Positions 1 to 64,000 of a DNA stretch of 64,000 bases are shown one piece after another. Position 1 is the first letter of the stretch. Every line of letters starts with the position of its first letter. Source of the stretch: an uncultured Candidatus Saccharibacteria bacterium (lineage in GTDB: Bacteria; Patescibacteriota; Doudnabacteria; UBA920; O2-02-FULL-48-8); assembly GCA_964605735.1 (NCBI GenBank), contig CAZSDS010000001.1, forward strand, positions 480,126-544,125, given 5' to 3'. Position numbers and translations under genes: made by a program. The notes under the pieces are model-generated. The model did not search any database and was not told where the DNA came from. It saw only the letters and a program-made list of their open reading frames with translations.

Positions 1-132
1 GCTGAGTGATAACCGGATCTATTGTGTTTGGTCTTTGTTTCTGTAGAGTTTTTTACTCTATATATATTATAGCAAAATTTGAGGAAGTTGTAAAGATCTC
101 GGAACGAGATGCGGACAAAAACAGAAAAATAT

Positions 133-161
133 TTGACAGGAAAAATTGCCGGCGCTAATAT
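133..161 (+). promoter_or_regulatory. sigma70-like promoter (TTGACA, 17-nt spacer, TAATAT)
   Basis: Read directly: ttgaca at 133-138 and taatat at 156-161. Downstream is a ~250-nt leader before the lipoprotein gene, with a T-run at ~318-330. Confidence 0.4.
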
Positions 162-413
162 GCGGTTACTGCAACTTACAAATCGACGAATATTTTTGGT
201 TTAGGGGAAGTTAGGTTAAATTCCTACGCTGTGCCGCAACCGTGAATTCTTTACAAGAATCAAGCCGGGATACCTCAACCAAAATACGTGCAAGCTACTC
301 CCGAGCAGGAGCAGGCAGATTTTTTTTCGAAAATATTCCACTTGAAAAAATCAACCTTCCCCTGCTTTGAGCGGGAGAAGGTTTTTTCTTTCCAGGAGGA
401 TGAAGTGAAGAAG

Positions 414-773
414 ATGAATCGACGGGAGTTCGGCGAAAGCATGCTGGTTTTCATGATGGCCAACGTGCTGATAAGCTGTGGGGGCGAAAGCAGTTCGCCA
501 AATCCAATCACTGCGCCATCTGCTCCGATGCCACAGCCCCAGACCTTGGTCGCACGAGTCATTGAATCAGGCTACCGCAGTGCGAGAAGCGTGGTAGACA
601 GCGAGTATCCAGGAGCTTCCCGGATTTCAATCAATGGCGAACCCTGGGATGTGAACTGGAACTTTTACGTGGGCGGCTCGCTGATCCTGGTAGGTTCAGG
701 ATCCCAGCCGACAGCTGACGTTGCCAATCTGATGATTCCGCACACGTCAGCCGTGGAAGTAAGAAAGGTTTGA
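414..773 (+). CDS. putative lipoprotein (hypothetical)
   Basis: AGGAGG lies 14 nt upstream of the ATG at 414. N-terminus MNRREFGESMLVFMMANVLISCGG has a hydrophobic core plus lipobox-like LISC. The 288..773 ORF in the track begins on a doubtful upstream GTG. Confidence 0.5.
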   Translation: MNRREFGESMLVFMMANVLISCGGESSSPNPITAPSAPMPQPQTLVARVIESGYRSARSVVDSEYPGASRISINGEPWDVNWNFYVGGSLILVGSGSQPTADVANLMIPHTSAVEVRKV

Positions 774-813
774 CGGGAAGGGTCCCCCTTCCCTATTTTT
801 TTAAAAAATTTTT

Positions 814-2475
814 ATGAAAAAAATATTATCAATTTTGGTTTTAGGGTGCTTGGCTTTTTTAGCAACTCAGACGCGGGCGGCAAACTTGAATGCGGCTGTT
901 TCCACTTTGCCGCAAAATGAAGAATGGTCTTTGATGGCGCGCTCTGCCATTGACCAGTACGCCGGACAAAATTTCTTGCGAGGAAAAATTTCTGATGCAA
1001 GCGCATTGGATTTGGAAAAACGAATTTTGGCAATAACTGCTCAAGGGCAGAATCCGCGCACTTGGAGTAAGCAGAATTTTGTCTCCTCCCTGCTTTCAAA
1101 ATTTGATGGCAATCAAATTGGTGACAGCAATTTATTGAACGATGACATTTTCGGTCTGCTCGCTCTTTCTTCCGCCGGTGAATCAGGCGACGTAATAAAT
1201 AAAATTCGTGCGCATATTTTGGCGAACCAAAATTCTGACGGCGGCTGGGGATTTTCCCGCGGCGGTTCGTCTGACTCCAACACCACGGCTATGACAGTGG
1301 CTGCCTTACGGGCATCCGGCGGCAACGCGCCCGGTAATGCCATTTCGTATCTGAAGAACACCCAAAACCAGGATGGCGGTTATGGCTATACGCCATCCAG
1401 TGAATCAGATGGCGCTTCAACAGCCTGGGTCATTATTGGATTGCGGTCTGCCGGAGCAAGTGTCCCGCAAAACTCCATCAACTATTTGGAATCACTGCAA
1501 CTGCAAGACGGCTCCTTTAAATGGATGAACAGCAGCAGCGGGTCAAGTTTGGTAACGGCTTACGCTGTCATTGCACTTTCCGGGAAATCCATGCCAATCA
1601 GGTCAATCGCGGCTTCACCGACACCAACACCCTCACCAAACCCGGCTCCAAACCCAACTCCAACCAATCCAAATCCACAAACACCCACCGTACATACCCC
1701 ACCCCCAGCAGCACCAACTCTTCCAGTAAACGACTCACAATGCGTATCCATTACGGCTCCAAACCAGGTTCAAACTAACCAGACGTTTGTCTCAACCGTG
1801 GTTTTTGTAAATACTGGGACAAAAACCTGGGTAATAGACGAAAATCCACACCTTCTTGGCTCCCAAAACCCTCAAGACAACGTTTTATGGGGCACTGCCA
1901 GGGTCAATTTGCCAGGAAATATTAATCCAGGTGCGTCCGCAGGGTTCAGTTTTACGGCAAAAGCCCCCTCAACTCCTGGCTTACACCAGTTTTCCTGGAG
2001 AATGGTTGAGGAGCATGTCCAGTGGTTCGGCGATCTTTGCACCAAGGCTATAACTGTCAGCGCCCCCGCACCTCCGCCGCCCGCACCGGTTCAGGCACCT
2101 TCTCCCCCTCAACCAGGCAATTCCACCTTTTACGTCACAATTTCTTATCCGGGAAACAAAATCTATGTAGGCAAGACAAGTTTTTCTTCAGTAAACTTTA
2201 CGGCTTCAAATGGCCAACAGTATTCGTATAATACTCCGCGCGCGATTGGGACTTTGGTAAACGCGGCTAAAGAAATAAATTTATTGTACGAAATCAAAGG
2301 CTTGGGGCTCGGCCCGTTTGTCCATACAATTAATGGATATGCCCCTTTAGGCAGTTCAGGCTGGCAATACGCAGTAAATGGAACTGCTCCAACGGCAAGC
2401 TCAGCCGATTACGTGCTTAAATCAGGAGACGTGGTTCAGTGGTTCTACGGCCCACCAAATACGCTTCCTTATTAA
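814..2475 (+). CDS. secreted multi-domain protein: alpha/alpha-toroid (prenyltransferase/terpene-cyclase-like) repeats, Nbr1-FW-like Ig domain, C-terminal DUF4430-like domain
   Basis: Signal peptide MKKILSILVLGCLAFLATQTRA. Repeats with DGGWGF / QDGGYGY / QDGSFKW motifs. Pro/Thr linkers. Middle domain (VSTVVFVNTGTKTW...GLHQFSWRMV...VQWFGDLC) matches the Nbr1 FW four-Trp pattern. C-terminal YVGKTSF...GWQYAVNG...GDVVQWFYG resembles DUF4430. Confidence 0.85.
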   Translation: MKKILSILVLGCLAFLATQTRAANLNAAVSTLPQNEEWSLMARSAIDQYAGQNFLRGKISDASALDLEKRILAITAQGQNPRTWSKQNFVSSLLSKFDGNQIGDSNLLNDDIFGLLALSSAGESGDVINKIRAHILANQNSDGGWGFSRGGSSDSNTTAMTVAALRASGGNAPGNAISYLKNTQNQDGGYGYTPSSESDGASTAWVIIGLRSAGASVPQNSINYLESLQLQDGSFKWMNSSSGSSLVTAYAVIALSGKSMPIRSIAASPTPTPSPNPAPNPTPTNPNPQTPTVHTPPPAAPTLPVNDSQCVSITAPNQVQTNQTFVSTVVFVNTGTKTWVIDENPHLLGSQNPQDNVLWGTARVNLPGNINPGASAGFSFTAKAPSTPGLHQFSWRMVEEHVQWFGDLCTKAITVSAPAPPPPAPVQAPSPPQPGNSTFYVTISYPGNKIYVGKTSFSSVNFTASNGQQYSYNTPRAIGTLVNAAKEINLLYEIKGLGLGPFVHTINGYAPLGSSGWQYAVNGTAPTASSADYVLKSGDVVQWFYGPPNTLPY

Positions 2476-2576
2476 ACGATCAGTTATATTGTTCAAACGC
2501 ATTTATTGTTAGCATTTATTACCCGAACGTTAGTGAGAATTCTCAAGCCCATGATAACTATCGAAAGGTGGCAAGC

Positions 2577-2915
2577 GTTGACAAATAAGCAATAACATGC
2601 CATAATGTTCCATCAACCGCAAAGAGGAACAAACCCTGCTGGATCCAGAAAGGATGGACGCATGACGTGCACTGGCGTATTCCGACCCGGCGATGACAAC
2701 TGCCAGAATCCGAACTGCGATGCCAAGAATCGCAGCCGCAGTTCGCACCAGACCAACCAGAGAAAGACGGATCAACTGGTTGGCCCCCCGCACCGCAGAC
2801 CCGACATCCCGCACTCGAACAAATTCTCGTTCGGCGACCACCGCGACCACGTCCGCTGGTAGCACGACCAGCCGACGACCATTTTGCCTAAGCTTTACAT
2901 GCTTAGGCATTTTTT
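2577..2915 (+). ncRNA. orphan GC-rich transcription unit (candidate novel sRNA): promoter TTGACA-17-CATAAT at 2577-2606, intrinsic terminator at 2887-2915
   Basis: Read directly: -35 ttgaca 2577-2582 and -10 cataat 2601-2606. Hairpin gcctaagc...gcttaggc followed by TTTTTT at 2887-2915. The ~290-nt interval is C/A-rich and GC-rich relative to flanks. The only ORFs start inside the -10 box (+) or inside the terminator hairpin (-). Confidence 0.35.
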
Positions 2916-3516
2916 ATTTGCAAAATCCCACAATAAAGGATTTTATAAGAGTAGGATTTATGCGGTCCTGTAAGGCAGAGGACCGCGAGCGCTGTGAGTA
3001 GATTTCAGACAATTAAAAACAGTTCTGGCGCAACCCAGTCAGCGAAGCCTCCAAGAGGAGGACCAGATTGCGTCGGAACCGTATGTACGTATATTAGAAC
3101 ATTCAGATTTTCGCGCACTTGTCAGTTTGTATCTTTAGCAGTTCAATTTAAGCAAGCATTTTGTGCAAACAAATTCCTTATGTGGATAGCCCCAGTGAAG
3201 CAACTCAAAACCCCGGCGATATCCGAGGTTTTGCTGTACTCAAAATCTGAGCAGTTCAGATGTTTCCCGGCCCGGTAAACGAACCCGGAATATTTTCGAA
3301 CATAGTGATCCTTACAAGCCCACTATATATCTCTTATAAAGAACACTACTCTGTTGAATTTTAAATCCCTCACCCCTTTCTTTAAGTTCTGCTTATCGCA
3401 GAATTAATGCATCCGGTACGAATATTCTGCCCTACCCCGACCTTTGCAACAATTGATTATTCGTACAAACGAACACGCAAATAAATTCTTCTATTTAGTA
3501 ATCTCACACAAATTTT

Positions 3517-4791
3517 TTATTTTCCGAAAGCAATTGCGTCTGGTGCATAGTCCTGCGTGTGGACAAGCAAACCTGGACGGATCGTAAACTCCCCATATTT
3601 GTCGTTGATCAAATCCAGCGAGTCGTTTAGATTCTTTTCAGTTTTGCCAAACAGCGACAACTGATCCGTTCTCTGCGACAATTCAAAGAATCCGCAGGCT
3701 ACAAACGCCACTTCTGAATGAAATCGCCAGTTTTTCCAAATCATCAAAGCCTCTTCATATAATCCGGAACCTGTTTCAATGTCCCGATGCAATTTTTTGG
3801 ACTGGTGGTAACCGGTCCCGTCAGCCATGCGAATGGTCAGATAAATGCCCTGCGCCTTAAAATCTTCCCTGCGCATGCGGCGAGCCGCTTTTTCTGCCAG
3901 CCGCATGATAACCGGCGCTATTTTCTGCTTGTCAGTGCTCCTGAAATTCAGCACCCAGGAATGGCCAAAAGATTTCGGCGGATCCTCATCCGAACAAATT
4001 TCGTCAATTTCCAAGCCATTGATCCGATTCCAAATGTAGTATCCTGGCTTGCCATAAGCCGCCATCAGGTTCGCCAGCGGATAATGCAGGACATCCAAAG
4101 GCGAAGCTATGCCCAAGCGGGCCAACCGCCTCTCCCACCCCCGGGCCACTCCCCATAAGTCGGATAATTTCTTTCTCTTATATATTTCCGGCAACTGCTC
4201 GCGCCAAACCACAGCCAAACCATCCGGTTTTTGCATATCAGCCGCCAATTTAGCCATAAATTTGTTTTGCGCAATGCCAATTGAACAAGTCAGCGCCTCC
4301 CCCACCTCATCCCGAATTCGGCGCTTGATCTCAACCCCTGCCTGCACCGGACTGATTTGGCTTTCGCTTAAATCCAAAAACGACTCATCAATACTGTAAT
4401 GCTCAATCCGGTCTGAGTAATCGTCCAAAATCCTGTTCATCCGGCGATTCACTTCCCGGTATTTCTCAGGCTCAGACTCAACCAGCACTATATCCGGACA
4501 GATTTTCTGCGCTTTCCAGATCAAAGTCCCGGTTTTAATCCCCATCTTCTTGGCTTCCTTTGACGCGGCAATCAGACAGCTCGTTTTGTGCAGGGACGCA
4601 CAAACCCCCACAGGCTTGCCGCGCAACCGCGGATTGGCCTGCTGTTCCACAGATGCAAAAAAGGAATTCATATCCAAAAGCATGATATGCGGGAACTTCC
4701 CGGAATCAGGTGATCCACCCGCCATTTTGTAACTTGAAACCGGCAAAAAGCTGTTCATAGCTACTCTATATATGACTCCAACAGTGTCCAA
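3517..4791 (-). CDS. dinB: DNA polymerase IV (Y-family translesion polymerase)
   Basis: Motifs MLLDMNSFFASVEQ, CSIGIAQNKFMAKLA and DVLHYPL are typical of the DinB/UmuC family. The true start is probably an internal Met (MAGGS... or MLLDM...). Confidence 0.9.
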   Translation of the reverse strand: MDTVGVIYRVAMNSFLPVSSYKMAGGSPDSGKFPHIMLLDMNSFFASVEQQANPRLRGKPVGVCASLHKTSCLIAASKEAKKMGIKTGTLIWKAQKICPDIVLVESEPEKYREVNRRMNRILDDYSDRIEHYSIDESFLDLSESQISPVQAGVEIKRRIRDEVGEALTCSIGIAQNKFMAKLAADMQKPDGLAVVWREQLPEIYKRKKLSDLWGVARGWERRLARLGIASPLDVLHYPLANLMAAYGKPGYYIWNRINGLEIDEICSDEDPPKSFGHSWVLNFRSTDKQKIAPVIMRLAEKAARRMRREDFKAQGIYLTIRMADGTGYHQSKKLHRDIETGSGLYEEALMIWKNWRFHSEVAFVACGFFELSQRTDQLSLFGKTEKNLNDSLDLINDKYGEFTIRPGLLVHTQDYAPDAIAFGK

Positions 4792-5006
4792 TTCAAATTA
4801 TCTGAATTGAACTGCAGTTTGAAATAATTATTGTTATCTGACACGGCAAAATAATAAATTTTGGCCCGGCCCTCAAAGTTGCTGTAGGTTAAGTTAATCT
4901 TGCGAACCAGGTACTCCCGCCCTTTCCACAAAAACTTGAGAGGTTTTAATTCCCCGTCTTTGAATAAGGTAGCTACCTGCACTGGTTCGTTAATTTGTTC
5001 GTACAT
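4761..5006 (-). CDS. hypothetical 81-aa protein immediately upstream of and overlapping dinB
   Basis: ORF overlaps the dinB start by ~30 nt on the same strand, suggesting translational coupling. No recognisable domain. Confidence 0.45.
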   Translation of the reverse strand: MYEQINEPVQVATLFKDGELKPLKFLWKGREYLVRKINLTYSNFEGRAKIYYFAVSDNNNYFKLQFNSDNLNWTLLESYIE

Positions 5007-5431
5007 AAATCCCTTTATTTTCCGCCAAACCTGAAATTAAGGCAAAGAAAAGACGACCTCTAATCTAAAATTAAAGGCCGCCTTTTTCAAATTGTAGAGT
5101 AATGGTATTCCGTTAAATATTAGGTGTCAAGCAAACAAGATTTATTCAACTGATCCGCCCGGAGACAAAGGAGTTTCTTGCAATTCCTGTTGGTTGAAGA
5201 TAAAATCTCCCCAGAAAATTGTCCCAAAAATTACCACACCAGCTAGAATTATTCCGAACACTATCAATTTAGTATGTTTCATGATTCAGATTTTTTTCTC
5301 CTGCGAAAATCAATGCATTAATTATACCACAATCCTCAACTCCGCCGCAAAAAAAGGCTGGCAATTCCCCATTGTTTGTGTTATAATTGCTGAAAGTCCA
5401 GTCAATAACTGGATTTTTTTAAAGCAGGTAA

Positions 5432-6613
5432 ATGAAAATACTTTTCAACGGATACAATTTCGAAAGGAAGGGCAAACAGCTTCATTACGGAGGCCCTCGG
5501 AACTTCACAAAAAGACTGCTCAATTTCCTGGATAAAACCCCTCACAGTTATATCAGCTTGGTGATTGAAGGGAAAAAGGAAAAAAATGAGCGTTACTCCC
5601 TTTCAAAGTCCGCCAGAGGAAAAGGAATTTTTCTGAAACTTAGGCTGAGACTGAATACCCCTGATGTTTTTCTCGCAAAAAGCAAAGCCATGCCTGCCAG
5701 CCTCAACACGCCCATTAAAATCATCGGTAAAATAATCAGCGAGCAAAACCCTGACGCTGTCCTGCTCAATGGATACTCCATAGTCAACTGGATGATCCTG
5801 AGAGCGTGTAAAAATCACGGCATTCCGGTTGCAGTCTGCCATCACGGTTTGTGGTTTAAGGAAATCCAGGACGCATCCAGCAAAGTCACCAAAGCGGCAA
5901 TCCATATTATGCGCGAAATGGAAAAGGACGCCGCTAGGTTCGCAGACAAGGAAATTTTTCTAAACGAATTCAGCAAAAAAGAATTCAACCAAAAACTGGT
6001 AAAAACAGACGAATCTCGAACAACAATCATCCCGCTCCCGTACAACGATGTTTTTCACAAACCGGTAAAGCGACGCCCTGGCACTGAAGTAAAAATCGGC
6101 TTCGTGGGAAGATGGGACCCCATCAAAGACCCGCTCGCCTATTTAAAGCTTGCTGAATACGCTAAAAAGGCCGGACTACCCTGGCAATTCAGCGCGGTTA
6201 TGAAAATTTACGCCGAATACCCGGCGCTTCTCGCAAAAAAAGATGCCTTCCTTCAGACAATCCAGACCATCGAGCAGATGAAACCTGAAAAACTGCGGCA
6301 CTACTATGCGGAGCAAAGCCTGCTGGTAATGCCGTCGAGGTTTGACGTTTCCCCCACAGTGGTAATGGAATCTCTCCTCCAAAATACTGGAACATTGGTT
6401 TCGCCAAACGTAGGCTGGTCCACACTCTACAGGAAACTAGGCGCAGAAAAATGGATAATTGACTTCAAAGATCCGAAAAAAGTGGCAGACAGGATCAAAT
6501 ACTTATTGAAAGCAAAACCCCCAACCAAACTAATCAAATACATTAGAACCAACCACAGTCCGAGAAAAGTTTTCAGCGAGTATATCAAAGTATTAAGATC
6601 AATCCAGAAATGA
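5432..6613 (+). CDS. glycosyltransferase, GT4-like
   Basis: C-terminal half has KIGFVGRWDPIKDP ... LLVMPSRFDVSPTVVMESL, resembling the GT4 E-x7-E region. Stop overlaps the next GT gene (ATGA). Confidence 0.65.
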   Translation: MKILFNGYNFERKGKQLHYGGPRNFTKRLLNFLDKTPHSYISLVIEGKKEKNERYSLSKSARGKGIFLKLRLRLNTPDVFLAKSKAMPASLNTPIKIIGKIISEQNPDAVLLNGYSIVNWMILRACKNHGIPVAVCHHGLWFKEIQDASSKVTKAAIHIMREMEKDAARFADKEIFLNEFSKKEFNQKLVKTDESRTTIIPLPYNDVFHKPVKRRPGTEVKIGFVGRWDPIKDPLAYLKLAEYAKKAGLPWQFSAVMKIYAEYPALLAKKDAFLQTIQTIEQMKPEKLRHYYAEQSLLVMPSRFDVSPTVVMESLLQNTGTLVSPNVGWSTLYRKLGAEKWIIDFKDPKKVADRIKYLLKAKPPTKLIKYIRTNHSPRKVFSEYIKVLRSIQK

Positions 6614-7665
6614 GAATAGCACAATTAGTTTCAAACCTGCACCGTGTTCACCTGGCGTCCAACCAGGCAATTTACTCCCACACAGCCCGCTTGACCAACG
6701 GTTTAATTCGCCGCGGCAATGATGTGACGCTTTTTGCCTCCGGGGATTCAGAAAGCCAGGCCAAGCTTTATTCCGTCATAGAAAAAAATACGCACGCCTT
6801 GGGATTGGATCCGGACGACACCAGAAACTATAACCAATTGCTAATCTCAAAATGCTACGAAAACGCGGCAAATTTCGATATTATCCACTCTCATTACAGT
6901 TTATTAACCTCCTATTTCACTGCTCTGACCCGCACGCCTACAGCCCACTCCTTCCACAGTCCGATCCTGGAAAGGCAAAAACCTCTGCTCAGGCATTATA
7001 AGGACAAAAACTATATCTCTTTCTCGCTTGCGCAAAGAAAACAAATGCCTGAATTGAACTGGATAGCCAACATTTACCACGGCATAGACACGGAATACTT
7101 TGCTTATAATGACAAGCCAGAAGATTATTTGCTCTATCTTGGCAGAATAACGGAAGAAAAAGGCGTGCACTTTGCCATTGAGGCTGCCCGGGCTGCCAAT
7201 CTCAACCTTGTAATCGCCGGCCGTTCCTACCCAACCGAAAACTACTGGCATAACTATATCGAAAAATTCGTGGACGGGAAGACCGTCAACTACGTGGGAG
7301 AGGCTAATCTTGAAACCAAGCTCGGCTATCTGCAAAATGCCAAAGCCTTGCTATTTCCTACCCAATATGATGAAGTTTTTGGCCTGGTCATGGCAGAAGC
7401 CATGTCTTGCGGAACCCCAGTCATTGCCTGGAATAAAGGCTCGGTTCCTGAAATTGTCCAGGACGGCCACACCGGCTACATCATCAAAGACGTAAACGGC
7501 ATGGTCAAAGCCATACAAAACATAGATAAAATCAGCAGGCAGGAGTGCCGCAAACGCGCCGAATTGTTCTTCTCCATCGAGAAAATGGTTACCGGATATG
7601 AAAAAGTCTATATGCGAATAATCGAAGAAAACACTGCCAGACTGAAGAGCCAAAAAAATCCCTAA
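6610..7665 (+). CDS. glycosyltransferase family 4
   Basis: VTLFASGDS, LYLGRITEEKGVHFAIEAA, PTQYDEVFGLVMAEAMSCGTPVIAWNKGSVPEIV form a classic GT4 (RfaB-like) signature. Confidence 0.85.
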   Translation: MRIAQLVSNLHRVHLASNQAIYSHTARLTNGLIRRGNDVTLFASGDSESQAKLYSVIEKNTHALGLDPDDTRNYNQLLISKCYENAANFDIIHSHYSLLTSYFTALTRTPTAHSFHSPILERQKPLLRHYKDKNYISFSLAQRKQMPELNWIANIYHGIDTEYFAYNDKPEDYLLYLGRITEEKGVHFAIEAARAANLNLVIAGRSYPTENYWHNYIEKFVDGKTVNYVGEANLETKLGYLQNAKALLFPTQYDEVFGLVMAEAMSCGTPVIAWNKGSVPEIVQDGHTGYIIKDVNGMVKAIQNIDKISRQECRKRAELFFSIEKMVTGYEKVYMRIIEENTARLKSQKNP

Positions 7666-7677
7666 CGGGATTTTTTT
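7649..7677. terminator. bidirectional intrinsic terminator between convergent GT4 and GT2 genes
   Basis: Hairpin aaatccc-taac-gggattt flanked by A-run and T-run. Confidence 0.5.
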
Positions 7678-8405
7678 GTTAACAGCTTGCTGTAAAGTTG
7701 GGTGTAGTACGCCCGTTCCAGATCATAAGTGCCACTGCTGCGGTCAATTTTGTTCATTTGATCAGGATGAACCCGGTAAAGGCTGAGGTAAGAATCGATC
7801 AAATACAATTTTACCTTCTTGCTGGCGAGTTTCAGCCACATGTCAAAATCTTGCGTGCGAAGTTTAGGGTTCCAATACCCTGACTTCTCCACCGCCTCCT
7901 TTCGTAATGTCACTGTGCCATTTGGAATAAAGCACCTGTGCCATAAGCTGAAGAAAAGATCATGCTTCGGTTCATAATTGATGTTGTACTCCTTCAAGTC
8001 ATCAAAAAGCCGGTTATTCACGTCAATATACAAGAGTCGACCATAAGACCATAGCGCCTTAGCGCTCTGTTTATGGAAATTATAGCGAATCTGCAGGCTG
8101 GATAGCGGCAACATGTCATCGTCATCCAGAGGAACTATCAAATCTCCTTTTGCCCTTTTATATCCCACATTCAAAGCATCGCCTGCCCCCCAATTTCTTC
8201 GATTTTTTACGTATTTTATGCGTTTGTCTTTCCGGGCAAACTCTTTGACCAGCTTCTCTGTCCGGTCTGTTGAGGCGTTATCGACTATTATGTGCTCATG
8301 GGCAAACCCAAACTCTCTTTGGTTCTGCACGCTTAGGATGGTTTGTGGCAAAAAACTGTCAGCCCTGTTATGCGTCGGGGTCAAAACTGAAATTATATTG
8401 TTCAT
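7662..8405 (-). CDS. glycosyltransferase family 2
   Basis: N-terminus ISVLTPTHNRADSFLPQTILSVQNQ...HEHIIVDNASTDRT...VPLDDDDMLP carries the GT2 DxD signature. Confidence 0.85.
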   Translation of the reverse strand: MNNIISVLTPTHNRADSFLPQTILSVQNQREFGFAHEHIIVDNASTDRTEKLVKEFARKDKRIKYVKNRRNWGAGDALNVGYKRAKGDLIVPLDDDDMLPLSSLQIRYNFHKQSAKALWSYGRLLYIDVNNRLFDDLKEYNINYEPKHDLFFSLWHRCFIPNGTVTLRKEAVEKSGYWNPKLRTQDFDMWLKLASKKVKLYLIDSYLSLYRVHPDQMNKIDRSSGTYDLERAYYTQLYSKLLTKKSR

Positions 8406-8747
8406 GATTGTAACTTTTTTGGTCGCGCTTCGTTTATATTTTTGAAGTGACTAAATTGTATCACAAACTTTGCCTTGAGACTGCTCTTTCAGAGAAAATT
8501 TTTTTCAAAACGCGAGTTATTAACAGGACAAAAAAATTTTTGGTGTTTATAATGATGACAGAAGCTCCCGCTTAACGGAAACTTAATCACCTTTTTGAAC
8601 TCCTGTGTGATAAACATATAAAAACTTTGGCGCGTTGAATCTGATTGCTATCTGAAAGCAACAATTGAATGGCTGTTTTGCTTGGCACATAAATAAGCTA
8701 AGCTCCCGAATTTATCCTGAGAGAAATAAATTAACATTTGTACAGCC

Positions 8748-10949
8748 ATGTACGTGTACGTCCCACGCTTTAATTTGTTGGGTTTGGTTAAAAGAATCAA
8801 ACCAACCAAGCATCTTCTGCTACCAGCGGCTGTGTTGCTGATGGCCTGCGCCATAATATTTGACATTTACAACCGTTCATTGCCTGATATAAGCAATGTT
8901 GCGGCCATTGGCCCTGTGTCTTCCAAAGTTTTGGATAGAAACGGGGTTTTATTGTATGAAATCCATGGCGAGACCAAGCGCACCCCGGTAGGTCTAAACG
9001 AAATATCCCCGCATCTGGTCAAAGCAACCATCGCCATAGAGGATGAAAGATTTTACGATCACCGCGGCGTATCCCTGATAGCAATTGCCCGGGCAGCGTA
9101 CGCCAACTACAAAGCCAAAGATATAACCCAGGGCGGCTCCACCATCACCCAACAGCTGGTCAAACTCACCTTGCTGACAAGCGAAAAATCATACCAGCGC
9201 AAGCTAAAAGAAGCAGTATTGGCCATAAAATTGGAGCGGGAGTACACAAAAGATGAAATCCTGGAGATGTATCTGAATCGCATCCCGTACGGACGAAACA
9301 CTTATGGGGCAGAGGCAGCCAGCCTGGCATACTTTGCCAAACACGCCAAGGATCTAACTTTGGCAGAGTCTGCTTATCTGGCTTCCCTGCCCAAAGCCCC
9401 ATCCCTGTACAGCCCAACCGGCGCCACCTCTGAGGAGTTGGAGCACCGCAAGAACCTGGTTTTGGACAAAATGGTCCAACAGGGCATGATTACCAAAGAA
9501 GAAAAAATTGCGGCCAGCCAGGAAAAGGTCGCGTTTACCCGCGGCAAAACAGAATTGGCTGCCCCGCACTTCGTACAATGGGTTGAGTCCTTGCTCATCC
9601 AGAAATATGGCCGCGACTATCTGGAGCAGGAAGGTTTGATTATCCAAACCACACTTGATTATGCCATGCAGTTGATAGCAGAAAAGGCTGTAGCAGACGG
9701 AGTGGAACGCAACCGCCGCCGGAACGCACATAATGCAGCGCTGGTGGCAATTGAACCGCAAACCGGATACATTTTTGCCATGGTTGGTTCAAAAAACTAT
9801 TTTGGCGTGCCGGAACCGGCAGGGTGCTCCCCTGGCGCAAACTGCGCCTTTGACCCAAAAACGAACATTGCTTTGTCCAACCGCCAGCCAGGCAGCAGCT
9901 TTAAACCATACACCTACGTCACTGCGTTTTCTGAACAATTTGGATTTGCACCGGGCTCACCCATCTTGGACAGATCTCAAAACTTCAGCAAGAACGCGGT
10001 TCCATACCGTCCGGTAAACTACAGCGGAAGGGAGTATGGACTGGTCTCAATGCGACAAGCACTGGCAGGAAGCTTGAATATTGCGGCGGTCCGGACGCTT
10101 TCCATGATTGGCGTGGACAGCGTGGTTAAAAACGTTAAAGCCATGGGCATCACCACTCCAATGGAAAGCTGCGGCCTGTCCCTGACTTTAGGCGCTTGCG
10201 AGGTTAAACTGCTGGAGCATGTAGCCGCCTTCTCTGTTCTGGCCAATTTGGGTGAAAAAGCTGATGTTACGCCACTGCTCAAGATCACAGACAAGCGTGG
10301 TCAGGTGCTGTACGAACACAAACCATTCAAAACCCGAGTCCTTAACGCCCAGGCCGCTTATGAAGTTGTGGATATAATGTCCGACAACCGCGCGCGCAGT
10401 TATATTTTCGGGAGCCGTTCACCTCTGGTTTTACCAGACAGAAAAGTTGCAGCAAAAACCGGCACCTCGCAGGACTTTAAGGACGGGTGGACAGTTGGCT
10501 TTACTCCGCAGATTGCCGCAGGAGTCTGGGTGGGCAACAACGACGGAAGGCTAATGCGCAACCAGTCAGACGGCGTGGTGGTCGCCGCCCCTATTTGGAA
10601 CCAATTCATGAGGGAAGTCCATAAAAACCAGCCAGCCCTGGATTTTGAGGCACCGAGCGGCATCCAGAGGGTCAGAATCAGCAAACATTCAGGGAAGCTG
10701 GCCACTGAACATACACCAGACGCAGTTATGGAAATTTTTGCAGATTATGCCGTGCCAAAACAGCGTGATCCTTACGTACCATCACCGGTGCTGGTGGTTG
10801 ATGAGCTGCCTGACATAGGTGGAAGCAATGAGCCTCTGCCCGGGGAAGCAACCCTACCTACCTGGGCAGAAGAAGCCAGGCAAATACTCAATTCCCGCAG
10901 GGACCAACAAAGCACAAGCCGCCGTCCACAAACCAGCAATGACAGCTAA
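8748..10949 (+). CDS. penicillin-binding protein 1A family (bifunctional transglycosylase/transpeptidase)
   Basis: GT51 motifs EDERFYDHRGVS and GGSTITQQLVK. Transpeptidase motifs include SSFKP-type SxxK, SxN and KTGT. Confidence 0.9.
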   Translation: MYVYVPRFNLLGLVKRIKPTKHLLLPAAVLLMACAIIFDIYNRSLPDISNVAAIGPVSSKVLDRNGVLLYEIHGETKRTPVGLNEISPHLVKATIAIEDERFYDHRGVSLIAIARAAYANYKAKDITQGGSTITQQLVKLTLLTSEKSYQRKLKEAVLAIKLEREYTKDEILEMYLNRIPYGRNTYGAEAASLAYFAKHAKDLTLAESAYLASLPKAPSLYSPTGATSEELEHRKNLVLDKMVQQGMITKEEKIAASQEKVAFTRGKTELAAPHFVQWVESLLIQKYGRDYLEQEGLIIQTTLDYAMQLIAEKAVADGVERNRRRNAHNAALVAIEPQTGYIFAMVGSKNYFGVPEPAGCSPGANCAFDPKTNIALSNRQPGSSFKPYTYVTAFSEQFGFAPGSPILDRSQNFSKNAVPYRPVNYSGREYGLVSMRQALAGSLNIAAVRTLSMIGVDSVVKNVKAMGITTPMESCGLSLTLGACEVKLLEHVAAFSVLANLGEKADVTPLLKITDKRGQVLYEHKPFKTRVLNAQAAYEVVDIMSDNRARSYIFGSRSPLVLPDRKVAAKTGTSQDFKDGWTVGFTPQIAAGVWVGNNDGRLMRNQSDGVVVAAPIWNQFMREVHKNQPALDFEAPSGIQRVRISKHSGKLATEHTPDAVMEIFADYAVPKQRDPYVPSPVLVVDELPDIGGSNEPLPGEATLPTWAEEARQILNSRRDQQSTSRRPQTSNDS

Positions 10950-10976
10950 AAACCCGATCCAGTGATCGGGTTTTTA
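10948..10976. terminator. bidirectional terminator shared by PBP1A (+) and msrB (-)
   Basis: Hairpin aacccgatc-cagt-gatcgggtt followed by TTTTTATTT. The msrB stop codon lies within the T-run. Confidence 0.5.
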
Positions 10977-11372
10977 TTTCTTCTCAAGCAATAAACAGGC
11001 AGAGTTTATACAATATCGCTTACCGCCCTTATCAGGCGGGCCATCGTCAAACAAGTGACCTAAATGAGAACCGCAGTTTTTGCATACCACTTCAGTGCGG
11101 ACCATCCCATGGCTGTTATCTTCATGCAATTCTATGTTTTTTAAATTTACCGGATCCGTAAATGACGGCCAGCCTGTTCCGGAATCAAATTTGGTTTCTG
11201 AAGAAAACAATTCCTGTCCGCACGCCGCGCATTTATACATCCCTTGTTCGTGTGAATCGTAATACTTGCCCGTGAAAGGAGCCTCAGTCCCCTTTTCCCT
11301 TAAAATTTTATACTGCTCAGGAGTCAGCTGTTCCTTCCACTCCTGTTCAGTTTTGGGTTTCTGCATTGTCAT
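10974..11372 (-). CDS. msrB: peptide-methionine (R)-S-oxide reductase
   Basis: CAACGQELF...GWPSF...[16 protein letters not shown] is the SelR/MsrB zinc and catalytic signature. Confidence 0.9.
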
Positions 11373-11464
11373 AACCGCCTTTCTTTAAGTACACCCAGTT
11401 TAAGACTTTTCCAATAAAAAGAAAAGGCCGGTTTCCCGGCCAGCGAACATGAACGTACCATCAA

Positions 11465-11668
11465 CTACTCAATTTCCTGATTGATGCGCGAATCATGCTC
11501 ATCAATACAGTACTCTGGAACAAGCGGATCCCAGTTATTAGGATCACTGTTTCTTGGGAACCGTCTCCGGTCCCTGGCGGCAACAAGCTTAATGCCGTTG
11601 TTTTCAAGCACCTGTACCATGCACGTCTGCACGTGAACGGCTTCCCCCTTGATGTTGTTTTGATTCAT
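11465..11668 (-). CDS. hypothetical small protein (67 aa)
   Basis: ORF only. No domain recognised. Confidence 0.3.
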   Translation of the reverse strand: MNQNNIKGEAVHVQTCMVQVLENNGIKLVAARDRRRFPRNSDPNNWDPLVPEYCIDEHDSRINQEIE

Positions 11669-11823
11669 TCACACCTCACTGGATAATTCCGCGATTAGGC
11701 AAACTCATATTACCAACCCGCATCCGGATTTCCTATGGACACTAAACGCAGGCTTAAGCAATTTTATTTGGTCATTTCAGACAACAAAAAACCCGCCCTT
11801 GTGGGCGAGTTTTCAAGGTTTAT

Positions 11824-12450
11824 TTAACGCCTTTTTGCAAGAAACACGGCCACAACAGACACAGCAACAGCAATCATGCTTAAGAACAAAGAATCGTCGT
11901 ATTTTTTGGATTGTTCAGTTTGCTGAACTGTGGGAGCAGGATCGCTCAAGTCATCTATGACTTTAGTCTGGCTGGCTGGACCGAATTGGGAAAAATCAGA
12001 TGAGCCGTCGGTATTCTTGGGTTGCTCCTGGTTTGGCGCCAGCTCCCAGGCAACTACAGTCCCATCGCGGTAGGTCTGGTAAGCTTTCCACAACAAAGTT
12101 GACTCCTGGCCCGGTACTTTGGCGCTGAAAGTGAAATCGTCCCGGAAATTGGCTGGGATACTTCCGCCAGTCCAAATAACTTCCTTCACGACGTTTCCGT
12201 GGTCACCTTCCCCTTCCTGCACAAGTCTGATGTTCCATCCTGGTTTTACCGTTGGGGATACGTGCTCCAATCCTTCCGGTACCACAAGTCTTATGCCAGT
12301 GGTTGGCATATCCTTTTCGCTAGGAACGGAAATAGAAAATGTTTGGAACGAACCAACTCCAGCTTCGCTCGGTTTTACTGTAACATGGGCAGAAGCTGAT
12401 CCGGCTATAAACAAGGCCAAGACCGGCAAAATTGCTATGATTTTTTTCAT
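11824..12450 (-). CDS. YcnI-like (DUF1775) putative copper-binding surface protein with C-terminal TM anchor
   Basis: Signal peptide, then mature N-terminal His (SASAHVTVKP...), which is the YcnI/DUF1775 hallmark. C-terminal hydrophobic anchor and KRR. A terminator hairpin with an A-run lies at ~11786-11815. Confidence 0.6.
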   Translation of the reverse strand: MKKIIAILPVLALFIAGSASAHVTVKPSEAGVGSFQTFSISVPSEKDMPTTGIRLVVPEGLEHVSPTVKPGWNIRLVQEGEGDHGNVVKEVIWTGGSIPANFRDDFTFSAKVPGQESTLLWKAYQTYRDGTVVAWELAPNQEQPKNTDGSSDFSQFGPASQTKVIDDLSDPAPTVQQTEQSKKYDDSLFLSMIAVAVSVVAVFLAKRR

Positions 12451-13004
12451 TTGTTTCTCTTTCTTAATTTGCTGAATAGCTCATATACAATTATACCAGA
12501 AATAATTACAGCGCCACCAATAATGTAGTAATTCCGCAAAGAATTGTCTGCTTCATCAGCTGCCTGCTGGACGGGAGCTGTTGCGGACTCGCGGTCCACA
12601 CGGACATCATAATCAAGCCTGAAATCTGGATAGTAATCAGCCTTTGAACTGCCCTGCAGGGTAACCACATACAGACCGCGGCGCGGGAAGGTATAATCCA
12701 CGCGCGAAACATTAACCCCCCAATCCGGGGCTTCGTCTTCCGGCGTCAGTAATCTATCCACCAGAACCTCACCACCAAGTTTTATGGTCACCTGGCACTC
12801 GCAGTCAGGAAAAGTGAATTTTTCCGCCTTGTCAGTGACTGAAAAATATAACTGAGCTGGTTCACGGGCAATTGGATCGTCTTCCGGATCCCTATGGAGC
12901 AAAATCTCCAGCGTGCCAGTTGTTTTAATTTCATGCGCACTGCCTGCGTAAGGCAAAAACGCGAGCACTGCAAGCAAAACGGAAAGAAAAATTTTCTTCA
13001 TCAT
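12447..13004 (-). CDS. secreted protein with predicted N-terminal His after signal peptide and a C-terminal TM anchor (CopC-like / His-brace candidate)
   Basis: Signal peptide ...AGSAHEIKTTG gives a mature N-terminal His. C-terminal TM plus KLRKRNK. Overlaps the YcnI-like gene by 4 nt (operon). Confidence 0.5.
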   Translation of the reverse strand: MMKKIFLSVLLAVLAFLPYAGSAHEIKTTGTLEILLHRDPEDDPIAREPAQLYFSVTDKAEKFTFPDCECQVTIKLGGEVLVDRLLTPEDEAPDWGVNVSRVDYTFPRRGLYVVTLQGSSKADYYPDFRLDYDVRVDRESATAPVQQAADEADNSLRNYYIIGGAVIISGIIVYELFSKLRKRNK

Positions 13005-13017
13005 TTATTTCCTAAGA

Positions 13018-13632
13018 TTATTCTTCCAAAAATGCCACGACTATGAATCTTTTAAAAGCCGTACCAATCGGATAAGAAGTTTGCAAAGTTAATTGTTTTT
13101 TTGAAAAGTCCTGGTTGAGCACACCCAGGTCTGAGGGGCTGATTACTTTGGTTTCTGCGGCAGCGTACTTATATATTTTGCCCTGCGGATCGCTTATTTC
13201 AATTATATCACCTTGCTTTATTTTCGGAAGAAGGGCAAAAACCGTTTTGTAGTTTCCTGGTGCAGTTGGAAAATCTGACGAGTGTCCAAATATATAAACA
13301 TTACCCGGTTCTCCGGGATGAGCCGTGTTCGGATAATGCACCACCCCGTTCTGCAGTGCCTTCTGGAAACTGTCTTCGTCTTCGTCATCCGTGTAGACCA
13401 CCGGAGCTGTAATTCCAAGCGACGGTATGCTGATCCGGTCAGGCTCGCCGCTTGGCTCAAGCTCTTCAGTTTCCGTTGAGGACGGCTGGACTTGCGGCGG
13501 ATCCAGATAATATTTGACTTGGACGTACAGGTACTGCCAATTGAGAACAGAATAAACCAAAACAATCGCAGCAATCAGCTTAAGTCCAATTTTCACATGT
13601 TTCATAAAATCATAATAACCCGGACCAAACAA
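13018..13632 (-). CDS. sortase-family transpeptidase homologue with the TLxTC cysteine replaced by Ser (TLQTS)
   Basis: N-terminal TM anchor. IFGHSSDF (catalytic His region), LTLQTSYP where sortases have TLxTC, and a downstream FKRF Arg. The Ser codon was checked on the reverse complement (tct). Confidence 0.8.
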   Translation of the reverse strand: MFGPGYYDFMKHVKIGLKLIAAIVLVYSVLNWQYLYVQVKYYLDPPQVQPSSTETEELEPSGEPDRISIPSLGITAPVVYTDDEDEDSFQKALQNGVVHYPNTAHPGEPGNVYIFGHSSDFPTAPGNYKTVFALLPKIKQGDIIEISDPQGKIYKYAAAETKVISPSDLGVLNQDFSKKQLTLQTSYPIGTAFKRFIVVAFLEE

Positions 13633-13670
13633 AAATACCAGCTAATTGCTGGTATTTTCGTGTTTGCAAG

Positions 13671-16600
13671 TTATGCTTTCTTTTTTCTTCCGAATAGCGG
13701 AATGAGGCCAGCCGCCGGAATGACCAGCATCCATGATAAGGCAAAACCCGTTCTAGGAAGAGTTTTACCCTCAGGCTCTGCTTCCGTGCTTTCCCCGAGA
13801 ACTAATCCCTGTTGGTTATTGCCACCATCTGTGGATGGAGGAGGTGGAGGAGTTGGTCCCCCGCCGCCACCGCCAAAAGTGGTGATACAGTTTGCGGTAC
13901 AGCCGCCTTGTGAAGTATTCCTGACACCGAAATCTCTCTCAACATGATCATCACTGTCAACAATAACATCATGCTTAGCCTCTGGTGTTGGGAAAATTAT
14001 TTCCCAATCTTGGCTTTGCAACACCAACCTCACTGTATAAGAACCATCAGCAAGACTGACGAAGCTATATGGCGAGGCAGTAACATCGCTTGGCTCATCC
14101 TCGTCATGCACGCCGTCATTGTCCAAATCAAGGTACACCAGCCAGTCAGACAAAGAATTTTCAGGAGTCATTTCATCCTCTTCCAAAGTTCCGTTGTTGT
14201 TTGCATCATTGTAGACTGAGCCGCTGATGGAACCTGGGGTATCCAGCGGTCCACAATCCTCGCCTTCACAACCGCCGCCATCATCCCCGTCCCCGCAGTT
14301 TTCGCCGCGGCATGGTTCAGAGCTGGTTGAATGGTTACCAAAGTCATAGCCGAAGAATTCATCACCAGCCAGCAGATTAATTGAATGGTAATCATTTGGC
14401 TGAGGATAGGTCTGCTCCCATCCGTCCTGTGGAACCTCAAAAATCAAAACATTTCCAACTGATCCATCCAAAGTCAGAGTGTAATCGCCACTGAGGTCCG
14501 TAACGTCATAAGCGAGGACTTTATAAATCTTGACCTGAAGACTGCCGCTGTTGTCGCCGTACCAGCCTGGGTTGATTGTGTTCGTGTCAGGATTGCCGTC
14601 AAAGACTTTGAAATTCAATGAGCCGCCGCCTGTGGAATGCAGTCTGTAATAGTCATGGTCAGCGACGAACGAACCCCAGTCAACGAAATTGTTGTCCATT
14701 TGCAGGTCAAGCAAATTCCAGTAGTCGTTCAAACCAAATACGGTCCAGGCAGGATCGCCGTCCATGCCTGCGGTTGCAAAACCGTCATAACTGTTGTATT
14801 CAGCGTCCACTGTGTCTTGTCCGTTGCGGTTAAGCCATGTCCCTGAAACGTGGATAAAGTACTGACCAGCGGCCAGAGCCGGAGAATCTACTCCGTCCTG
14901 ATCCTGCGAATCAACCGCAAAGTCTGCAACCGGTGTTGGATCAACAGCAATAATGGTCCAACCTGGGAGCCCACCCTCATCAGAAGTGCCGTCTGGCAAT
15001 TCTCCGTCTTTGTCTTTGTCATTCCACTTCATTCCGGAAACTGTTTTTTCACAGGTTAGGTAGTGAGCCTGCACTGCGTCAATGTCAAAGCCATCAGCAT
15101 CAGCTGCGTTATTAAGGCCAAAGTTGGTGCTGTCAGTAAGCATGACGTATTTAAACCAAGTCAGGCCACTGCCTGAAATATCAATGCCAGTTGTGCCAGA
15201 AGGTTTGCTTGAAGCAACCCCTACCTGGACCCAACCCACTCCATCCTGGCTGATTTTTACCTGCGCCTGCTCTTCAGGATAGGAAGCTCGACCATTTGTA
15301 ATTTCATATATGGTCAGGTCTGCGCCGGCCCCATCAACAACCATTCCCCCAAAACCCAAAGTGATGCTTCCGCCTTTACCCAAGCTGTAAAACATGCCTT
15401 CAGCCGGACCATTTGGCGCGCCGAGCACATCTGAACTGTCAGAGCGTGATGCCAAAACAGGCGTGTTATTTTTGCGCAAACCTTGATTCTCTCCCAGAAC
15501 GTCAGTTGCCCAAGTTGAGGTGATTACGCAAGGTTCAATGAGTTCAATTTCTTTATTGACTACGTTGAAGGTTTCCGTAGGCTCATCCACTTCAACCGGA
15601 CCAGTGCCGCTAACCAATTCCCAGCCTTCTTCCATCAGTTCGCTGAGGTCATATTCTCCCAATGGCACTTTCTGGAAAGTTACACAACCATTCTCACCAG
15701 TTATACCCATGTAACCTTCATAAATATCAACGGTCAAAAAATCGCTGTTATCTGCGTACTGGTCATCCAGGATGCGGAATTTCATCTCAGAACCTGGGTG
15801 GGACACTGAAGTGTGATAAATATGGCTCGGATTGAACTCTGAACCCCAGTCTGTGAATGATTCATTAATCTGGATCCCCAGCCAACCTGTGTGCGGATTA
15901 GAAAAATCGTTGACTCTTACCCATGGAGCATATGGCCCGCCATAAACAGTATCCGATTCCAATCGCTTGGAGTAGGCCGCGTCAGAAACGCTGGCATCAG
16001 GATCGCTTGGCCTATAAGTGTATTCACCGCTGGCCCTGACCACATAATTACCGGCTGGCAAAGAACCTGATAAATAATTTGTTCCGTTCGGATATACCTG
16101 CACTGTGCCAACGTGATCACCCAACAGGAACATGGTCCAGCCTGGCAATGCGGTATTTTCAGAAACTTCCGTATCGTACTTGCAGATTGTAACTGTTGAA
16201 CTGCAATACTCATTCTGCAAAACTACATTGTCCAAAAAACTTCCAAATGAATCAGCTGTCCCCGCTTCACGGAACTCCAGTTTGCTGATGCCGTCAATTC
16301 CTACAACTGTCACGGTTTCGTCTGACCAATCAACGCCTGCCTGCCCCTCCCTTGTCACGGAATGAACTTCCACGCCGTTCCAGAACACTTTCAGGATGCT
16401 GGTAGCGCCTGCGTTCCCCGGTCTAGGAGAGTATGCAAATGCCAGTTTGTAATCAACACCTTCTTGTGTAGGAATGTTTTGATAAAGCGAAATATTTGCT
16501 GGTTCGCCTGAGGTGCTAGAAGCTGGCCCGAACCAGTCAGCATCCATTTCAGCATGCTGCACGCCATCTGCTGAGGTCCAACCATTTACTCCCTTGTGCA

Positions 16601-17525
16601 ATTCCAGATTGGCGATTGCAGGTTTGGTGTCGCTGTTAAAGCTGGGGCCTACGTCAGCAGTCCATTTTATCACCCATCCCATGCCGGGCGTACCGCTTAG
16701 GTAAACATCCCAGTTCTGAGATGAGGTAACGACTGGAAATTCAAAACTGCCGTTAACAACCATATTCTGTCCGCAAGGAACGACTTCGTTTGTCGGCTCT
16801 TCAGGTTCTTCAGGCTCTTCCTCAACCAAGGTGTTTGTAAACGTACAGGTGACCACCTCATTGGCGTTCAATTCAATGATTGCTGATCTATCGGCTAGAT
16901 TTACCTCAGAGTTGCTGTCATCACATACAATCGAACTCAGTACTGAATTTTGCGAAGCATCCTCAGTGACATGATACGGTACACTATTTTTTTGAGAATT
17001 AGCCGGGACATTTTCAAATACAATCTGATTGCTAAATGTGTCATCTACACCGCCGTCATCATCAAGAATAAAGGAACTTGGAATAAGTTTTGGGGCAGTG
17101 AAATTAAAATCCTGGCCATTGTCAGGCACCGTATCTTTTACGATTATGATTGTTCCGTATTCGTCTTCACAATCTTTTTTATTATTTGCCTCGTCGTAGC
17201 AAGGATAGCCTTCGTTCTCTTCCTGCGCATTATCTTCTCCTTTTTTATCCTCACACTTGCCGTTATCCGAATGGTTTTCGCATTGCGGACCGTTGTCTTT
17301 CCCGTTGTTGCCATCATTCCCTTGGTTTCCATTGTCTGGGATATCAAACCTGTTGGCATTCATTTCTTCGGCGTAAACCGTATTTGGGAAAACCGGGACC
17401 AGCAACTGAACCACCAGAGCCAAAACCGCAAAACCCGCCAAAATCGACTTGATTTGGCTGGTTTGGGTCCCATGGCTCCTGCGGTATTTAGAAATTGAGT
17501 ATTTCATATACTTTCTTAAGACCAT
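13671..17525 (-). CDS. giant cell-surface protein (1284 aa) with LPRTG sorting signal; Ig-like/SdrD-B-like and internally repeated domains; putative adhesin
   Basis: N-terminal signal peptide. C-terminus ...LPRTGFALSWMLVIPAAGLIPLFGRKKKA is LPXTG, a hydrophobic segment and a basic tail. Contains a Cys/Gly/Asp-rich linker, an SdrD-B-like segment (KWNDKDKDGELPDG) and two homologous ~200-aa repeats. Confidence 0.9.
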   Translation of the reverse strand: MVLRKYMKYSISKYRRSHGTQTSQIKSILAGFAVLALVVQLLVPVFPNTVYAEEMNANRFDIPDNGNQGNDGNNGKDNGPQCENHSDNGKCEDKKGEDNAQEENEGYPCYDEANNKKDCEDEYGTIIIVKDTVPDNGQDFNFTAPKLIPSSFILDDDGGVDDTFSNQIVFENVPANSQKNSVPYHVTEDASQNSVLSSIVCDDSNSEVNLADRSAIIELNANEVVTCTFTNTLVEEEPEEPEEPTNEVVPCGQNMVVNGSFEFPVVTSSQNWDVYLSGTPGMGWVIKWTADVGPSFNSDTKPAIANLELHKGVNGWTSADGVQHAEMDADWFGPASSTSGEPANISLYQNIPTQEGVDYKLAFAYSPRPGNAGATSILKVFWNGVEVHSVTREGQAGVDWSDETVTVVGIDGISKLEFREAGTADSFGSFLDNVVLQNEYCSSTVTICKYDTEVSENTALPGWTMFLLGDHVGTVQVYPNGTNYLSGSLPAGNYVVRASGEYTYRPSDPDASVSDAAYSKRLESDTVYGGPYAPWVRVNDFSNPHTGWLGIQINESFTDWGSEFNPSHIYHTSVSHPGSEMKFRILDDQYADNSDFLTVDIYEGYMGITGENGCVTFQKVPLGEYDLSELMEEGWELVSGTGPVEVDEPTETFNVVNKEIELIEPCVITSTWATDVLGENQGLRKNNTPVLASRSDSSDVLGAPNGPAEGMFYSLGKGGSITLGFGGMVVDGAGADLTIYEITNGRASYPEEQAQVKISQDGVGWVQVGVASSKPSGTTGIDISGSGLTWFKYVMLTDSTNFGLNNAADADGFDIDAVQAHYLTCEKTVSGMKWNDKDKDGELPDGTSDEGGLPGWTIIAVDPTPVADFAVDSQDQDGVDSPALAAGQYFIHVSGTWLNRNGQDTVDAEYNSYDGFATAGMDGDPAWTVFGLNDYWNLLDLQMDNNFVDWGSFVADHDYYRLHSTGGGSLNFKVFDGNPDTNTINPGWYGDNSGSLQVKIYKVLAYDVTDLSGDYTLTLDGSVGNVLIFEVPQDGWEQTYPQPNDYHSINLLAGDEFFGYDFGNHSTSSEPCRGENCGDGDDGGGCEGEDCGPLDTPGSISGSVYNDANNNGTLEEDEMTPENSLSDWLVYLDLDNDGVHDEDEPSDVTASPYSFVSLADGSYTVRLVLQSQDWEIIFPTPEAKHDVIVDSDDHVERDFGVRNTSQGGCTANCITTFGGGGGGPTPPPPPSTDGGNNQQGLVLGESTEAEPEGKTLPRTGFALSWMLVIPAAGLIPLFGRKKKA

Positions 17526-17747
17526 AATTGTTAAAAAAGCCCAGGTTTTTCGAATAAAAAAAGCCCTTCCAGGCTCCTGTTCCCTTTATTTCAAAATAAG
17601 TATAACGGGAGCAATAAACGCAGTCAACGTTTGTACCTTAAGTGGTTAATGACACCATAAACTGACTAAAAATCCAAATTATTACGCCTTGCTCCCTCAT
17701 ATGTTTCACCTATTCCTATTTTAACGGCCTGCCGATATATTTTCTCC

Positions 17748-18551
17748 ATGACGGAATTCACATCAATTGCCACAACCCACCTGAAAGGGTTTTCCAAAGC
17801 TTTCGTATCTCTCATTAAAAGAAACGACTACGATATAATTGTTGGCCCTGCAAACTCAGGGTCAGCGATGATTGTGTTTGCGGAGATTACAGCCCAGGCC
17901 GCGAGCCTGAATTTTCCACCAACCTTGATCCTCCCCATTTTCACCAACAACGCACCTCGTCCAAACTTCAACAATGACTTCTTGATTCCCAAAATCCAGA
18001 CAAATCCCTCTCTGGAGGAGACATACCGGCGAATTTTGTTCATTGACGACGAAATCAGCGTAGGTGAATCCTTTTATTCCTGCATGAATTTGCTCAAAAA
18101 ATCGGGGAAACTTGCAGAGGACGCGGAATGCACAATTCTCGCGGAAGGAAACGGGCAAACCTGGGAATACCCTTTCACAGGCATTTCCACAGACTTTCTT
18201 CCTTATGCCATCAAACCGAACGCCAGCTGGCACGGTTTGATCTTTAACCTGATGCCAGACCACATCCTTGAGGAATTCCAAGATAAGGTTGATTATCGAC
18301 TCACACCGAAAGAAACAGCTTGTTTGCTTTTCTCCCTTCCATTGAAAGACATGCTCAATGGCTCGCCTTTTCTTAATTACGAAACGCTTGAACGAAGTGA
18401 AAAAAGGCTGCCTAAACTGATGGAACTGCAAGGACAGTGGCTGGAATTATGCGCCCTTGTGATAACCCGGGCTGTCCACGAACAACGCACCAAAGAACAA
18501 GCGTCCCCTCCTGAAATAATCAGTTTGAATAAGTTGTTGTTCGAATTCTGA
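17748..18551 (+). CDS. phosphoribosyltransferase-domain protein (type I PRTase fold)
   Basis: RRILFIDDEISVGESF matches the PRPP-binding motif of type I PRTases. Confidence 0.55.
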   Translation: MTEFTSIATTHLKGFSKAFVSLIKRNDYDIIVGPANSGSAMIVFAEITAQAASLNFPPTLILPIFTNNAPRPNFNNDFLIPKIQTNPSLEETYRRILFIDDEISVGESFYSCMNLLKKSGKLAEDAECTILAEGNGQTWEYPFTGISTDFLPYAIKPNASWHGLIFNLMPDHILEEFQDKVDYRLTPKETACLLFSLPLKDMLNGSPFLNYETLERSEKRLPKLMELQGQWLELCALVITRAVHEQRTKEQASPPEIISLNKLLFEF

Positions 18552-18556
18552 TCGTT

Positions 18557-19846
18557 TCAACTCTCTGAATTTTTGCTCTCCGGTTTTTTGCGGCCGCGCC
18601 TGAAAATGTTCGCGGCCGCCCCGCCAAAAAACTCCCCTGTATAATCCCGCCCTTTTTTCAACAGCTGGTAAAGTGTCGGCATCCTCCCTGGATCATATAT
18701 TTCGGACCAGGGATTTTTTCGTCCCCTCACCAAATCAGTCAGCAACATGGCGGTTATTCCTGAATAAGTCATGCCGTTTCCGGAAAACGCGGTCCCAACA
18801 TACTGGTCCGGATATGTCTGCCCTATCAAAGCCAAACCATCACTGGGCTCCAGGATCGGCCCATTCCATTTCCTGGTGATGCGGTATTCAATCCCCGAAA
18901 AAAACTCGGCCAGATAATCCTCCAGCGCCTTAAAATTCTTTTCCTGGTCCATTTTAATTTCCTTCCTGTGGTCCTGTCCGCCAACGACCATCCTGTCATG
19001 TCCGCCGTCAACCGCATCCACACGGAAATAATTGTAAGGATTGTCATCATCCCAGTATATCGCCTCCGGCAAAATTCCCTGGGGAATCTCCGCCTCAAAA
19101 ACGTAGCTGACATACATACCCTTTTTGAAATATGTTGGACGCGGATTGTTGAAAGGCTGATAAGTGGTGACAATCAGCTTGCCAGCGCTGATTTTCCCTT
19201 CGGGTGTGCCAACCTCCCAGCCATTTTCAGTTTTCTCAACGCTAACAGCTTCCGAATTCTCGTAAATAACAACACCCTGCTGGCTTGCTTTTTCAGCCAA
19301 TTGCCACAAAAATTTCAGCGGATGAAACTTGGCCTGGTCCTTGGTTTCCATAACTCCGTAATTTTTGAACTGAAACGGATTGGTTCGGTGCAGATCCACT
19401 TCAAACCCCATTTTCCTGGCGGTCGTATATTCTTCCTCAAGCTCCTCCAGCCCGTCTTTGCTGATTGTATAAACATAAGCCGAACAGCGCATAAATTCGC
19501 AATCCAGTTTTTCGGCTTTGATAATATCTTCCAGTAAATCAATTGCCTCGCCATGCGAATCCCACACCAGCCGGGCATTTTTAGGCCCATACATTTTTAC
19601 CAACTCCCTGAGGTCTGTGTCTATATCCTGAGTGATAAAAGCCGTGGTATATTCAGTTGCCCCAGACCCGATTTGATCCCTTTCCAGGACAGTGACTTTC
19701 AACCCTTCTTTGTTCAGCAAATATGCAGTCAAAATGCCGGCCAGTCCCCCGCCGACAATAACAACATCCGTTCTTTCTTTACGGGTAAGTTTGGGGTAAT
19801 CCTTAATCCTCTCATTTTTCCATGTTGGCTGTTCTCTTATGCTCAT
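18557..19846 (-). CDS. FAD-dependent oxidoreductase (DAO family)
   Basis: DVVIVGGGLAGILTAYLL is a Rossmann dinucleotide-binding motif. Length and layout fit the DadA/glycine-oxidase-like family. Confidence 0.8.
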   Translation of the reverse strand: MSIREQPTWKNERIKDYPKLTRKERTDVVIVGGGLAGILTAYLLNKEGLKVTVLERDQIGSGATEYTTAFITQDIDTDLRELVKMYGPKNARLVWDSHGEAIDLLEDIIKAEKLDCEFMRCSAYVYTISKDGLEELEEEYTTARKMGFEVDLHRTNPFQFKNYGVMETKDQAKFHPLKFLWQLAEKASQQGVVIYENSEAVSVEKTENGWEVGTPEGKISAGKLIVTTYQPFNNPRPTYFKKGMYVSYVFEAEIPQGILPEAIYWDDDNPYNYFRVDAVDGGHDRMVVGGQDHRKEIKMDQEKNFKALEDYLAEFFSGIEYRITRKWNGPILEPSDGLALIGQTYPDQYVGTAFSGNGMTYSGITAMLLTDLVRGRKNPWSEIYDPGRMPTLYQLLKKGRDYTGEFFGGAAANIFRRGRKKPESKNSES

Positions 19847-19911
19847 ATATAAAGCTTAAAATAAAACAGACATATAACCATTGGTTATATGTCCAAAGCA
19901 AATTTATTTAT

Positions 19912-20487
19912 TTATTTCCTCGGGTTCTTGCTTATAATTTCTTTGATTATGTCGGCTTCCGGACCTGACTGGCCAACCGGCAATATGTCTTCTCGCAAAG
20001 TCAGCGCAGAATACCCCTTCCAGGCCAGATACAGCGAACCTGCAACTGCGGCAAAACCAAGCGATGAAATTAACCCTGCCACCAGACTGGTCTGTGAGAT
20101 CAGCCCAGCTTCCATCAAAATATAATTCCAGTCGTGGACAACTGCTTCACCGCCCAGCAAAGACAATTGCATTTTTATGGCATCAGCCGCGTAGTAACTT
20201 ATATAAAACAGGTTGACCGCAATCCATTGCAACATAACGGCAGCAGAATATTTTTTCCCGCCGCGGAAGAAATAAAGGAAAAACAAAGCCGGAATAATTA
20301 CCTGCAGTAAACTTCCGCCAAGAGCCGTTATAAAATTCCCCAAGGGATAAAAAACCAAGTGACCCGCCTCATGGATAACAACGTTGACATTGTCAATAAA
20401 GTGCCAAGCGCCTTGGTAAGTTGATTGGTAATGGTACGCGCAATACAAAGCGCCTGCAACGACCAGCGCAAGTTTGATTTTTCTCAT
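19912..20487 (-). CDS. small polytopic membrane protein with HEAGH (HExxH) motif; putative intramembrane metalloprotease-like
   Basis: Several TM segments. HEAGHLVFYP is in the first TM region, as in S2P/M50-like proteases. Confidence 0.5.
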   Translation of the reverse strand: MRKIKLALVVAGALYCAYHYQSTYQGAWHFIDNVNVVIHEAGHLVFYPLGNFITALGGSLLQVIIPALFFLYFFRGGKKYSAAVMLQWIAVNLFYISYYAADAIKMQLSLLGGEAVVHDWNYILMEAGLISQTSLVAGLISSLGFAAVAGSLYLAWKGYSALTLREDILPVGQSGPEADIIKEIISKNPRK

Positions 20488-21546
20488 TTAAGGATATTTA
20501 TCTTTTAAAGTTTTGTTTATTTTTTTGCTTAGTTTTTTGGCGTTCAACCGGCGTTCTGTTTCCTTGGATTTGCTGGTTTTGCTTTCCAGATACTCCGCTT
20601 CCCTGACCATTTTGATGTAGTTCCTGTACCTGGCCGGATCCAACCGGCCTGCTTCCAACGCCGCTTTTATGGCACAGCCAGCACTCTTTTCATGGTCGCA
20701 CTTGCCAAACCTGCACTGAAGCGCCAGCTCCTCAATGTCAGCAAAAGCGTTTTCCAGCTCATTCTCATCAGCCCAGAGGCTGACTTCCCTCATCCCAGGC
20801 GTATCAATCAAAATGCTGCCGTCTTCCAGCACGATCATTTCACGCTTGGTGGTGGTGTGCCGCCCTCTGCTGTCATAATCGCGTATTTCCCGGGTTGTCT
20901 GTTTCTCTGTTCCCACAATTGCATTAACCATACTGGATTTGCCGACTCCTGATGATCCAAGGAACACAAAAGTCATGCCTGCCTTTAAAAACTCCTTTAA
21001 TTGATCAATGCCCCTGCCGGTTTTTGCGCTGACAGGAACCACCTCAACATCCTGAGCCACGGATTTGGTTTCCGTGACCAGATCCAAATAATCCTGTTTC
21101 AAATCAATTTTATTCAAAACTACAACGGGTTTGGCCCCGCTTTGCCTGGCTATGACCAAATATCTTTCCAAACGGCGCAGGTTATAATCATCCGGCAAAG
21201 CCTGGACAATAAAAACCACATCTATGTTTGCAACAATCACCTGCTCTATTTCATCATCCGGGCTCTTCCTTGAAATTTTTGTCACCCGAGGCAGTATTTC
21301 TTCAATGACCACTTTTTGTTCATTAGGTAATTTCGTGACACGCACCCAGTCCCCGACTTTTGGGAAACCTTGGCCGTCAAAACCCTTTAAAGTTTTTCCC
21401 CGCAATATACCAGAGCATTCGCCATACTTGGTCAGGACCGTGAAATTCGTCTTATTCTCAATGCTGACTCTGCCAACATCAAAATCCGCTTTTTCCAAAG
21501 CGGTTAGTTTTGCGTATTTATCCCAGCCGATTAAGTTCAAATCCAT
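20488..21546 (-). CDS. rsgA: ribosome small-subunit-dependent GTPase A
   Basis: OB-fold N-terminus, circularly permuted GTPase motifs (VVLNKIDL, FLGSSGVGKSS) and a C-terminal zinc knuckle CRFGKCDHEKSAGC. Confidence 0.9.
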   Translation of the reverse strand: MDLNLIGWDKYAKLTALEKADFDVGRVSIENKTNFTVLTKYGECSGILRGKTLKGFDGQGFPKVGDWVRVTKLPNEQKVVIEEILPRVTKISRKSPDDEIEQVIVANIDVVFIVQALPDDYNLRRLERYLVIARQSGAKPVVVLNKIDLKQDYLDLVTETKSVAQDVEVVPVSAKTGRGIDQLKEFLKAGMTFVFLGSSGVGKSSMVNAIVGTEKQTTREIRDYDSRGRHTTTKREMIVLEDGSILIDTPGMREVSLWADENELENAFADIEELALQCRFGKCDHEKSAGCAIKAALEAGRLDPARYRNYIKMVREAEYLESKTSKSKETERRLNAKKLSKKINKTLKDKYP

Positions 21547-21998
21547 TACCTGCTCCTGGCGGACTCGTAAGCCATGATTAACTCATCTACGCTTGTCAGT
21601 GCAACTGCCTTTCCAATGACATCCAAAGGCAGATCTTCCAGGTTTTTGAACCTTACGCAGGATTTGCCAACGTCCATTTTCTTCCCACTAGCCTTGTAAG
21701 CTTTTTCAAACCATTTTTGATTCTTGTTGTTCATGTAGATATTAAGCAGGTACACTGCCATATGATTTTTTTGCGAGGCCAAGGATGCGTACGGAAGCGG
21801 CACGTCCTTCTTACCCAGGTAACCGGCCGGGTATTTTTTCAGCGGCACCACGTAACTGATCATGCCGTACTGCATGGTTTCTTCGTATCCTTTTGGGAGG
21901 CTTTTTAAAATGACCTTGCGGACAGCCTGCAAGGCTTTTTTCCTGTCTTCAGGCAAACTGTTGAGGTAATCTTCCGGGCTTTTTGCTTTGCTAATCAT
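21546..21998 (-). CDS. DUF1801 (YdhG-like) domain protein
   Basis: Matches the DUF1801 pattern (DYLNSLPEDRKKALQAVRKVILKSLP...). A paralogue lies at 25169..25546. Confidence 0.65.
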   Translation of the reverse strand: MISKAKSPEDYLNSLPEDRKKALQAVRKVILKSLPKGYEETMQYGMISYVVPLKKYPAGYLGKKDVPLPYASLASQKNHMAVYLLNIYMNNKNQKWFEKAYKASGKKMDVGKSCVRFKNLEDLPLDVIGKAVALTSVDELIMAYESARSR

Positions 21999-22056
21999 GG
22001 AATGATTATATCAAACAATGACCCGGCGGGAACAGGACTTTAATCTGATACGCCCT

Positions 22057-22632
22057 CTATCCTGAGGATTGCCACTCCTTTATGGCTTCCAATGGATAAA
22101 TCAGCATTATAATATTCAAAATCAAATTGTCCCTGATCATGTACCCCACAAAGGCTTCCATGCCTAAAACCAGTACCACAGATAGCCACACTGGCAAACG
22201 GTAAGCCAAAACAAATCCCAACACCATAGCCAGTTGGTCCGCTACAGAGTTGATGATGCTGTCCCCATAATAATCCAAGGAGATGGTCACTTCCCTGTAC
22301 CGGTTTATGACCATATCAGTATTTTCAAAAATTTCCCAAGCTGCTTCTATTAACACCGCCATCACAAATAACGCACCCAAAGGCAGTCGCTTCCTGAAAA
22401 TCAATCTTAGCAAGAAATAAAAACCAAAACCGTGGATGATGTGCGAGAAAGTATACCAGTCAGTAATGTGCTGAGAGTTTTCCGAACTGAAGGTTACCCC
22501 ATGCCAGAACTTAACGTAACCACATTTGCAAATCGGGACCTGATCCATAAAATATAAAACCACTGCAGAAAGCAGTATTATCCCAAGTCCGACCAACACG
22601 TATTGCTTTGCGGACAAGCGTAACCAATGCAT
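22057..22632 (-). CDS. polytopic membrane protein (DUF2585-like)
   Basis: About six TM helices. Family assignment is from memory of the pattern and is uncertain. Confidence 0.5.
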   Translation of the reverse strand: MHWLRLSAKQYVLVGLGIILLSAVVLYFMDQVPICKCGYVKFWHGVTFSSENSQHITDWYTFSHIIHGFGFYFLLRLIFRKRLPLGALFVMAVLIEAAWEIFENTDMVINRYREVTISLDYYGDSIINSVADQLAMVLGFVLAYRLPVWLSVVLVLGMEAFVGYMIRDNLILNIIMLIYPLEAIKEWQSSG

Positions 22633-22676
22633 GGATTCAGTATAGCACTTTTATGCACACTATTAAGAAGCCAGCT

Positions 22677-23582
22677 CTAATTCAACATCCTTAGAGGCTC
22701 CCCAATAGGCAATTCTGCAATCCACTGTTCACTCACCGTATTTATGCCTTCCGGCAAACCACCCTCGGCAAGGAAGGTCTCCCAAGTCATCGCAAGACCG
22801 TGCCTGGAAACTCCGTCTGGGTGAATCTCCCAAACTGTCGGGTCGCCAAAAGTTCTGACCCAGCGCGGCTGTTGGTACACAACCACTGCCGCATTTTCCA
22901 GAGCCCCCCAATTATTCAAAAAGTCATCAACGCTCCACCTTAGTTCCCCGTAAATCGGATCCATCAGAATCAGGCTTTCAGGGTTCGTCATTGAGCCGGC
23001 GTACCCTGCCAGAACCCGGGCGTGTTCCCCGTTAACGCCATTGATGTGCCTGCCTGCAGGCGTGGTCCACTCTATTCGGTTGCCTCGGCCAAAATAACCC
23101 CAGACCACCACCGGACGCCCTTGGTTCAAGTGGTAAAGCAATTGTGGCAGTGAACCGTTATGGATAACTTCAGTCCTTCGATATTTTAATCCCACTTTTG
23201 CGACCGGATCCCAATAAACACCGTAGCCGTCACCCATCATCTTGCCGTCAATGTTCCCCACAAATCCCGTGTACGGATCACCCCAAACACCATTGCGCCT
23301 CTGAGTGGGGTCAAAATTCAGACCAGCAATCAGATCAGACTCGGGTACGTTTATGCCAGCGCCGGCCAGCGCCATCTTCAAACTGGCAATTTCACAGCTT
23401 AACGAGTGCTCTTGCCTGTGGAATGGGACATTTAGCTTGTAAATGCTGTTCCCTGCCACCTCCCCCATCTGCGACCACCTTGCGCTCAGTTTTCCTGTCA
23501 GGTAAGTAATCTCAGGCCTGTACCCTGCATACACAGCGCCGGCAAGCATAATTGCTAACAAAAGTATACCGATTTTTTTCAT
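22677..23582 (-). CDS. secreted peptidase C39-like (YvpB-like papain-fold) domain protein
   Basis: Signal peptide. PFHRQEHSLSCEIASLKMAL is typical of Peptidase_C39_2, with the nucleophile Cys in context. Confidence 0.65.
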   Translation of the reverse strand: MKKIGILLLAIMLAGAVYAGYRPEITYLTGKLSARWSQMGEVAGNSIYKLNVPFHRQEHSLSCEIASLKMALAGAGINVPESDLIAGLNFDPTQRRNGVWGDPYTGFVGNIDGKMMGDGYGVYWDPVAKVGLKYRRTEVIHNGSLPQLLYHLNQGRPVVVWGYFGRGNRIEWTTPAGRHINGVNGEHARVLAGYAGSMTNPESLILMDPIYGELRWSVDDFLNNWGALENAAVVVYQQPRWVRTFGDPTVWEIHPDGVSRHGLAMTWETFLAEGGLPEGINTVSEQWIAELPIGEPLRMLN

Positions 23583-23627
23583 AAACTAATTATAACAAAA
23601 GCAAAACAATTGGATATTGGACAAAAA

Positions 23628-23651
23628 TAAAAGCACCGGTCCATTGCCGGT
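23628..23651 (-). terminator. intrinsic terminator downstream of the SurA-like gene
   Basis: Hairpin agcaccgg-tccatt-gccggtgct with the A-run on the plus strand (T-run on the transcribed strand). Confidence 0.45.
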
Positions 23652-23659
23652 GCTCTGTT

Positions 23660-24316
23660 CTAAAAAGAAACGAATTCTTTGATGGAAGCTTTGTTTCGGG
23701 TTTCATCAATCCACGCCGTAATTTCCCTGCTGAATTTATCCTGTTCCAGGCTGTCTTTGATTATCCGCCTTTGTTCTTGCTCAGTTCCCTCTTCCAGAGT
23801 CTGGCCAGTGTCTGAAAGGTATTGGTCAATCTCTTCTTCGGATACTCTCATTTTATCGCCAAGAATTTGCTTAGCTTTCAATTGAAGAACAATCTGATCA
23901 TCCAGTTCCTCTCGGGTGATCTGCTCCATTTCCAGAGTTTCTTCCAAGGTGCCACCATGCTGTGCAAGCTGGTCCTCAATCTTTTTTATCTCATCCTGCA
24001 GATGCTCGTTTGTTATTGTTATCTTTTGGTTCTTGGCTTCATTTTCAATCAACACCCGGTTAATCAAAGAGTCCAAAGCCTGTCGGCCTGCGGTTTTTTC
24101 CATTTCACCAATCACTGCGAACCTTGAAATAGGTGTTCCGTTCACGGTGGCGGCAAGAAACAAACCCTTATAAGCATATGCCAGGGCCAAAATCGCCACT
24201 ATCACCGCAACCCATACAATCCGCTTTGGGGTGATATATGCCGGAAGCTTTATTCTCTTTTCAGAAACTGCTGGAGTTTCAGATGCTGTTATATCAGCGT
24301 TATCAATGTTGTTCAT
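23660..24316 (-). CDS. membrane-anchored SurA N-terminal-domain-like chaperone (no PPIase domain)
   Basis: N-terminal TM, then SurA_N-like helical region (ATVNGTPISRFAVIGEMEKTAGRQALDSLINRVLIENEA). Confidence 0.55.
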   Translation of the reverse strand: MNNIDNADITASETPAVSEKRIKLPAYITPKRIVWVAVIVAILALAYAYKGLFLAATVNGTPISRFAVIGEMEKTAGRQALDSLINRVLIENEAKNQKITITNEHLQDEIKKIEDQLAQHGGTLEETLEMEQITREELDDQIVLQLKAKQILGDKMRVSEEEIDQYLSDTGQTLEEGTEQEQRRIIKDSLEQDKFSREITAWIDETRNKASIKEFVSF

Positions 24317-24364
24317 TTATCCACTATATCAGGAAAAAATGATTTAATGAAGCAAAGCCCGTTT

Positions 24365-25120
24365 TTACTCCATTAATGCGGCACGGGTGCGTGGCCCAAC
24401 CAGCCCAAACCCCGTGCTGGATTCATCTCCGGAACAAACTATGTTTTTTGCGCACTGGAAACGCCTGACCGCTTCCCTGGTCAATGAGCCAAAATATAAC
24501 GTCTCATTGCCTTGCGAGCCGGGGCCGCTGCTGGCCAGGGTAAAACCTTTCTGATTAAGAATTTGCTGGAGCGCCATAACCTGCGCATGAGACATGCCAA
24601 GTTTTAGCGTCAGCGATATTTGTGTACTTATGGATCCTGGTGCTGGAACCGGAGTTGGCATCGGGGCAGGTGCAGGCAATGGTGAAGGTGCTGGTGAAGG
24701 GGTTGGCTGTGGAATGTTTGGAGCCGGTACCGGATTAGGCAGACAGGACTTCCAAGGATTCGTCCCGCTGTTGAAATACATGTACCTGGCGTAAGCAATG
24801 TTCCCTTCTATGGTGTTGATGTCATAGGCCCTGTCCAACGCCCTTTGTCTGTGCAACCGTTCATCAATCTGGAAAATGCCAATATAGTTTTTTCCTGCAC
24901 CGCCCCGCAGTGCGGTTCCGTCAGCGTTAAACTGTCGGAAACCGGATTCGCATTTGGCGATTTCAGTCATGCCCGGCATGTCTGGGAAAGAGGCCCGGAC
25001 AATCGCCTCAACATTCGCATTTGGGTTGGCCTTAGCTTCCGAAGCAGCAAAAGCAGTGAATAAAAGCAAACACACGAAAACCAAAAAACCTGCAACCGAT
25101 TTATGTCTATTATTTTTCAT
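24365..25120 (-). CDS. secreted transglycosylase-like (RPF-type lysozyme-like) domain protein with C-terminal peptidoglycan-binding domain
   Basis: Signal peptide. IAKCESGFRQFNADGT...YIGIFQI is the transglycosylase-like motif. Pro-rich linker. C-terminal PG_binding_1-like segment (AQVMALQQILNQKGF...TREAVRRFQ). Confidence 0.7.
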   Translation of the reverse strand: MKNNRHKSVAGFLVFVCLLLFTAFAASEAKANPNANVEAIVRASFPDMPGMTEIAKCESGFRQFNADGTALRGGAGKNYIGIFQIDERLHRQRALDRAYDINTIEGNIAYARYMYFNSGTNPWKSCLPNPVPAPNIPQPTPSPAPSPLPAPAPMPTPVPAPGSISTQISLTLKLGMSHAQVMALQQILNQKGFTLASSGPGSQGNETLYFGSLTREAVRRFQCAKNIVCSGDESSTGFGLVGPRTRAALME

Positions 25121-25168
25121 GAAGTAACTTTAGCAAATATATACTCTCAACCGAAGCGCGATCAATCT

Positions 25169-25546
25169 TTAGCCTTTGCTTTTACGGGCCTTAGCCCTTT
25201 CCCGGTGACGCTTGAGATTTGCCTTAACCAGCTTTTTTATCAACTCCAAAGGAAGGGGTTTATCAAGAGGAAATTTGACTGTACCCCGGCCTGATCGATA
25301 TTTTTCTGCAGCCTTACCAATGGATTCCAGAAAAGGATACATGCTGATATGGTTCTCAAACCCCGCCAGGTAAACCATATATTTACCATCCAGTTTATAT
25401 GTAGGAATGCTGTAGCTGATGGTTTCCTCGGTCTCCTTTGGGAGGTTTTTCTTGATCACCCGCCTGATTTTTTCCAATAAGACCTGTATTTTAGGCGGAA
25501 AATTGTTGATGTATTCATCAACGCTTTTTACCGGCTTTCTTTTCAT
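25169..25546 (-). CDS. DUF1801 (YdhG-like) domain protein, paralogue
   Basis: VDEYINNFPPKIQVLLEKIRRVIKKNLP... has the same pattern as 21546..21998. Confidence 0.6.
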   Translation of the reverse strand: MKRKPVKSVDEYINNFPPKIQVLLEKIRRVIKKNLPKETEETISYSIPTYKLDGKYMVYLAGFENHISMYPFLESIGKAAEKYRSGRGTVKFPLDKPLPLELIKKLVKANLKRHRERAKARKSKG

Positions 25547-25850
25547 TTTTTTGTTGTTTAAACGTTATTTTTCTCTTCCTCATCTCCTGTTTGAGTATAC
25601 CCATGGCTTTTGGCCCCATGCCATGAAGATTAGCAACTTCTTTTTCCGTAAATTTTCCCAAATCAGACATTTTCCTTATGCCTTTGGACAATAATGCCCT
25701 TAGTGCGGGAGCTGCAGTTTTTGGAATATCTGTTTTCTTCAGATTTTTGTAATACCCTGCCCAGCAAACTGGGCAGACGGGACAATCACTGCTCTTATAA
25801 AACTTGTGCCCTCTACTGCAAATTTTTAAAATTCTTGCACTCATTACCAC
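25518..25850 (-). CDS. small zinc-ribbon protein with helix-hairpin-helix-like C-terminus
   Basis: CSRGH...CPVCPVCW is Cys4-like. The basic tail is KKAGKKR. Confidence 0.45.
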   Translation of the reverse strand: MVMSARILKICSRGHKFYKSSDCPVCPVCWAGYYKNLKKTDIPKTAAPALRALLSKGIRKMSDLGKFTEKEVANLHGMGPKAMGILKQEMRKRKITFKQQKNEKKAGKKR

Positions 25851-27592
25851 CCTCCTCCTCCGCCGCCGCCACCTCCGCCCCCGGAGAATCCGCCGGACAT
25901 TCCGGAGCTTGATCCGGGAGGAGTTGCGGCAGAAGCCACTGCTCCTGCAAAACTTTTGCTGACATCAGAAGAAAATTCCGTGGGGCTGAAATGCGCAAAC
26001 GAACCATGATACCACAAAGGAACATAACCTACACCCCGGCTTTCAAGGCGGGCAAAAACGTCCTTAAACTGTTCTGCCCACTGGTGCGAAACCCCAAGCG
26101 CCAAGGCGTACGGCAACATTTTCTCAAACAGCTCAGGTGTTTTTTCCGGAGGATTATGGAAGGCTAACCTATCTTTTTCAGTCACGGACAAGAAGAGTTT
26201 AAAACCTTCAATTTCATCAGCAAGCTTTCTTCCTTCCACCGTGTAAGCTTTCATCAGCCAGGCAAAAATTGCATTAACTATAATCAAACCAAGCACCAGA
26301 GCAACCCAAAAAATTATCTGGACACCGGATGTTATGCCGTACCTGAATGTCGCTGCACCAATGACCGCCCCGGCAATTGTCACACCAGACAGGAAAATCC
26401 CAATAACAATGGCTGGAATATTTTTCTTAAAATACCTTTTCCCTGCCTGCTTATCCAGAGCCTTGGTGAATTTATTTTTTATCTTTGAAATCTTGGAAGC
26501 TGATTTGCTTTCCAACACGATTGAACTGCTTTCAGCGAAAAGTTCGTCGAACAAAATCTTCTCATCTTCCGACAACACACCCTTTGCCGGTGCATCCAGC
26601 TTTTCTAAAGTGTAAGTCTTTTTACGCAAAAATTTCTTATTCTCAGTAATTTTCACATATCCCTTAACGCCAAGATTTATTATTGCGGCAGCAAATGACT
26701 CGTTGTCACTGCCCATCTTTTTTATGTGCCTTAAAAATGCCGGGGAAAAACCTTGCGGAGATTCGTATTGGGCGATCACTGCGCCCGGTTTTGGGTCTCG
26801 GCCATGCTTGTGCCAGGCATAGGAATAGAACACGATTACCAAAGCCAAACCCAACAATCCGATAATATAATCAAGATTCGCCTTGAACGAAGCCCAAAAA
26901 TTTTCTGCGGCTGTCGGTTCCGCCACAACACCTTTTGGCCAGCTGACCACCACAGTCAATCCCTCAAAAGGCCTCAGCGGCTGTGTAGCAGCAAACGAAA
27001 CTGTATTGTCGTTAATGGTAAAACGGCCGTCCTGGGCAGATGACCCTTGCGGGCCGGTATAGAGCTTGGCGCTGATCTGATCTGCGGGGACATTTCCCGG
27101 CAATGTGACTGTTGCTGAAGCCGCATCAATTCCAAAAATCCAACCATTCCCAGTCACGTTCCAATACAGCTCGTCATGATTCTCAAAAAATCCAAGCTGT
27201 CTGTCAGTTTTATAAGTGATTGTATAAGTGTGTTCTCCTGGCGGAATAAAGACGTTTTCCTCTCCCAAATAAATCCTGATGCCATTCCCTGCCCGCTCAG
27301 TGTGGTAAGGCTCAGGTGAACCGTTTCGGGTGGCGTTCAGCAACTCAAACCCAACCAAATATCTCTGGCCGTTCCGGTCAGTGTAAGACAGAGGAAAATC
27401 ACGGTAAATTCCACGCCGAATCTGTTCACCGGCACTTATTACCTGGATGGTCTCCATAACAGTCATTGACCCATCTTCATGGATCTGAATTTGGCTGTCG
27501 TATGAAATGATCCGCTCTGCAGACTGGGCTGTAGCCAGCATTGGCAGGAAAACCAGGGCCGCCAGCAGAACGCTTTTTATTATCTTATTCAT
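25844..27592 (-). CDS. DUF2207 domain membrane protein
   Basis: Signal peptide, IISYDSQIQIHEDGSMTVMETIQV start typical of DUF2207, a central TM block and a Gly-rich tail GGFSGGGGGGGGGGGW. Confidence 0.8.
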   Translation of the reverse strand: MNKIIKSVLLAALVFLPMLATAQSAERIISYDSQIQIHEDGSMTVMETIQVISAGEQIRRGIYRDFPLSYTDRNGQRYLVGFELLNATRNGSPEPYHTERAGNGIRIYLGEENVFIPPGEHTYTITYKTDRQLGFFENHDELYWNVTGNGWIFGIDAASATVTLPGNVPADQISAKLYTGPQGSSAQDGRFTINDNTVSFAATQPLRPFEGLTVVVSWPKGVVAEPTAAENFWASFKANLDYIIGLLGLALVIVFYSYAWHKHGRDPKPGAVIAQYESPQGFSPAFLRHIKKMGSDNESFAAAIINLGVKGYVKITENKKFLRKKTYTLEKLDAPAKGVLSEDEKILFDELFAESSSIVLESKSASKISKIKNKFTKALDKQAGKRYFKKNIPAIVIGIFLSGVTIAGAVIGAATFRYGITSGVQIIFWVALVLGLIIVNAIFAWLMKAYTVEGRKLADEIEGFKLFLSVTEKDRLAFHNPPEKTPELFEKMLPYALALGVSHQWAEQFKDVFARLESRGVGYVPLWYHGSFAHFSPTEFSSDVSKSFAGAVASAATPPGSSSGMSGGFSGGGGGGGGGGGW

Positions 27593-27639
27593 AGGCTTTA
27601 TAAGCGAATCATACCAATAATCGATTAAAATAAAAAGTC

Positions 27640-28935
27640 ATGTATAATAGAAACATGATGACAAATTTTCAAGAAAGAAAAATAAAGAACAAGCTCAGTA
27701 TTGCTGAATACAAAGCATTTAATCCGGCACAATATAAATCAATAATTTCAAAAAGCAATTCACTGCACGGCAAAACCATACTGCACATAAACGCCACTCC
27801 GGAAGGAGGAGGTGTTGCTGAACTGCTGGCCAGTCAAGTGGCTTTGGAAAGATCATTGGGCATCAACAGCAGATGGTTTTACATCAATACTCAACCGGAA
27901 TTTTTTTCCGCAACGAAAAAAATTCACAACTTACTTCAGGGCCAGCCTGGAAAACTAAACTTCAGCGAACAGGGCGTTTATTTGGAGACCAACCAGATCC
28001 TCGGCGAATCACTGGCCCAGCTTGCCTACCGGATAAACCCGGACCTTATTGTCATTCACGATCCTCAACCGTTGCCGGTTATAAAATATTTCCAGGACCG
28101 CTCCAAACTTATATTGAGACTGCATATCGACCTTTCAGAGCCAAACCCTTGGATGGTTAAGTTTCTCATGCCATATTTGAATGAATATGGCCAGATTGTC
28201 ACAAGCGGCAGCAGTTTCGCCAAGCAATTGCCTGCGCAAGTCCGCAAAAAACTGTCTGTCATCTACCCGGCTATCGACCCGCTTTCTGAAAAAAACCTAA
28301 CGATGGATCCCAAATACGCAAATCTGATCATGAACCGGCTGAAAATCGACCCTTACCGCCCTATCATTTCCCAGGTCTCAAGATTTGATCCGTGGAAAGA
28401 TCCGGTGGGTGTGATAGACGCTTTCCTTCTGGCCAAAGAGGAAATCCCGAACCTTCAATTGGTGCTTGCCGGAATAATCAAAGCCAAAGATGACCCCCAG
28501 GCTTGGGAAATCCTGGACGAGGTTAAAAAGCGAGCCGGCAACAATCCTGATATTTTCCTTTTTTGGGACGAAGTACAAATCAAACCATATAAAATTGACG
28601 AGTTTGTCAATGCAGTTTTCACATCAAGCATGGTCGTTGTCCAAAACAGCAACAAGGAAGGATTTGGATTGACGGCGACGGAGGCCATGTGGAAAGGAAA
28701 GCCTGTAATCGGAGGTCCCGCGCACGGAATCAAAGTCCAGATAAAGCACAACAAAACCGGATTTATCGCACCTGATAAGTTGAAGCTTGCAAAAACAATG
28801 ATCAAACTGGTCAAAGACCCAAAATTGTGCAAAAAAATTGGGACCGCGGGACAGCTCTCAGTCAAAAAACAATTCCTGCTCCCCCGCTACCTGCTGGATA
28901 ATCTGAAAGTTTACGCCAAACAGAAAGCAAACTAG
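27640..28935 (+). CDS. glycosyltransferase family 4 (TreT/sucrose-synthase-like subgroup)
   Basis: HINATPEGGGVAELLASQ near the N-terminus. C-terminal EGFGLTATEAMWKGKPVIGGPAHG is the GT4 E-x7-E region. Confidence 0.8.
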   Translation: MYNRNMMTNFQERKIKNKLSIAEYKAFNPAQYKSIISKSNSLHGKTILHINATPEGGGVAELLASQVALERSLGINSRWFYINTQPEFFSATKKIHNLLQGQPGKLNFSEQGVYLETNQILGESLAQLAYRINPDLIVIHDPQPLPVIKYFQDRSKLILRLHIDLSEPNPWMVKFLMPYLNEYGQIVTSGSSFAKQLPAQVRKKLSVIYPAIDPLSEKNLTMDPKYANLIMNRLKIDPYRPIISQVSRFDPWKDPVGVIDAFLLAKEEIPNLQLVLAGIIKAKDDPQAWEILDEVKKRAGNNPDIFLFWDEVQIKPYKIDEFVNAVFTSSMVVVQNSNKEGFGLTATEAMWKGKPVIGGPAHGIKVQIKHNKTGFIAPDKLKLAKTMIKLVKDPKLCKKIGTAGQLSVKKQFLLPRYLLDNLKVYAKQKAN

Positions 28936-29017
28936 CGATTGGAACCTTTTCCAATGGATAATTTTATTATCCCGAACCATAATTGGGGTAATATCATTAA
29001 CCAAAGGAAAACCATAT

Positions 29018-29413
29018 ATGGCACGCCGATTAGACTCAACGGGTCCAAACGAGCGCAATGTCACATTTAATGCCAATAGAGACGAAACAAGGCACTTTGC
29101 GGACGATTATACAACCCGCAGTAATCCAATGTCCCGCCTGGTTTGGTGGATCGCTGGAATCATTTCAGCAATTCTTGCGTTGCGGCTCCTCATGCGGGCA
29201 TTTGGCGCGAATCCCGAAGCAGGGTTTACGGAATTTGTTTACAATCTTGCCGAGCCGTTTAGGGCACCATTCAGAAACAGCTTTGATGTGATTAACATAG
29301 AAGGAGCAGGGGTGTGGGAGTGGTCTACAGTTCTGGCAATAGCCGTATATCTGCTGGCCGCCGCACTCATTTCCGCTCTATTCTCCATGACTTCAAGGCA
29401 AGCGCTTAGATAG
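29018..29413 (+). CDS. YggT-family-like small membrane protein
   Basis: Two TM segments with a ...RAFGANP...FVYNLAEPFRAPFR pattern resembling YggT. Start may be the internal Met (MSRLVWW). Terminator hairpin at 29418-29448. Confidence 0.45.
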   Translation: MARRLDSTGPNERNVTFNANRDETRHFADDYTTRSNPMSRLVWWIAGIISAILALRLLMRAFGANPEAGFTEFVYNLAEPFRAPFRNSFDVINIEGAGVWEWSTVLAIAVYLLAAALISALFSMTSRQALR

Positions 29414-29417
29414 GAAA

Positions 29418-29448
29418 AACTCCCGATGGATTTCGGGAGTTTTTTGTC
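29418..29448 (+). terminator. intrinsic terminator
   Basis: Hairpin aactcccga-tggatt-tcgggagtt followed by TTTTTTG. Confidence 0.5.
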
Positions 29449-29464
29449 AAACACGAACGTTATC

Positions 29465-29962
29465 TTAAGCAGAGCAATCATCAAACCAATTCTGGTTCAT
29501 AAGCGAGAAATCCACGGTATTCACTATTCCATCCCTGTTTATATCTGCAATCGACCCGGAAGCAAACCATTCTGAATTCATTATTGACCAATCAATAGAA
29601 TTTACGAAACAGTCACTGCTTAGATCTCCGACCAAACTGGTCAGGCCTTGTCGCTTGAAAAAATCCCACATCAAAGCATTGGCTGAGATATCTCTTGTGG
29701 TTCGTCCTATCAGAAGCGAACTTACATACTGCCACCCATCAGGCCAGGTATGACCCCCGCCTACTACCTGATAAAGTTTAACCTCCCCCTGAAGGGTGCA
29801 ACCCGGATAATCATGCAGAACCACGGAAGTAGCATCACTCACATTATCAGGCAGGTTAGTGGAATTTGAATTGACATTGCATGAATTTGTGTTTGCGAAG
29901 AGCCCGGCGGTGGCAAACGCAGAAAGAACATCACCTTTTTCAAGATATAGAGTCAGCTCCAA
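29465..29962 (-). CDS. dockerin-type-I-repeat protein whose N-terminal part resembles only the C-terminal (His-loop) region of a PHB-depolymerase-type esterase; possibly a 5'-truncated gene
   Basis: C-terminal repeats DLSSDCFVNSIDWSIMNSEW and DINRDGIVNTVDFSLMNQNW fit DxNxDGxVNxxD. Upstream VVGGGHTWPDGW resembles the esterase His motif. No GxSxG region is present. Overlaps the next gene in another frame. Confidence 0.5.
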   Translation of the reverse strand: MELTLYLEKGDVLSAFATAGLFANTNSCNVNSNSTNLPDNVSDATSVVLHDYPGCTLQGEVKLYQVVGGGHTWPDGWQYVSSLLIGRTTRDISANALMWDFFKRQGLTSLVGDLSSDCFVNSIDWSIMNSEWFASGSIADINRDGIVNTVDFSLMNQNWFDDCSA

Positions 29963-30803
29963 AACCAGATTGTTCGTATATATTCTGATAAGAAATTTTT
30001 ACCAAATCTTTCCATTCTATATTTGGATTTTTGTTTCGGAATGATTTAACAACCCAATATCCTAAGCCGTACCCTGCCCAAACTTGGTAATCGTCACTGC
30101 CAAAAAATAGCTTCCTGGAAAAATCCTTATCTACTTCCAAAAACTTAAACTTTGCTTTCTCGAAGATGGCATTGGCTTCCTGCTCGGAAATTGCCCCTGA
30201 AATAAATGGTTTTTTGTTAAGAACCGTTTCCACATAATTTTCGGCCATTCCTTCATGGACCACTTGTTCCAAAGTGCGCCATTTGAATTCTGGGTCAGCC
30301 AAAATAATTTCTTGTGCAATGGAGTGATTATATTCATGCACCAAAGTTTCGTACAACATTTCCTCCCAGCCAGAAACAGTATTTATAAAAACAATGATTG
30401 CATTCTTCCAGCCGCACCAGCCCGTCACGCCATGCATTTTTTGTTTAACAAAATCCATAAAAGTTGGGAAAATGTATACATGCGTGGTGTTCTGCGTCGG
30501 CAAAATCTTTGTACAATCCCCAATTGCCCTATCAATCACCTCTGAAATTTTTCCTACATCAAAAGTCGAACTGTTTAAATCTGGCATGCTTACGTCAAAT
30601 CCAAATATTTGATTCTTCAAGATAGGTTCTAACTGCTCCAGCCTGGAATACCCCGCGAAACCCACTTCCTTGTCTTCCTCCACATGCTGGCTTAAAGACC
30701 GAATAAAACCACCCTGATCTGCGAAATCAGTTTTAAAATCCAAAAAGAAGTGTTTTTCCAGTCTTACATTCATAACTTTAGGGCTATTTACAAATACTAT
30801 CAA
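29940..30803 (-). CDS. putative Zn-dependent protease (HExxH; DUF2268-like)
   Basis: LVHEYNHSIAQE HExxH motif in a ~290-aa soluble protein. Family call is from memory and uncertain. Confidence 0.6.
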   Translation of the reverse strand: MIVFVNSPKVMNVRLEKHFFLDFKTDFADQGGFIRSLSQHVEEDKEVGFAGYSRLEQLEPILKNQIFGFDVSMPDLNSSTFDVGKISEVIDRAIGDCTKILPTQNTTHVYIFPTFMDFVKQKMHGVTGWCGWKNAIIVFINTVSGWEEMLYETLVHEYNHSIAQEIILADPEFKWRTLEQVVHEGMAENYVETVLNKKPFISGAISEQEANAIFEKAKFKFLEVDKDFSRKLFFGSDDYQVWAGYGLGYWVVKSFRNKNPNIEWKDLVKISYQNIYEQSGFGADSIS

Positions 30804-30834
30804 AAAACATTAGCTTCCGCTAATGTTTTTTGTC

Positions 30835-31251
30835 TTAAGGTTTTTTAGGTGATATGTTAACCAACCACCTAATACCAAACTTGTCAGTCAACATGCCGAA
30901 CCTGTCACCCCATGGCGCTTGTTCCAGCGGCTGTTCTATATTCCCGCCTTGCGCCAGCTTGTCCCAATAACCCTGCAACTCCTGCTCATTGTCTCCACTG
31001 AGCGAAAGAGACACGTTATTCCCCGGCTTGTACTCCCACCCACTAGGAATGTCTGAGGCCATCAAGGTAATGCCATTATCAGCAGCAAAATGCGCATGCA
31101 TGACTTGGTCTTTTTCATCAGGAGAAACTGACATGCCACTTTCTCCGAAAGTACTAATATTCAATTTGCCGCCAAAGATCTTGTTATAAAATTCCATTGC
31201 TTCTCTGGCATTGCCCTCGAAATTCAAATATGGGTTGAGTTTACTCGTCAT
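30835..31251 (-). CDS. VOC-family protein, PhnB/YjdN-like (glyoxalase/bleomycin-resistance fold)
   Basis: NPYLNFEGNAREAMEFYNKIFGG start and APWGDRFGMLTDKFGIRW are typical of PhnB-like proteins. Confidence 0.75.
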   Translation of the reverse strand: MTSKLNPYLNFEGNAREAMEFYNKIFGGKLNISTFGESGMSVSPDEKDQVMHAHFAADNGITLMASDIPSGWEYKPGNNVSLSLSGDNEQELQGYWDKLAQGGNIEQPLEQAPWGDRFGMLTDKFGIRWLVNISPKKP

Positions 31252-31277
31252 TATTTTTTTGTTAATTATTTAAAAAA

Positions 31278-31463
31278 TCATTCCTTGGGATGTCTTTCCA
31301 AAAAATCTTTAATCATGGCTTCCTGTTCCTCGACAAATTCATGGCCACTGTGTTTTTCCAGAAACTTTCTAAGAAACCCGACTTCAGCGCGAAGCGCCAT
31401 CAGGGTGCCCTGCTCTTCGCCAAACCGGTTGATTAATTCTTGGACGAATTCCGGATATGTCAT
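31278..31463 (-). CDS. hypothetical small protein (61 aa)
   Basis: ORF only. Confidence 0.3.
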   Translation of the reverse strand: MTYPEFVQELINRFGEEQGTLMALRAEVGFLRKFLEKHSGHEFVEEQEAMIKDFLERHPKE

Positions 31464-31521
31464 GGATGCATTCTACTACAAGGCTGGCGAATTTCAATTA
31501 TGCAAAATGGCAAAAACCTCA

Positions 31522-31833
31522 TTACGCCCTTCTATTAAGCACAGCTTGAACCGAAGGGCTGATTTTCTTATCCTTGCGGTGAATGCAGCCCAGCCAGCAA
31601 CAAGGCCTGCGCATGCCCTCCTTAAGTTCCCTAATCGTCCTTTTGACGTGGTCTTTCCTGGTCTCGTCTTTTTTGACAAAAGTCACCCAGCAAATCCATT
31701 CATTGCGCGCCAGTGGAGTAAGGTCCTCCCACAATGCCAAAGCCGCTTTGTCTGAAGTCAAAGCTTTTCGCAAGTCAGGTGGCATTTTATGCGCAGTCCC
31801 TCCGGAAATCTGTTTGGTGGTAAATTTAGCCAT
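31522..31833 (-). CDS. YdeI/OmpD-associated family protein
   Basis: PPDLRKALTSDKAALALWEDLTPLARNEWICWVTFVKKDETRKDHVKRTI fits the YdeI_OmpD-associated pattern. Confidence 0.55.
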   Translation of the reverse strand: MAKFTTKQISGGTAHKMPPDLRKALTSDKAALALWEDLTPLARNEWICWVTFVKKDETRKDHVKRTIRELKEGMRRPCCWLGCIHRKDKKISPSVQAVLNRRA

Positions 31834-31867
31834 AACTCATTATAACAATACATCAGAAAAATGAAAC

Positions 31868-32977
31868 CTATTCCCTGCCGCTTAAAATCTGTTCGTAAAT
31901 CTTTTTATACCCCGCGGTCATCCTGGAGGCGCTGAATGTTTTTAGCGAATATTCCCGGCAATGAAACCGGTCAATGTCATCAATATGCTCCAAAGCATCC
32001 AGCATGCCTTCAAGGTCCTGGACAATAAACCCGGTTTTGCCATTTTCGATAATTTCCGGAATGGAGCCTTTATCAAACGCAATCACCGGACAGCCGCACG
32101 CCATGGCTTCTATCAAAGTCAGTCCAAATGGTTCACGCCAGGTCACTGGATGCAAAAAAGCCATGGCCTTGCTCATCAAGTCATTGCGCGTTTTTTCATC
32201 CACTTCACCCACCCATGTAATATGTTCGGACAAACGCGGTTCAATATACTCATGGAAATACGGCTTGTCCACTGGCTCCAGCTTTGCCGCAATTATCAGC
32301 GGAAGATTAAATTGCTGTGCAACATCAATGGCGTAGTGCACCCCCTTCTCCGCAGATATCCTTCCCACGAACAAAAGATATCCTTCATGTTCTTCGGAGA
32401 AAGGATAATGGTCCATGGACAAACCGTTATAAACCATTCCCGCATAATTCAGGCCAGGAGCCGGATAGCTTTGGGCATTGGAAATGGTTACTAAATGCGG
32501 ATTGCGGAACATGCTGAAAATTTTCCTGACTTCAGGAGTAAACGGCCCATGCATGGTCATGACCACCGGAGTTTGCGATAAATTCGCCGCCACTACGCTC
32601 AGGTAACCATTATGGTCGTGGATGATGTCAAAGTCCTTTTGAAGCTGGTAAGCCAGACCAATATTCATATACGTGTATATGTTCGTTCCATAAATGTCCC
32701 GGAGTTTTGCTTCCCGCAAAGCTCGCGGATAAACAGACTCCAGCTTAGCTGAAGTAATTGAGTCCCCGCTGGCGAACAGCGTCACCTCGTCTCCCTGCTT
32801 AACCAACTCTTCCGTAAGAGTGTAAACCACACGCTCGGTTCCGCCGTACTTTTTAGGGGGCACTCTTTCTATAATTGGAGCGATTTGTGCTATTTTCATT
32901 CTTTGAAGGGCTGAATTAATGATCTGAGCACATAAAAAAACACCTCTAAATCTAGGTGTTTTTTGAAAAAAAGACAA
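31868..32977 (-). CDS. glycosyltransferase family 4 (paralogue of 6610..7665)
   Basis: MKIAQIAPIIERVPPKKYGGTERV...VTLFASGDS...EPFGLTLIEAMACGCPVIAFDKGSIPEII. Start probably at the internal Met (MKIAQ). Confidence 0.85.
   Translation of the reverse strand: MSFFQKTPRFRGVFLCAQIINSALQRMKIAQIAPIIERVPPKKYGGTERVVYTLTEELVKQGDEVTLFASGDSITSAKLESVYPRALREAKLRDIYGTNIYTYMNIGLAYQLQKDFDIIHDHNGYLSVVAANLSQTPVVMTMHGPFTPEVRKIFSMFRNPHLVTISNAQSYPAPGLNYAGMVYNGLSMDHYPFSEEHEGYLLFVGRISAEKGVHYAIDVAQQFNLPLIIAAKLEPVDKPYFHEYIEPRLSEHITWVGEVDEKTRNDLMSKAMAFLHPVTWREPFGLTLIEAMACGCPVIAFDKGSIPEIIENGKTGFIVQDLEGMLDALEHIDDIDRFHCREYSLKTFSASRMTAGYKKIYEQILSGRE
32940..32972. terminator. bidirectional intrinsic terminator
   Basis: Hairpin aacacct-ctaaatct-aggtgtt with A-run and T-run on either side. 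Confidence 0.5.
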
Positions 32978-32994
32978 TTGGACGGACTGAAGCG

Positions 32995-33222
32995 TTACCT
33001 TACAGCAGGTCTGGTGGTTTCACCTGCTCTGCTGCTGGCAGCCAATAACACGTATAGTCCTGACAAGCCTACTAAAGTGTAAAGAGTTCGGGTGAAGCCA
33101 GACATATCTCCAAATATTGCGGCAACCAGATCGAAGTCAAAAAGCCCAACCAGTCCCCAATTAATGGCGCCAATGATAGTTAAAATAAGCGCCACCCAAG
33201 TCAACCCATTTAACCTGAACAT
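32995..33222 (-). CDS. DUF378 domain membrane protein
   Basis: GAINWGLVGLFDFDLVAAIFG is the DUF378 signature. Confidence 0.75.
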   Translation of the reverse strand: MFRLNGLTWVALILTIIGAINWGLVGLFDFDLVAAIFGDMSGFTRTLYTLVGLSGLYVLLAASSRAGETTRPAVR

Positions 33223-33324
33223 ATATACTCTATTTTTAATAATTAGAAACTTTATGATATAACGAGCTAATAAATAATATATTAGACGAAATACCAGTAG
33301 GATAAATAGCCAACTTTCCGTTGC

Positions 33325-33594
33325 TTGTGCTACAATAAGGTCAAATTAATTAAGTTATATATGCTTAAAACAGTTCATTCTGTGGCCTATTGGGTATTTG
33401 TCGCCTCTATAGTCATACTCACTCTGTTTGCCGTACTTTCCATCTGGGACGTATTTGGGAAGGAAGTATTTTGGAAATCAGTGGCAACCATTGGGGTAAT
33501 CACCTTTTCATCAGGAATTACCATGACAGTCACTCGTAACTTCGAGAAAGAGAGAGAAAAGGATAAAAATATTCCCAACCCTCCTCTTCAATAA
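33325..33594 (+). CDS. hypothetical small membrane protein
   Basis: Two predicted TM helices. Terminator follows at 33614-33645. Confidence 0.4.
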   Translation: MCYNKVKLIKLYMLKTVHSVAYWVFVASIVILTLFAVLSIWDVFGKEVFWKSVATIGVITFSSGITMTVTRNFEKEREKDKNIPNPPLQ

Positions 33595-33613
33595 GTAAAA
33601 ATAACTGCAACAG

Positions 33614-33645
33614 AAAAACACCCTTGATGGGTGTTTTTAGTTTTT
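33614..33645. terminator. bidirectional intrinsic terminator
   Basis: Hairpin aacaccc-ttgat-gggtgtt followed by TTTAGTTTTT, with an A-run upstream. Confidence 0.5.
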
Positions 33646-33646
33646 C

Positions 33647-35014
33647 TCATACTACATCTTCTGCTTTAGACTCTTGCAGAACTTCAACCGCCGATTCTGT
33701 TTCTGTTTTCTCAGGTTCTTCAATTTCCTGTTCAGTATCTTCATTAATCGGTTCCGATTCCTTAAACTCTGACTCCCTAACCGCTTCTTCTAATTCTTCA
33801 ACTTCTTCTGTTTCTGCTTTTTCTTCTGGTTCTTCTTCAGCTTCGCCAAAAAGCGTATAAGTCGACGACCCTCCATTGCTTAATCCCGGAGTAGGATTGC
33901 TGGTGATTACCCAATTGCCGCTGCCATCAGGAACCTGTGCGTATGTTTGGCCTCGTTTTGTTTGGCCGCAAGTCTCATCTGCATCGCAAACGCCTGGGTC
34001 AGGATATTCATACGAATCCACCAGAATATCAGAATTAAACAAACGTATTACATCTTCCTTGTTATTAATCTGAAAACCTTTTGAATTACAACCCGGAGAA
34101 CCTTTGGCGTAAACTGCCAGGAAACCATTTGGCGGAATGACAGTACTGCCCGTATTGGTCAAACAACCCCTGATCTCGATATAATGACTTCCTTGATTAT
34201 CCTTGCTGTCTCTGATCTTCCAGCCCTCAACGTCTACCGAATCCGTTTCAGATGGATTATAAAGTTCAACCCATTCTGAACCAGGCATATGGCTCTCATT
34301 CTCCGGCCATGGCATAAACTCATTGATGATAATATCCCCGGAAGACGGATTAGGATGTGAACCGCTGGATATGAAATTACCCAATTCTTCAACGTGGCTA
34401 AATCCGCTCTGCTTGTTAGGCAAATTAATCTGCCAACCAACAAATTCCAAATCAAACCTGCACTCCTCATTTAATGCTTCTTCCCCCGCGGAAAGCGGCA
34501 ATGTCAGGCTGAAAACCCAGTTTTCTGGTTCGCTAAAAACAAAAGGTCCCACATCAAACTTATCCAAACGCCCCCTAAACACCATGTCGTCATCACGATA
34601 CGCCCTCAATTCCAGTACGTCACAAAGATCTGACGAAGAAAAATTATTAGCCTCAACTTTATATTTGAAATCCAAGTTCCCCGTATTTACCATCCGAACA
34701 TTTCTGGACGAACCATCCCCTGGCGTAATCCCTGAAGGTTCAAATCCGGTTTCAGAAATAATATCAAAGGACAAGCGTCCAGAATTTATTTCTGAACGCA
34801 TGGAAGTGGCAGAATCAGAAAAGTACGCGAGTGTGGACCTGACAAATGGGAAACAAGCGGTTACCAGAACGACAAACATTAAATTAAGGACAGCAATTTT
34901 TCTGTAAGGAATTGCTCTTTGTATTTTTTTAATTCCGGAAGATTTTTGTTTCAGGCCGAATGCTGAATCAAAACTCTTTGGTACGTTTAGGGGTTTGTTA
35001 ATCCTGTTATTCAT
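33647..35014 (-). CDS. SipW-cognate-type secreted protein with C-terminal lamin-tail domain (LTD) and acidic tail
   Basis: N-terminal TM, then AYFSDSATS (TasA/SipW-cognate cleavage-region motif). IIINEFMPWPENES...SEWVELYNPSETDSVDVEGWKIRD...GFLAVYA matches the LTD consensus. Overlaps sipW by 8 nt. Confidence 0.75.
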   Translation of the reverse strand: MNNRINKPLNVPKSFDSAFGLKQKSSGIKKIQRAIPYRKIAVLNLMFVVLVTACFPFVRSTLAYFSDSATSMRSEINSGRLSFDIISETGFEPSGITPGDGSSRNVRMVNTGNLDFKYKVEANNFSSSDLCDVLELRAYRDDDMVFRGRLDKFDVGPFVFSEPENWVFSLTLPLSAGEEALNEECRFDLEFVGWQINLPNKQSGFSHVEELGNFISSGSHPNPSSGDIIINEFMPWPENESHMPGSEWVELYNPSETDSVDVEGWKIRDSKDNQGSHYIEIRGCLTNTGSTVIPPNGFLAVYAKGSPGCNSKGFQINNKEDVIRLFNSDILVDSYEYPDPGVCDADETCGQTKRGQTYAQVPDGSGNWVITSNPTPGLSNGGSSTYTLFGEAEEEPEEKAETEEVEELEEAVRESEFKESEPINEDTEQEIEEPEKTETESAVEVLQESKAEDVV

Positions 35015-35525
35015 TGTTTTCTGCCTTTCGCCTATTCCGGATCTTCTTTATTTCATCCCAAATAACGGATAATTCCTCAATTATCAAAAGCACGGCCGGC
35101 AAAATTATCAGGATTGTGAATCCGACTGGCTGTTTTGCAAAGTCAATAATGTATCCTACATGCGGCACGGTGAGAAAAACTTTGCCGATAATCTCATTTT
35201 GCACGACTTCATTTTGATCATCCGAATCATTTGCATCACCTTTAGTGGTGAAGGTCTCATTCGTATTTTTCCGAATTATCCTGTGAGTGGTCGGGACTGA
35301 ATTGGCTTTGCCAAAAGTTATTATATCTCCAGCGGTGTATGAAGCCTGTTGTTTGACAAATACTAAACTCCCCGTCATGACGGCTGGTTCCATGGAACCG
35401 GACTCAACCACATACGCCTTAAAGTTTCCAAAGACAGGGAATGCGGTCAGCAATAACAAGAACCCGATTGCTGAAAGCAGCAAGGTTAGAAATATTGTTG
35501 CGGTTTTTGTTGCCAGTTTTTTCAA
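35007..35525 (-). CDS. sipW: signal peptidase I, SipW (archaeal/ER-type S26B)
   Basis: N-terminal TM. SGSMEP catalytic Ser motif and downstream His region (TTHRIIRK) are typical of SipW-type peptidases. C-terminal TM. Confidence 0.85.
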   Translation of the reverse strand: MKKLATKTATIFLTLLLSAIGFLLLLTAFPVFGNFKAYVVESGSMEPAVMTGSLVFVKQQASYTAGDIITFGKANSVPTTHRIIRKNTNETFTTKGDANDSDDQNEVVQNEIIGKVFLTVPHVGYIIDFAKQPVGFTILIILPAVLLIIEELSVIWDEIKKIRNRRKAENNE

Positions 35526-35589
35526 AGGGGTTGAAGTTAGTTAACCTTATTAGCCGCCTGAAAAAAATTTCCGGCGGCTTAAAGATGAG

Positions 35590-36375
35590 CTAAGGAACGA
35601 TCTGATAGTCTAAATTACCACGTAGCCAGTTATTGTGCCCATGGTTTGGTCCAACATAACCCGGAGTTGACGTTAGGAAACTATCAAGCGCTGCGTCATT
35701 GGTTTGGGTAGCGTCAACAGTTAAACTCAAGCTTAAACTCTGATTTTGATATAAGTTACCAGCTTCTTCTGCCATACCTAATCTGAAACTGAATTTGTAT
35801 GCATATCCTGGATTCAAAGCGCCTGATAGATTATTCCCCACACCAATATTCCAAATGTTCATTCTGGTATTCCAAGTATCCAAGCTGATTTTTCCAAAAT
35901 CATATGATGTAGCGCTAACAGGCCACCTTCCGCTTCCAATACCATCAGTAATAAACTGATCAACTACTGGTCCATCCGGAGCTGGGTCAGGATATCCAAA
36001 ATCCGGTTGTGCCCAGCTACCGCCATCAGGTGTTAAAAAAGCCATCTTAGCATCTTTGATGTAAATGGCTTTTTCCATACCTTCATCCCCCATAACATTA
36101 AAATGTCCAAACCAAGCCAGAGGCATTGCACCGTCATTCTTGACTATCACATCGACCCAATCTGTTGAGTCACCAGGAGCCAAAACCAAATTATCAGCTA
36201 AGGTCCATTCAAAAGACTCTGCTGAATCATTTTCATTCACATCCAAACTTAAAGTACCTGATGACAAAGTGCTTGTAGCACTTGTTGTAGTGTCAGTGAA
36301 AAACGCACCAGTGGCAGCAGTAACCGCAACCGCAATGATCACAATCATGCTGACACTCATTAATATTCTTTTCAT
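35590..36375 (-). CDS. TasA/camelysin (peptidase M73)-family SipW-cognate protein
   Basis: Signal region ending ...ATGAFFTDTTTS (AFFTD motif typical of TasA/CalY). Size and composition fit the family. Confidence 0.8.
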   Translation of the reverse strand: MKRILMSVSMIVIIAVAVTAATGAFFTDTTTSATSTLSSGTLSLDVNENDSAESFEWTLADNLVLAPGDSTDWVDVIVKNDGAMPLAWFGHFNVMGDEGMEKAIYIKDAKMAFLTPDGGSWAQPDFGYPDPAPDGPVVDQFITDGIGSGRWPVSATSYDFGKISLDTWNTRMNIWNIGVGNNLSGALNPGYAYKFSFRLGMAEEAGNLYQNQSLSLSLTVDATQTNDAALDSFLTSTPGYVGPNHGHNNWLRGNLDYQIVP

Positions 36376-36728
36376 TTTTAACCTTTCTTTTTGCGCAAAT
36401 GCGCGATTAGTTATTTGTTCCTGTTATAACCCCAAATGTCGAAAATACATTATGGGAGCATCACGCCCCCAACTGGAGCAAGGAAATTTTCCCGGCCCCA
36501 TACCGGGGGCCTAACAGAAGATTTATGGCTATCCGCTTAGAGCGTTCGACCAATAGCCTCTCGCATATAGCTTTATGCTTAGCAATAAGCGTAAGCCTAA
36601 GCAATAACGCCGTCAATGCCTTTTTGTGAATAACAAGTGCATAACATGTGCACAAAAATAAAACCATAAGTTCGCTAAAACTCATGGTTTGTACGTAATC
36701 CTGCCCTGTTTTAACAAAGACCTTTAGG

Positions 36729-38342
36729 TTAAATAGTCTTAAGCCAATTTCCGTTCATGATGGAAAAATCAACAGTGTTAACTAAACCATCCTTGTTCAG
36801 ATCAGCAACCGGGTCTGAAGTCAGCCATTTGGAATTCATAATAGACCAATCAATGCTATTAACAATCCGGTCACTATTTAGATCACCCAACAAACCCGGA
36901 GGTGGAGGGGGCGGACCACTGGAATTTGCAAACTCATATGCTCCCACGTCATAGGCACTGCCCTGCGGCCTTGCCACGCCATCCTTGTCTGTCTGCACTG
37001 AACTGACAAATACCCCGGCATCTAAAGCCAGCGAACCACTGGCCAAATGATAATTGTAGGCAGGCATATTCACGAAATCAGATCCGGAAGCAAGCCTGCT
37101 TGATGAAGAATTTTTTGCGATAGCAGGCATAGAGGTTCCATACACCAACAAATTGCTGATGAACACAGGGTTGGTCTGGGCTGTCCCTGCCTGGTGGAAC
37201 GGAACGGTAATGCCGGAACCAAAAGTGTTGTTAAACAGGCGCAAATTGTTGATGTTGTCTTCGTACCTCACTGCAGTTGAGGCATTGTAAATCAGGTTGT
37301 TGTAAGCAATCACTTCTGCTCCCCCATTTGATCCGGGTCCCCGCAAACGCAAGGCAATCTCAGAATCATAGATTTCATTGCCTTCCACAATGGCAGAAAT
37401 ATTTTCTTTCAAATTCAGCGCGGCCATGTTGCTTATCAACCCGTTACGGTATCCGTTAAAAACATTGTTCCTAATGTGCAAAGTTCCTCGAGGCGCAGTC
37501 CCGCTGATTTTGGTATCAATGGCATTCTCACCCGGCACCATCCCGGCTGAATAGCCGTTCTGGGCGGACGGAAGCGGCCCCAGCCAAAAATGGGAATTCT
37601 CCACTACAACATTTCTCCAGCCATTGGCGTTTCGGCCCGGGTCAATTTGCAGGGCATCGCCGGAGAAACTGTGAATTTCAGTGTTCCTGATAATTAAGCC
37701 GTCAGTAAAACTGCCTCCAGCCGCTATTCCATGAGCATCCGCTCTGCCAACTGCAGGATCCCAATAAAGGCAATGGTGAATCAAACTGTTTTCGATCAAA
37801 ACATTGTCCGGCCCGCTCATGTCCATGCAGTCCCGGCCTGCCCGCCTCAACTCACTGTTTAAAAACTTGAAAAAGTTGCCACCGGAGGTAACCCTTGCCG
37901 CGTCAGCCGCGGAGTACTGCGCGTCAAACGTCAAACCATCCACCACTAAGTGCTCGTGGCTGATGGACAGCACCTGTCCGGATTTGGTAATGAGGACAGA
38001 ACCGCGGCCCTGTTCAGAACGGACTGTAATCGGGGCCTGGGCAGTGCCGGAGCGGACACTTGTTAAAGTTTCGTTGTACGTCCCGGGAAGAATAATTAGA
38101 GTGTCTCCCGGCTGGAGCGCACCAACACCTTTTGCCAGGGTCTTATATGGGGAGTTCTTTGTTCCGGAGTTCGCGTCATTCCCGGATGAAGAAACGTAGA
38201 AAGTTGTTGCTGCACGGGACACGTTAAAGTTAATGTTAGAACGCTGGGCAACAAGGAAAGCCAGGACAAGGCAAAACGCCAAGCCAAAAGTCCATAATAT
38301 AACCCAGAGCACATCTACTTTGTGTTTCTTGCTTTGTGACAT
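36729..38342 (-). CDS. right-handed parallel beta-helix (pectate-lyase-fold) protein with C-terminal dockerin-like module
   Basis: N-terminal TM/signal. Multiple NxxxN-type beta-helix repeats (IRNNVFNGYRNGLISN...). C-terminal DLNSDRIVNSIDWSIMNSKW and DLNKDGLVNTVDFSIMNGNW are dockerin type I-like repeats. Confidence 0.8.
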   Translation of the reverse strand: MSQSKKHKVDVLWVILWTFGLAFCLVLAFLVAQRSNINFNVSRAATTFYVSSSGNDANSGTKNSPYKTLAKGVGALQPGDTLIILPGTYNETLTSVRSGTAQAPITVRSEQGRGSVLITKSGQVLSISHEHLVVDGLTFDAQYSAADAARVTSGGNFFKFLNSELRRAGRDCMDMSGPDNVLIENSLIHHCLYWDPAVGRADAHGIAAGGSFTDGLIIRNTEIHSFSGDALQIDPGRNANGWRNVVVENSHFWLGPLPSAQNGYSAGMVPGENAIDTKISGTAPRGTLHIRNNVFNGYRNGLISNMAALNLKENISAIVEGNEIYDSEIALRLRGPGSNGGAEVIAYNNLIYNASTAVRYEDNINNLRLFNNTFGSGITVPFHQAGTAQTNPVFISNLLVYGTSMPAIAKNSSSSRLASGSDFVNMPAYNYHLASGSLALDAGVFVSSVQTDKDGVARPQGSAYDVGAYEFANSSGPPPPPPGLLGDLNSDRIVNSIDWSIMNSKWLTSDPVADLNKDGLVNTVDFSIMNGNWLKTI

Positions 38343-38458
38343 AAGCGGTTCAGGCGGATTATTGCCTCACCAATATTATGACAAAAGCATAACAAAAAAC
38401 ATCACCCATGACTATTTCAAGAAGCCGAGTGATGTTTTTGATAACAATCGTTTATATA

Positions 38459-38923
38459 TCAAGCTTGCGGTTCAGAAAGGACTTTAATTCGGGCCAGCGC
38501 CTGAGGGAGTTTATCGTTGAAGTATTCAACCAGCTCATCAGGCACATCCTGCGTTATAGAAAGAGTAACTTTGCCATTGTTTTCTTCCAGGTCATACCTT
38601 TCCGTGCCGCCAGTCCATTGGTCGTCTCTTTTTTCTATCCCCCCGTCATCTTTAACCACAATATCCGCGATTCGGGTAAATAAAATGTGCTGGTTTGGAA
38701 CCAGTTTTTCCACCCTACTGGTCACGCCATAGCGGACTCCGCCATCGCTGTTCCCTATGAAATTAATTTCGTTACCTTCTTCCAGCTTGCCTTCCATGTA
38801 GGTGCCTTCGTCTATAAAGCCTGACCAGTCACGAAAAGTCTGGTCAGACCAAAGCACTTCCCAAACTTTCTCTTTGGGTGCGTTGATTTCTATTGAATGT
38901 TTCATCTCATTCATTTTGCTCAT
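38459..38923 (-). CDS. SRPBCC-family protein (AHSA1/polyketide-cyclase-like)
   Basis: IEINAPKEKVWEVLWSDQTFRDWSG is the Activator-of-Hsp90-ATPase/SRPBCC N-terminal pattern. Confidence 0.8.
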   Translation of the reverse strand: MSKMNEMKHSIEINAPKEKVWEVLWSDQTFRDWSGFIDEGTYMEGKLEEGNEINFIGNSDGGVRYGVTSRVEKLVPNQHILFTRIADIVVKDDGGIEKRDDQWTGGTERYDLEENNGKVTLSITQDVPDELVEYFNDKLPQALARIKVLSEPQA

Positions 38924-38932
38924 TGCAAATGT

Positions 38933-39643
38933 TTAGTATCCGGAAAATTCTTCAGTTTTGATGTAGTCGTCGTCTACTTTCAGCTCAGCCAGTATCCCCC
39001 GCATTGCTTTTACCATGCCGGCAGGTCCTGACAAATACCAGACAGCATTTGTATCAGCAACATATTTCTTTATCATTTCAGCCGTAATGTAACCCTGCTC
39101 CTTATCCCACGGCTGTTGGGATTTCTGCATTTCAGTCATTGTCGGAATGAACTTGAAATTGGAATTCTTTTGCTCCAAATCAGTAAGCTCCGGCAAAAAC
39201 GCTGCATCTTCCGGCCTTCTGTTCGAGTAGAACAGGAATAATTTATGCGGCAGATTTCTTTCCGTTGCATCTGTCAAAATCGACATGACCGGCGTTATTC
39301 CGATCCCGCCAATCAAAAAAATCGCTGGCTTGCTGACGTCATTGTGGAGGGTAAACGAACCCATGGCTTCCGTAATTTCCACTTCCGAACCGACCGGCAA
39401 ATTTTTAATCACTCTTTTAAATGCCGTGTCTCGCATTCTGGTTGCCACAGTTATCACATCTGCTTGCGGCGAATTGATAATGGAAAAAGTTCGGCTGCTG
39501 CCTTCATCATCCGTTTCAGATGGGTTGATTAAAGTCACGTCAATGTTCTGGCCTGCTTTGAATGAATACCCCACAGGCTTTTGAAACATGAAGGACATAG
39601 TTCCTTCGGCTACCTCTTTTTTATCGATAAGTGTTGTTGTCAT
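38933..39643 (-). CDS. FAD/NAD(P)-binding oxidoreductase, ferredoxin-reductase (FNR)-like
   Basis: FAD-binding beta-barrel, then PAIFLIGGIGITPVMSIL NAD-binding motif. Ends YIKTEEFSGY (FNR-like aromatic C-terminus). Confidence 0.75.
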   Translation of the reverse strand: MTTTLIDKKEVAEGTMSFMFQKPVGYSFKAGQNIDVTLINPSETDDEGSSRTFSIINSPQADVITVATRMRDTAFKRVIKNLPVGSEVEITEAMGSFTLHNDVSKPAIFLIGGIGITPVMSILTDATERNLPHKLFLFYSNRRPEDAAFLPELTDLEQKNSNFKFIPTMTEMQKSQQPWDKEQGYITAEMIKKYVADTNAVWYLSGPAGMVKAMRGILAELKVDDDYIKTEEFSGY

Positions 39644-39646
39644 CAG

Positions 39647-39958
39647 TTATTCTATTGCGTTAAGGATTGATTCTACTATTTTATTCTTGTGGTTTAGGCT
39701 GTAAAAAACGGTCTGGCCTTCTTTAACTTTGGTCAGCAGGTCGCCGTTGAGCAGCACTTTAAGGTGCTGGGAAGCAAGGGGCAGAGAGACTTCAACGATT
39801 CTGGCCGCATCACTGACGGAAAGCTTCTTGTATTTGGCGACAGCGCGAAACATTTTGCATCTGTTTGGTTCGCTTAATACTTTGAAGATTTCGGCCAGGT
39901 CTTCGTCCCTTGCCCCAAGATATTTCTTTACTTTTGCGATTTCTTGATTGGATAGCAT
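39647..39958 (-). CDS. ArsR/SmtB-family transcriptional regulator
   Basis: LSEPNRCKMFRAV...VSLPLASQHLKVLLNGDLL is a winged-HTH ArsR signature. Confidence 0.8.
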   Translation of the reverse strand: MLSNQEIAKVKKYLGARDEDLAEIFKVLSEPNRCKMFRAVAKYKKLSVSDAARIVEVSLPLASQHLKVLLNGDLLTKVKEGQTVFYSLNHKNKIVESILNAIE

Positions 39959-40030
39959 AATTATTACACTTGGATTGAGTTAAATGCCGATATACCTAAG
40001 TGTATACTGAATTATGCACTAACTCAATGC

Positions 40031-40702
40031 TTAGAATTTTTCAGGGAATTGTTTAATTATCCCGGCAGAAAGGACGTCTGACATGCCCATGATGTGTTCG
40101 AAAACCGCATCAAACGCCTGGACATCCTTCACGTAATCCTTATTCAATCTGGCCACGGCTTCGTCTGTGGTCGTTTTCAGGTGCATGTCCATTGCTTCTG
40201 CCAGAGCCTGCTCAGGCCAGTGGTTGTTGGCCTGGCTTAAAAAGGAGGCGATGTCTTTGGCATTCTGGCTCCAGTCGTCATTGGCGGTTTGGAACTTGGA
40301 CTGGTCATTGGATTTGGCTGCTGCGATCAGATCCACGGCAATGGTGATGTGTTCTTTCAAAAGCTCAGTAAGCCTGTCCCCTGCCTGCTGGCCATAATAT
40401 GGGACAATAGCCGCCCCAATATCTTCCTGGTTCTTCATCAACCGTTTTGCCGCATTATCAACGTCAGCAGTGCCGTCGATCGCGCCGACTACGTATTCTC
40501 TTGTCCAGATAACGTGATCAGCCCAAAGCTTGCGCATGTTTTGGTGGAGGGCAAGCTTTTTGTCGGCTGTGGACGCGCTCATCATGTTATGAGTTTGTTC
40601 AGCGGCGGGATCATCGCCTGGCTTAATGGTATAACCTATCAAACCGCCCAGTACCAGGGAAATAACGAGCATGGAAACAAAAAACACCTTGTTGTTTTGC
40701 AT
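40031..40702 (-). CDS. membrane-anchored helical protein (hypothetical; ferritin-like/four-helix-bundle guess)
   Basis: N-terminal TM, then all-helical sequence. No confident family. Confidence 0.45.
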   Translation of the reverse strand: MQNNKVFFVSMLVISLVLGGLIGYTIKPGDDPAAEQTHNMMSASTADKKLALHQNMRKLWADHVIWTREYVVGAIDGTADVDNAAKRLMKNQEDIGAAIVPYYGQQAGDRLTELLKEHITIAVDLIAAAKSNDQSKFQTANDDWSQNAKDIASFLSQANNHWPEQALAEAMDMHLKTTTDEAVARLNKDYVKDVQAFDAVFEHIMGMSDVLSAGIIKQFPEKF

Positions 40703-40783
40703 TTTTGTATATTTAATAGTTAAACAATCGTTTAACTATACATTATAAACATCCTGCATTATTGTCAAGGGTTAAAAAACACC

Positions 40784-40806
40784 TGCTATTAACAGGTGTA
40801 ATTTGG
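40784..40806 (-). terminator. intrinsic terminator downstream of mscS-like gene
   Basis: Hairpin acacctg-ctattaa-caggtgt preceded by an A-run on the plus strand. Confidence 0.45.
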
Positions 40807-40834
40807 CTCGGACTAACGGGCGACTTTCCTAATT

Positions 40835-41662
40835 TTATTTTGCTTCGTTTTTGAGATGCACCATTCTTTGAGGAATTGGGATCCTGATTCCTTCCTTATC
40901 AAAAGCGATTTTGATTCTTCTCCGCAGTTCGCCCATAACATCCCACTGCCTGATCGGCTTGGTATCTCCCAGAATTTTGATAACCACTGCTGATTCAGCG
41001 AAATCATCCACACGGTAAAATTGCGGTGGTTTGATGATATCTGCTTTCCATTTCGGGTCCTCTGCCAGTTCATGGCCTATCTCGTTTACGAGTTTGATTA
41101 CTTTTTCGAGATCCGCCGCATAGTCAACCCTGAGGTTGATATCCACTCTGGACCAAGTTTTGGTCAGGTTTGAAACTTTTTTTACCTCACCATGAGGGAC
41201 ATGATGCACTGTGCCGTTTAAGTCCCGCAAGGTAGTCATGCGCAAGCTGATGTCTTCCACGAGGCCGCAAGTGTCTCCAAAGCAAACCACGTCCCCTACT
41301 CGATACTGGTTTTCCATGATTATGAACAGCCCGCTCACCAAGTCTTTTATCAGGTACTGGCCCCCAAATCCAACTGCCAAGCCGGCCACCCCAGCCGCGG
41401 CCAGGAGAGGACCGATGTTTAAACCCATTTCAGAGAGCAGCATCATTCCAGCCGTAATCCAAACCAATATGCTTACAGTCCCCGCAATAATACGGATAAG
41501 AGTATTCTCTCTTTTTATCTCCGCCTCTTTGTCCATAGTTTCCCCGGAAACTACGCTTTTGCGAATTACCCTTTCTATCAGACGGTGGCCGAATTTATGG
41601 GCTATATATGCTCCGATAAGTATGGAGAAAACAGCAACTCCGCGTTCAAATATTTGTTCCAT
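40835..41662 (-). CDS. small-conductance mechanosensitive channel (MscS family)
   Basis: Three TM helices and LAAAGVAGLAVGFGGQYLIKDLVSGLFIIMENQYRVGD are conserved MscS pore/beta-domain motifs. Confidence 0.85.
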   Translation of the reverse strand: MEQIFERGVAVFSILIGAYIAHKFGHRLIERVIRKSVVSGETMDKEAEIKRENTLIRIIAGTVSILVWITAGMMLLSEMGLNIGPLLAAAGVAGLAVGFGGQYLIKDLVSGLFIIMENQYRVGDVVCFGDTCGLVEDISLRMTTLRDLNGTVHHVPHGEVKKVSNLTKTWSRVDINLRVDYAADLEKVIKLVNEIGHELAEDPKWKADIIKPPQFYRVDDFAESAVVIKILGDTKPIRQWDVMGELRRRIKIAFDKEGIRIPIPQRMVHLKNEAK

Positions 41663-41867
41663 GTGCTAAAAAGGTTAATGGCATGTCTGTTTATTATAGT
41701 AGTTTTTCTTCTTTGCTTAAACACTTTGACTGTGGAAAAATATTTTTCCAATGTTTTTGCTTAGAAAGTTTTTCTTTTAGTACGATTCCGGTCTCAGCAG
41801 AAAAATTGGTAATGGTAAATCTAAACTTTGGATAAAACAAAAAGCACCTCTTTTGAAGAGATGCGCT

Positions 41868-41950
41868 TTGTTTGGCTCAACATCGTGAACAACGTTGGAA
41901 ACATACTTCAGAGGCAGAATCAGTATGTTTATATACCTGATTTACAATCT
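41868..41950 (-). repeat. conserved 3'-UTR element, copy a (family of three: 41868-41950, 46534-46612, 47108-47169)
   Basis: All three copies share TTGGCTC(A/C)(A/G)ATCG(G)TGGAC(A/G)A...TTAGA. Copies a and b also share CAGTAT(G/A)TTTAT(A/G)TACCTGA(T/C)TTA. Each copy sits between a minus-strand stop codon and a different terminator hairpin. Confidence 0.5.
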
Positions 41951-41960
41951 GCCCGATAAA

Positions 41961-44411
41961 TTACTTGGTAACTGTGAATACAGAACTTACTGTAAAACTC
42001 CCATCAAGATTTACTAATTGAATTTTATATTGGCCTGGTTTTACTTGAGTATCTGCTCCACCCTCAAAACTACCATTTGAATCTACAAGTTGAGCCGTCC
42101 AATATAACTGTTTAGCAGTGCTGCCAGCATATACTTGCTTCGTGCTTATATATCCCGTAAAACCGCTATTATCTGCAGGGATAAGCATCAAGTTTATTTC
42201 GCCTAACGTTGGACCGTCCCATTTAAGTAAATTGTTACCACCTTGCTTCATTGTCGTAGGGACAACAAAATTCGTAGCTTTAATGCCTGAAACATTATCG
42301 AATTTTATACTGCTTACCATTTTTAATATAGCATCTCTATCTGTTGTATTATTCCATACCACTTCTATACGCCCACAAGAAATACTAAAACTTGAATCGC
42401 ATTTAGTCCATGCAGATACTGTATCCGTAATGTAATATCTTTTCATTCCTAAGCTTCCAGAAGTCCAAGTCCTTACAGTTGCGTTTTTACCACCGACTTT
42501 TTCAGTTGATGTCGTAGGAGTTACATTTGGATTGTTTTTGAAATCAAACCCGCCTTTAGGGACTATAGCCATATAGTTTCCGTAATCAGAGGAATCTCTA
42601 CTCCATAAGTATCTGCCAGTTTGGCTTTCTAAAGCCCAATTTTTTGGTATTGATACCTGATAATGGTCATCAGTATTTATGAAAGGTATAGCATCCGAAG
42701 TGCCGCTTGTGGAATTAGAACTTTGAGGATTCCTGAAATCCAAAGGCTTTTTATACATATCACTTATATCACTGGAGGTAAGAGTTGCTTGATATTCTGC
42801 ATCTAGTCCTTTAATTTCCCAAATACCTAAATCTAAGCTTGATGCAATCAAATAAACTAAGGTATCTCCGTCCAGATCTGCAGCAACTGCCTTCATATCT
42901 GGAATATAACTATCTACTTTTTCAAGATTACTGGCGTGATATTTACTTGGTAAGCTCTGAAGAGCTTTAAATATGCGGTCTTGTCCAGCCACAGTAGAAT
43001 CGTCTGTTTTTCTATTCCAAGCAGGGTCATCAATCATAGTTAATTCAACCCTGGCCTTACCAGCCTTTTCAATATATAAAAACAATTTATCCAGATGACC
43101 TTCTAACCGCCCTTTGCACCAAATATCGTTAGGGTCATTTATGAAATCCAATAATTCTGTTGACAGTAATCCATCCTCATCTTTCAGAACAGCATAAGTG
43201 TATCCTTCCCCGCCTAATTGTGCCAGTCCAGTATTTTTGGTATCTAATACCTCTACAATCTCGAATTTCATATCTGAACGGACATAATTCACGTTATAGT
43301 ATTTATCTTTATAACGATGTGCCCCAACTGAATCAATATCACTTATACAAGACAAGTATCGATTAATTTCTTGAGCTCTTGGTGCATTCGAAGCGACTAA
43401 GTTATCTTGTTCATAAGCCATCGGTATACCAAGTGTTATAATTTTGCCGACATTAGGGTCATTCTTTTGAACTTGGTCTTTTGTTCCGCTATTAACAACA
43501 AAATAAATCGGCCATCCAACCAGTAACACTAAACCTATCCCGATAACAATTGAGGTATATTTCCAAATTTTCTTTTTTCGAATTTGTTCTGGAGTAAGCT
43601 CAGGTGCTGCTGGGACTGGAATTGATTGGCTAGGATTATTCGGGTCAACCATCATCGTAGGTGCAACAATCATTTGTTGTTTCAACAAGCCCCTAAAGTA
43701 AGCGTAGACTAAGGCAACTGGCCCCAAGAAAGGTAAGATAAAAAAGAATGGAAGGAAAAGTATAAATAAATTGAACGCTGCAATTTGAGAAGAGAAAGAA
43801 CCCGAAGTAAATGAAAGTGAAGTAAGTATTCTAAACAGCTCGACAACTACGACAAACAAACCCGTCCAAACTACTAATAAAGAACGGCTCCATTTTTTCC
43901 AGAAATAAAACAGTATCAAAAGCGAAATAACAAAATCTGTGAACGACAAAATTTTAGTTACCAAAGCTTGTCCTAGAAAAACTCTACTTAATATGCCATT
44001 AGCAATGTAATAAACCAAATAAGCATTCCCGATAGTAACCAAAATTAAAACGATTATCTTTTCAATACTTTCTAGTAATCTAGGCTTCGGTTGATTTATT
44101 TCGATTGGTTCTGGATTTTTTCTATATTTTATATAGTAAGCAATACATCCAATTATATAACCATATATAAGCTGCCCCAATAAAGGAGTTAAAAACAATG
44201 TTAACAATCCACCCTTCTTAAACAAAAGAGCGGCTCCTACGCCGCTCCAAAAGAAACCCCCAACAAAAGCTTGGACAATTATACTTGAAACTATATTACC
44301 TTTAGGTAGAACCGCTGCTAAAGAAAACCCAACTATCATTAAGATAATTGCAGTTGCAAAAGCCCAAGCTATCCTGTGTTTGGTTGGCTTAAAGGCTTGT
44401 TTTATTGTCAT
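41961..44411 (-). CDS. large polytopic membrane protein (816 aa) with C-terminal extracytoplasmic domain; hypothetical
   Basis: About 10 N-terminal TM helices, then a ~500-aa soluble region. No recognised domain. Confidence 0.7.
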   Translation of the reverse strand: MTIKQAFKPTKHRIAWAFATAIILMIVGFSLAAVLPKGNIVSSIIVQAFVGGFFWSGVGAALLFKKGGLLTLFLTPLLGQLIYGYIIGCIAYYIKYRKNPEPIEINQPKPRLLESIEKIIVLILVTIGNAYLVYYIANGILSRVFLGQALVTKILSFTDFVISLLILFYFWKKWSRSLLVVWTGLFVVVVELFRILTSLSFTSGSFSSQIAAFNLFILFLPFFFILPFLGPVALVYAYFRGLLKQQMIVAPTMMVDPNNPSQSIPVPAAPELTPEQIRKKKIWKYTSIVIGIGLVLLVGWPIYFVVNSGTKDQVQKNDPNVGKIITLGIPMAYEQDNLVASNAPRAQEINRYLSCISDIDSVGAHRYKDKYYNVNYVRSDMKFEIVEVLDTKNTGLAQLGGEGYTYAVLKDEDGLLSTELLDFINDPNDIWCKGRLEGHLDKLFLYIEKAGKARVELTMIDDPAWNRKTDDSTVAGQDRIFKALQSLPSKYHASNLEKVDSYIPDMKAVAADLDGDTLVYLIASSLDLGIWEIKGLDAEYQATLTSSDISDMYKKPLDFRNPQSSNSTSGTSDAIPFINTDDHYQVSIPKNWALESQTGRYLWSRDSSDYGNYMAIVPKGGFDFKNNPNVTPTTSTEKVGGKNATVRTWTSGSLGMKRYYITDTVSAWTKCDSSFSISCGRIEVVWNNTTDRDAILKMVSSIKFDNVSGIKATNFVVPTTMKQGGNNLLKWDGPTLGEINLMLIPADNSGFTGYISTKQVYAGSTAKQLYWTAQLVDSNGSFEGGADTQVKPGQYKIQLVNLDGSFTVSSVFTVTK

Positions 44412-44650
44412 TTTGTTTCATTGTAATTTAATGATGCCTTTTGCTCATTCTAGCGGAAAACTGAGCAGAACGCTAGTTGGAACTAACCGAGAAAACTTTT
44501 GAGTTAGCTACTTACGCCACAAAGTATTTATTACTACCAAAGGTAAAGAAGGGTTAGAACTCAAGAAAGAAATTCTATTGGCTTTAGGTCCAACCCCAAT
44601 AGTAATAAACAAAGAACCAACCATTGAACCGAATGAATGGTTTGTTCCTA

Positions 44651-44845
44651 TCATACTCCATATCTGACCCCACTATCACTGTTCCCTATGAAGTTGACCT
44701 CGTTACCCTCTTTCAATTCACCATCCATATATGTTCCTGGATCAATAATACTAGACCAGTCCCGGAAAGTCGTATCACTCCAAAGCACTTCCCACACTTT
44801 TTCTCTAGAAGCGTTTATTTCAATAGAATGTTGCATTTTATTCAT
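44651..44845 (-). pseudogene. truncated paralogue of the SRPBCC gene at 38459..38923 (first ~64 codons only)
   Basis: Translation MNKMQHSIEINASREKVWEVLWSDTTFRDWS...NFIGNSDSGVRYGV is ~75% identical to the N-terminus of the full gene. Nucleotide identity includes 14-15-mers. The reading frame ends with a stop where the full gene continues. Confidence 0.6.
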
Positions 44846-44861
44846 ACACTAATGATACACT

Positions 44862-45494
44862 TTAGAATAGATTGTCCGCTACGGATCTCAACCATGCTTT
44901 CGAGTACTCAACATCCTGCCTGGTCAACCCATGTCCTGCAGCTATTTTTTTAACTTCAGCGTCAGCTCCTTTAGCAGTCAATGCTTTGGTTAACTTATCC
45001 GTGTCTTCAGACCCTACCATTTCATCCATTAGTCCTGACAATATTAAAACTTTTGTTTGAGTCAACGGTGGCATTTTTTTGGACAAAGCCTCAGACATGG
45101 GCCTGAAAAGAATACCCATTTTCAAAACCTCTGGTTTGTCAGTCATCAAATGAAGAGCAATATTGGCTCCATTGGAATAACCTACGGCAACAAGGCCGTT
45201 TAGGCTAAACCCGTAAGTTTTTGAACTTTCGACGATAAAATTTGCAAGCTCGTTTGAACGTTTCTCTAAATCCTTAAAATCAAATACACCTGGTGACAGC
45301 CTTTTGAAAAACCTTGGCATGCCATCTTCTATAACTTGCCCTCGCGGACTGAGGATGTTAGCACTAAAATCTAAGTCCTCACCCAATGGGACCAAGTCAT
45401 GTTCGTTTCCACCCGTGCCGTGCAGCAACAATAAAGTCAGTGGACTTTTTTTATCTATATAGATATGTTCGAAACCTTGAATCGCTTTATTCAT
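44862..45494 (-). CDS. phospholipase/carboxylesterase-family alpha/beta hydrolase
   Basis: LLLLHGTGGNEHDL and GYSNGANIALHLM (GxSxG) are typical of PF02230-like esterases. Confidence 0.8.
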   Translation of the reverse strand: MNKAIQGFEHIYIDKKSPLTLLLLHGTGGNEHDLVPLGEDLDFSANILSPRGQVIEDGMPRFFKRLSPGVFDFKDLEKRSNELANFIVESSKTYGFSLNGLVAVGYSNGANIALHLMTDKPEVLKMGILFRPMSEALSKKMPPLTQTKVLILSGLMDEMVGSEDTDKLTKALTAKGADAEVKKIAAGHGLTRQDVEYSKAWLRSVADNLF

Positions 45495-46440
45495 TTTTAG
45501 GCAATATCAATTTAGGCAAAACTTTTTCTATTTCACTACGATGCGGTTCATACAGTGGTGTTAGGCTTAAGGATGTGCCTAGTTTTTCTTCCGGCTCGTC
45601 TATGGTGAACCCTGGACCATCTGTAGCTATTTCGAACAACACTCCACCCGGTTCATGAAAATAAATTGATTGAAAATATGTTCTGTCTATGATCGGTGAA
45701 ACGTTTGCTCCAATGCCGGATAATTTTTTGTGCCATTGCTCTTGCACCGTACCATCCTTAACCCGAAAAGCCACATGGTGGATAATTCCTGTGCCCATGC
45801 TGCCGGGAAAAAAATCAGGAGCCTCTCTAACATCTATGAAAGTACCCAAACCACTTTCCGGCAAAGAATACCTGTAGGTATTTTCGGTTTGCCCTAGCAG
45901 TTGATACCCCATCATTTCACGAAGAAACTTGTCCGTATCCTCAAAGCCATCTTCTAATAAAGTAACCGAATAAAAACCTCGGATAGCGTGCTCTGTTGGG
46001 ACGCCGTAACCGGCAAAAACTTTTTTATTCACGGTTTTATTGTCAGCCACAAGTTCAAGCAATATATCATCCGGGTCCCTAAAACTTATATAGTTATCAA
46101 TAAACCTGGTACCCTTATTTTTTTCAAATGGGATACCCTTAGCAGTAAGTCGCCCGATCCAAAATTCCATTGAGCTCTCGGGAATTGAGAAGGAAATAGT
46201 AAATGCCTGGTTAACACCCTTTTGACCTTTCCTGCCACCTTCCCAAGCAAAAAAAGTTAAAGCCGTGCCAGGAGAGCCCACTGAATCACCAAAATACAAA
46301 TGATAAGTGCCAGGATCATCCTGGTTTACAGACAATTTTACAAACTTCAAGCCTAAAACCTGTGTGTAGAAGTCTATATTACGTTGCGCGTTATTTGTTA
46401 TGGCTGTTATATGATGCAAACCTAAAATTGTGTCTTTCAT
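45487..46440 (-). CDS. two-domain VOC-family ring-cleaving dioxygenase-like protein (MhqO/YfiE-like)
   Basis: LGLHHITAITNNAQRNIDFYTQVLGLKFVK plus a second VOC module (HHVAFRV...). Glyoxalase/extradiol-dioxygenase fold. Confidence 0.75.
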   Translation of the reverse strand: MKDTILGLHHITAITNNAQRNIDFYTQVLGLKFVKLSVNQDDPGTYHLYFGDSVGSPGTALTFFAWEGGRKGQKGVNQAFTISFSIPESSMEFWIGRLTAKGIPFEKNKGTRFIDNYISFRDPDDILLELVADNKTVNKKVFAGYGVPTEHAIRGFYSVTLLEDGFEDTDKFLREMMGYQLLGQTENTYRYSLPESGLGTFIDVREAPDFFPGSMGTGIIHHVAFRVKDGTVQEQWHKKLSGIGANVSPIIDRTYFQSIYFHEPGGVLFEIATDGPGFTIDEPEEKLGTSLSLTPLYEPHRSEIEKVLPKLILPKNE

Positions 46441-46533
46441 ATACTCATGAGTATACCCCTGGTTTTAATAAAAATGAAGCAATATTTTTCTCTAAAATAA
46501 AAAAACGTCCGACCACAAGGGTCAGACATTTTT

Positions 46534-46612
46534 CTTTGGCTCAACATCGGTGGACAATGTTAGAGCTAATATCCAAAACAAGAACAGTATATTTATGTAC
46601 CTGACTTAAGTA
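46534..46612 (-). repeat. conserved 3'-UTR element, copy b
   Basis: See copy a. Followed, in the direction of transcription, by terminator hairpin gacc-acaag-ggtc plus a T/A run at ~46500-46535. Confidence 0.5.
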
Positions 46613-46615
46613 ATG

Positions 46616-46900
46616 TTAACCAAAGTATCCCGCACTAAACAGAGATAAAAATGCAAATATTGCTAATAAAACAACTATTGTCCAAAGCACATATCTTAGC
46701 AAGTTATTCTTACCAGTGTTTTGAATACCTGAAGAGAAAAATCCAATTATAGTAAGGGTTGGAATAAGCACAAAGGCTCCGAAAAATGCATAAGGCGAAA
46801 GTAATGAATGAACAATAAATTGAATTCGAGAACAAGTGCTAAGTACTAGAAGTCCATAAGTAGTTATTGGTGCATTTCCCTGAATAAGACGTAATTCCAA
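46616..46900 (-). CDS. small hydrophobic membrane protein; adjacent overlapping ORF 46839..47045 suggests a possible frameshifted single gene
   Basis: Two overlapping minus-strand ORFs, both hydrophobic, overlapping by ~60 nt in different frames. Confidence 0.35.
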   Translation of the reverse strand: MELRLIQGNAPITTYGLLVLSTCSRIQFIVHSLLSPYAFFGAFVLIPTLTIIGFFSSGIQNTGKNNLLRYVLWTIVVLLAIFAFLSLFSAGYFG

Positions 46901-47107
46901 TTACAACACATACAACTAACAATAGGACAAGATATGTCATAAAACCTTTTACAAAACCATCAAATAACCTGTTTTCTGAAGATGGTTTCTGGGAAACTGG
47001 ATTGTCTATGTTTGTTTCCATATATTTTTTCTTTAGCGTAAGCATATCACAGGCATAATTCTAGCGTCCACACACTTGAACAAAAAACACCAATAAACAT
47101 TGGTGTC

Positions 47108-47169
47108 CTTTGTTGGCTCCGAATCGTGGACGATATTAGAACGTACTATATGCAAATAGGTAGTGCGTC
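47108..47169 (-). repeat. conserved 3'-UTR element, copy c
   Basis: See copy a. Followed by the perfect hairpin caccaat-aaac-attggtg with an A-run and T-rich flank at ~47047-47100. Confidence 0.5.
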
Positions 47170-48477
47170 TTATTCTGGAATGCTTTGATCTTGTGAAGGA
47201 ATATCCTCCCATTCTCCTTTATCATTTTTTCTCCTATTCATAACTTCGGGAGGAAAACGGGTCCACTTACCTTTCTTACCTCTAACCATTCGTTTTATTA
47301 CAATGTGTCTAGCTTGATCAGAATCAAGAATGTTATTAGGTTCTGGCGCACTTTTTGCCTGTCGTTCAAACTCCCGAATTTTATTCATAAGTTCTTCGGA
47401 TGCTTTTGTCTTTGGAGGAGGTCCATCATTCAATTTTCTTTGTCTCCAATCTTTTGCCATGTATTTGTCCCATAAACCACAAATCATGAATGAACCATCT
47501 TGCGGCGGAAACATAGCAAAACTTGAAACGCCTTTTGCTTTGGTCTCATCAGATAACGCATTGTAATGTTGATCTAATGCTTTAAGGTCAGCTTTAAGAT
47601 CAGGGCCAGCAATGAAGGTTTGATCATCACGGACAAAATACGGGGCAACCTGCTGATGTAATTTATCACTCGAAGTAAATACCTTGCAGAATGGCAAGTA
47701 ATAAAGATAGGCCATGTCAATTTTATGGCTCTGTCGACCTCTTCCAATCAAATCAGAGGCAATGGCAAGATAAAAAAACATATCAACCGACAAAACATAA
47801 GCAAAGTAAGGCGCAAACTTTCTAATGGGTGGCGTTCCTAAATTTTTCCAGCGTTCTAATACAAGTTTTTGAGAATGAAAAGGAATACCAATTAGCCACA
47901 TTCCAAATACCAGCATGTGTTCTTTATTTGGTCCATCAATAAGTCCATCAGTTAAAGACTTAATCTCGCTTAAATTTTTAGGTTTGCCGGAGTTAAAAAA
48001 TTGCTGAAATAAAAGATATTTATCTTCAAGATTGATATTGGATAAAGCCGCTCGCCATCCTTTTGCGTGCAAGCGCTCAATTTCCATAAAATCTCCATCT
48101 TGCCATCTTTCAAAGGCTTCTTCCTCGGGCGACTGCTCAAACATAATTCCATAGCCTTCCTCTGTTTCTACATGCTTGCCACCACCGATTATTGGTCGAC
48201 CACTCATTTCAACATTCCCTTGGCCGGTCAATTCTCCGGCCAAAAGTGTCTGATGATGGACACCCGGCCGCGCACTCATATCAGGAGTTTTGTAAGCAAG
48301 GCTTCCTACAACTTCTTCTGGTTTTCGTCCAGACTTAATTTCTTTTTCCAGATCAGCAAGGGTCTCAATGAAAAATAATGGAGTAATGTTGCTATTGAAA
48401 AAATTATCAAGCCACATTGCTTCGTCAGGATTCAAACTTTGAAGAAATGATTTATCAAAAATTAGACTTGGACCCAT
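47170..48477 (-). CDS. hypothetical protein (435 aa), third gene of a tightly coupled three-gene operon
   Basis: Start is 1 nt after the upstream gene's stop. No recognisable motifs. Low-GC composition. Confidence 0.6.
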   Translation of the reverse strand: MGPSLIFDKSFLQSLNPDEAMWLDNFFNSNITPLFFIETLADLEKEIKSGRKPEEVVGSLAYKTPDMSARPGVHHQTLLAGELTGQGNVEMSGRPIIGGGKHVETEEGYGIMFEQSPEEEAFERWQDGDFMEIERLHAKGWRAALSNINLEDKYLLFQQFFNSGKPKNLSEIKSLTDGLIDGPNKEHMLVFGMWLIGIPFHSQKLVLERWKNLGTPPIRKFAPYFAYVLSVDMFFYLAIASDLIGRGRQSHKIDMAYLYYLPFCKVFTSSDKLHQQVAPYFVRDDQTFIAGPDLKADLKALDQHYNALSDETKAKGVSSFAMFPPQDGSFMICGLWDKYMAKDWRQRKLNDGPPPKTKASEELMNKIREFERQAKSAPEPNNILDSDQARHIVIKRMVRGKKGKWTRFPPEVMNRRKNDKGEWEDIPSQDQSIPE

Positions 48478-48478
48478 A

Positions 48479-49228
48479 TCACGGGATCTCCTTTTGCAGA
48501 TATCTGCTTAAAATACGTTTTCCATGTTCTTCCGGAATATGTATAACTCGCAATTCCCCGGATTCACTAATTGCTGCCTCTATGACCCACGGACGCATGG
48601 AAGAAGTTAACGGAGATATTACAAAGATGTAAAGCATTCCGCTAATTAGGAAATTATATCCAATAACGCCGGATTCCATTCTGATTTTTTTAGGTTCTGA
48701 AATTAGCTCCTTGGGCAATGAAGCGTGTTTAGTATAACTGTTGATTATACAAGGAAAAAGATCACTTGGTCCGGGATCCTCTTCCACCAACATTTTACGA
48801 ACTACTTCTTCGTATTTTCCAAGTGATACTAAACCAAAGAATGGTCGTTTTGAAATACTTGCCCTCCATAGTATGGACAATAGAAACAGTTTGAACTTTT
48901 TGTAATCAATTCCAGTCGCAAATGTAAACTCTACTCCATGTTGATTCTTTTGATTCTCAAATCTGATATTGACGCCTTTTGGGAGTTTCCCACCGTAGAG
49001 AATAAGTCTTCCATAGGTTTCGAACTTACTTAATTTCGCCTCACAATCCCTGCAGAGAATCCCAGCTTCGAATTCGCCTGTATGAAGTTTCCTCTCCTTA
49101 TCCCAATCATCCGATTTGAATCTAATTAAGCTATGGTTTTCATCGAAAATATCAGAATACATAAAATCAGGAATGATATGGGACTTGTTAACTAATTGTT
49201 TATCGCAAAGACAAAGTTTACAAATCAT
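48479..49228 (-). CDS. HNH-like nuclease-motif protein (249 aa), second gene of the three-gene operon
   Basis: N-terminus CKLCLCDKQLVNKSHIIPDF...DENH...CRDCEAKL has a Cys pair, His, Asn/His and a second Cys pair arranged like an HNH/zinc-finger nuclease motif. Start overlaps the upstream gene stop by 4 nt. Confidence 0.55.
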   Translation of the reverse strand: MICKLCLCDKQLVNKSHIIPDFMYSDIFDENHSLIRFKSDDWDKERKLHTGEFEAGILCRDCEAKLSKFETYGRLILYGGKLPKGVNIRFENQKNQHGVEFTFATGIDYKKFKLFLLSILWRASISKRPFFGLVSLGKYEEVVRKMLVEEDPGPSDLFPCIINSYTKHASLPKELISEPKKIRMESGVIGYNFLISGMLYIFVISPLTSSMRPWVIEAAISESGELRVIHIPEEHGKRILSRYLQKEIP

Positions 49229-50844
49229 AATAATCGCTCCTGTTCTTCTGACATCGGGACTTGCAGATCGTCTTTGTAGAATTCCTTAAATTTTTTATCC
49301 AAGAAGTTCGGAGAGGGTTTTAGGTTATTCTCCTTAAACGCTTTTGATATTTCAGCAGATACTCCGGAAGCCGGATTTTGATTTGCCCTTTTTGCTACTT
49401 CGTCAATCTCGATATAGTCTTTGACGTAGTAGTAGTTTTCTAATTCTTCCACGGAAAATAAAGTATATTCAAAGTCTTTAATCCCTGGACATTTGCTATC
49501 CATGCCTTCTAAGGCTTTTTTGATATCTTCTTGGTAGATAGTGGTTGAAACAAGCGGGATATCATAGAAAATACCTACGCAAGTTAGCTTCTTTTTTTCA
49601 AAGCCTTTTAGTTCCGGATATTTGCCAACATCCGAACACCTATCATACATTTGTTTGATAGTTTTTGTTATTTTTTCAAAAACTTCTTTCCTAATTAAAT
49701 CAGGATCTCCTGTTTGCAATGTGCCTAATGGGAACTGATAACCTTTCGCTTCAAAGAGTAAAATATTTTCATCTTTATGAACTATCCAGTCAAAAAAAGT
49801 CTTCTTATCTTTTTTTGTGCCATAAGGGATACCACGCATAACAGCACTTTCTCCATACATGTCCTTCAATACCATCCCAACATACTCTTCAAACAATAAA
49901 CCGAAGTAATCACGGAATGTTTTTCCAATTGCATTTTCGAAGATCCAATACAAGCCCCTAAATGCGCCTTTAACATAAGCGCTAATGCTCGGTGCGATAT
50001 AATCATTTACGCCCAGTTTTACAATTGGTTTTTCCCATAATGGGTTATATCGATTCTTGGTGTATTCAGGTTGTAATTTTGCATTATATTTCTGATCGAG
50101 ATTGCGTAGTTCTTCTGGACTCCCAGCAAGCAGCGCTAAGATCGCATTTACTTTTTCGTCAGTAAGAACTTCGGCTAAACCTCCTTGGATAGTTGATCCG
50201 GTAAACTTACCCATATTGAATCTTGGCGAATTCATAATCGCCGCAAAAATAGCGAACGATAATTTAACGTATTCTTGTATGCTCATACCAAATTTTTCAA
50301 AAAGGATTTTGTCCAAATTGATTTGACTGTTTATGTTAATTTGGGCTGACTGAAAAATAAGCAACTGTCGCGTAAAAGCATCTTTGATATCTTGCTGACT
50401 ACTAAACTGCTGGTATGTCATAGGGACCAGTAAAGCTGCTATCCCTTTTTTGTTTATTGGTTGGACAAGGGTGCTGAAATAGATATTAAATAATGCTAAG
50501 ACATCATCCTTATTTTTTATGCTTAAACTTTTATGGTTATTGGAGCCAGAAATGAGTAATATATTGCTAATGTATTCAATTGCGAAATCAGTAAGAAATA
50601 AGCCGGTAAGTTTGTGGATTGCAAAGCCAACCTTTTCTTTTTTAATGGCAGAATTTTCATGAAAATTATTATCAAAAAGTTTGTTTGAAATATCCCCTAA
50701 AATTGATAGCGCCTCGTCCAGCTTGTACCCTTTCAAGGCATTACAAAACTCCTCCTGAGATACTGTCAGTTCGGGCTTGTTGCATAACGCTGATAGTCTT
50801 GGTTCAGCTTCCAGAATGTATTTACCTTGTTGATCCCTGAACAT
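49225..50844 (-). CDS. hypothetical protein (539 aa), first gene of the three-gene operon; C-terminal region contains a possible PD-(D/E)xK-like motif
   Basis: FDWIVHKDENILLFEAKGYQF has D...E-x-K spacing reminiscent of a restriction-endonuclease-fold core. No P-loop found. Very AT-rich relative to flanks. Confidence 0.55.
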   Translation of the reverse strand: MFRDQQGKYILEAEPRLSALCNKPELTVSQEEFCNALKGYKLDEALSILGDISNKLFDNNFHENSAIKKEKVGFAIHKLTGLFLTDFAIEYISNILLISGSNNHKSLSIKNKDDVLALFNIYFSTLVQPINKKGIAALLVPMTYQQFSSQQDIKDAFTRQLLIFQSAQININSQINLDKILFEKFGMSIQEYVKLSFAIFAAIMNSPRFNMGKFTGSTIQGGLAEVLTDEKVNAILALLAGSPEELRNLDQKYNAKLQPEYTKNRYNPLWEKPIVKLGVNDYIAPSISAYVKGAFRGLYWIFENAIGKTFRDYFGLLFEEYVGMVLKDMYGESAVMRGIPYGTKKDKKTFFDWIVHKDENILLFEAKGYQFPLGTLQTGDPDLIRKEVFEKITKTIKQMYDRCSDVGKYPELKGFEKKKLTCVGIFYDIPLVSTTIYQEDIKKALEGMDSKCPGIKDFEYTLFSVEELENYYYVKDYIEIDEVAKRANQNPASGVSAEISKAFKENNLKPSPNFLDKKFKEFYKDDLQVPMSEEQERLL

Positions 50845-50944
50845 AAAATTAACGTTTATTCCTTATATTTTAGCATTTTGCAGCACTTAATTAAATCAGC
50901 TATAACTGTTATAATTTACTCACAATTCATAGTAGCCTAAACCG

Positions 50945-51080
50945 AACAGAAATGGTCGGCATGGCGAAAAAAGTCCCATGGAAGATACTGAACCCTACGT
51001 TCAGCGCTCTTCCATGGGCCATGCCGGGAAACTGGCATGGGGACCGCAAGGTCCCGGCTGGCGTGGGGCTTTGTGTTTTA
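50945..51080 (+). other. GC-rich structured element (two or more stable hairpins) upstream of a 48-codon membrane-peptide ORF
   Basis: Read directly: ccatggaaga...tcttccatgg (10-bp stem) and gggacc-gcaa-ggtccc hairpins. No ORF with a plausible start. Confidence 0.3.
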
Positions 51081-51104
51081 CGCCGGCAGAAAGGATAAAA
51101 ACCC

Positions 51105-51251
51105 ATGGATATCATTTGGGGAATCATAGTTCCGGTGTTGATAGGACTTATCGCTTACGGCCTCACCAAAGGCCTAAAATGGCTCGCTGGGCGATCAAAG
51201 ATCTTCAAAAAGGTAATTGATCTGGCTGAAAGACCGATTGGGAAAAAATAG
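51105..51251 (+). CDS. 48-aa hydrophobic peptide (single TM; holin/type-I-toxin-like)
   Basis: aaggataaaaaccc precedes the ATG. Translation MDIIWGIIVPVLIGLIAYGLTKGLKWLAGRSKIFKKVIDLAERPIGKK. Below the size cut-off of the ORF track. Confidence 0.35.
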   Translation: MDIIWGIIVPVLIGLIAYGLTKGLKWLAGRSKIFKKVIDLAERPIGKK

Positions 51252-51453
51252 GTGCACATCCGTTCATCTTGACGGCAAAAAGATAAACATTTACGATTAA
51301 TCTAACAATTGAAAAAGTCTTGTTTAGTTATTAGGAATTGATTGCTGTCAGCAATCGGGACAAAAGCCCTTACCCAATGACTACGTTCAAAAATGACTCA
51401 ACTGGTATAACAGTTGGCTAAACAAGTATCTTGAATAAAGATCGGCACAAAAG

Positions 51454-51510
51454 CCCATAAATTTGAGAATTACAATTTGTAATTCTGAGGTTTATGGGTT
51501 TTTTGGTTTT
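51454..51510 (+). terminator. 45-bp imperfect palindrome followed by TTTTTTGGTTTTTT (strong terminator, or candidate recombinase att/operator site)
   Basis: cccataaatttgagaattacaa|tttgtaattctgaggtttatggg then a T-run. Confidence 0.45.
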
Positions 51511-51524
51511 TTAACCTAAAATTT

Positions 51525-51818
51525 ATGCCCGGAGAAACATCAAAACTTAATGGAATGAAAGGTGGCCGGCCAAGCGGTAGCAAGGCAGCTCACACTCTTG
51601 AAGCGCAGACTCTTAGGCAATATCTAATAAGCCGAACGATTGAAGAGCATAAGCCCTTAGTTGAGGCTTTGATCCGGAAAGCAAAACGCGGAGATTTGGG
51701 TTCAATTAAAGAGGTTTTCGAAAGGGTGCTGGGCAAGGAGAAAGATCCAACCACACCGAAGATTATTGTCCAAACGCTTCAAAGAAGCATAGAGGAAGAC
51801 AGAGAAAAATACGCTTAA
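51525..51818 (+). CDS. hypothetical basic protein (97 aa) within the integrated element
   Basis: ORF. No SD, and it starts directly after the terminator-like palindrome. Confidence 0.4.
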   Translation: MPGETSKLNGMKGGRPSGSKAAHTLEAQTLRQYLISRTIEEHKPLVEALIRKAKRGDLGSIKEVFERVLGKEKDPTTPKIIVQTLQRSIEEDREKYA

Positions 51819-52310
51819 TTATATTCCCGAGGCACAAAAGTCCGTTATGGACTGGGTAGAACCAACGCCTCGGGACTACTCAGCCCTTAATGGATTTTTA
51901 TGTTATTGACCGAAGAAGCATTAAAAGAATTTGAAGAAATTTGGCATAAAGAAAACCCTGATCGCCTAATTTCTCCGGAAGAACTCTCAGTACTTGCTGA
52001 ACGAGTTTTGAATGCTTTTAAGGTTATTCTGTCGAAATAATGACTATACAGGTTTGATGCGATATTCGCGCTAAACCTGTGGAGTTATTCCATAGTCGCA
52101 AGGGGCATACATGTAGTGCTGCAAAGACGACTTAAAAGATCTTGGCAAAGATTTACATGCTTCCGTATCCGCCACCTCGATATACTGTCTTCACATCAGA
52201 ACCTCAATGGAAACCTCATGCGCGAGCGCATAGGAAACATTAGGGGAAGAACAGGTAGAGAGGGAGAGGAAGGGAAGGGGTTGGGGTTAAGAGTTAATCC
52301 GGGGAGCGCT

Positions 52311-52484
52311 ATGTCGACAAATTTACAAAAGAGAGAAACGAAGCAAATTAGAATAGAAATCGGACTTCATCGTTCACTTAAAATAGCATCGGCTCAAAAC
52401 GGCAAAACAATGTCCAAGCTGCTTGATGAAATCTGTGAACAGTATTTTAAGCATGAAAACCTTAAACATGATAAAATTAAATAA
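52311..52484 (+). CDS. ribbon-helix-helix (Arc/MetJ/CopG-like) DNA-binding protein
   Basis: Internal Met start preceded by a purine/G-rich tract. KQIRIEIGLHRSLKIASAQNGKTMSKLLDEICEQYF is an RHH beta-strand plus two helices pattern. The ORF-track entry 52116..52484 probably over-extends it. Confidence 0.55.
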   Translation: MSTNLQKRETKQIRIEIGLHRSLKIASAQNGKTMSKLLDEICEQYFKHENLKHDKIK

Positions 52485-52494
52485 ATAAAGACCC

Positions 52495-54251
<1,757 letters not shown>

Positions 54252-54261
<10 letters not shown>

Positions 54262-54494
54262 ACAATTGATTTCAAAAACTCTTTGCCGTATCCACTCTTG
54301 AGCCGTTTTTCATGAATACGGGCCTCGGCTCTGGTTTTATACACTTCTGTATAAAACAAGGTCCAGGGTCTATATCCTTTCGTTGAAAAAACTTGGCCTA
54401 GGTTATGTTCTCGCAATCTACGACCTACATTGGTAGTCATACCAACATAAATTCTTCCATGTGCTTCGCTTTTTAGAGCATAGACTATGTACAT
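54252..54494 (-). CDS. GIY-YIG nuclease-superfamily small protein (80 aa)
   Basis: MYIVYALKSEAHGRIYVGMTTNVGRRLREHN is the GIY-YIG motif. Stop is 1 nt from the tRNA-Asn 5' end. A TATAAT box lies 9 nt upstream of the ATG. Confidence 0.8.
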
Positions 54495-54510
54495 AAGAGA
54501 TTATTATACA

Positions 54511-54590
54511 CTAGTCACTTGCTCCCTGCCTACCGGCAGGCAGGTACCGCTGAGCTATCTACCTGCCGGCAGACAGGCGCCCGAACGATT
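54511..54590 (-). pseudogene. degenerate copy of the tRNA-Asn 5' half interrupted by two ~20-nt GC-rich near-palindromes
   Basis: Reverse complement: GTTCGGGCG-[CCTGTCTGCCGGCAGGTAGA]-TAGCTCAGCGGTA-[CCTGCCTGCCGGTAGGCAGG]-GAGCAAGTGACTAG. Outside the brackets it is identical to tRNA-Asn positions 1-33. No anticodon loop or 3' half follows. Confidence 0.5.
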
Positions 54591-54668
54591 ATTTACGAGC
54601 CATATTCACTGCCAGATTAGCATCTGACAACAGACAAATATTAACAAATATTTGCCGATTTATCAAGG

Positions 54669-54689
54669 GCCCGCTTTTAGCGGGCCCTG
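54669..54689 (-). terminator. hairpin downstream of rpoD
   Basis: gggcccgc-tttta-gcgggccc. The T-run on the transcribed strand is weak. Confidence 0.35.
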
Positions 54690-54697
54690 ACCAGTCC

Positions 54698-55981
54698 TTA
54701 GTAATCTCTCAATTTGCTGATATTGTAGTGTTCTTTGATTTTTTCCAAGGCCTTGGCTTCAATCTGTCGGATACGTTCCCTGGTAACCCCGAACTCCTTG
54801 CCGACTTCTTCCAAGGTGTGTGTTACGCCATCTTCCAAACCAAATCGCATCTTCAAAATTTTCTGCTCACGAGGATCAAGATCCTGCATAATCCCCTGGA
54901 CATATTCGCGCAGCAATTGTCTCCCCGCAGTTTCAGAAGGAGTTACAGAATCCTGGTCTTCAATGAAGTCACCAAGGTAAGAATCTTCTTCATCCCTGTC
55001 CCCAACCGGCGTATCAATGGACACGGTTTCCTGGGAGATTTTCTTCAACTGGTAAACTTTCTCAACCTCAATCCCCATCTCAGCGGCAATTTCTTCCGGT
55101 AATGGTTCGCGTCCCAAATCCTGCACCAATTGGCGTTCAGCCTGCGCATACTTGTTCAAAGTTTCAACCATGTGCACCGGAATACGGATGGTTCGGGACT
55201 GGTCAGCCAAAGCTCGGGTAATCGCTTGCCTGATCCACCAGGTTGCGTAAGTGGAAAACTTAAAGCCTTTGCGCCAGTCGAATTTTTCTACCGCACGGAA
55301 CAAACCCAGGTTTCCTTCTTGAATCAAGTCCAGAAGACCTAAGTTTCGTCCCATATACTTCTTAGCAATGGACACAACCAGACGAAGGTTCGCTTCAATC
55401 AGCCTTTTGCGAGCAGTGACATCTCCCTTAACTATGCGCTTTGCAAGTTCAATTTCTTCAGCACCTTTAAGAAGCGGCGTCTTACCAATCTCACGCAAAT
55501 ACATCTGAATAGAGTCGTCGTAAATATCACCCAAGTCATAAGACTCGGCAATCTGTTCCTCTTTCTTGGTCTTCACGCGCGCTGATTCCTGCGCCTGCTG
55601 CCAAACCGAAGCCATTTCCGCTTCCACCACTTCCAAACCTTTTGCATCAAGCTGGTCCAGCAACTGCTCCAAAGCCGGAATATCTTCCTCCAGCTCAGGC
55701 ATTGCGTGCAGAATTTCAGACTCAGTCAAAAAGCCGCGGGCAACCCCCCGGTCAACCAGGGACTTTATCACCTGTTCGCGGTCCTTTCTTTCCTTTGGCG
55801 CTTCCTTGACGGAACTATGGAGCGCTTTGGATGCTGCCTTGCTTGCAGATTTTGATTTATGTGCAGACTTGCTGGCCGTCTTCTTGCTGTTTTTCTTCTG
55901 AACCGGCTTTTTGCCTGCTGGCTTTTTTTGTTTTTTACCGCTCTTGGCGGACTTCTTATTAGCCATTAAAATTATCCTCAA
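54698..55981 (-). CDS. rpoD: RNA polymerase sigma factor, sigma-70 (RpoD)
   Basis: Regions 2-4 are conserved: [40 protein letters not shown], region 4 [27 protein letters not shown]. Basic/Ala-Lys-rich N-terminus. Confidence 0.9.
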
Positions 55982-56020
55982 TTAAATGATTGATGAAATA
56001 CGAACCAGCCAGTGACAAAA

Positions 56021-57790
56021 CTAGCCTTGGTCGTAAAGTCGCACTTCTTGCGTAAGTTTTGAAAACTCTGCTGAAAGTTTTAGGAGAGCTTCTTTGTCGT
56101 GAGCACGCTCCGCAGCTTTTAGCTGTTCGGTGATGCTTTGCATCCGCTCTTTGATGACGACTTTCTTAAGCTCCGCCTTAACACGCAGCAGCTCTGTCTC
56201 CGGCTTCCAATTCTGTTCCTTTCCCTCCTCTGTTGCCGCAAACAGTAGCAATTCAATTTTCCCCGCCAGTTCCGGATGGGACTTTTCCACATCCTTGGCA
56301 CTAACAAAACCGCGCTCTAAGAGCAGGCGGTAAATTGGGCGGTTATTCTCTGAGAAATCTTGCTCCCCAAAATCCTTCAAATGGCCTATATTCTTGGCCG
56401 CAAGGCTTAAGCCTAGTAATTGATCTTCCAGGATCTCGCGCCGGTTTTTGCGTATTTCTGGGCCTTTTTGGGGCTTTACCGGCTTTGGGAGACTTAACCT
56501 ATTTATTATATCCCAAATCGCCTGTTCTGCAACATCTATCCCATTACTTAACTTACGAACAAAATGCCCGCGGGTAACAGGATCTGACATACGCAGGATC
56601 AGCGGCGCCAGCTCTTTGGTGACCTGTCTCTTAACTTCCACATTCGAAACATCAGCGTTTCGCAAGGTTACGTCAAAGAAAAACTCCGCGAAATTAGGCG
56701 CCGTGTCCACTGCCTTGCGCCACAACCCGATTCCTTTCTTTATCAGTTCATCTGGGTCTTTCGCCCCTTTCATGTCTGCAATCTTTACATTAAAGCCCAG
56801 GTTCAATGCTTCCTCCAGTGCGCGCCTGGTGGCGGTCATACCCGCGGAATCAGTATCAAAAGCAAAAATAAGATTTTCAGTGAAACGCTGAAGGGCCCTC
56901 ATCTGGTCAGACCCAAGCGCTGTTCCGGAAGATGCCACTGTCTGGTTGAATCCTGCCTGATGGGCGGATATCACATCCATATTCCCCTCCACCAACACGG
57001 CCCTGTTCTCTTTTCTGATTTGGTTCTTGGCCTGAAACAGCCCAAACAGTTCCCTGCTCTTGTGGTAAATTGGCGTTTCCGGAGTGTTCACGTATTTGGC
57101 AGTATCTTTTTTATCTTTTAAGATGCGGCCGGTAAACCCAACCACTTGCCCATGGATATTCAAAATCGGGAACATGACTCGCCCCCTGAACCGGTCAAAA
57201 AACTTGTCCTGCTCATTGCGCGGTTCATCTTTTTTGACTATCAATCCAGCCAGAACAATGTCTTCTTTTGGAAAATATTTGCCCAAAAAAGTTTCCAAAA
57301 CATGAAAGTCGTCAGGCGCAAACCCTAGTTGCCAGTTTCTGATTGTCTGGTCAGTCAAACCGCGCCCTCTTAAATACAAAAGCGCTTCATTCCCCGCCCT
57401 GCTCTCCCACAACACTTTGCTGAAAAATTTGGCTGCTGCAGTGTTAATGTCATAAAGCGTATGCTTTTTTTCAGTGGTCTTGATTTCTTCCTGTGTTGGT
57501 TTACGCAACTCAATCCCCGCCCGGTCTGCAAGAATTTTCAGCGCTTCCGCAAACTCCACATTTTCAGCCAGTTTGATGAACTCAAAAATATCCCCGCCCA
57601 AGCCGCAGCCAAAACAGTGCCAAATCTGCTTGCTCGGCGACACCATCAAAGACGGTGTCTTTTCATTATGGAAAGGACACACGGCTTTCAGATTGGTCCC
57701 GGCCTTTTTCATCTGAATATAGTCGGCCAATACATCAGTAATCGGCAACCGGTCTTTAATCTGCTGAATTGGACTGTCGAATGTAGCCAT
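56021..57790 (-). CDS. dnaG: DNA primase
   Basis: Zinc-binding CPFHNEKTPSLMV...HCFGCGLGGD, and a TOPRIM region with E...DxD (LVEGNMDVIS, AFDTDSAG). Classic rpoD-dnaG arrangement. Confidence 0.9.
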   Translation of the reverse strand: MATFDSPIQQIKDRLPITDVLADYIQMKKAGTNLKAVCPFHNEKTPSLMVSPSKQIWHCFGCGLGGDIFEFIKLAENVEFAEALKILADRAGIELRKPTQEEIKTTEKKHTLYDINTAAAKFFSKVLWESRAGNEALLYLRGRGLTDQTIRNWQLGFAPDDFHVLETFLGKYFPKEDIVLAGLIVKKDEPRNEQDKFFDRFRGRVMFPILNIHGQVVGFTGRILKDKKDTAKYVNTPETPIYHKSRELFGLFQAKNQIRKENRAVLVEGNMDVISAHQAGFNQTVASSGTALGSDQMRALQRFTENLIFAFDTDSAGMTATRRALEEALNLGFNVKIADMKGAKDPDELIKKGIGLWRKAVDTAPNFAEFFFDVTLRNADVSNVEVKRQVTKELAPLILRMSDPVTRGHFVRKLSNGIDVAEQAIWDIINRLSLPKPVKPQKGPEIRKNRREILEDQLLGLSLAAKNIGHLKDFGEQDFSENNRPIYRLLLERGFVSAKDVEKSHPELAGKIELLLFAATEEGKEQNWKPETELLRVKAELKKVVIKERMQSITEQLKAAERAHDKEALLKLSAEFSKLTQEVRLYDQG

Positions 57791-57791
57791 C

Positions 57792-58265
57792 CTAAATTAG
57801 CGCTTGTTTAGCTTTTTTAAGCATCTCTTTATCCCCATTATACTTCAACTTTTTGGCGGCTTCATCCAGCTCAAACCAGACAGCTTCCGCAACCTCATTG
57901 TCATGGTTTGCCGTGTCCCCGCTGACATATTCCATCAGGTAAAAATGCACAGTCTTGGCAATCCTCTGACCCTGCCAGGTAAAGAAATAATTGGATTCGC
58001 CAAGCTTGCCAATAACGCTGGCGCTGACCCCGGTTTCCTCACGCACTTCTCTCAGGGCTGCCTGTTCGTAAGATTCAGTCCCGTGATCACCCACCAAACC
58101 TTTTGGAAAGGTCCAGGCAGGTACAAACGAGCTGTCTTTAAACTCTTTTCTCTTCATTGGCATTATCAATAAAACAAAAACCCGCCCGTCTTGTTTTTTG
58201 TAAACAATGCCGCCAGCGGACACTTCCCTGCTCGTTCTCTTGCGTTGTTGCAGTCTTTCGTTCAT
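57792..58265 (-). CDS. NUDIX hydrolase
   Basis: Nudix box ...GDHGTESYEQAALREVREETGV. Confidence 0.8.
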   Translation of the reverse strand: MNERLQQRKRTSREVSAGGIVYKKQDGRVFVLLIMPMKRKEFKDSSFVPAWTFPKGLVGDHGTESYEQAALREVREETGVSASVIGKLGESNYFFTWQGQRIAKTVHFYLMEYVSGDTANHDNEVAEAVWFELDEAAKKLKYNGDKEMLKKAKQALI

Positions 58266-58321
58266 TCATTCTCCCGAATATGTTCAGAGGTTTGCCTACC
58301 AATTAATGATATGCAAACCTC

Positions 58322-58409
58322 TGGCGGAGAGGGGGGGATTCGAACCCCCGATACCTTGCGGTAAACTCGCTTTCCAAGCGAGCGCACTAGGCCACTATGC
58401 GACCTCTCC
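58322..58409 (-). tRNA. tRNA-Ser (anticodon GGA), 88 nt with long variable arm and encoded CCA
   Basis: Reverse complement: GGAGAGG..GCA-TAGTGGCCTAG-TGC..CTCGC-TTGGAAA-GCGAG-variable arm (TTTACCGCAAGGTATC)-GGGGG-TTCGAAT-CCCCC-CCTCTCC-G-CCA. Confidence 0.85.
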
Positions 58410-58568
58410 AAAGCCCCTATTTCCTGCGATAAATTAGTTATCCATCAGGCGGTTAGCCGCCTTATTATACCTAAAATCACTGTTTTTATCAAACCTTATA
58501 TACCCTGCTGTTGAAGCGGGCAAACCATGCCTTGCTATTTGTTTGATTAAGTCCTTGTTATAATTAAA

Positions 58569-59090
58569 TTGATGAGGAAATCCAAGGCTTTTACGTTAAT
58601 CGAACTGCTGGTGGTGATAGCGATCATTGGCCTGATTTCAAGCGTAGCGTTGGTCGCTATGAACAAATCCAGAGATAAAGCAAAAATTGCCAGAGCCAGA
58701 CATGACTTGAGGCAAATTTTGAATGCAATCTCAATGTTGTCTTTCGATACCGGGAAATGGCCAAATGGATGCCCTCCGGAAACGCTGGGAGGACCTGAAA
58801 CCTATCTGGACAGCCAATGGGCTGGGCTGGTTTCCGCACCAACGATTGGCTTTGACAACAGTTTCAGCACCAATGCCGGCGGATGCGGCTGGGTGGCCAT
58901 GGACCAGACAAACTGGAAGGGTCCTTATCTGGCCTCTGCAACCGACCCCTGGGGGCACGCTTACTTTTATGACCCTGATTTTCATGATGTTGGAGGGGTT
59001 TTGCGGGTCGTTGTGCAGTCATTCGGACCTAACGGCGTGCAAAACTACTTTACAGGGTCCTCGGATGATATAGTTTCAATAATCAGATAA
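58569..59090 (+). CDS. type IV pilin / pseudopilin-like protein with prepilin N-terminal methylation motif
   Basis: KAFTLIELLVVIAIIGLISSVALVA is the class III (prepilin peptidase) signal. Confidence 0.8.
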   Translation: MMRKSKAFTLIELLVVIAIIGLISSVALVAMNKSRDKAKIARARHDLRQILNAISMLSFDTGKWPNGCPPETLGGPETYLDSQWAGLVSAPTIGFDNSFSTNAGGCGWVAMDQTNWKGPYLASATDPWGHAYFYDPDFHDVGGVLRVVVQSFGPNGVQNYFTGSSDDIVSIIR

Positions 59091-59116
59091 TCTTTTTTTG
59101 CGCCAAGCAGTATCGC

Positions 59117-60166
59117 TTAAAAAACGCGAGTCTTGGTTTTTTTCAACGCTGACTTTCTCGCTTTCATCCACTTACTCCAGTCTATTTTCGCCTTTTCAGC
59201 TACCTCAATAATTCGTTTCATTGTTTCAACCGTTTTGACCGGGTATTTGCCGTTGGCGGTTTCACCGGACAGCATCACAGCGTCAGCCTGATCCAATACG
59301 GCATTCGCCACATCCGACATCTCTGCCCGGGTTGGCCGCGGGTTATTGGTCATGCTTTCCAGCATTTGTGTGGCTACGATCACCGGCACGTCATATTCAT
59401 GGCAAAGCCTGGTGATCATTTTTTGGTGCAAAGGCACAAGTTCCATATCCAAATTAAGCGCCAGATCGCCGCGTGCGATCATGATGCAGTCAGCTTCATT
59501 GATAATGGATTTGATATTGGCAACCGCCTCGACCGTTTCTATTTTAGCCACTATAAACTGGTCCGGGTTGCCCAGGCGCTTGCAGTGCTCGCGCAGATCT
59601 TTTATGTCTTTGGCGGTTTTGATGAACGAAATCGCAACGCCATCCACCCCCTGCTGGATGCCAAACTCCAAATCCTTCAAATCCTTCTCAGACAGTGACG
59701 GGAGATCAACTTTAATTCCAGGCAGGCTTACGCCTTTTCTTGGCTTAACTTTTCCGGGAACAACCACACGGCATTCTGCAAAATCTTTTCCAACCTTCTG
59801 CGCTACCACTTCCACCGCACCGTCGTCTATCAAAATCACCTGTCCGGCTTTGATCCACTGCCAAATTGGCTTTTCTACAGGCAGCCCTTTTGCGCCAAAA
59901 CGGATTTTGCCGCTTTCCTTTGCTTCAAATTCCTCAAAATCACCCAGGCGCAATTTAGGCCCGCAAAGATCCTGAATTATTTTTACCTTTTGCTTCAACT
60001 TCTTTTCAAGTTTTCGGATATTCTGAATGCGCTTCCCGTGCTCTTCATGGCTGCCATGGGAAAAATTCAGGCGCGCGGCAAACAAACCAGCTTTTACCAG
60101 AGCTTCCAGTGTTTTTGGATTTTCTGATGCAGGACCGATTGTCGCCAAAATCTTCGTGTGATTCAT
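59117..60166 (-). CDS. pyk: pyruvate kinase (short form lacking C-terminal regulatory domain)
   Basis: TKILATIGPAS...ARLNFSHGSHEEH..., MIARGDLALNLDMELVPLHQK... Conserved PK barrel and active-site motifs. Confidence 0.9.
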   Translation of the reverse strand: MNHTKILATIGPASENPKTLEALVKAGLFAARLNFSHGSHEEHGKRIQNIRKLEKKLKQKVKIIQDLCGPKLRLGDFEEFEAKESGKIRFGAKGLPVEKPIWQWIKAGQVILIDDGAVEVVAQKVGKDFAECRVVVPGKVKPRKGVSLPGIKVDLPSLSEKDLKDLEFGIQQGVDGVAISFIKTAKDIKDLREHCKRLGNPDQFIVAKIETVEAVANIKSIINEADCIMIARGDLALNLDMELVPLHQKMITRLCHEYDVPVIVATQMLESMTNNPRPTRAEMSDVANAVLDQADAVMLSGETANGKYPVKTVETMKRIIEVAEKAKIDWSKWMKARKSALKKTKTRVF

Positions 60167-60434
60167 ATTTTTTAAGGGTAAATTTTAGACAAAAATTAAA
60201 TGCCATTCGGAAACGAATGACAGATTGAATAAATCAAAAATACACTCGAACTTAGAAATTGTAGCAGAAAATTGCGCTCAGAACAAGCCTGCCTGTTTTT
60301 GGCGCTTCAGCACACTGATGCCAATTATTCCAATCCCTTTTTATCCGCCCAAATACCAATATTCCCAGGAGTTAAATCCTGGGAACAGGCGCGGGAATAC
60401 CGCGAATGAATTTGCAGATCAGCGATTATTCTCA

Positions 60435-60773
60435 TTATGCGGCCACGGACCACTCATCTTCTTCGTCTTCGTCCTCATCTTCTGCGGCGGAGTCCTTAAG
60501 GTAGGCGCTTAAAACTTCCGCTTGTTCATCTTCATCGCCCATTGTATCCGTTAGCTGGTTATCAAGGTTCCTGATTTCCTTTAATATGGCTTCCGTATTC
60601 TTGCCTTTATTGATCTTTTTGATAACCCTGCTCATCAACGATGCATTTTCGCTGGTTGACCATGATTCTTCAAAAGTTTCTAATTCTTCCTTCACTTCCG
60701 GATTTTGCTCTACTTCATTTTCGCTTTCCGGGTCAAAGTATCCTTCGCCAAAGCGGCTGCCGTATTCGTTCAT
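60435..60773 (-). CDS. hypothetical highly acidic protein (112 aa)
   Basis: ORF with Glu/Asp-rich N- and C-termini. No domain recognised. Confidence 0.4.
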   Translation of the reverse strand: MNEYGSRFGEGYFDPESENEVEQNPEVKEELETFEESWSTSENASLMSRVIKKINKGKNTEAILKEIRNLDNQLTDTMGDEDEQAEVLSAYLKDSAAEDEDEDEEDEWSVAA

Positions 60774-60896
60774 AATTTTATTTCTAAAAAGCCTTTTTAA
60801 TCAACAATACTGAGTTTACAACTGCTTATTAAAATTGTCAACATTTTCCGAAAAAGCAAACTAAACAATTTGAGGCAAATAAAAAAAGCTTACCAA

Positions 60897-61298
60897 TTAG
60901 TGGTGTTGGTAAGCCTTCTTGGGCTGTTCAGCCTCAAGTTTGTCGATCAGTTCCTGAATACCCTCTTCAGTCGATTGAGGGTCCTCCTCGATGAAGTCGA
61001 CGTCTGTGACCAGTTCGCAGGGTTTCATCCGCTCCGGGTCGCCCAATCCGGTGAATTTGACCATGATCACGTTGGTTTCGAAATCATGCCCCGGAGAGAC
61101 AAACCCCACGATGCGTCCGAACTTTCCTGCACCAATGTGTCCCGGCGCCAGTTTGTTCGAAAGCACCGCCTCCCCCAGCGTCAGCTCCTTGAAAGCTTCG
61201 CCGTCTCCGCACAACAACCACATTGCAACAACAGTGCTCAGATGGTTGTACAACAGGACAAATTCGCCGTACTCCTCCACTCGGTTTATTGGACCCAT
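60897..61298 (-). CDS. hypothetical protein (133 aa), GC-rich relative to genome
   Basis: Strong SD (GAGGTGG) 5 nt upstream of the ATG. The overlapping plus-strand ORF 60870..61430 was judged spurious. Confidence 0.5.
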   Translation of the reverse strand: MGPINRVEEYGEFVLLYNHLSTVVAMWLLCGDGEAFKELTLGEAVLSNKLAPGHIGAGKFGRIVGFVSPGHDFETNVIMVKFTGLGDPERMKPCELVTDVDFIEEDPQSTEEGIQELIDKLEAEQPKKAYQHH

Positions 61299-61511
61299 AT
61301 ACCACCTCTTCTGGTATGGGTAAATGATAGCTTTAATTGCTTTTACAGTAAAGCGGAAGCAACCCGAAGGGTCTCAAATAAAAAATGCAAAAAAAAAGAC
61401 CGCGCGCAGTCAGTCAACTTAAACTCATAGAGCCACGCACAGTCTGCGGAACGCTTCAGCTTCTAGCTGATTAGATATTTCGTCAAAAGCCAAGTCAAAT
61501 CAAAGCTCGGC

Positions 61512-61748
61512 TTAAGGGTCATACGGCACCCTATTTTTCTCCGCCGCCTTAATTATCCAATTTTCCATCCGTTCAGTTCGGGTATTTATAATGGTAACTT
61601 CTTTGCCTATTTTGTCAGTGTTTTTTGCTATTGCATCTAAACTATTCAGGATTTGATTCATATTATCCTTTGTTGCCATTTTCTCTTCAATGGCTCCAAG
61701 CCGAGCATCGTGTTCTATTAACTTTTTAGAGATTTCTTTATAGCCCAT
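61512..61748 (-). CDS. small coiled-coil protein (78 aa), paralogue of 62894..63130
   Basis: The two products share length and C-terminal ...N(T/S)R(T/L)(E/N)(R/N)(M/I)ENW...(A/S)AEK... Palindrome ATATGATAAATCATAT lies ~75 nt upstream. Confidence 0.5.
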   Translation of the reverse strand: MGYKEISKKLIEHDARLGAIEEKMATKDNMNQILNSLDAIAKNTDKIGKEVTIINTRTERMENWIIKAAEKNRVPYDP

Positions 61749-61943
61749 GGATTTTGAATTAATGTAGATAACATTTTAAATCCGTATTAAGCCCAGGTCA
61801 ACAGCTCCCTTGTGGATAAAATATGATAAATCATATTTGCTTCGCTCGCTCATATTGGATGAAATGTAAACAATTTGATCAGTTCGCTCGCTTGCAAATA
61901 AAAAAGCCGCGAAAGCGCAGCCTTGGTTATCGATGAAACTTTG

Positions 61944-62282
61944 TTAGGCGTAAAGATTGTCACGCACCAGTTTAGACACCCTTATAAGCTCTGAAACCAG
62001 GTGCCTGTTGCGGTTCAGCAGACGTGCCGCTTCCAGTGTGCTAACGGAGGTTATCCTCAAGTCAGCCGTCAAGGTAACCTGCATCCTCGACATTGAGTGG
62101 CCTCCGTCGGACAATTCGAGTATTTCCTTGCGCTTGTCAGCAGACTGGTACACGGAGTCAAAAACCCCATAAACAGACTCCCTTGTCCCAACTCGGGAGA
62201 CCTTCAGCAAAGTCACGCCTCTCCTTGGCCGCAGCCGTTTCAGTTGCATCCTAACCCGTGATACATCGCTCAACCTAGCCAT
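61944..62282 (-). CDS. hypothetical basic protein (112 aa), GC-rich
   Basis: AGGAGG lies 7 nt upstream of the ATG. GC visibly higher than neighbours. Confidence 0.5.
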   Translation of the reverse strand: MARLSDVSRVRMQLKRLRPRRGVTLLKVSRVGTRESVYGVFDSVYQSADKRKEILELSDGGHSMSRMQVTLTADLRITSVSTLEAARLLNRNRHLVSELIRVSKLVRDNLYA

Positions 62283-62318
62283 TTAATATCCTCCTCTGAT
62301 TACTCAAAGTAACAAATA

Positions 62319-62342
62319 CCCAAGCATTAGTCAATGCTTGGG
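62319..62342 (-). repeat. repeated hairpin CCAAGC(A/G)T(T/C)AGTCAA(T/C)GCTTGG (three copies: 62319-62342, 62680-62702, 63367-63390)
   Basis: Three near-identical hairpins, each at the 3' end of a small minus-strand gene with adjacent A-runs. Identical reused terminator modules. Confidence 0.45.
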
Positions 62343-62369
62343 TAAATAAAAAAGACCGCAATTTGCGAT

Positions 62370-62591
62370 CTACTGACTCAAAAACCTTTCGCCTTCTTCT
62401 GTCACTTCGATGCGACACCAAGATCCAGTTTCGTCCTTGTACGCGCTGATGGTAATAAACCCCCGACCCACAGCTTCCATCAGCGTCATGAAGATGACAC
62501 CTGCATCACTGTAATGCGGAGTGTAGGTAAATGGACAACCAGTGATACCTGCATCGCTTTGGGACTTCAAGCTCCTTAATAAGTCTTTCAA
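62370..62591 (-). CDS. hypothetical small protein (73 aa)
   Basis: ORF only. Confidence 0.35.
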   Translation of the reverse strand: MKDLLRSLKSQSDAGITGCPFTYTPHYSDAGVIFMTLMEAVGRGFITISAYKDETGSWCRIEVTEEGERFLSQ

Positions 62592-62690
62592 TGCCTATGG
62601 GCGTTCACGATTGTGCTCCAAAGAGTGTCCGGTATAAAACCTCATTTGTGCCCTCCTTGGCTTTGAAAATAACAAAAAACCAAGCGTCAG

Positions 62691-62897
62691 TCAACGCTTA
62701 GTTTTTGCATACTTTGTTTTCAGAGGTTCTAAAGGATCACTTTTGACCAAATTGTGTTTAATTAAGAAATTGATAACTGGTGCACCGCAAGTTTCACAAA
62801 GCTCTGTACGACTGTACCAACCAATCGAGGCGTTTACGGTCTTAGAGTTTTCAGTTATAACCTTTTTGCATATGTCGCATTTTTTGATATTCATCAC
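62691..62897 (-). CDS. small zinc-ribbon protein (68 aa; CxxC...CxxC)
   Basis: KKCDICKK...CETCGAP. GTG start. Overlaps the upstream gene by 4 nt. Confidence 0.45.
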   Translation of the reverse strand: MMNIKKCDICKKVITENSKTVNASIGWYSRTELCETCGAPVINFLIKHNLVKSDPLEPLKTKYAKTKR

Positions 62898-63130
62898 TGC
62901 TTGAATTTAATGCCAATTTTTTCAGCTGACTGCTTAGCCCAATTTTCTATATTATTGAGTCGAGAATTTGCAATTTTTAACTCTTTCGTGGTGTTAAATG
63001 TGGTGATTGCAATTTTATCAACAGAGCTTTGCAAAACAGAAAAGCTATTTTGCATTTCATCTAATCTTTCATTGACACCGCCAAATTCGTCTTTTAAATA
63101 CTTCATGAGTGCGGTAAGATTATATTTCAT
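62894..63130 (-). CDS. small coiled-coil protein (78 aa), paralogue of 61512..61748
   Basis: See 61512..61748. Confidence 0.5.
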   Translation of the reverse strand: MKYNLTALMKYLKDEFGGVNERLDEMQNSFSVLQSSVDKIAITTFNTTKELKIANSRLNNIENWAKQSAEKIGIKFKQ

Positions 63131-63522
63131 AAATTTTTGTTAATGGATTTTAATCATAAATCTAGTATTTGAGATCGTCAATCCCTAGCTTGTGGACAAA
63201 AAAGACCGCGCACGGCGCAGTCTAGCATAGGCCACATAAACAATGCCTACTAACCACAGAACCACACCGAGTATTGCACCCCACCTTGCACCACGAATTG
63301 CATCTGGGTTAGTGTCGTCTCACATAACACCTCCTTAATTTTGGTGATATTCAGGGGTAGCAAAAAGCCAAGCATTAGTCAACGCTTGGCTGGAAGCAGA
63401 TATATGTCTAAAAATGTCCGAATTGGATGGCGAGCAGTTCGTCCAATGAGGACGTTGTGAGTTCCACGTCCGAATGGACGACTGCGAGCCTCTAATACAA
63501 GCATTTTTAGGCAAATTAAAAA

Positions 63523-63637
63523 CCCCGCACTGCCTACTTTCCCATCAGTCTTACACTGAAGTATCATGAGCGGTCTTGCGTTTCACTTCTGAGTTCGGGA
63601 TGGGATCAGGTGGTGCCACAAGCCTTGAAGCACGGGG
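63523..63637 (-). rRNA. rrf: 5S ribosomal RNA
   Basis: Reverse complement contains CCACCTGATCCCATCCCGAACTCAGAAGTGAAACGC, matching the universal bacterial 5S loop B/C region. Terminal helix CCCCGTGC/GCAGTGCGGGG pairs. Followed by a T-run. Confidence 0.8.
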
Positions 63638-63639
63638 AG

Positions 63640-64000
63640 ATTAAACTAAATTTATGTAGCCGGAAGCGTATTCGGTGTTAGTGCGAAAACCACAAAGGTC
63701 AGCGCTGCTAAGAACAACAGTACTCCAACTAGTTTGAATGACGGAGAATATTTCTGCATCAGCAATTCCATTACTTTTCCTCATCAATTATAACTAATAT
63801 TCTGAAGATTAGCAACACGAAATACTGCCGTCGATTGGAAACCTAAACAAATTTTTGCCGGATATATGCTAGAAAATGGTGCCAATTGCTTAAGATCTCG
63901 AATTGGCGAAGAGATTGGACGGGAGTAATCAGATCGTTTGCCGCGATGAGAGCATGGCCTGCCATAATCGCAGTTCACAAACCTGACAACTCCCGGTGGT
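63640..64000 (-). rRNA. possible 3'-terminal fragment of 23S rRNA (partial, runs off window)
   Basis: Sits ~20 nt upstream of 5S on the same strand. ...GCACTAACACCGAATACGCTTCCGGCTACA loosely parallels the 23S 3' end (...GGTACTAATGAACCGTGAGGCTTAACC). No sarcin-ricin loop sequence is seen in the available 360 nt, so this is uncertain. Confidence 0.3.

Follow-up and report, generated by a model that had tools for sequence, protein, structure and literature searches.

The window, i.e. the whole 64,000-nt stretch of DNA analysed here, contains a region of low GC content (0.36–0.43 between ~42 kb and ~54 kb versus ~0.42–0.50 in the flanks) that ends at a short repeat, copy a, which is the predicted distal boundary of a genomic island (Table 1). 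At the other island end lies a gene for a large serine recombinase (LSR), as in LSR-type integrative elements at the 3' end of a small-RNA gene, and adjacent to it a tRNA-Asn gene. The LSR ORF crosses the sequence TTGGCTC, the complement of the tRNA-Asn core GAGCCAA at 54187–54193, and stops within the tRNA-Asn gene, with its last 13 residues (WLGRLDSNQRPSD) being tRNA antisense. The cargo encodes proteins of 539, 249 and 435 aa without family matches, a small membrane protein with an apparently frameshifted gene, a glyoxalase-fold protein (317 aa), a dienelactone-hydrolase-like protein (210 aa) and an 816-aa protein. The 3' end of tRNA-Asn, CCCGAGCCA, is followed by AGAAAG and a terminator of its own; this right-hand arm sits within the LSR coding region, where its T run is translated as KKKK, and NK(R/K)K is found at the same position in LSR homologues as well. 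Since tRNA-Asn ends in the core shared with the repeats, followed by AGAAAG and a terminator, the resemblance to the repeat ends described in the initial annotation is real.

GAGCCAA recurs as a direct repeat of the target 3' end in three copies (a, b and c) of a longer element. A degenerate pattern fitting all three matched three times in the window versus 0.00 times expected from shuffles, and an HMM built from the copies recovered only these three from the window (nhmmer, E-values of 2e-22, 5e-22 and 9e-14; range about 1e-10 to 1e-22). Their existence was thus confirmed, while the coordinates given initially (41868–41950, 46534–46612 and 47108–47169) were slightly off. The accompanying statement that each copy directly follows a minus-strand stop codon holds for copies a and b, where the ORFs 41961–44411 and 46616–46900 stop 1–6 nt before the element, but not for copy c, which overlaps the last 19 nt of the minus-strand ORF 47170–48477. 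On the minus strand, every copy continues into GAGCCAA, 1–2 nt and AAAG or AAAA, and then into its own, differing hairpin with a T run. A different terminator after each copy, as described before, is borne out by the sequence, although the terminator scan scored only those of a and c and missed that of b. In the peptide they encode, copies a and c deviate both from one another and from the consensus of the family, copy a being devoid of RT and copy c of YIYIP.

Table 1. Features of the tRNA-Asn island and its surroundings; units and attachment-site assignments are predicted
Feature	Position	Strand	Description and basis
mscS	40835-41662		core gene beyond terminator a
Terminator 3' of copy a	41844..41866	-	sequence, terminator scan
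Copy a	41872-41959	+	TTGGCTC att core and intact 28-codon LSR tail fragment WLNIVNNVGNILQRQNQYVYIPDLQSAR, stop at 41957-41959
Unit 3	41872-46535		far end copy a
Cargo genes	41961..50844	-	all convergent with tail fragments
Terminator 3' of copy b	46498..46530	-	sequence
Copy b	46536-46609	+	att core and tail fragment with 1-nt insertion; reads WLNIGGQC and stop, past the shift VDNVRANIQNKNSIFMYLT and stop
Unit 2 (577 bp)	46536-47112		far end copy b
Terminator 3' of copy c	47078..47107	-	sequence, terminator scan
Copy c	47113-47188	+	att core TTGGCTC and detached LSR tail fragment WLRIVDDIRTYYMQIGSASYSGML and stop
Unit 1 (carries LSR)	47113-54193		far end copy c
Module upstream of LSR	50934..52484	+	holds LOOT RNA and two small ORFs
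LOOT RNA	50934-51055		in module upstream of LSR
97-aa ORF	51525-51818		weak DUF5681 match
122-aa ORF	52116-52484		weak omega-repressor/RHH match
LSR gene (577 aa)	52495..54228	+	Pfam PF00239 (Resolvase) and PF07508 (Recombinase); NCBIfam XisF/CcrB/CcrC-like; translation
Right-hand arm (P') adjoining tRNA-Asn	54150..54186	-	AGAAAG, terminator hairpin and T run; sequence
tRNA-Asn(GTT)	54187..54261	-	ARAGORN; Rfam 72.8 bits; sequence

The position of each copy between a stop codon and a terminator could suggest a cis-acting 3'-UTR RNA or small RNA on the minus strand, co-transcribed with the cargo and ending at the terminators, in which the hairpin or the tRNA-like GAGCCA end acts. Single-sequence folds indeed contain the imperfect 3' hairpin proposed initially, with z = -2.5 for copy a, and changes within it are wobble-compatible. 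However, z is weak for copies b (-1.0) and c (+0.4), and as a conserved structure the hairpin did not hold: RNAalifold gave 8 pairs at -3.5 kcal/mol with 0 compensatory pairs for 23 copies and no consensus structure for 154 unique copies, mutual information across the copies revealed no helix-like signal, and Rfam returned no family match for the element. In addition, many copies elsewhere are not followed by a terminator, and the 'wobble' changes amount to N/D and V/I replacements once codons are read in the antisense frame.

It is this antisense frame in which the alignments show a protein-coding constraint, on the strand opposite the proposed RNA. In the frame anchored at TGG, entropy at codon positions 1, 2 and 3 amounts to 0.76, 0.55 and 0.96, and 40 of 52 copies are open, compared to at most 1 in the other antisense frames. 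The synonymous share of single-base codon differences is 0.46 in the TGG-CTC frame (0.50 within the distal 18 codons) versus 0.12–0.33 in the other five frames, and stops interrupt 11 of 57 rows versus 44–57 of 57. With a covariation-backed structure lacking and the constraint being protein-coding on the other strand, the conserved 3'-UTR RNA element put forward in the initial annotation is largely refuted, and we consider it very unlikely. Two observations had been named there as speaking against the element, a lack of additional copies and a lack of covariation; many copies exist, whereas covariation was indeed absent.

The peptide encoded on this strand, WLRIVDDVRT..YIYIPDL followed by a stop, is the native C-terminal tail of the LSR family, a family of 560–600-aa proteins with more than 3489 homologues of the window LSR, in which PF13408 is present, too. 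The LSR ORF continues in frame through TTGGCTC into the element, with a stop at the element edge, in L082, L018, L012 and L131/L015. Comparison of the homologues further shows two classes of C-terminal tail. The native type, ..D(D/E/K)VRT(W/Y)..Y.IP.F, was counted by regular expression in 72 of 120 homologues, and the tRNA-antisense type, ..(W/Q)DSN(P/L).., in 33 of 120, a number inflated by an internal GSNL motif and reduced to 10 by a stricter pattern. Relative to an FEP anchor, VRT lies at +29 (61 proteins) and DSN at +27 (8 proteins); we convert these offsets, which come from another subfamily, into a 5-nt shift of a TT(C/A)GAACC motif. LSR genes or their 3' remnants are located 10–43 nt past element ends at four loci (L054, L082, L087 and L123) and 18 nt past tRNA-Asn in L107. 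As the window LSR ends in a tRNA-antisense substitute tail, attP should lie inside the LSR gene; in-frame continuity, the two tail classes and the coding constraint together point to a split integrase gene, with attP within the ORF and the 3' fragment separated. On this coding evidence, each repeat is, on the strand opposite the proposed RNA, the last ~28 codons of an LSR gene, and not an RNA element.

The element is short, multi-copy and intergenic, and in copy a an ATG four codons upstream of TGG opens a 33-codon ORF, so that a MITE-like repeat or an independent micro-ORF gene could be envisaged. Such an origin is hardly credible, because the peptide is the C-terminus of a 560–600-aa protein family and the copies have nothing in common on the N-terminal side of the frame, which is usually closed within 9–24 codons, leaving no conserved start. 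The miniature repeat suggested in the initial annotation fares no better, since inspection of the alignments by eye brought up neither terminal inverted repeats nor target duplications, and copies are restricted to one-orientation arrays at tRNA-Asn.

Beyond the window, a check for additional copies of the kind recommended initially yielded many: the pattern search located the element at 22 loci in genomes and at least 120 in metagenomes, and the family comprises hundreds of copies in Patescibacteria-type genomes (mostly Patescibacteria MAGs) and metagenomes, usually arrayed in one orientation downstream of tRNA-Asn. Two or more copies were present in 34 of 143 sources, and orientation was uniform in all multi-copy sources but one. 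More than 85% of the junctions in arrays have no LSR gene or detectable remnant alongside, which argues that many units are recombinase-less. The proteins of the window genome occur in only one NCBI assembly and one Logan run, and exact look-ups returned no contexts; neither an excised circle nor an empty attB or a product of recombination was encountered for this genome, so that the in-frame attP-like junctions are the indirect evidence of excision or integration. In the relative L144, an LSR 65% identical to the window LSR adjoins tRNA-Asn, and the far end of the 8.6-kb island carries a 30-nt core identical to that of copy c.

The copies are anchored at tRNA-Asn: 9 of 20 tRNAs at element loci are tRNA-Asn, 8 of them on the same strand and 35–7000 nt upstream of the copies. 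The 3' end of CPR tRNA-Asn, GCGGAGCCA, equals the element end CGATGCGGAGCCA, with a 9-nt repeat at other loci. One and the same module stands downstream of tRNA-Asn in L062 and downstream of the element in L091 and L089; its homology begins at the shared GGAGCCA, and many homology blocks stop 0–4 nt from the GAGCCA end. These exchanges show that the ends of tRNA-Asn and of the element behave as interchangeable left recombination partners, which lends the resemblance between them its meaning. The shared GAGCCA end and a GGTTC.AA motif might also be taken to mark the copies as decayed pieces of tRNA-Asn, either displaced halves or pseudogenes. We regard this as practically dismissed, since past the recombination core the copies are not alignable to tRNA: with the last 9 nt fixed, global alignments of the element consensus to four tRNA-Asn genes scored 29–40 and thus within the range of shuffles (means 25–31, maxima 44–48). 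Moreover, neither ARAGORN nor Rfam calls a tRNA at the copies, the GGTTC motif is displaced by 5 nt, and coding constraint acts on the other strand.

We propose, with a probability of roughly 85%, that each element is an attR-type junction of an integrative element targeting tRNA-Asn, whose attP lies within its own LSR gene, ~28 codons ahead of the stop. As long as the element is free or circular, its LSR ORF would read ...S-W-L-R-I-V-D-D-V-R-T-...-Y-I-Y-I-P-D-L-stop, with the codons TGG CTC being antisense to the GAGCCA in which tRNA-Asn ends. Crossover, presumably catalysed by the LSR, would take place within this shared core at the tRNA 3' end, where we infer the exact crossover point to lie. 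Integration would put the body of the LSR gene beside the tRNA, where it gains a short substitute tail from tRNA antisense, while the last ~28 codons would be moved to the far end of the island, tail-to-tail with the last cargo gene; conceivably, this tail swap has a regulatory role. The first 30 nt of the tail fragment (TTGGCTCCGCATCGTGRACRAYGTTAGAACC) would also serve as attP-type left half-site, and the other ~18 codons would owe their conservation to coding for the recombinase tail. The 3' part of tRNA-Asn is the corresponding putative left half of the attachment site (left arm of attB, now in attL).

In the element, the stretch from a T-loop-like motif, GGTTCTAA, through GAGCCA spans 30 nt, compared to 25 nt for GGTTCGAA...GAGCCA in the tRNA. 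This 5-bp difference appears to match the known attP versus attB spacing of the zinc-ribbon-domain motif of LSRs, an argument that consists of one 7-of-8 motif match with a geometry fitting within about 1–2 bp. In the Listeria A118-type LI integrase, this 9-bp motif occupies attP positions 16–24 and lies 5 bp nearer to the centre in attB (PMC3783163), and here the element's putative motif, GGTTCTAA(C), and that of the tRNA, GGTTCGAA(T), likewise differ by 5 bp in their distance from GAGCCA. The system is unlike phage LSR sites in that attP is placed inside the recombinase ORF and the right-hand half-sites in the window display little symmetry, with little conservation beyond AA-N-AAAG.

Copies c, b and a would accordingly represent the attR-type junctions of three tandem units, left by three successive insertions, in an order that we infer. 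Copy c is probably the cognate attR of the LSR-carrying unit 1, and copy b is the putative decayed attR of unit 2. Every unit would bring its own right-hand flank (AAAG and terminator), which would end tRNA-Asn transcription after insertion and would account for the unrelated terminators behind a conserved block. Under this model, terminator c is the flank carried in by unit 2 and terminator b the one carried in by unit 3, while terminator a probably represents the flank that tRNA-Asn originally had in the chromosome (B'). Canonical LSRs are not known to recombine attP with attL, and tandem build-up would therefore need relaxed pairing or other events. From the three readings offered in the initial annotation, that of att remnants from serial integrations at tRNA-Asn is thus supported and can be sharpened to a detached LSR 3' end plus att core (~85 nt conserved), while the RNA element and the miniature repeat are not upheld.

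The arrays could instead reflect integron-like gene capture, in which an LSR working in trans excises recombinase-less cassettes ending in the LSR-tail/attP-left half-site as circles and puts them back beside tRNA-Asn, the copies being active sites and not relics. As in integron attC arrays, a conserved site comes after each of the mostly co-oriented, unrelated genes, and the presumably newest unit is beside a fixed attachment point: arrays reach up to 6 copies spaced 0.4–3.5 kb apart, downstream ORFs are forward in 92 and reverse in 32 cases, and 114 proteins fall into 102 families. Most tail fragments are still open, identical modules stand behind differing left partners, and one 3.6-kb contig (L013) has a 141-nt terminal overlap and two copies. 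However, circles or population variants were not seen, nor was evidence of an LSR accepting arbitrary right half-sites, and the codon signature could be inherited from functional ancestors. About 20% of the fragments, including copy b, are broken, and LSR 3' remnants persist at several junctions, both of which fit the decay of once-autonomous units. Gene capture is therefore unlikely in our view. The site itself is not an integron attC: it has no conserved imperfect palindrome or bulged hairpin and, by eye, no R''/R' core sites in the consensus, being conserved in sequence because it is coding, and an IntI tyrosine recombinase is absent from the commonest Pfam families in 247 neighbouring proteins.

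Among known systems, SCCmec is likewise an LSR-driven (Ccr) island at the 3' end of a conserved gene with short direct repeats at both ends, and forms tandem composite arrays that include recombinase-less pseudo-elements. LSR, 3'-end insertion, end repeats and tandem recombinase-less units are hence common to both, but SCCmec targets rlmH instead of a tRNA, and its ccr genes are not split by integration. With 65 and 53 bits against the CcrB and CcrC models, far under the cut-offs of 900, the window LSR is not a Ccr equivalog. The closest precedent are the ssrA islands of Dehalococcoides with their CcrB-like serine recombinase DsiB (McMurdie et al. 2011, PMC3146451). These are arranged in tandem behind a small-RNA gene; the 3' end of that gene recurs as a short direct repeat bounding every island, an additional conserved motif directly precedes the repeat, and about half of the islands are without an integration module (PMC3146451). 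The DsiB gene, reversed and adjoining attL, 'always overlaps attL at its 3' end'; its stop is reached only past the island, and the authors surmised that a 'requisite 3' gene fragment' completes it in the circle or in tandem arrays (PMC3146451). Differences concern the target, which is tmRNA there and tRNA-Asn in the Patescibacteria-type hosts here, and a second small recombinase of those islands, DsiA, of which no counterpart was seen in the window. DsiB C-termini are moreover described as divergent (PMC3146451), in contrast to the detached fragment under coding constraint and the family-wide conserved tail observed here.

The architecture of attP within the recombinase gene and a tRNA target is shared with the 'suicidal' integrases of the SSV1, pTN3 and pT26-2 type, where integration leaves two gene fragments flanking the element, and only the free form or a second element brings back a complete gene (PMC8371274). 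Those enzymes are tyrosine recombinases, exclusively archaeal, and the split removes their catalytic domain (PMC8371274), whereas here a serine recombinase of bacterial hosts would lose only its last ~28 residues and gain a substitute tail. As a consequence, the integrated LSR gene may stay active.

The three conserved blocks reported in the initial annotation (the element, copies a to c) are real, as a degenerate pattern fitted to all three gave 3 matches in the window against 0.00 expected, and an HMM built from them matched only copies a, b and c, with E-values of 2e-22, 5e-22 and 9e-14. Their placement directly past a minus-strand stop codon could be confirmed for copies a and b, but not for copy c, which overlaps the last 19 nt of the neighbouring ORF. 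At its minus-strand end every copy carries GAGCCAA, 1–2 nt and AAAG or AAAA, followed by a hairpin with a T run, which indeed differs behind each of the three. The supposed likeness to the tRNA-Asn 3′ end also holds, since this gene terminates in ...CCCGAGCCA, after which come AGAAAG and a terminator of its own. The gene of a large serine recombinase (LSR) of 577 aa, with Resolvase and Recombinase domains, stops within the tRNA gene, and GC content drops from ~0.45 to ~0.37 between about 42 kb and 54 kb of the window. A promoter scan found no sigma-70-like site within the copies, and a TATAAAT stretch was therefore dropped as promoter evidence.

The suggestion that the block is a conserved RNA element did not stand. 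No Rfam family was matched at the copies at gathering or E-value thresholds, a MicC match of 32.8 bits being noise (cut-off 90), and single-sequence fold z-scores of the window copies were −2.5, −1.0 and +0.4. RNAalifold gave merely an 8-pair hairpin of −3.5 kcal/mol with 0 compensatory pairs on 23 copies and no structure on 154 unique copies, and mutual information on the copies revealed no helices. This removes a false lead, as the block is no new RNA motif. Origin from a decayed full tRNA-Asn was likewise rejected, as was an integron attC site, for which no core sites were seen by eye, no palindrome was conserved and no IntI ranked among the commonest Pfam families of the neighbouring proteins.

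The copies carry a coding signal on the antisense strand. Column entropy has a period of 3 in the frame anchored at T TGG CTC (0.76, 0.55 and 0.96 at codon positions 1, 2 and 3), and 40 of 52 copies keep this frame open across 27 codons, compared with at most 1 for any other antisense frame. In this frame 11 of 57 rows contain stops, versus 44–57 of 57 in the other five frames, and synonymous changes make up 46% of the single-base codon differences (50% over the distal 18 codons), versus 12–33% in the other five. The encoded peptide reads WLRIV(N/D)(N/D)VRTI.Q.Q..YIYIPDL.. and then a stop. At several other element-bearing loci (given L-numbers here; L082, L018, L012 and L131/L015) the adjoining LSR ORF crosses TTGGCTC in frame and ends at the opposite edge of the element. 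A search with the reconstituted LSR returned >3,489 homologues, the family exceeding 3,400 at E ≤ 1e-20. The best 120 of these >3,489 are 46–65% identical and mostly 540–630 aa long, and by regular-expression count 72 of the 120 end in the native tail, ..D(D/E/K)VRT(W/Y)...Y.IP.F. A second tail class, ..(W/Q)DSN(P/L).., is the tRNA T arm read antisense; it was counted 33 times with a loose pattern that also caught an internal GSNL motif and 10 times with a stricter one, and includes the window LSR, which ends in SWLGRLDSNQRPSD before its stop. From the two tail classes and the in-frame continuity we therefore place the attachment site attP within the LSR coding sequence, about 28 codons ahead of its stop, and regard these sequences as evidence that a 3′ fragment kept at the distal island end completes the gene. 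As a general trap, a sharply bounded conserved "intergenic" block past stop codons may represent an orphaned 3′ gene end belonging to the opposite strand.

Truncated LSR 3′ remnants lie 10–43 nt past element ends in L054, L082, L087 and L123, and 18 nt past tRNA-Asn in L107, so that older units decay. The LSR family seems to target several tRNAs, because a same-family C-terminal remnant in L083 overlaps a tRNA-Trp gene and homologue tails such as NPIVRRRWDSNP are unlike the Asn type. In L018, a 112-nt inverted duplication of the LSR 3′ end (99% identical) flanks a forward-oriented LSR gene right behind an element copy, which reflects an inversion or else an artefact of the assembly.

Further copies were found by pattern in species-representative genomes (22 loci, most of them from Patescibacteria and Saccharibacteria) and in at least 120 metagenome stretches, while two scans of viral contigs gave 0 matches. 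Common to all copies are about 85–90 nt, ...TTAAATCTGGWATATAAATATAC...GGTTCTAACGTYGTYCACGATGCGGAGCCA, where likeness usually ends. Between 2 and 6 copies, spaced 0.4–3.5 kb apart, occur in 34 of 143 sources, in a single orientation in all but one of these 34. The genes between them are unrelated across loci (114 downstream proteins yielded 102 Pfam families, and 133 further ones yielded 154); among them are methyltransferases, glycosyltransferases, radical SAM enzymes, restriction-modification genes, AbiEii and Fic. With a cargo that includes restriction-modification, Abi and Fic genes as well as methyltransferase and glycosyltransferase genes, the LSR family appears to shape the flexible genome of these ultra-small bacteria. 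Neither an all-against-all BLAST of ORFs from the 22 loci nor Pfam on 247 neighbouring proteins revealed a conserved neighbour family. tRNA-Asn accounts for 9 of the 20 tRNA genes in element loci, 8 of them on the same strand upstream of the copies, and these genes end in GCGGAGCCA, as the element does. One downstream module lies behind tRNA-Asn in L062 and behind the element in both L091 and L089, the homology starting from the common GGAGCCA, and many inter-locus homology blocks break off only a few bases from GAGCCA. In this site-specific junction, the end of the tRNA and that of the element can therefore replace each other as left partner, which bears out the earlier idea of reiterated att-site remnants in the form of tRNA-Asn-anchored arrays. 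The dnaG-rpoD-tRNA-Asn synteny is common to the window and the element-bearing metagenome contigs L093 and L107. A Portnoybacteria-annotated protein is among the LSR homologues. Together with the prevalence of Patescibacteria in the genome matches, both observations indicate a patescibacterial host rather than one from the Bacteroidota, and matches in Pedobacter and Flavobacteriaceae MAGs may be mis-binned. Some arrays (L093, L109, L137, L010) hold only the ~31–40-nt half-site part (GGTTCTAACGTCGTTCACGRTGCGGAGC) without the remaining tail, in L093 47 nt past tRNA-Asn, and L003 and L010 have an additional GGTTCTAACRTYGTYC repeat on the 5′ side. The 3643-nt contig L013 starts and ends with the same 141 nt, hence is either circular or a tandem that was collapsed, and contains two element copies, one broken by insertion, and two related ~1.7-kb segments.

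We propose a model in which attP lies within the LSR ORF, such that integration at the tRNA would leave the gene body there with a substitute tail read from the tRNA antisense and would move the last LSR codons to the opposite island end. In the element, GGTTCTAA begins 30 nt ahead of the GAGCCA end; in tRNA-Asn, the T-loop GGTTCGAA begins 25 nt ahead of it. LSR half-sites contain a 9-bp zinc-ribbon-domain motif at positions 16–24 in attP, and 5 bp nearer the centre in attB (PMC3783163). The tails are offset from the FEP anchor by +29 (VRT) and +27 (DSN), which we translate into two codons minus one base of phase, i.e. a putative shift of 5 nt, and the 5-nt shift recurs in an LSR subfamily with a different tRNA-derived prefix. 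This geometry would place the crossover at or just within the common GAGCCA, with an accuracy of about 1–2 bp. It would also explain why the first 30 nt are most conserved, as they would be used both as half-site and as codons. A T-loop mimic inside the ORF, read as DSN when integrated and as VRT when free, would put DNA-site and protein constraints on the same bases, which could aid att-site prediction for tRNA-targeting serine integrases.

The window island can accordingly be divided into three proposed tandem units, whose differing terminators are best read as right-hand flanks of successive insertions: each would once have stood directly behind tRNA-Asn, terminator a being presumably the original chromosomal flank. 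Copy a has an intact 28-codon tail, whose stop is separated by 1 nt from that of the convergent cargo gene. Unit 1 probably has its cognate end in copy c, because in the relative L144, where an LSR 65% identical to that of the window adjoins tRNA-Asn, a 30-nt core identical to that of copy c lies 8.6 kb away, with the tail WLRIVDDIRTYY... PADLOC found no matches among the cargo proteins, and exact-sequence look-ups of window proteins gave no usable strain for comparison. A LOOT RNA (RF03000) inside the island recurs in 3 other independent element loci of ~30 scanned, its orientation versus the arrays not being fixed, and may be cargo or part of the mobile element. tRNA genes can apparently be cargo as well, as seen in L131, where the tail fragment begins 8 nt past tRNA-Arg.

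Coordinates of features in the window and at other element-bearing loci
Locus	Position (strand)	Feature	Remarks
Window	41872-46535	Unit 3	glyoxalase-like, hydrolase-like and 816-aa genes; copy a
Window	46536-47112	Unit 2	small membrane-protein gene, apparently frameshifted; copy b with frameshifted tail
Window	47113-54193	Unit 1	LSR, two small ORFs, LOOT RNA, 539/249/435-aa operon, copy c
Window	41957-41959	Stop of copy a tail
Window	41961-44411 (-)	ORF next to copy a
Window	46616-46900 (-)	ORF next to copy b
Window	47170-48477 (-)	ORF overlapped by copy c
Window	52495-54228 (+)	LSR gene
Window	54187-54261 (-)	tRNA-Asn
Window	50934-51055 (+)	LOOT RNA	96 bits; about 1.4 kb upstream of LSR gene
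L012	3136-3249	LOOT RNA
L131 (= L015)	7805-7931 (= 3338-3464)	LOOT RNA
L104	3858-3982	LOOT RNA
Window	46616-47045 (-)	Two overlapping ORFs (94, 68 aa)	look like one frameshifted small membrane-protein gene
Window	44655-44845	191 nt between 816-aa and hydrolase genes (island gap)	75% identical to 38724-38914; possibly a gene fragment
Window	38724-38914	Part of 154-aa ORF (38459-38923)	outside island
Window	54252-54494 (-)	80-aa GIY-YIG nuclease-domain ORF	between rpoD and tRNA-Asn; overlaps tRNA 5′ end by ~10 nt
L144	9274-9426	Similarly placed ORF fragment	beyond tRNA-Asn
L131 (= L015)	10989-11224	tRNA-Phe and tRNA-Arg(TCT)	inside unit, just ahead of terminal tail fragment
L018	2343-2454, 3841-3952	Inverted duplication of LSR 3′ end
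L083	56-279	LSR C-terminal remnant	at tRNA-Trp
Window	180-297 (+)	Cobalamin riboswitch match	just over threshold, 34.4 vs 31.5 bits
L051	470-705	Group I intron	94.6 bits; metagenome locus

The closest described system are the ssrA islands of Dehalococcoides, which are tandem and bounded by tmRNA 3′-end repeats, and whose gene for a CcrB-like recombinase "always overlaps attL at its 3′ end" (PMC3146451). Completion of the gene by a 3′ fragment was suggested by the same authors (PMC3146451); this idea, a mere guess for those islands, now has sequence-level evidence. SCCmec arrays are analogous, but the window LSR scores far under the Ccr model cut-offs. Archaeal "suicidal" tyrosine integrases have the split-gene logic in common, while the enzyme class differs, and a recent review considers them exclusive to archaea (PMC8371274). 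No description of the tRNA-Asn/LSR family in Patescibacteria was found in the literature.

In its widest form, our reading is that tRNA-Asn of Patescibacteria serves as an integron-like gene-capture platform run by a serine recombinase and that the tail swap acts as a switch of directionality or activity, a joint claim that we hold to be unlikely as a whole, at roughly one chance in five. Recombinase-less cassettes, which may end in an attP-type half-site made of the last 28 codons of the recombinase, may be inserted and excised in trans, and the recombinase may carry its native tail when free or placed behind a further unit, and a tail encoded by the tRNA when integrated. If both platform and switch were true, bacteria would have, in a serine recombinase, their own counterpart to the "suicidal" integrases of archaea.

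Follow-up and report, generated by a model that had tools for sequence, protein, structure and literature searches.

In a 64,000-nucleotide stretch of DNA from the Patescibacteria (hereafter, the window), a 3.7-kb block of three genes probably represents the variable cargo slot of a ca. 7-kb integrative element, holding three separable nuclease-type genes and not an obligate machine. Genomic contexts were sampled at ca. 100 related loci (L numbers below), and all three genes were found together in the window only. The genes lie on the minus strand and are designated A (49225-50844, 539 aa), B (48479-49228, 249 aa), and C (47170-48477, 435 aa). A and B overlap in the sequence ATGA, and the ribosome-binding site there is AGGAG; B and C (TGA-t-ATG) are 1 nt apart, and the ribosome-binding site is AAGGAG. 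The three tightly packed ORFs and the 4-nt and 1-nt junctions reported in the earlier note on this DNA were thus reproduced exactly. A terminator-like hairpin with a T-run (minus strand, ca. 47080-47110), read from the sequence and with its stem also recovered in a scan, closes the A-B-C transcription unit, and a sigma-70 promoter scan of the region gave nothing above shuffled sequence. The block had been described as AT-rich compared with its flanks. Its GC content (0.375) is indeed below that of the window (0.442) and in the lowest 3% among windows of the same length; however, A-B-C is not singled out by low GC since the left flank (41700-47169) is equally AT-rich (0.374).

Searches of A, B, and C against Pfam, PADLOC, and PHROGs gave nothing informative, with B corresponding to two PHROGs of unknown function, and sequence searches of the PDB, whether run with a single sequence or with a family profile, returned chance matches only. 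As had been proposed, the block does not resemble Septu or Gabija: no Pfam P-loop domain was detected in A, B, or C, and none of the three matched PADLOC, so that the ATPase component of these systems was not found.

The element consists of a serine recombinase, a ribbon-helix-helix protein, a DUF5681-like protein, and a LOOT RNA at a tRNA-Asn gene, in agreement with the integrated element claimed earlier. The large serine recombinase (52495-54228, plus strand; Pfam Resolvase and Recombinase domains) extends by 42 nt at its 3' end into tRNA-Asn(GTT) (54187-54261, minus strand; ARAGORN and Rfam), the integration target, and a tRNA-Asn abuts the recombinase also in L013 and L029. Just upstream of the recombinase lies a small Omega-repressor-like ribbon-helix-helix protein (52311-52484, plus strand; weak matches to PF07764 and PF21432), homologues of which adjoin recombinases in L017-19 and L085. 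The DUF5681-like small protein of the element backbone (51525-51818, plus strand) matched PF18932 with an E-value of 8.6e-5, below the gathering score; it has a homologue in L029, and both this protein and the full-length recombinase are ca. 42% identical to their L029 counterparts. The LOOT RNA (Rfam RF03000; 50934-51055, plus strand) scored 96.3 bits (E = 8e-18; gathering score, 46.4), with a fold z-score of -5.9. It separates the cargo from the recombinase module and is divergent from gene A. LOOT RNAs were also detected in L013, L029, and L110, and weakly in L111. An arrangement in which the recombinase 3' end overlaps a tRNA and LOOT parts the backbone from the cargo is shared by the window, L013, L029, and L110, and related elements carry other cargo combinations, such as C-B in L029, or Mrr-A. 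Searches for att sites as direct repeats or as the 18-mer of the tRNA T-arm (up to 3 mismatches) found none, and aligning the tRNA locally with the far border of the cargo (window, L013, and L029) gave null-level scores. The element resembles serine-recombinase defence islands at tRNA genes in that the recombinase abuts the tRNA 3' end, the regulatory module is small, and RM, Mrr, GmrSD, and Abi-type genes are enriched in the variable cargo, but differs in its very small size (ca. 7 kb), its origin in Patescibacteria, and the LOOT RNA between backbone and cargo. No account of this association was found in the searchable literature; searches of literature and supplements for a description of LOOT gave nothing usable.

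Gene A is a remote, sub-threshold homologue of the described GAPS1/GapS1. It matched the GapS1 family NF047931 of NCBIfam over residues 128-403 with an E-value of 1e-24 and 87.2 bits, well below the family cutoff of 320 bits. The same profile was matched by 34 of the 35 A-family members (best E-value, 1.5e-26), and from the size of the E-values all of these matches are taken to fall under the cutoff. The PD-(D/E)xK core that had been suspected in this protein is genuine: D352, E365, and K367 are invariant across the 35 sequences, and the D-to-K distance of 15 residues equals that between D313 and K328 of GAPS1, both of which are essential, their mutation abolishing defence (10.1101/2023.03.28.534373). 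An hhalign comparison of A with a plasmid GapS1-like protein gave a probability of 97.4 with the D..ExK motifs aligned, and remote stand-alone homologues of A on plasmids keep this motif. GAPS1 (GMT-island anti-phage system 1; Mahata et al.) is a single-protein system triggered by a phage capsid protein, with dormancy as the outcome (10.1101/2023.03.28.534373). Both A and GAPS1 are ca. 450-540 aa long with the nuclease core at the C-terminus, and both are mostly single genes carried as cargo on mobile islands. On the other hand, A is ca. 80 aa longer, comes from Patescibacteria and not from Gammaproteobacteria or Firmicutes, and is translationally coupled to an HNH-like gene in a third of the sampled loci.

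Gene B is weakly assigned as an HNH_5-like (His-Me) protein by its motifs and by sub-threshold profile matches. In the family alignment, four residues (H17, C59, C62, and E70) are invariant, and conservation reaches at least 90% at C3, C6, and D63; residue 63 is Glu in the window protein, and CxxCE also occurs in distant relatives. The N-terminal CxxC-x10-(S)H(I)(I)P strand can be aligned with positions 1-25, the first half of the HNH_5 model, which is reminiscent of His-Me groups 1 and 8 (Jablonska et al. 2017, PMC5714182), and the second CxxC with its acidic residue opens a helix as in zinc-stabilised HNH fingers. HNH_5 (Pfam PF14279) was the only recurrent Pfam signal, a weak one, matched by 16 of 64 B relatives with E-values of at least 0.047. 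Every score was under the gathering threshold of 27.5 (at most 13.4 bits for three of the relatives), and the window protein had no Pfam match and did not reach the gathering score of an HNH family. B further differs from HNH_5 in a ca. 35-residue beta-hairpin that splits the two halves, in D/E in place of the canonical Asn/His behind the second CxxC, and in a C-terminal domain of ca. 165 aa that matches no known fold. Fold searches with the confidently predicted model of B found no PDB analogue and retrieved no His-Me structure. Thus, of the HNH nuclease proposed for the middle protein, the conserved CxxC...SHIIP...CxxC arrangement stood and was joined by the HNH_5 signal, but the fold searches did not confirm the HNH assignment. 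An exhaustive profile search revealed that the B family is very large and without annotation, comprising thousands of clusters, and among the close relatives listed there was no bridge to a bona fide HNH_5 protein. In searches with B and C, tblastn against phage genomes gave no match, and all plasmid matches were annotated as hypothetical. Upstream neighbours of B of ca. 235-243 aa (L010, L012, and L124) were considered as a partner family and rejected, being unrelated to each other.

Could A and B together form an obligate two-gene system, in which a GAPS1-like sensor-nuclease acts with an HNH-like partner, with C as an unrelated neighbour? Their order and tight coupling (a 4-nt overlap or a 9-nt gap) are shared by four independent loci (the window, L014, L120, and L121), the pairs are drawn from two A clades and two B subclades, and B lies downstream of A in 3 of 4 clade-II-like A loci with downstream sequence, where the clade of L110 is taken only from its ca. 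42% identity to the window A. This tight coupling and recurrence across clades and subclades could mean that A and B are an obligate pair. However, A stands alone in ca. 8 of 12 independent loci and is followed by B in 4 of 12; it is without B in L013, in L017-19 and L102-104 (one element), and in L105-108, L110, and L112. A was found at none of 80 B genome loci, B is translationally coupled to unrelated upstream genes in L010 and L124, and GAPS1 acts as a single protein. On balance, an obligate A-B pair is unlikely.

The third protein, in which the earlier note had recognised nothing, is PIN-like according to its predicted fold. The model has a PIN-type alpha/beta/alpha architecture, its best matches in the structure search include VapC toxins, and an acidic quartet (D8, E38, D254, and D271) is invariant at the canonical secondary-structure positions. 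C differs from PIN nucleases such as VapC toxins, SMG6/EST1A, Nob1, and Utp24 in that a ca. 165-aa helical insertion breaks the core, which is followed by a ca. 145-aa extension with a conserved basic KGKWxRFPPE tail, and in having no PIN match in Pfam, NCBIfam, or PADLOC; Pfam PIN profiles matched none of 65 relatives either. More than 2000 homologues were found, mostly in Patescibacteria. A VapBC toxin-antitoxin assignment was rejected: C has 435 aa against ca. 130 aa of VapC, no small VapB-type antitoxin lies upstream, and the upstream neighbours vary (B, Vsr, a DEAD helicase, or a tRNA).

B and C might alternatively be selfish or addiction modules, B being a free-standing gene for a homing-type HNH endonuclease and C a PIN nuclease that resembles a toxin and serves to stabilise the element. 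B is patchy across phyla and has no conserved neighbour family at its 80 genome loci, it is often inserted directly behind the stop codon of another gene, and in two unrelated genomes its neighbour is dnaK; C is found at the variable edge of islands, and VapC toxins are among its best structural matches. Against this, no conserved antitoxin-sized gene precedes C, B-like genes are found in clear defence islands too, one of them on a Sphingomonas plasmid beside Type ISP RM and DUF4238, and the cargo neighbours across the related loci (Mrr, GmrSD, RM, and AbiE) are genes typical of defence. The defence-like setting that had been suggested earlier was upheld, and we regard a purely selfish role as decidedly improbable.

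The earlier note had proposed that A, B, and C constitute one dedicated, undescribed three-component defence system. In its favour, A, B, and C run in the same direction, are coupled in translation, and share one terminator; all three are nuclease-like, and B and C are adjacent also in L029. The co-occurrence data, however, already largely refute this proposal and leave it very little room. C homologues in L001-L009, L100, and L101 are without A and B, A homologues outside the window are without C, C is absent from 79 of the 80 B loci, and in L029 the order is reversed, with C before B. Since A is kin to the described GAPS1 and the triad is not conserved in other genomes, two of the outcomes that the earlier note itself had set against its proposal were found; its nuclease guesses for A and B hold as far as motifs and profiles go, but the undescribed three-gene system does not. 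A housekeeping RNA-processing role of C in Patescibacteria, with an incidental position beside A-B, would suit its abundance there and its unusually high conservation (55-72% identity; mean column identity, 61%) but is the least credible reading of all, as C homologues stand alone beside RM, Vsr/Dcm, and AbiE genes and recombinases, an identical C protein was seen with differing downstream flanks, and in other phyla distant copies occur in mobile regions among integrases and transposases and on a Granulicella plasmid.

Under the favoured reading of a cargo slot, A-B-C would be a co-transcribed stack of separable genes. By analogy with GAPS1, the N-terminal and helical parts of A would sense a phage protein, and sensing would switch on the C-terminal PD-(D/E)xK nuclease (D352/E365/K367), arresting the infected cell. 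B, a putative Cys4 zinc-finger His-Me (HNH_5-like) protein with the invariant His17, is normally a stand-alone gene; because it recurs directly downstream of A in Patescibacteria, it is here probably an optional second nuclease carried by the expression of A. C is, on this reading, an independent single-gene module encoding a PIN-like nuclease that probably cleaves RNA, and the large helical insertion splitting its core may be a sensor or an autoinhibitor. B and C may also be linked in function, as they lie side by side in the related elements of the window and L029. A bolder version, which we put forward tentatively and consider somewhat doubtful, is that A-B constitutes a real two-gene form of GAPS1-type immunity with the HNH-like zinc-finger protein as a second effector, that the B family and the split-PIN C family are new single-gene anti-phage systems, and that LOOT has a function within the tRNA-Asn-targeting serine-recombinase elements, for example in regulating the expression of cargo or integrase.

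Patescibacteria (CPR) live as episymbionts and have tiny genomes. Their immune repertoire has been charted poorly, since the standard catalogues of defence systems derive from cultivated phyla. The locus places a GAPS1-like nuclease lineage in CPR, with B and C as two large, unannotated, nuclease-like families that travel with it as interchangeable cargo of ca. 7-kb serine-recombinase elements, to which an orphan LOOT RNA motif is physically tied. The B and C families, the pairing of A with B, and the link between LOOT and the element are what remains of interest here. Each family is a candidate for a new single-gene module of the defence or toxin type, and through the element family CPR genomes could be mined for more cargo.

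Gene A (49225-50844, 539 aa), gene B (48479-49228, 249 aa), and gene C (47170-48477, 435 aa) are minus-strand ORFs with exactly the positions and lengths from which the earlier note had proposed a single undescribed three-gene defence-type operon. The translational coupling it described was likewise confirmed: the stop of A and the start of B share ATGA, with AGGAG ca. 8 nt upstream of the B start, and one base separates the TGA of B from the ATG of C, which is preceded by AAGGAG. Since a stem-loop and then a T-run follow ca. 60-90 nt past C on the minus strand, the three genes look like a single transcription unit. The AT-richness reported for the block held against the window (GC 0.375 vs 0.442; lowest 3% among same-length windows) but not against the left flank (41.7-47.2 kb), which is AT-rich to the same degree (0.374), and low GC thus fails to single out A, B, and C. 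This left tract (41700-47169) encodes an 816-aa multi-pass membrane protein without a Pfam match, a DLH-type esterase, a glyoxalase-fold protein, and two tiny membrane ORFs; its genes had no counterpart in any related locus or element compared, and it may belong to another island or to an older one. A 191-nt direct repeat (75% identity) occupies 38724-38914 and 44655-44845. Its right copy coincides with a 64-aa ORF (44651-44845), apparently a shortened paralogue of a gene at about 38.8 kb, which suggests that the island border was rearranged.

As noted earlier, the block lies near a large serine recombinase gene (52495-54228; Resolvase and Recombinase domains), the 3' end of which overlaps tRNA-Asn(GTT) (54187-54261) by 42 nt. 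The GC-rich spacer between the start of A and the DUF5681, RHH, and recombinase genes holds a full-length LOOT RNA (Rfam RF03000; 50934-51055, plus strand; 96 bits, gathering score 46; E=8e-18), which is rich in hairpins with GNRA-type tetraloops. At least four independent elements of Patescibacteria have LOOT in the interval that separates the cargo from a large serine recombinase abutting a tRNA. Among the loci holding A, B, or C homologues (L001-L124), L013 (LOOT at 5050-5169; cargo Mrr-A-165 aa) and L029 (5395-5513; cargo C-B) have this arrangement at tRNA-Asn and L110 (4748-4870; cargo including A) at tRNA-Glu, and a weak match in L111 (2708-2818) is just upstream of A. The recombinases of the window and L029 are ca. 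42% identical, as are their DUF5681 proteins, and in the window, L013, and L029 the stretch from tRNA to cargo end measures ca. 7 kb. The genes carried alongside in related loci are typical of defence and include Type I/II/III RM, Mrr, GmrSD, AbiEii, and Vsr/Dcm. Since backbone and LOOT are shared and the cargo differs, the block is the cargo slot of a small family of integrative elements, whose members carry reshuffled selections from one pool of genes (A, B, C, Mrr, and others). The search for the far att site gave no repeat or tRNA remnant above chance, as expected for an element using a serine recombinase. No functional description of LOOT was found in the searchable literature; it may have a regulatory role in these elements. 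Immediately past the tRNA-Asn, a small stand-alone GIY-YIG protein is encoded (54252-54494, minus strand), with homologues near similar islands in L004, L010 (9297-9455), and L108. In L004 (8544-8828 and 8915-9146) the GIY-YIG gene has as its neighbour a group I intron (68 bits to Rfam RF00028).

Protein A had no match in Pfam or PADLOC, and a homology search returned only 39 relatives. Its residues 128-403 matched NCBIfam NF047931 "antiphage_GapS1" (E=1e-24), as did 34 of the 35 family members, but the 87 bits fall short of the cutoff of 320, placing A outside the family by NCBI's threshold. GAPS1 is a single-protein anti-phage system of GMT islands with a C-terminal PD-(D/E)xK domain, triggered by a capsid protein and leading to dormancy, and its defence is lost in D313A and in K328A (bioRxiv 10.1101/2023.03.28.534373). 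D352, E365, and K367 never vary within the A family (…FFDWIV…LFEAKGYQF…), and the D-to-K spacing, at 15 residues, matches that of GAPS1. Plasmids of Pseudomonas, Streptomyces, and Nostoc carry remote stand-alone homologues, some annotated "nuclease-related domain"; those from Pseudomonas and Streptomyces, the two tested, are sub-threshold GapS1-like as A is, and when the profiles of A and the Pseudomonas protein were aligned (probability 97.4), the E…D…ExK residues fell in register. The PD-(D/E)xK guess of the earlier note was therefore right, and judged by these profiles A is a remote relative of the known GapS1 family. By analogy, a sensor region would detect a phage component and then switch on the nuclease.

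A→B, the only combination of these genes found to recur, also occurs in L014-16 and L121 (4-nt overlap each) and L120 (9-nt gap). These carry clade II A, and their B proteins group together (57-62% identity), whereas the window combines clade-I A with B of another subclade; the pairing may thus have arisen more than once. This recurrence is suggestive of a functional link but does not prove one, since in other loci unrelated genes precede B and are translationally coupled to it. As A stands alone or beside unrelated genes in L013, L017-19/L102-104, L105-108, L110, and L112, an obligate A-B pair is unlikely.

A homology search with B gave 734 relatives, none with a Pfam domain, and an exhaustive profile search gave 6151 representative clusters (E≤1e-3), the best 150 being nearly all about 210-275 aa with one matched stretch each. 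Invariant residues include S16, H17, I18, C59, C62, E70, K113, W121, and R144; C3, C6, D29, and D63 are kept at 90% or more, with E at position 63 in the window protein and likewise CxxCE in distant relatives. The HNH-like reading was partly borne out: HNH_5 (PF14279) was by a wide margin the most recurrent Pfam signal (16/64 alignment members; any other family, ≤3/64), but every match was far below threshold and spanned only residues ca. 3-25 (model positions 1-25 of 56), i.e. the first CxxC and the His strand, the second CxxC following a ca. 35-residue inserted hairpin. B would be a zinc-stabilised His-Me-type nuclease, autonomous as a rule, and in some Patescibacteria elements could be an optional second effector expressed off the A transcript. 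A distant B-like gene (29% identity) on a Sphingomonas plasmid (L124, NZ_CP037915.1; 5956-6720) shares 4 nt with the end of an unrelated 243-aa gene before it and lies within a clear defence island (Type ISP RM, AAA ATPases, DUF4238, and SbcCD-like genes).

The homology search with C returned 2195 relatives, mostly Patescibacteria, strikingly conserved (55-72% identity; mean column identity 61%) and without a Pfam domain. Its PIN core is interrupted by a ca. 165-aa helical insertion and followed by an extension of ca. 145 aa that closes with a conserved KGKWxRFPPE motif. C is probably an autonomous, RNA-cleaving PIN-like nuclease whose insertion could gate the active site. An identical protein (100%; gene 7001-8290 of L004-L009) was listed for 52 blocks of the contig collection; since its upstream module is constant (349 aa, LexA/S24-Dcm methylase, Vsr) and the downstream flanks differ, C stands at the edge where that island varies.

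Selfish or addiction functions of B and C appear improbable. B homologues directly beside dnaK, the only recurrent B neighbour across 80 loci, lie on opposite sides of it in a Gammaproteobacteria MAG (L022, 5867-8741) and a Patescibacteria MAG (L023, 8001-10810), reminiscent of free-standing homing endonucleases, but no conserved antitoxin-like gene was present upstream of C in the C loci examined. A true triad is less probable still. When one genome per species was scanned, 245 genomes had B; the best 80 loci, whose immediate B neighbours belonged to no recurrent family, contained A in none and C in one (L029, with C then B, the reverse of the window). C occurred without A and B in three independent contexts: L001 (recombinase–MTase–DEAD/ResIII–C), L002 (convergent with a serine recombinase), and L004-9 (LexA/S24-Dcm–Vsr–C, with AbiEii nearby). 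Across the loci sampled, A-B-C, thus, is not a conserved triad. In other phyla, distant copies of C have integrase, transposase, and phage tail genes as neighbours. That C has a housekeeping role is hardly credible.

The observation in the earlier note was thus confirmed and its interpretation supported in part. The locus is a new variation on two known themes, GAPS1-like nucleases and defence cargo of mobile elements. Its novel aspects are two large unannotated nuclease-like families (B and C), the repeated pairing of A with a downstream B, and the association of LOOT RNA with the element.
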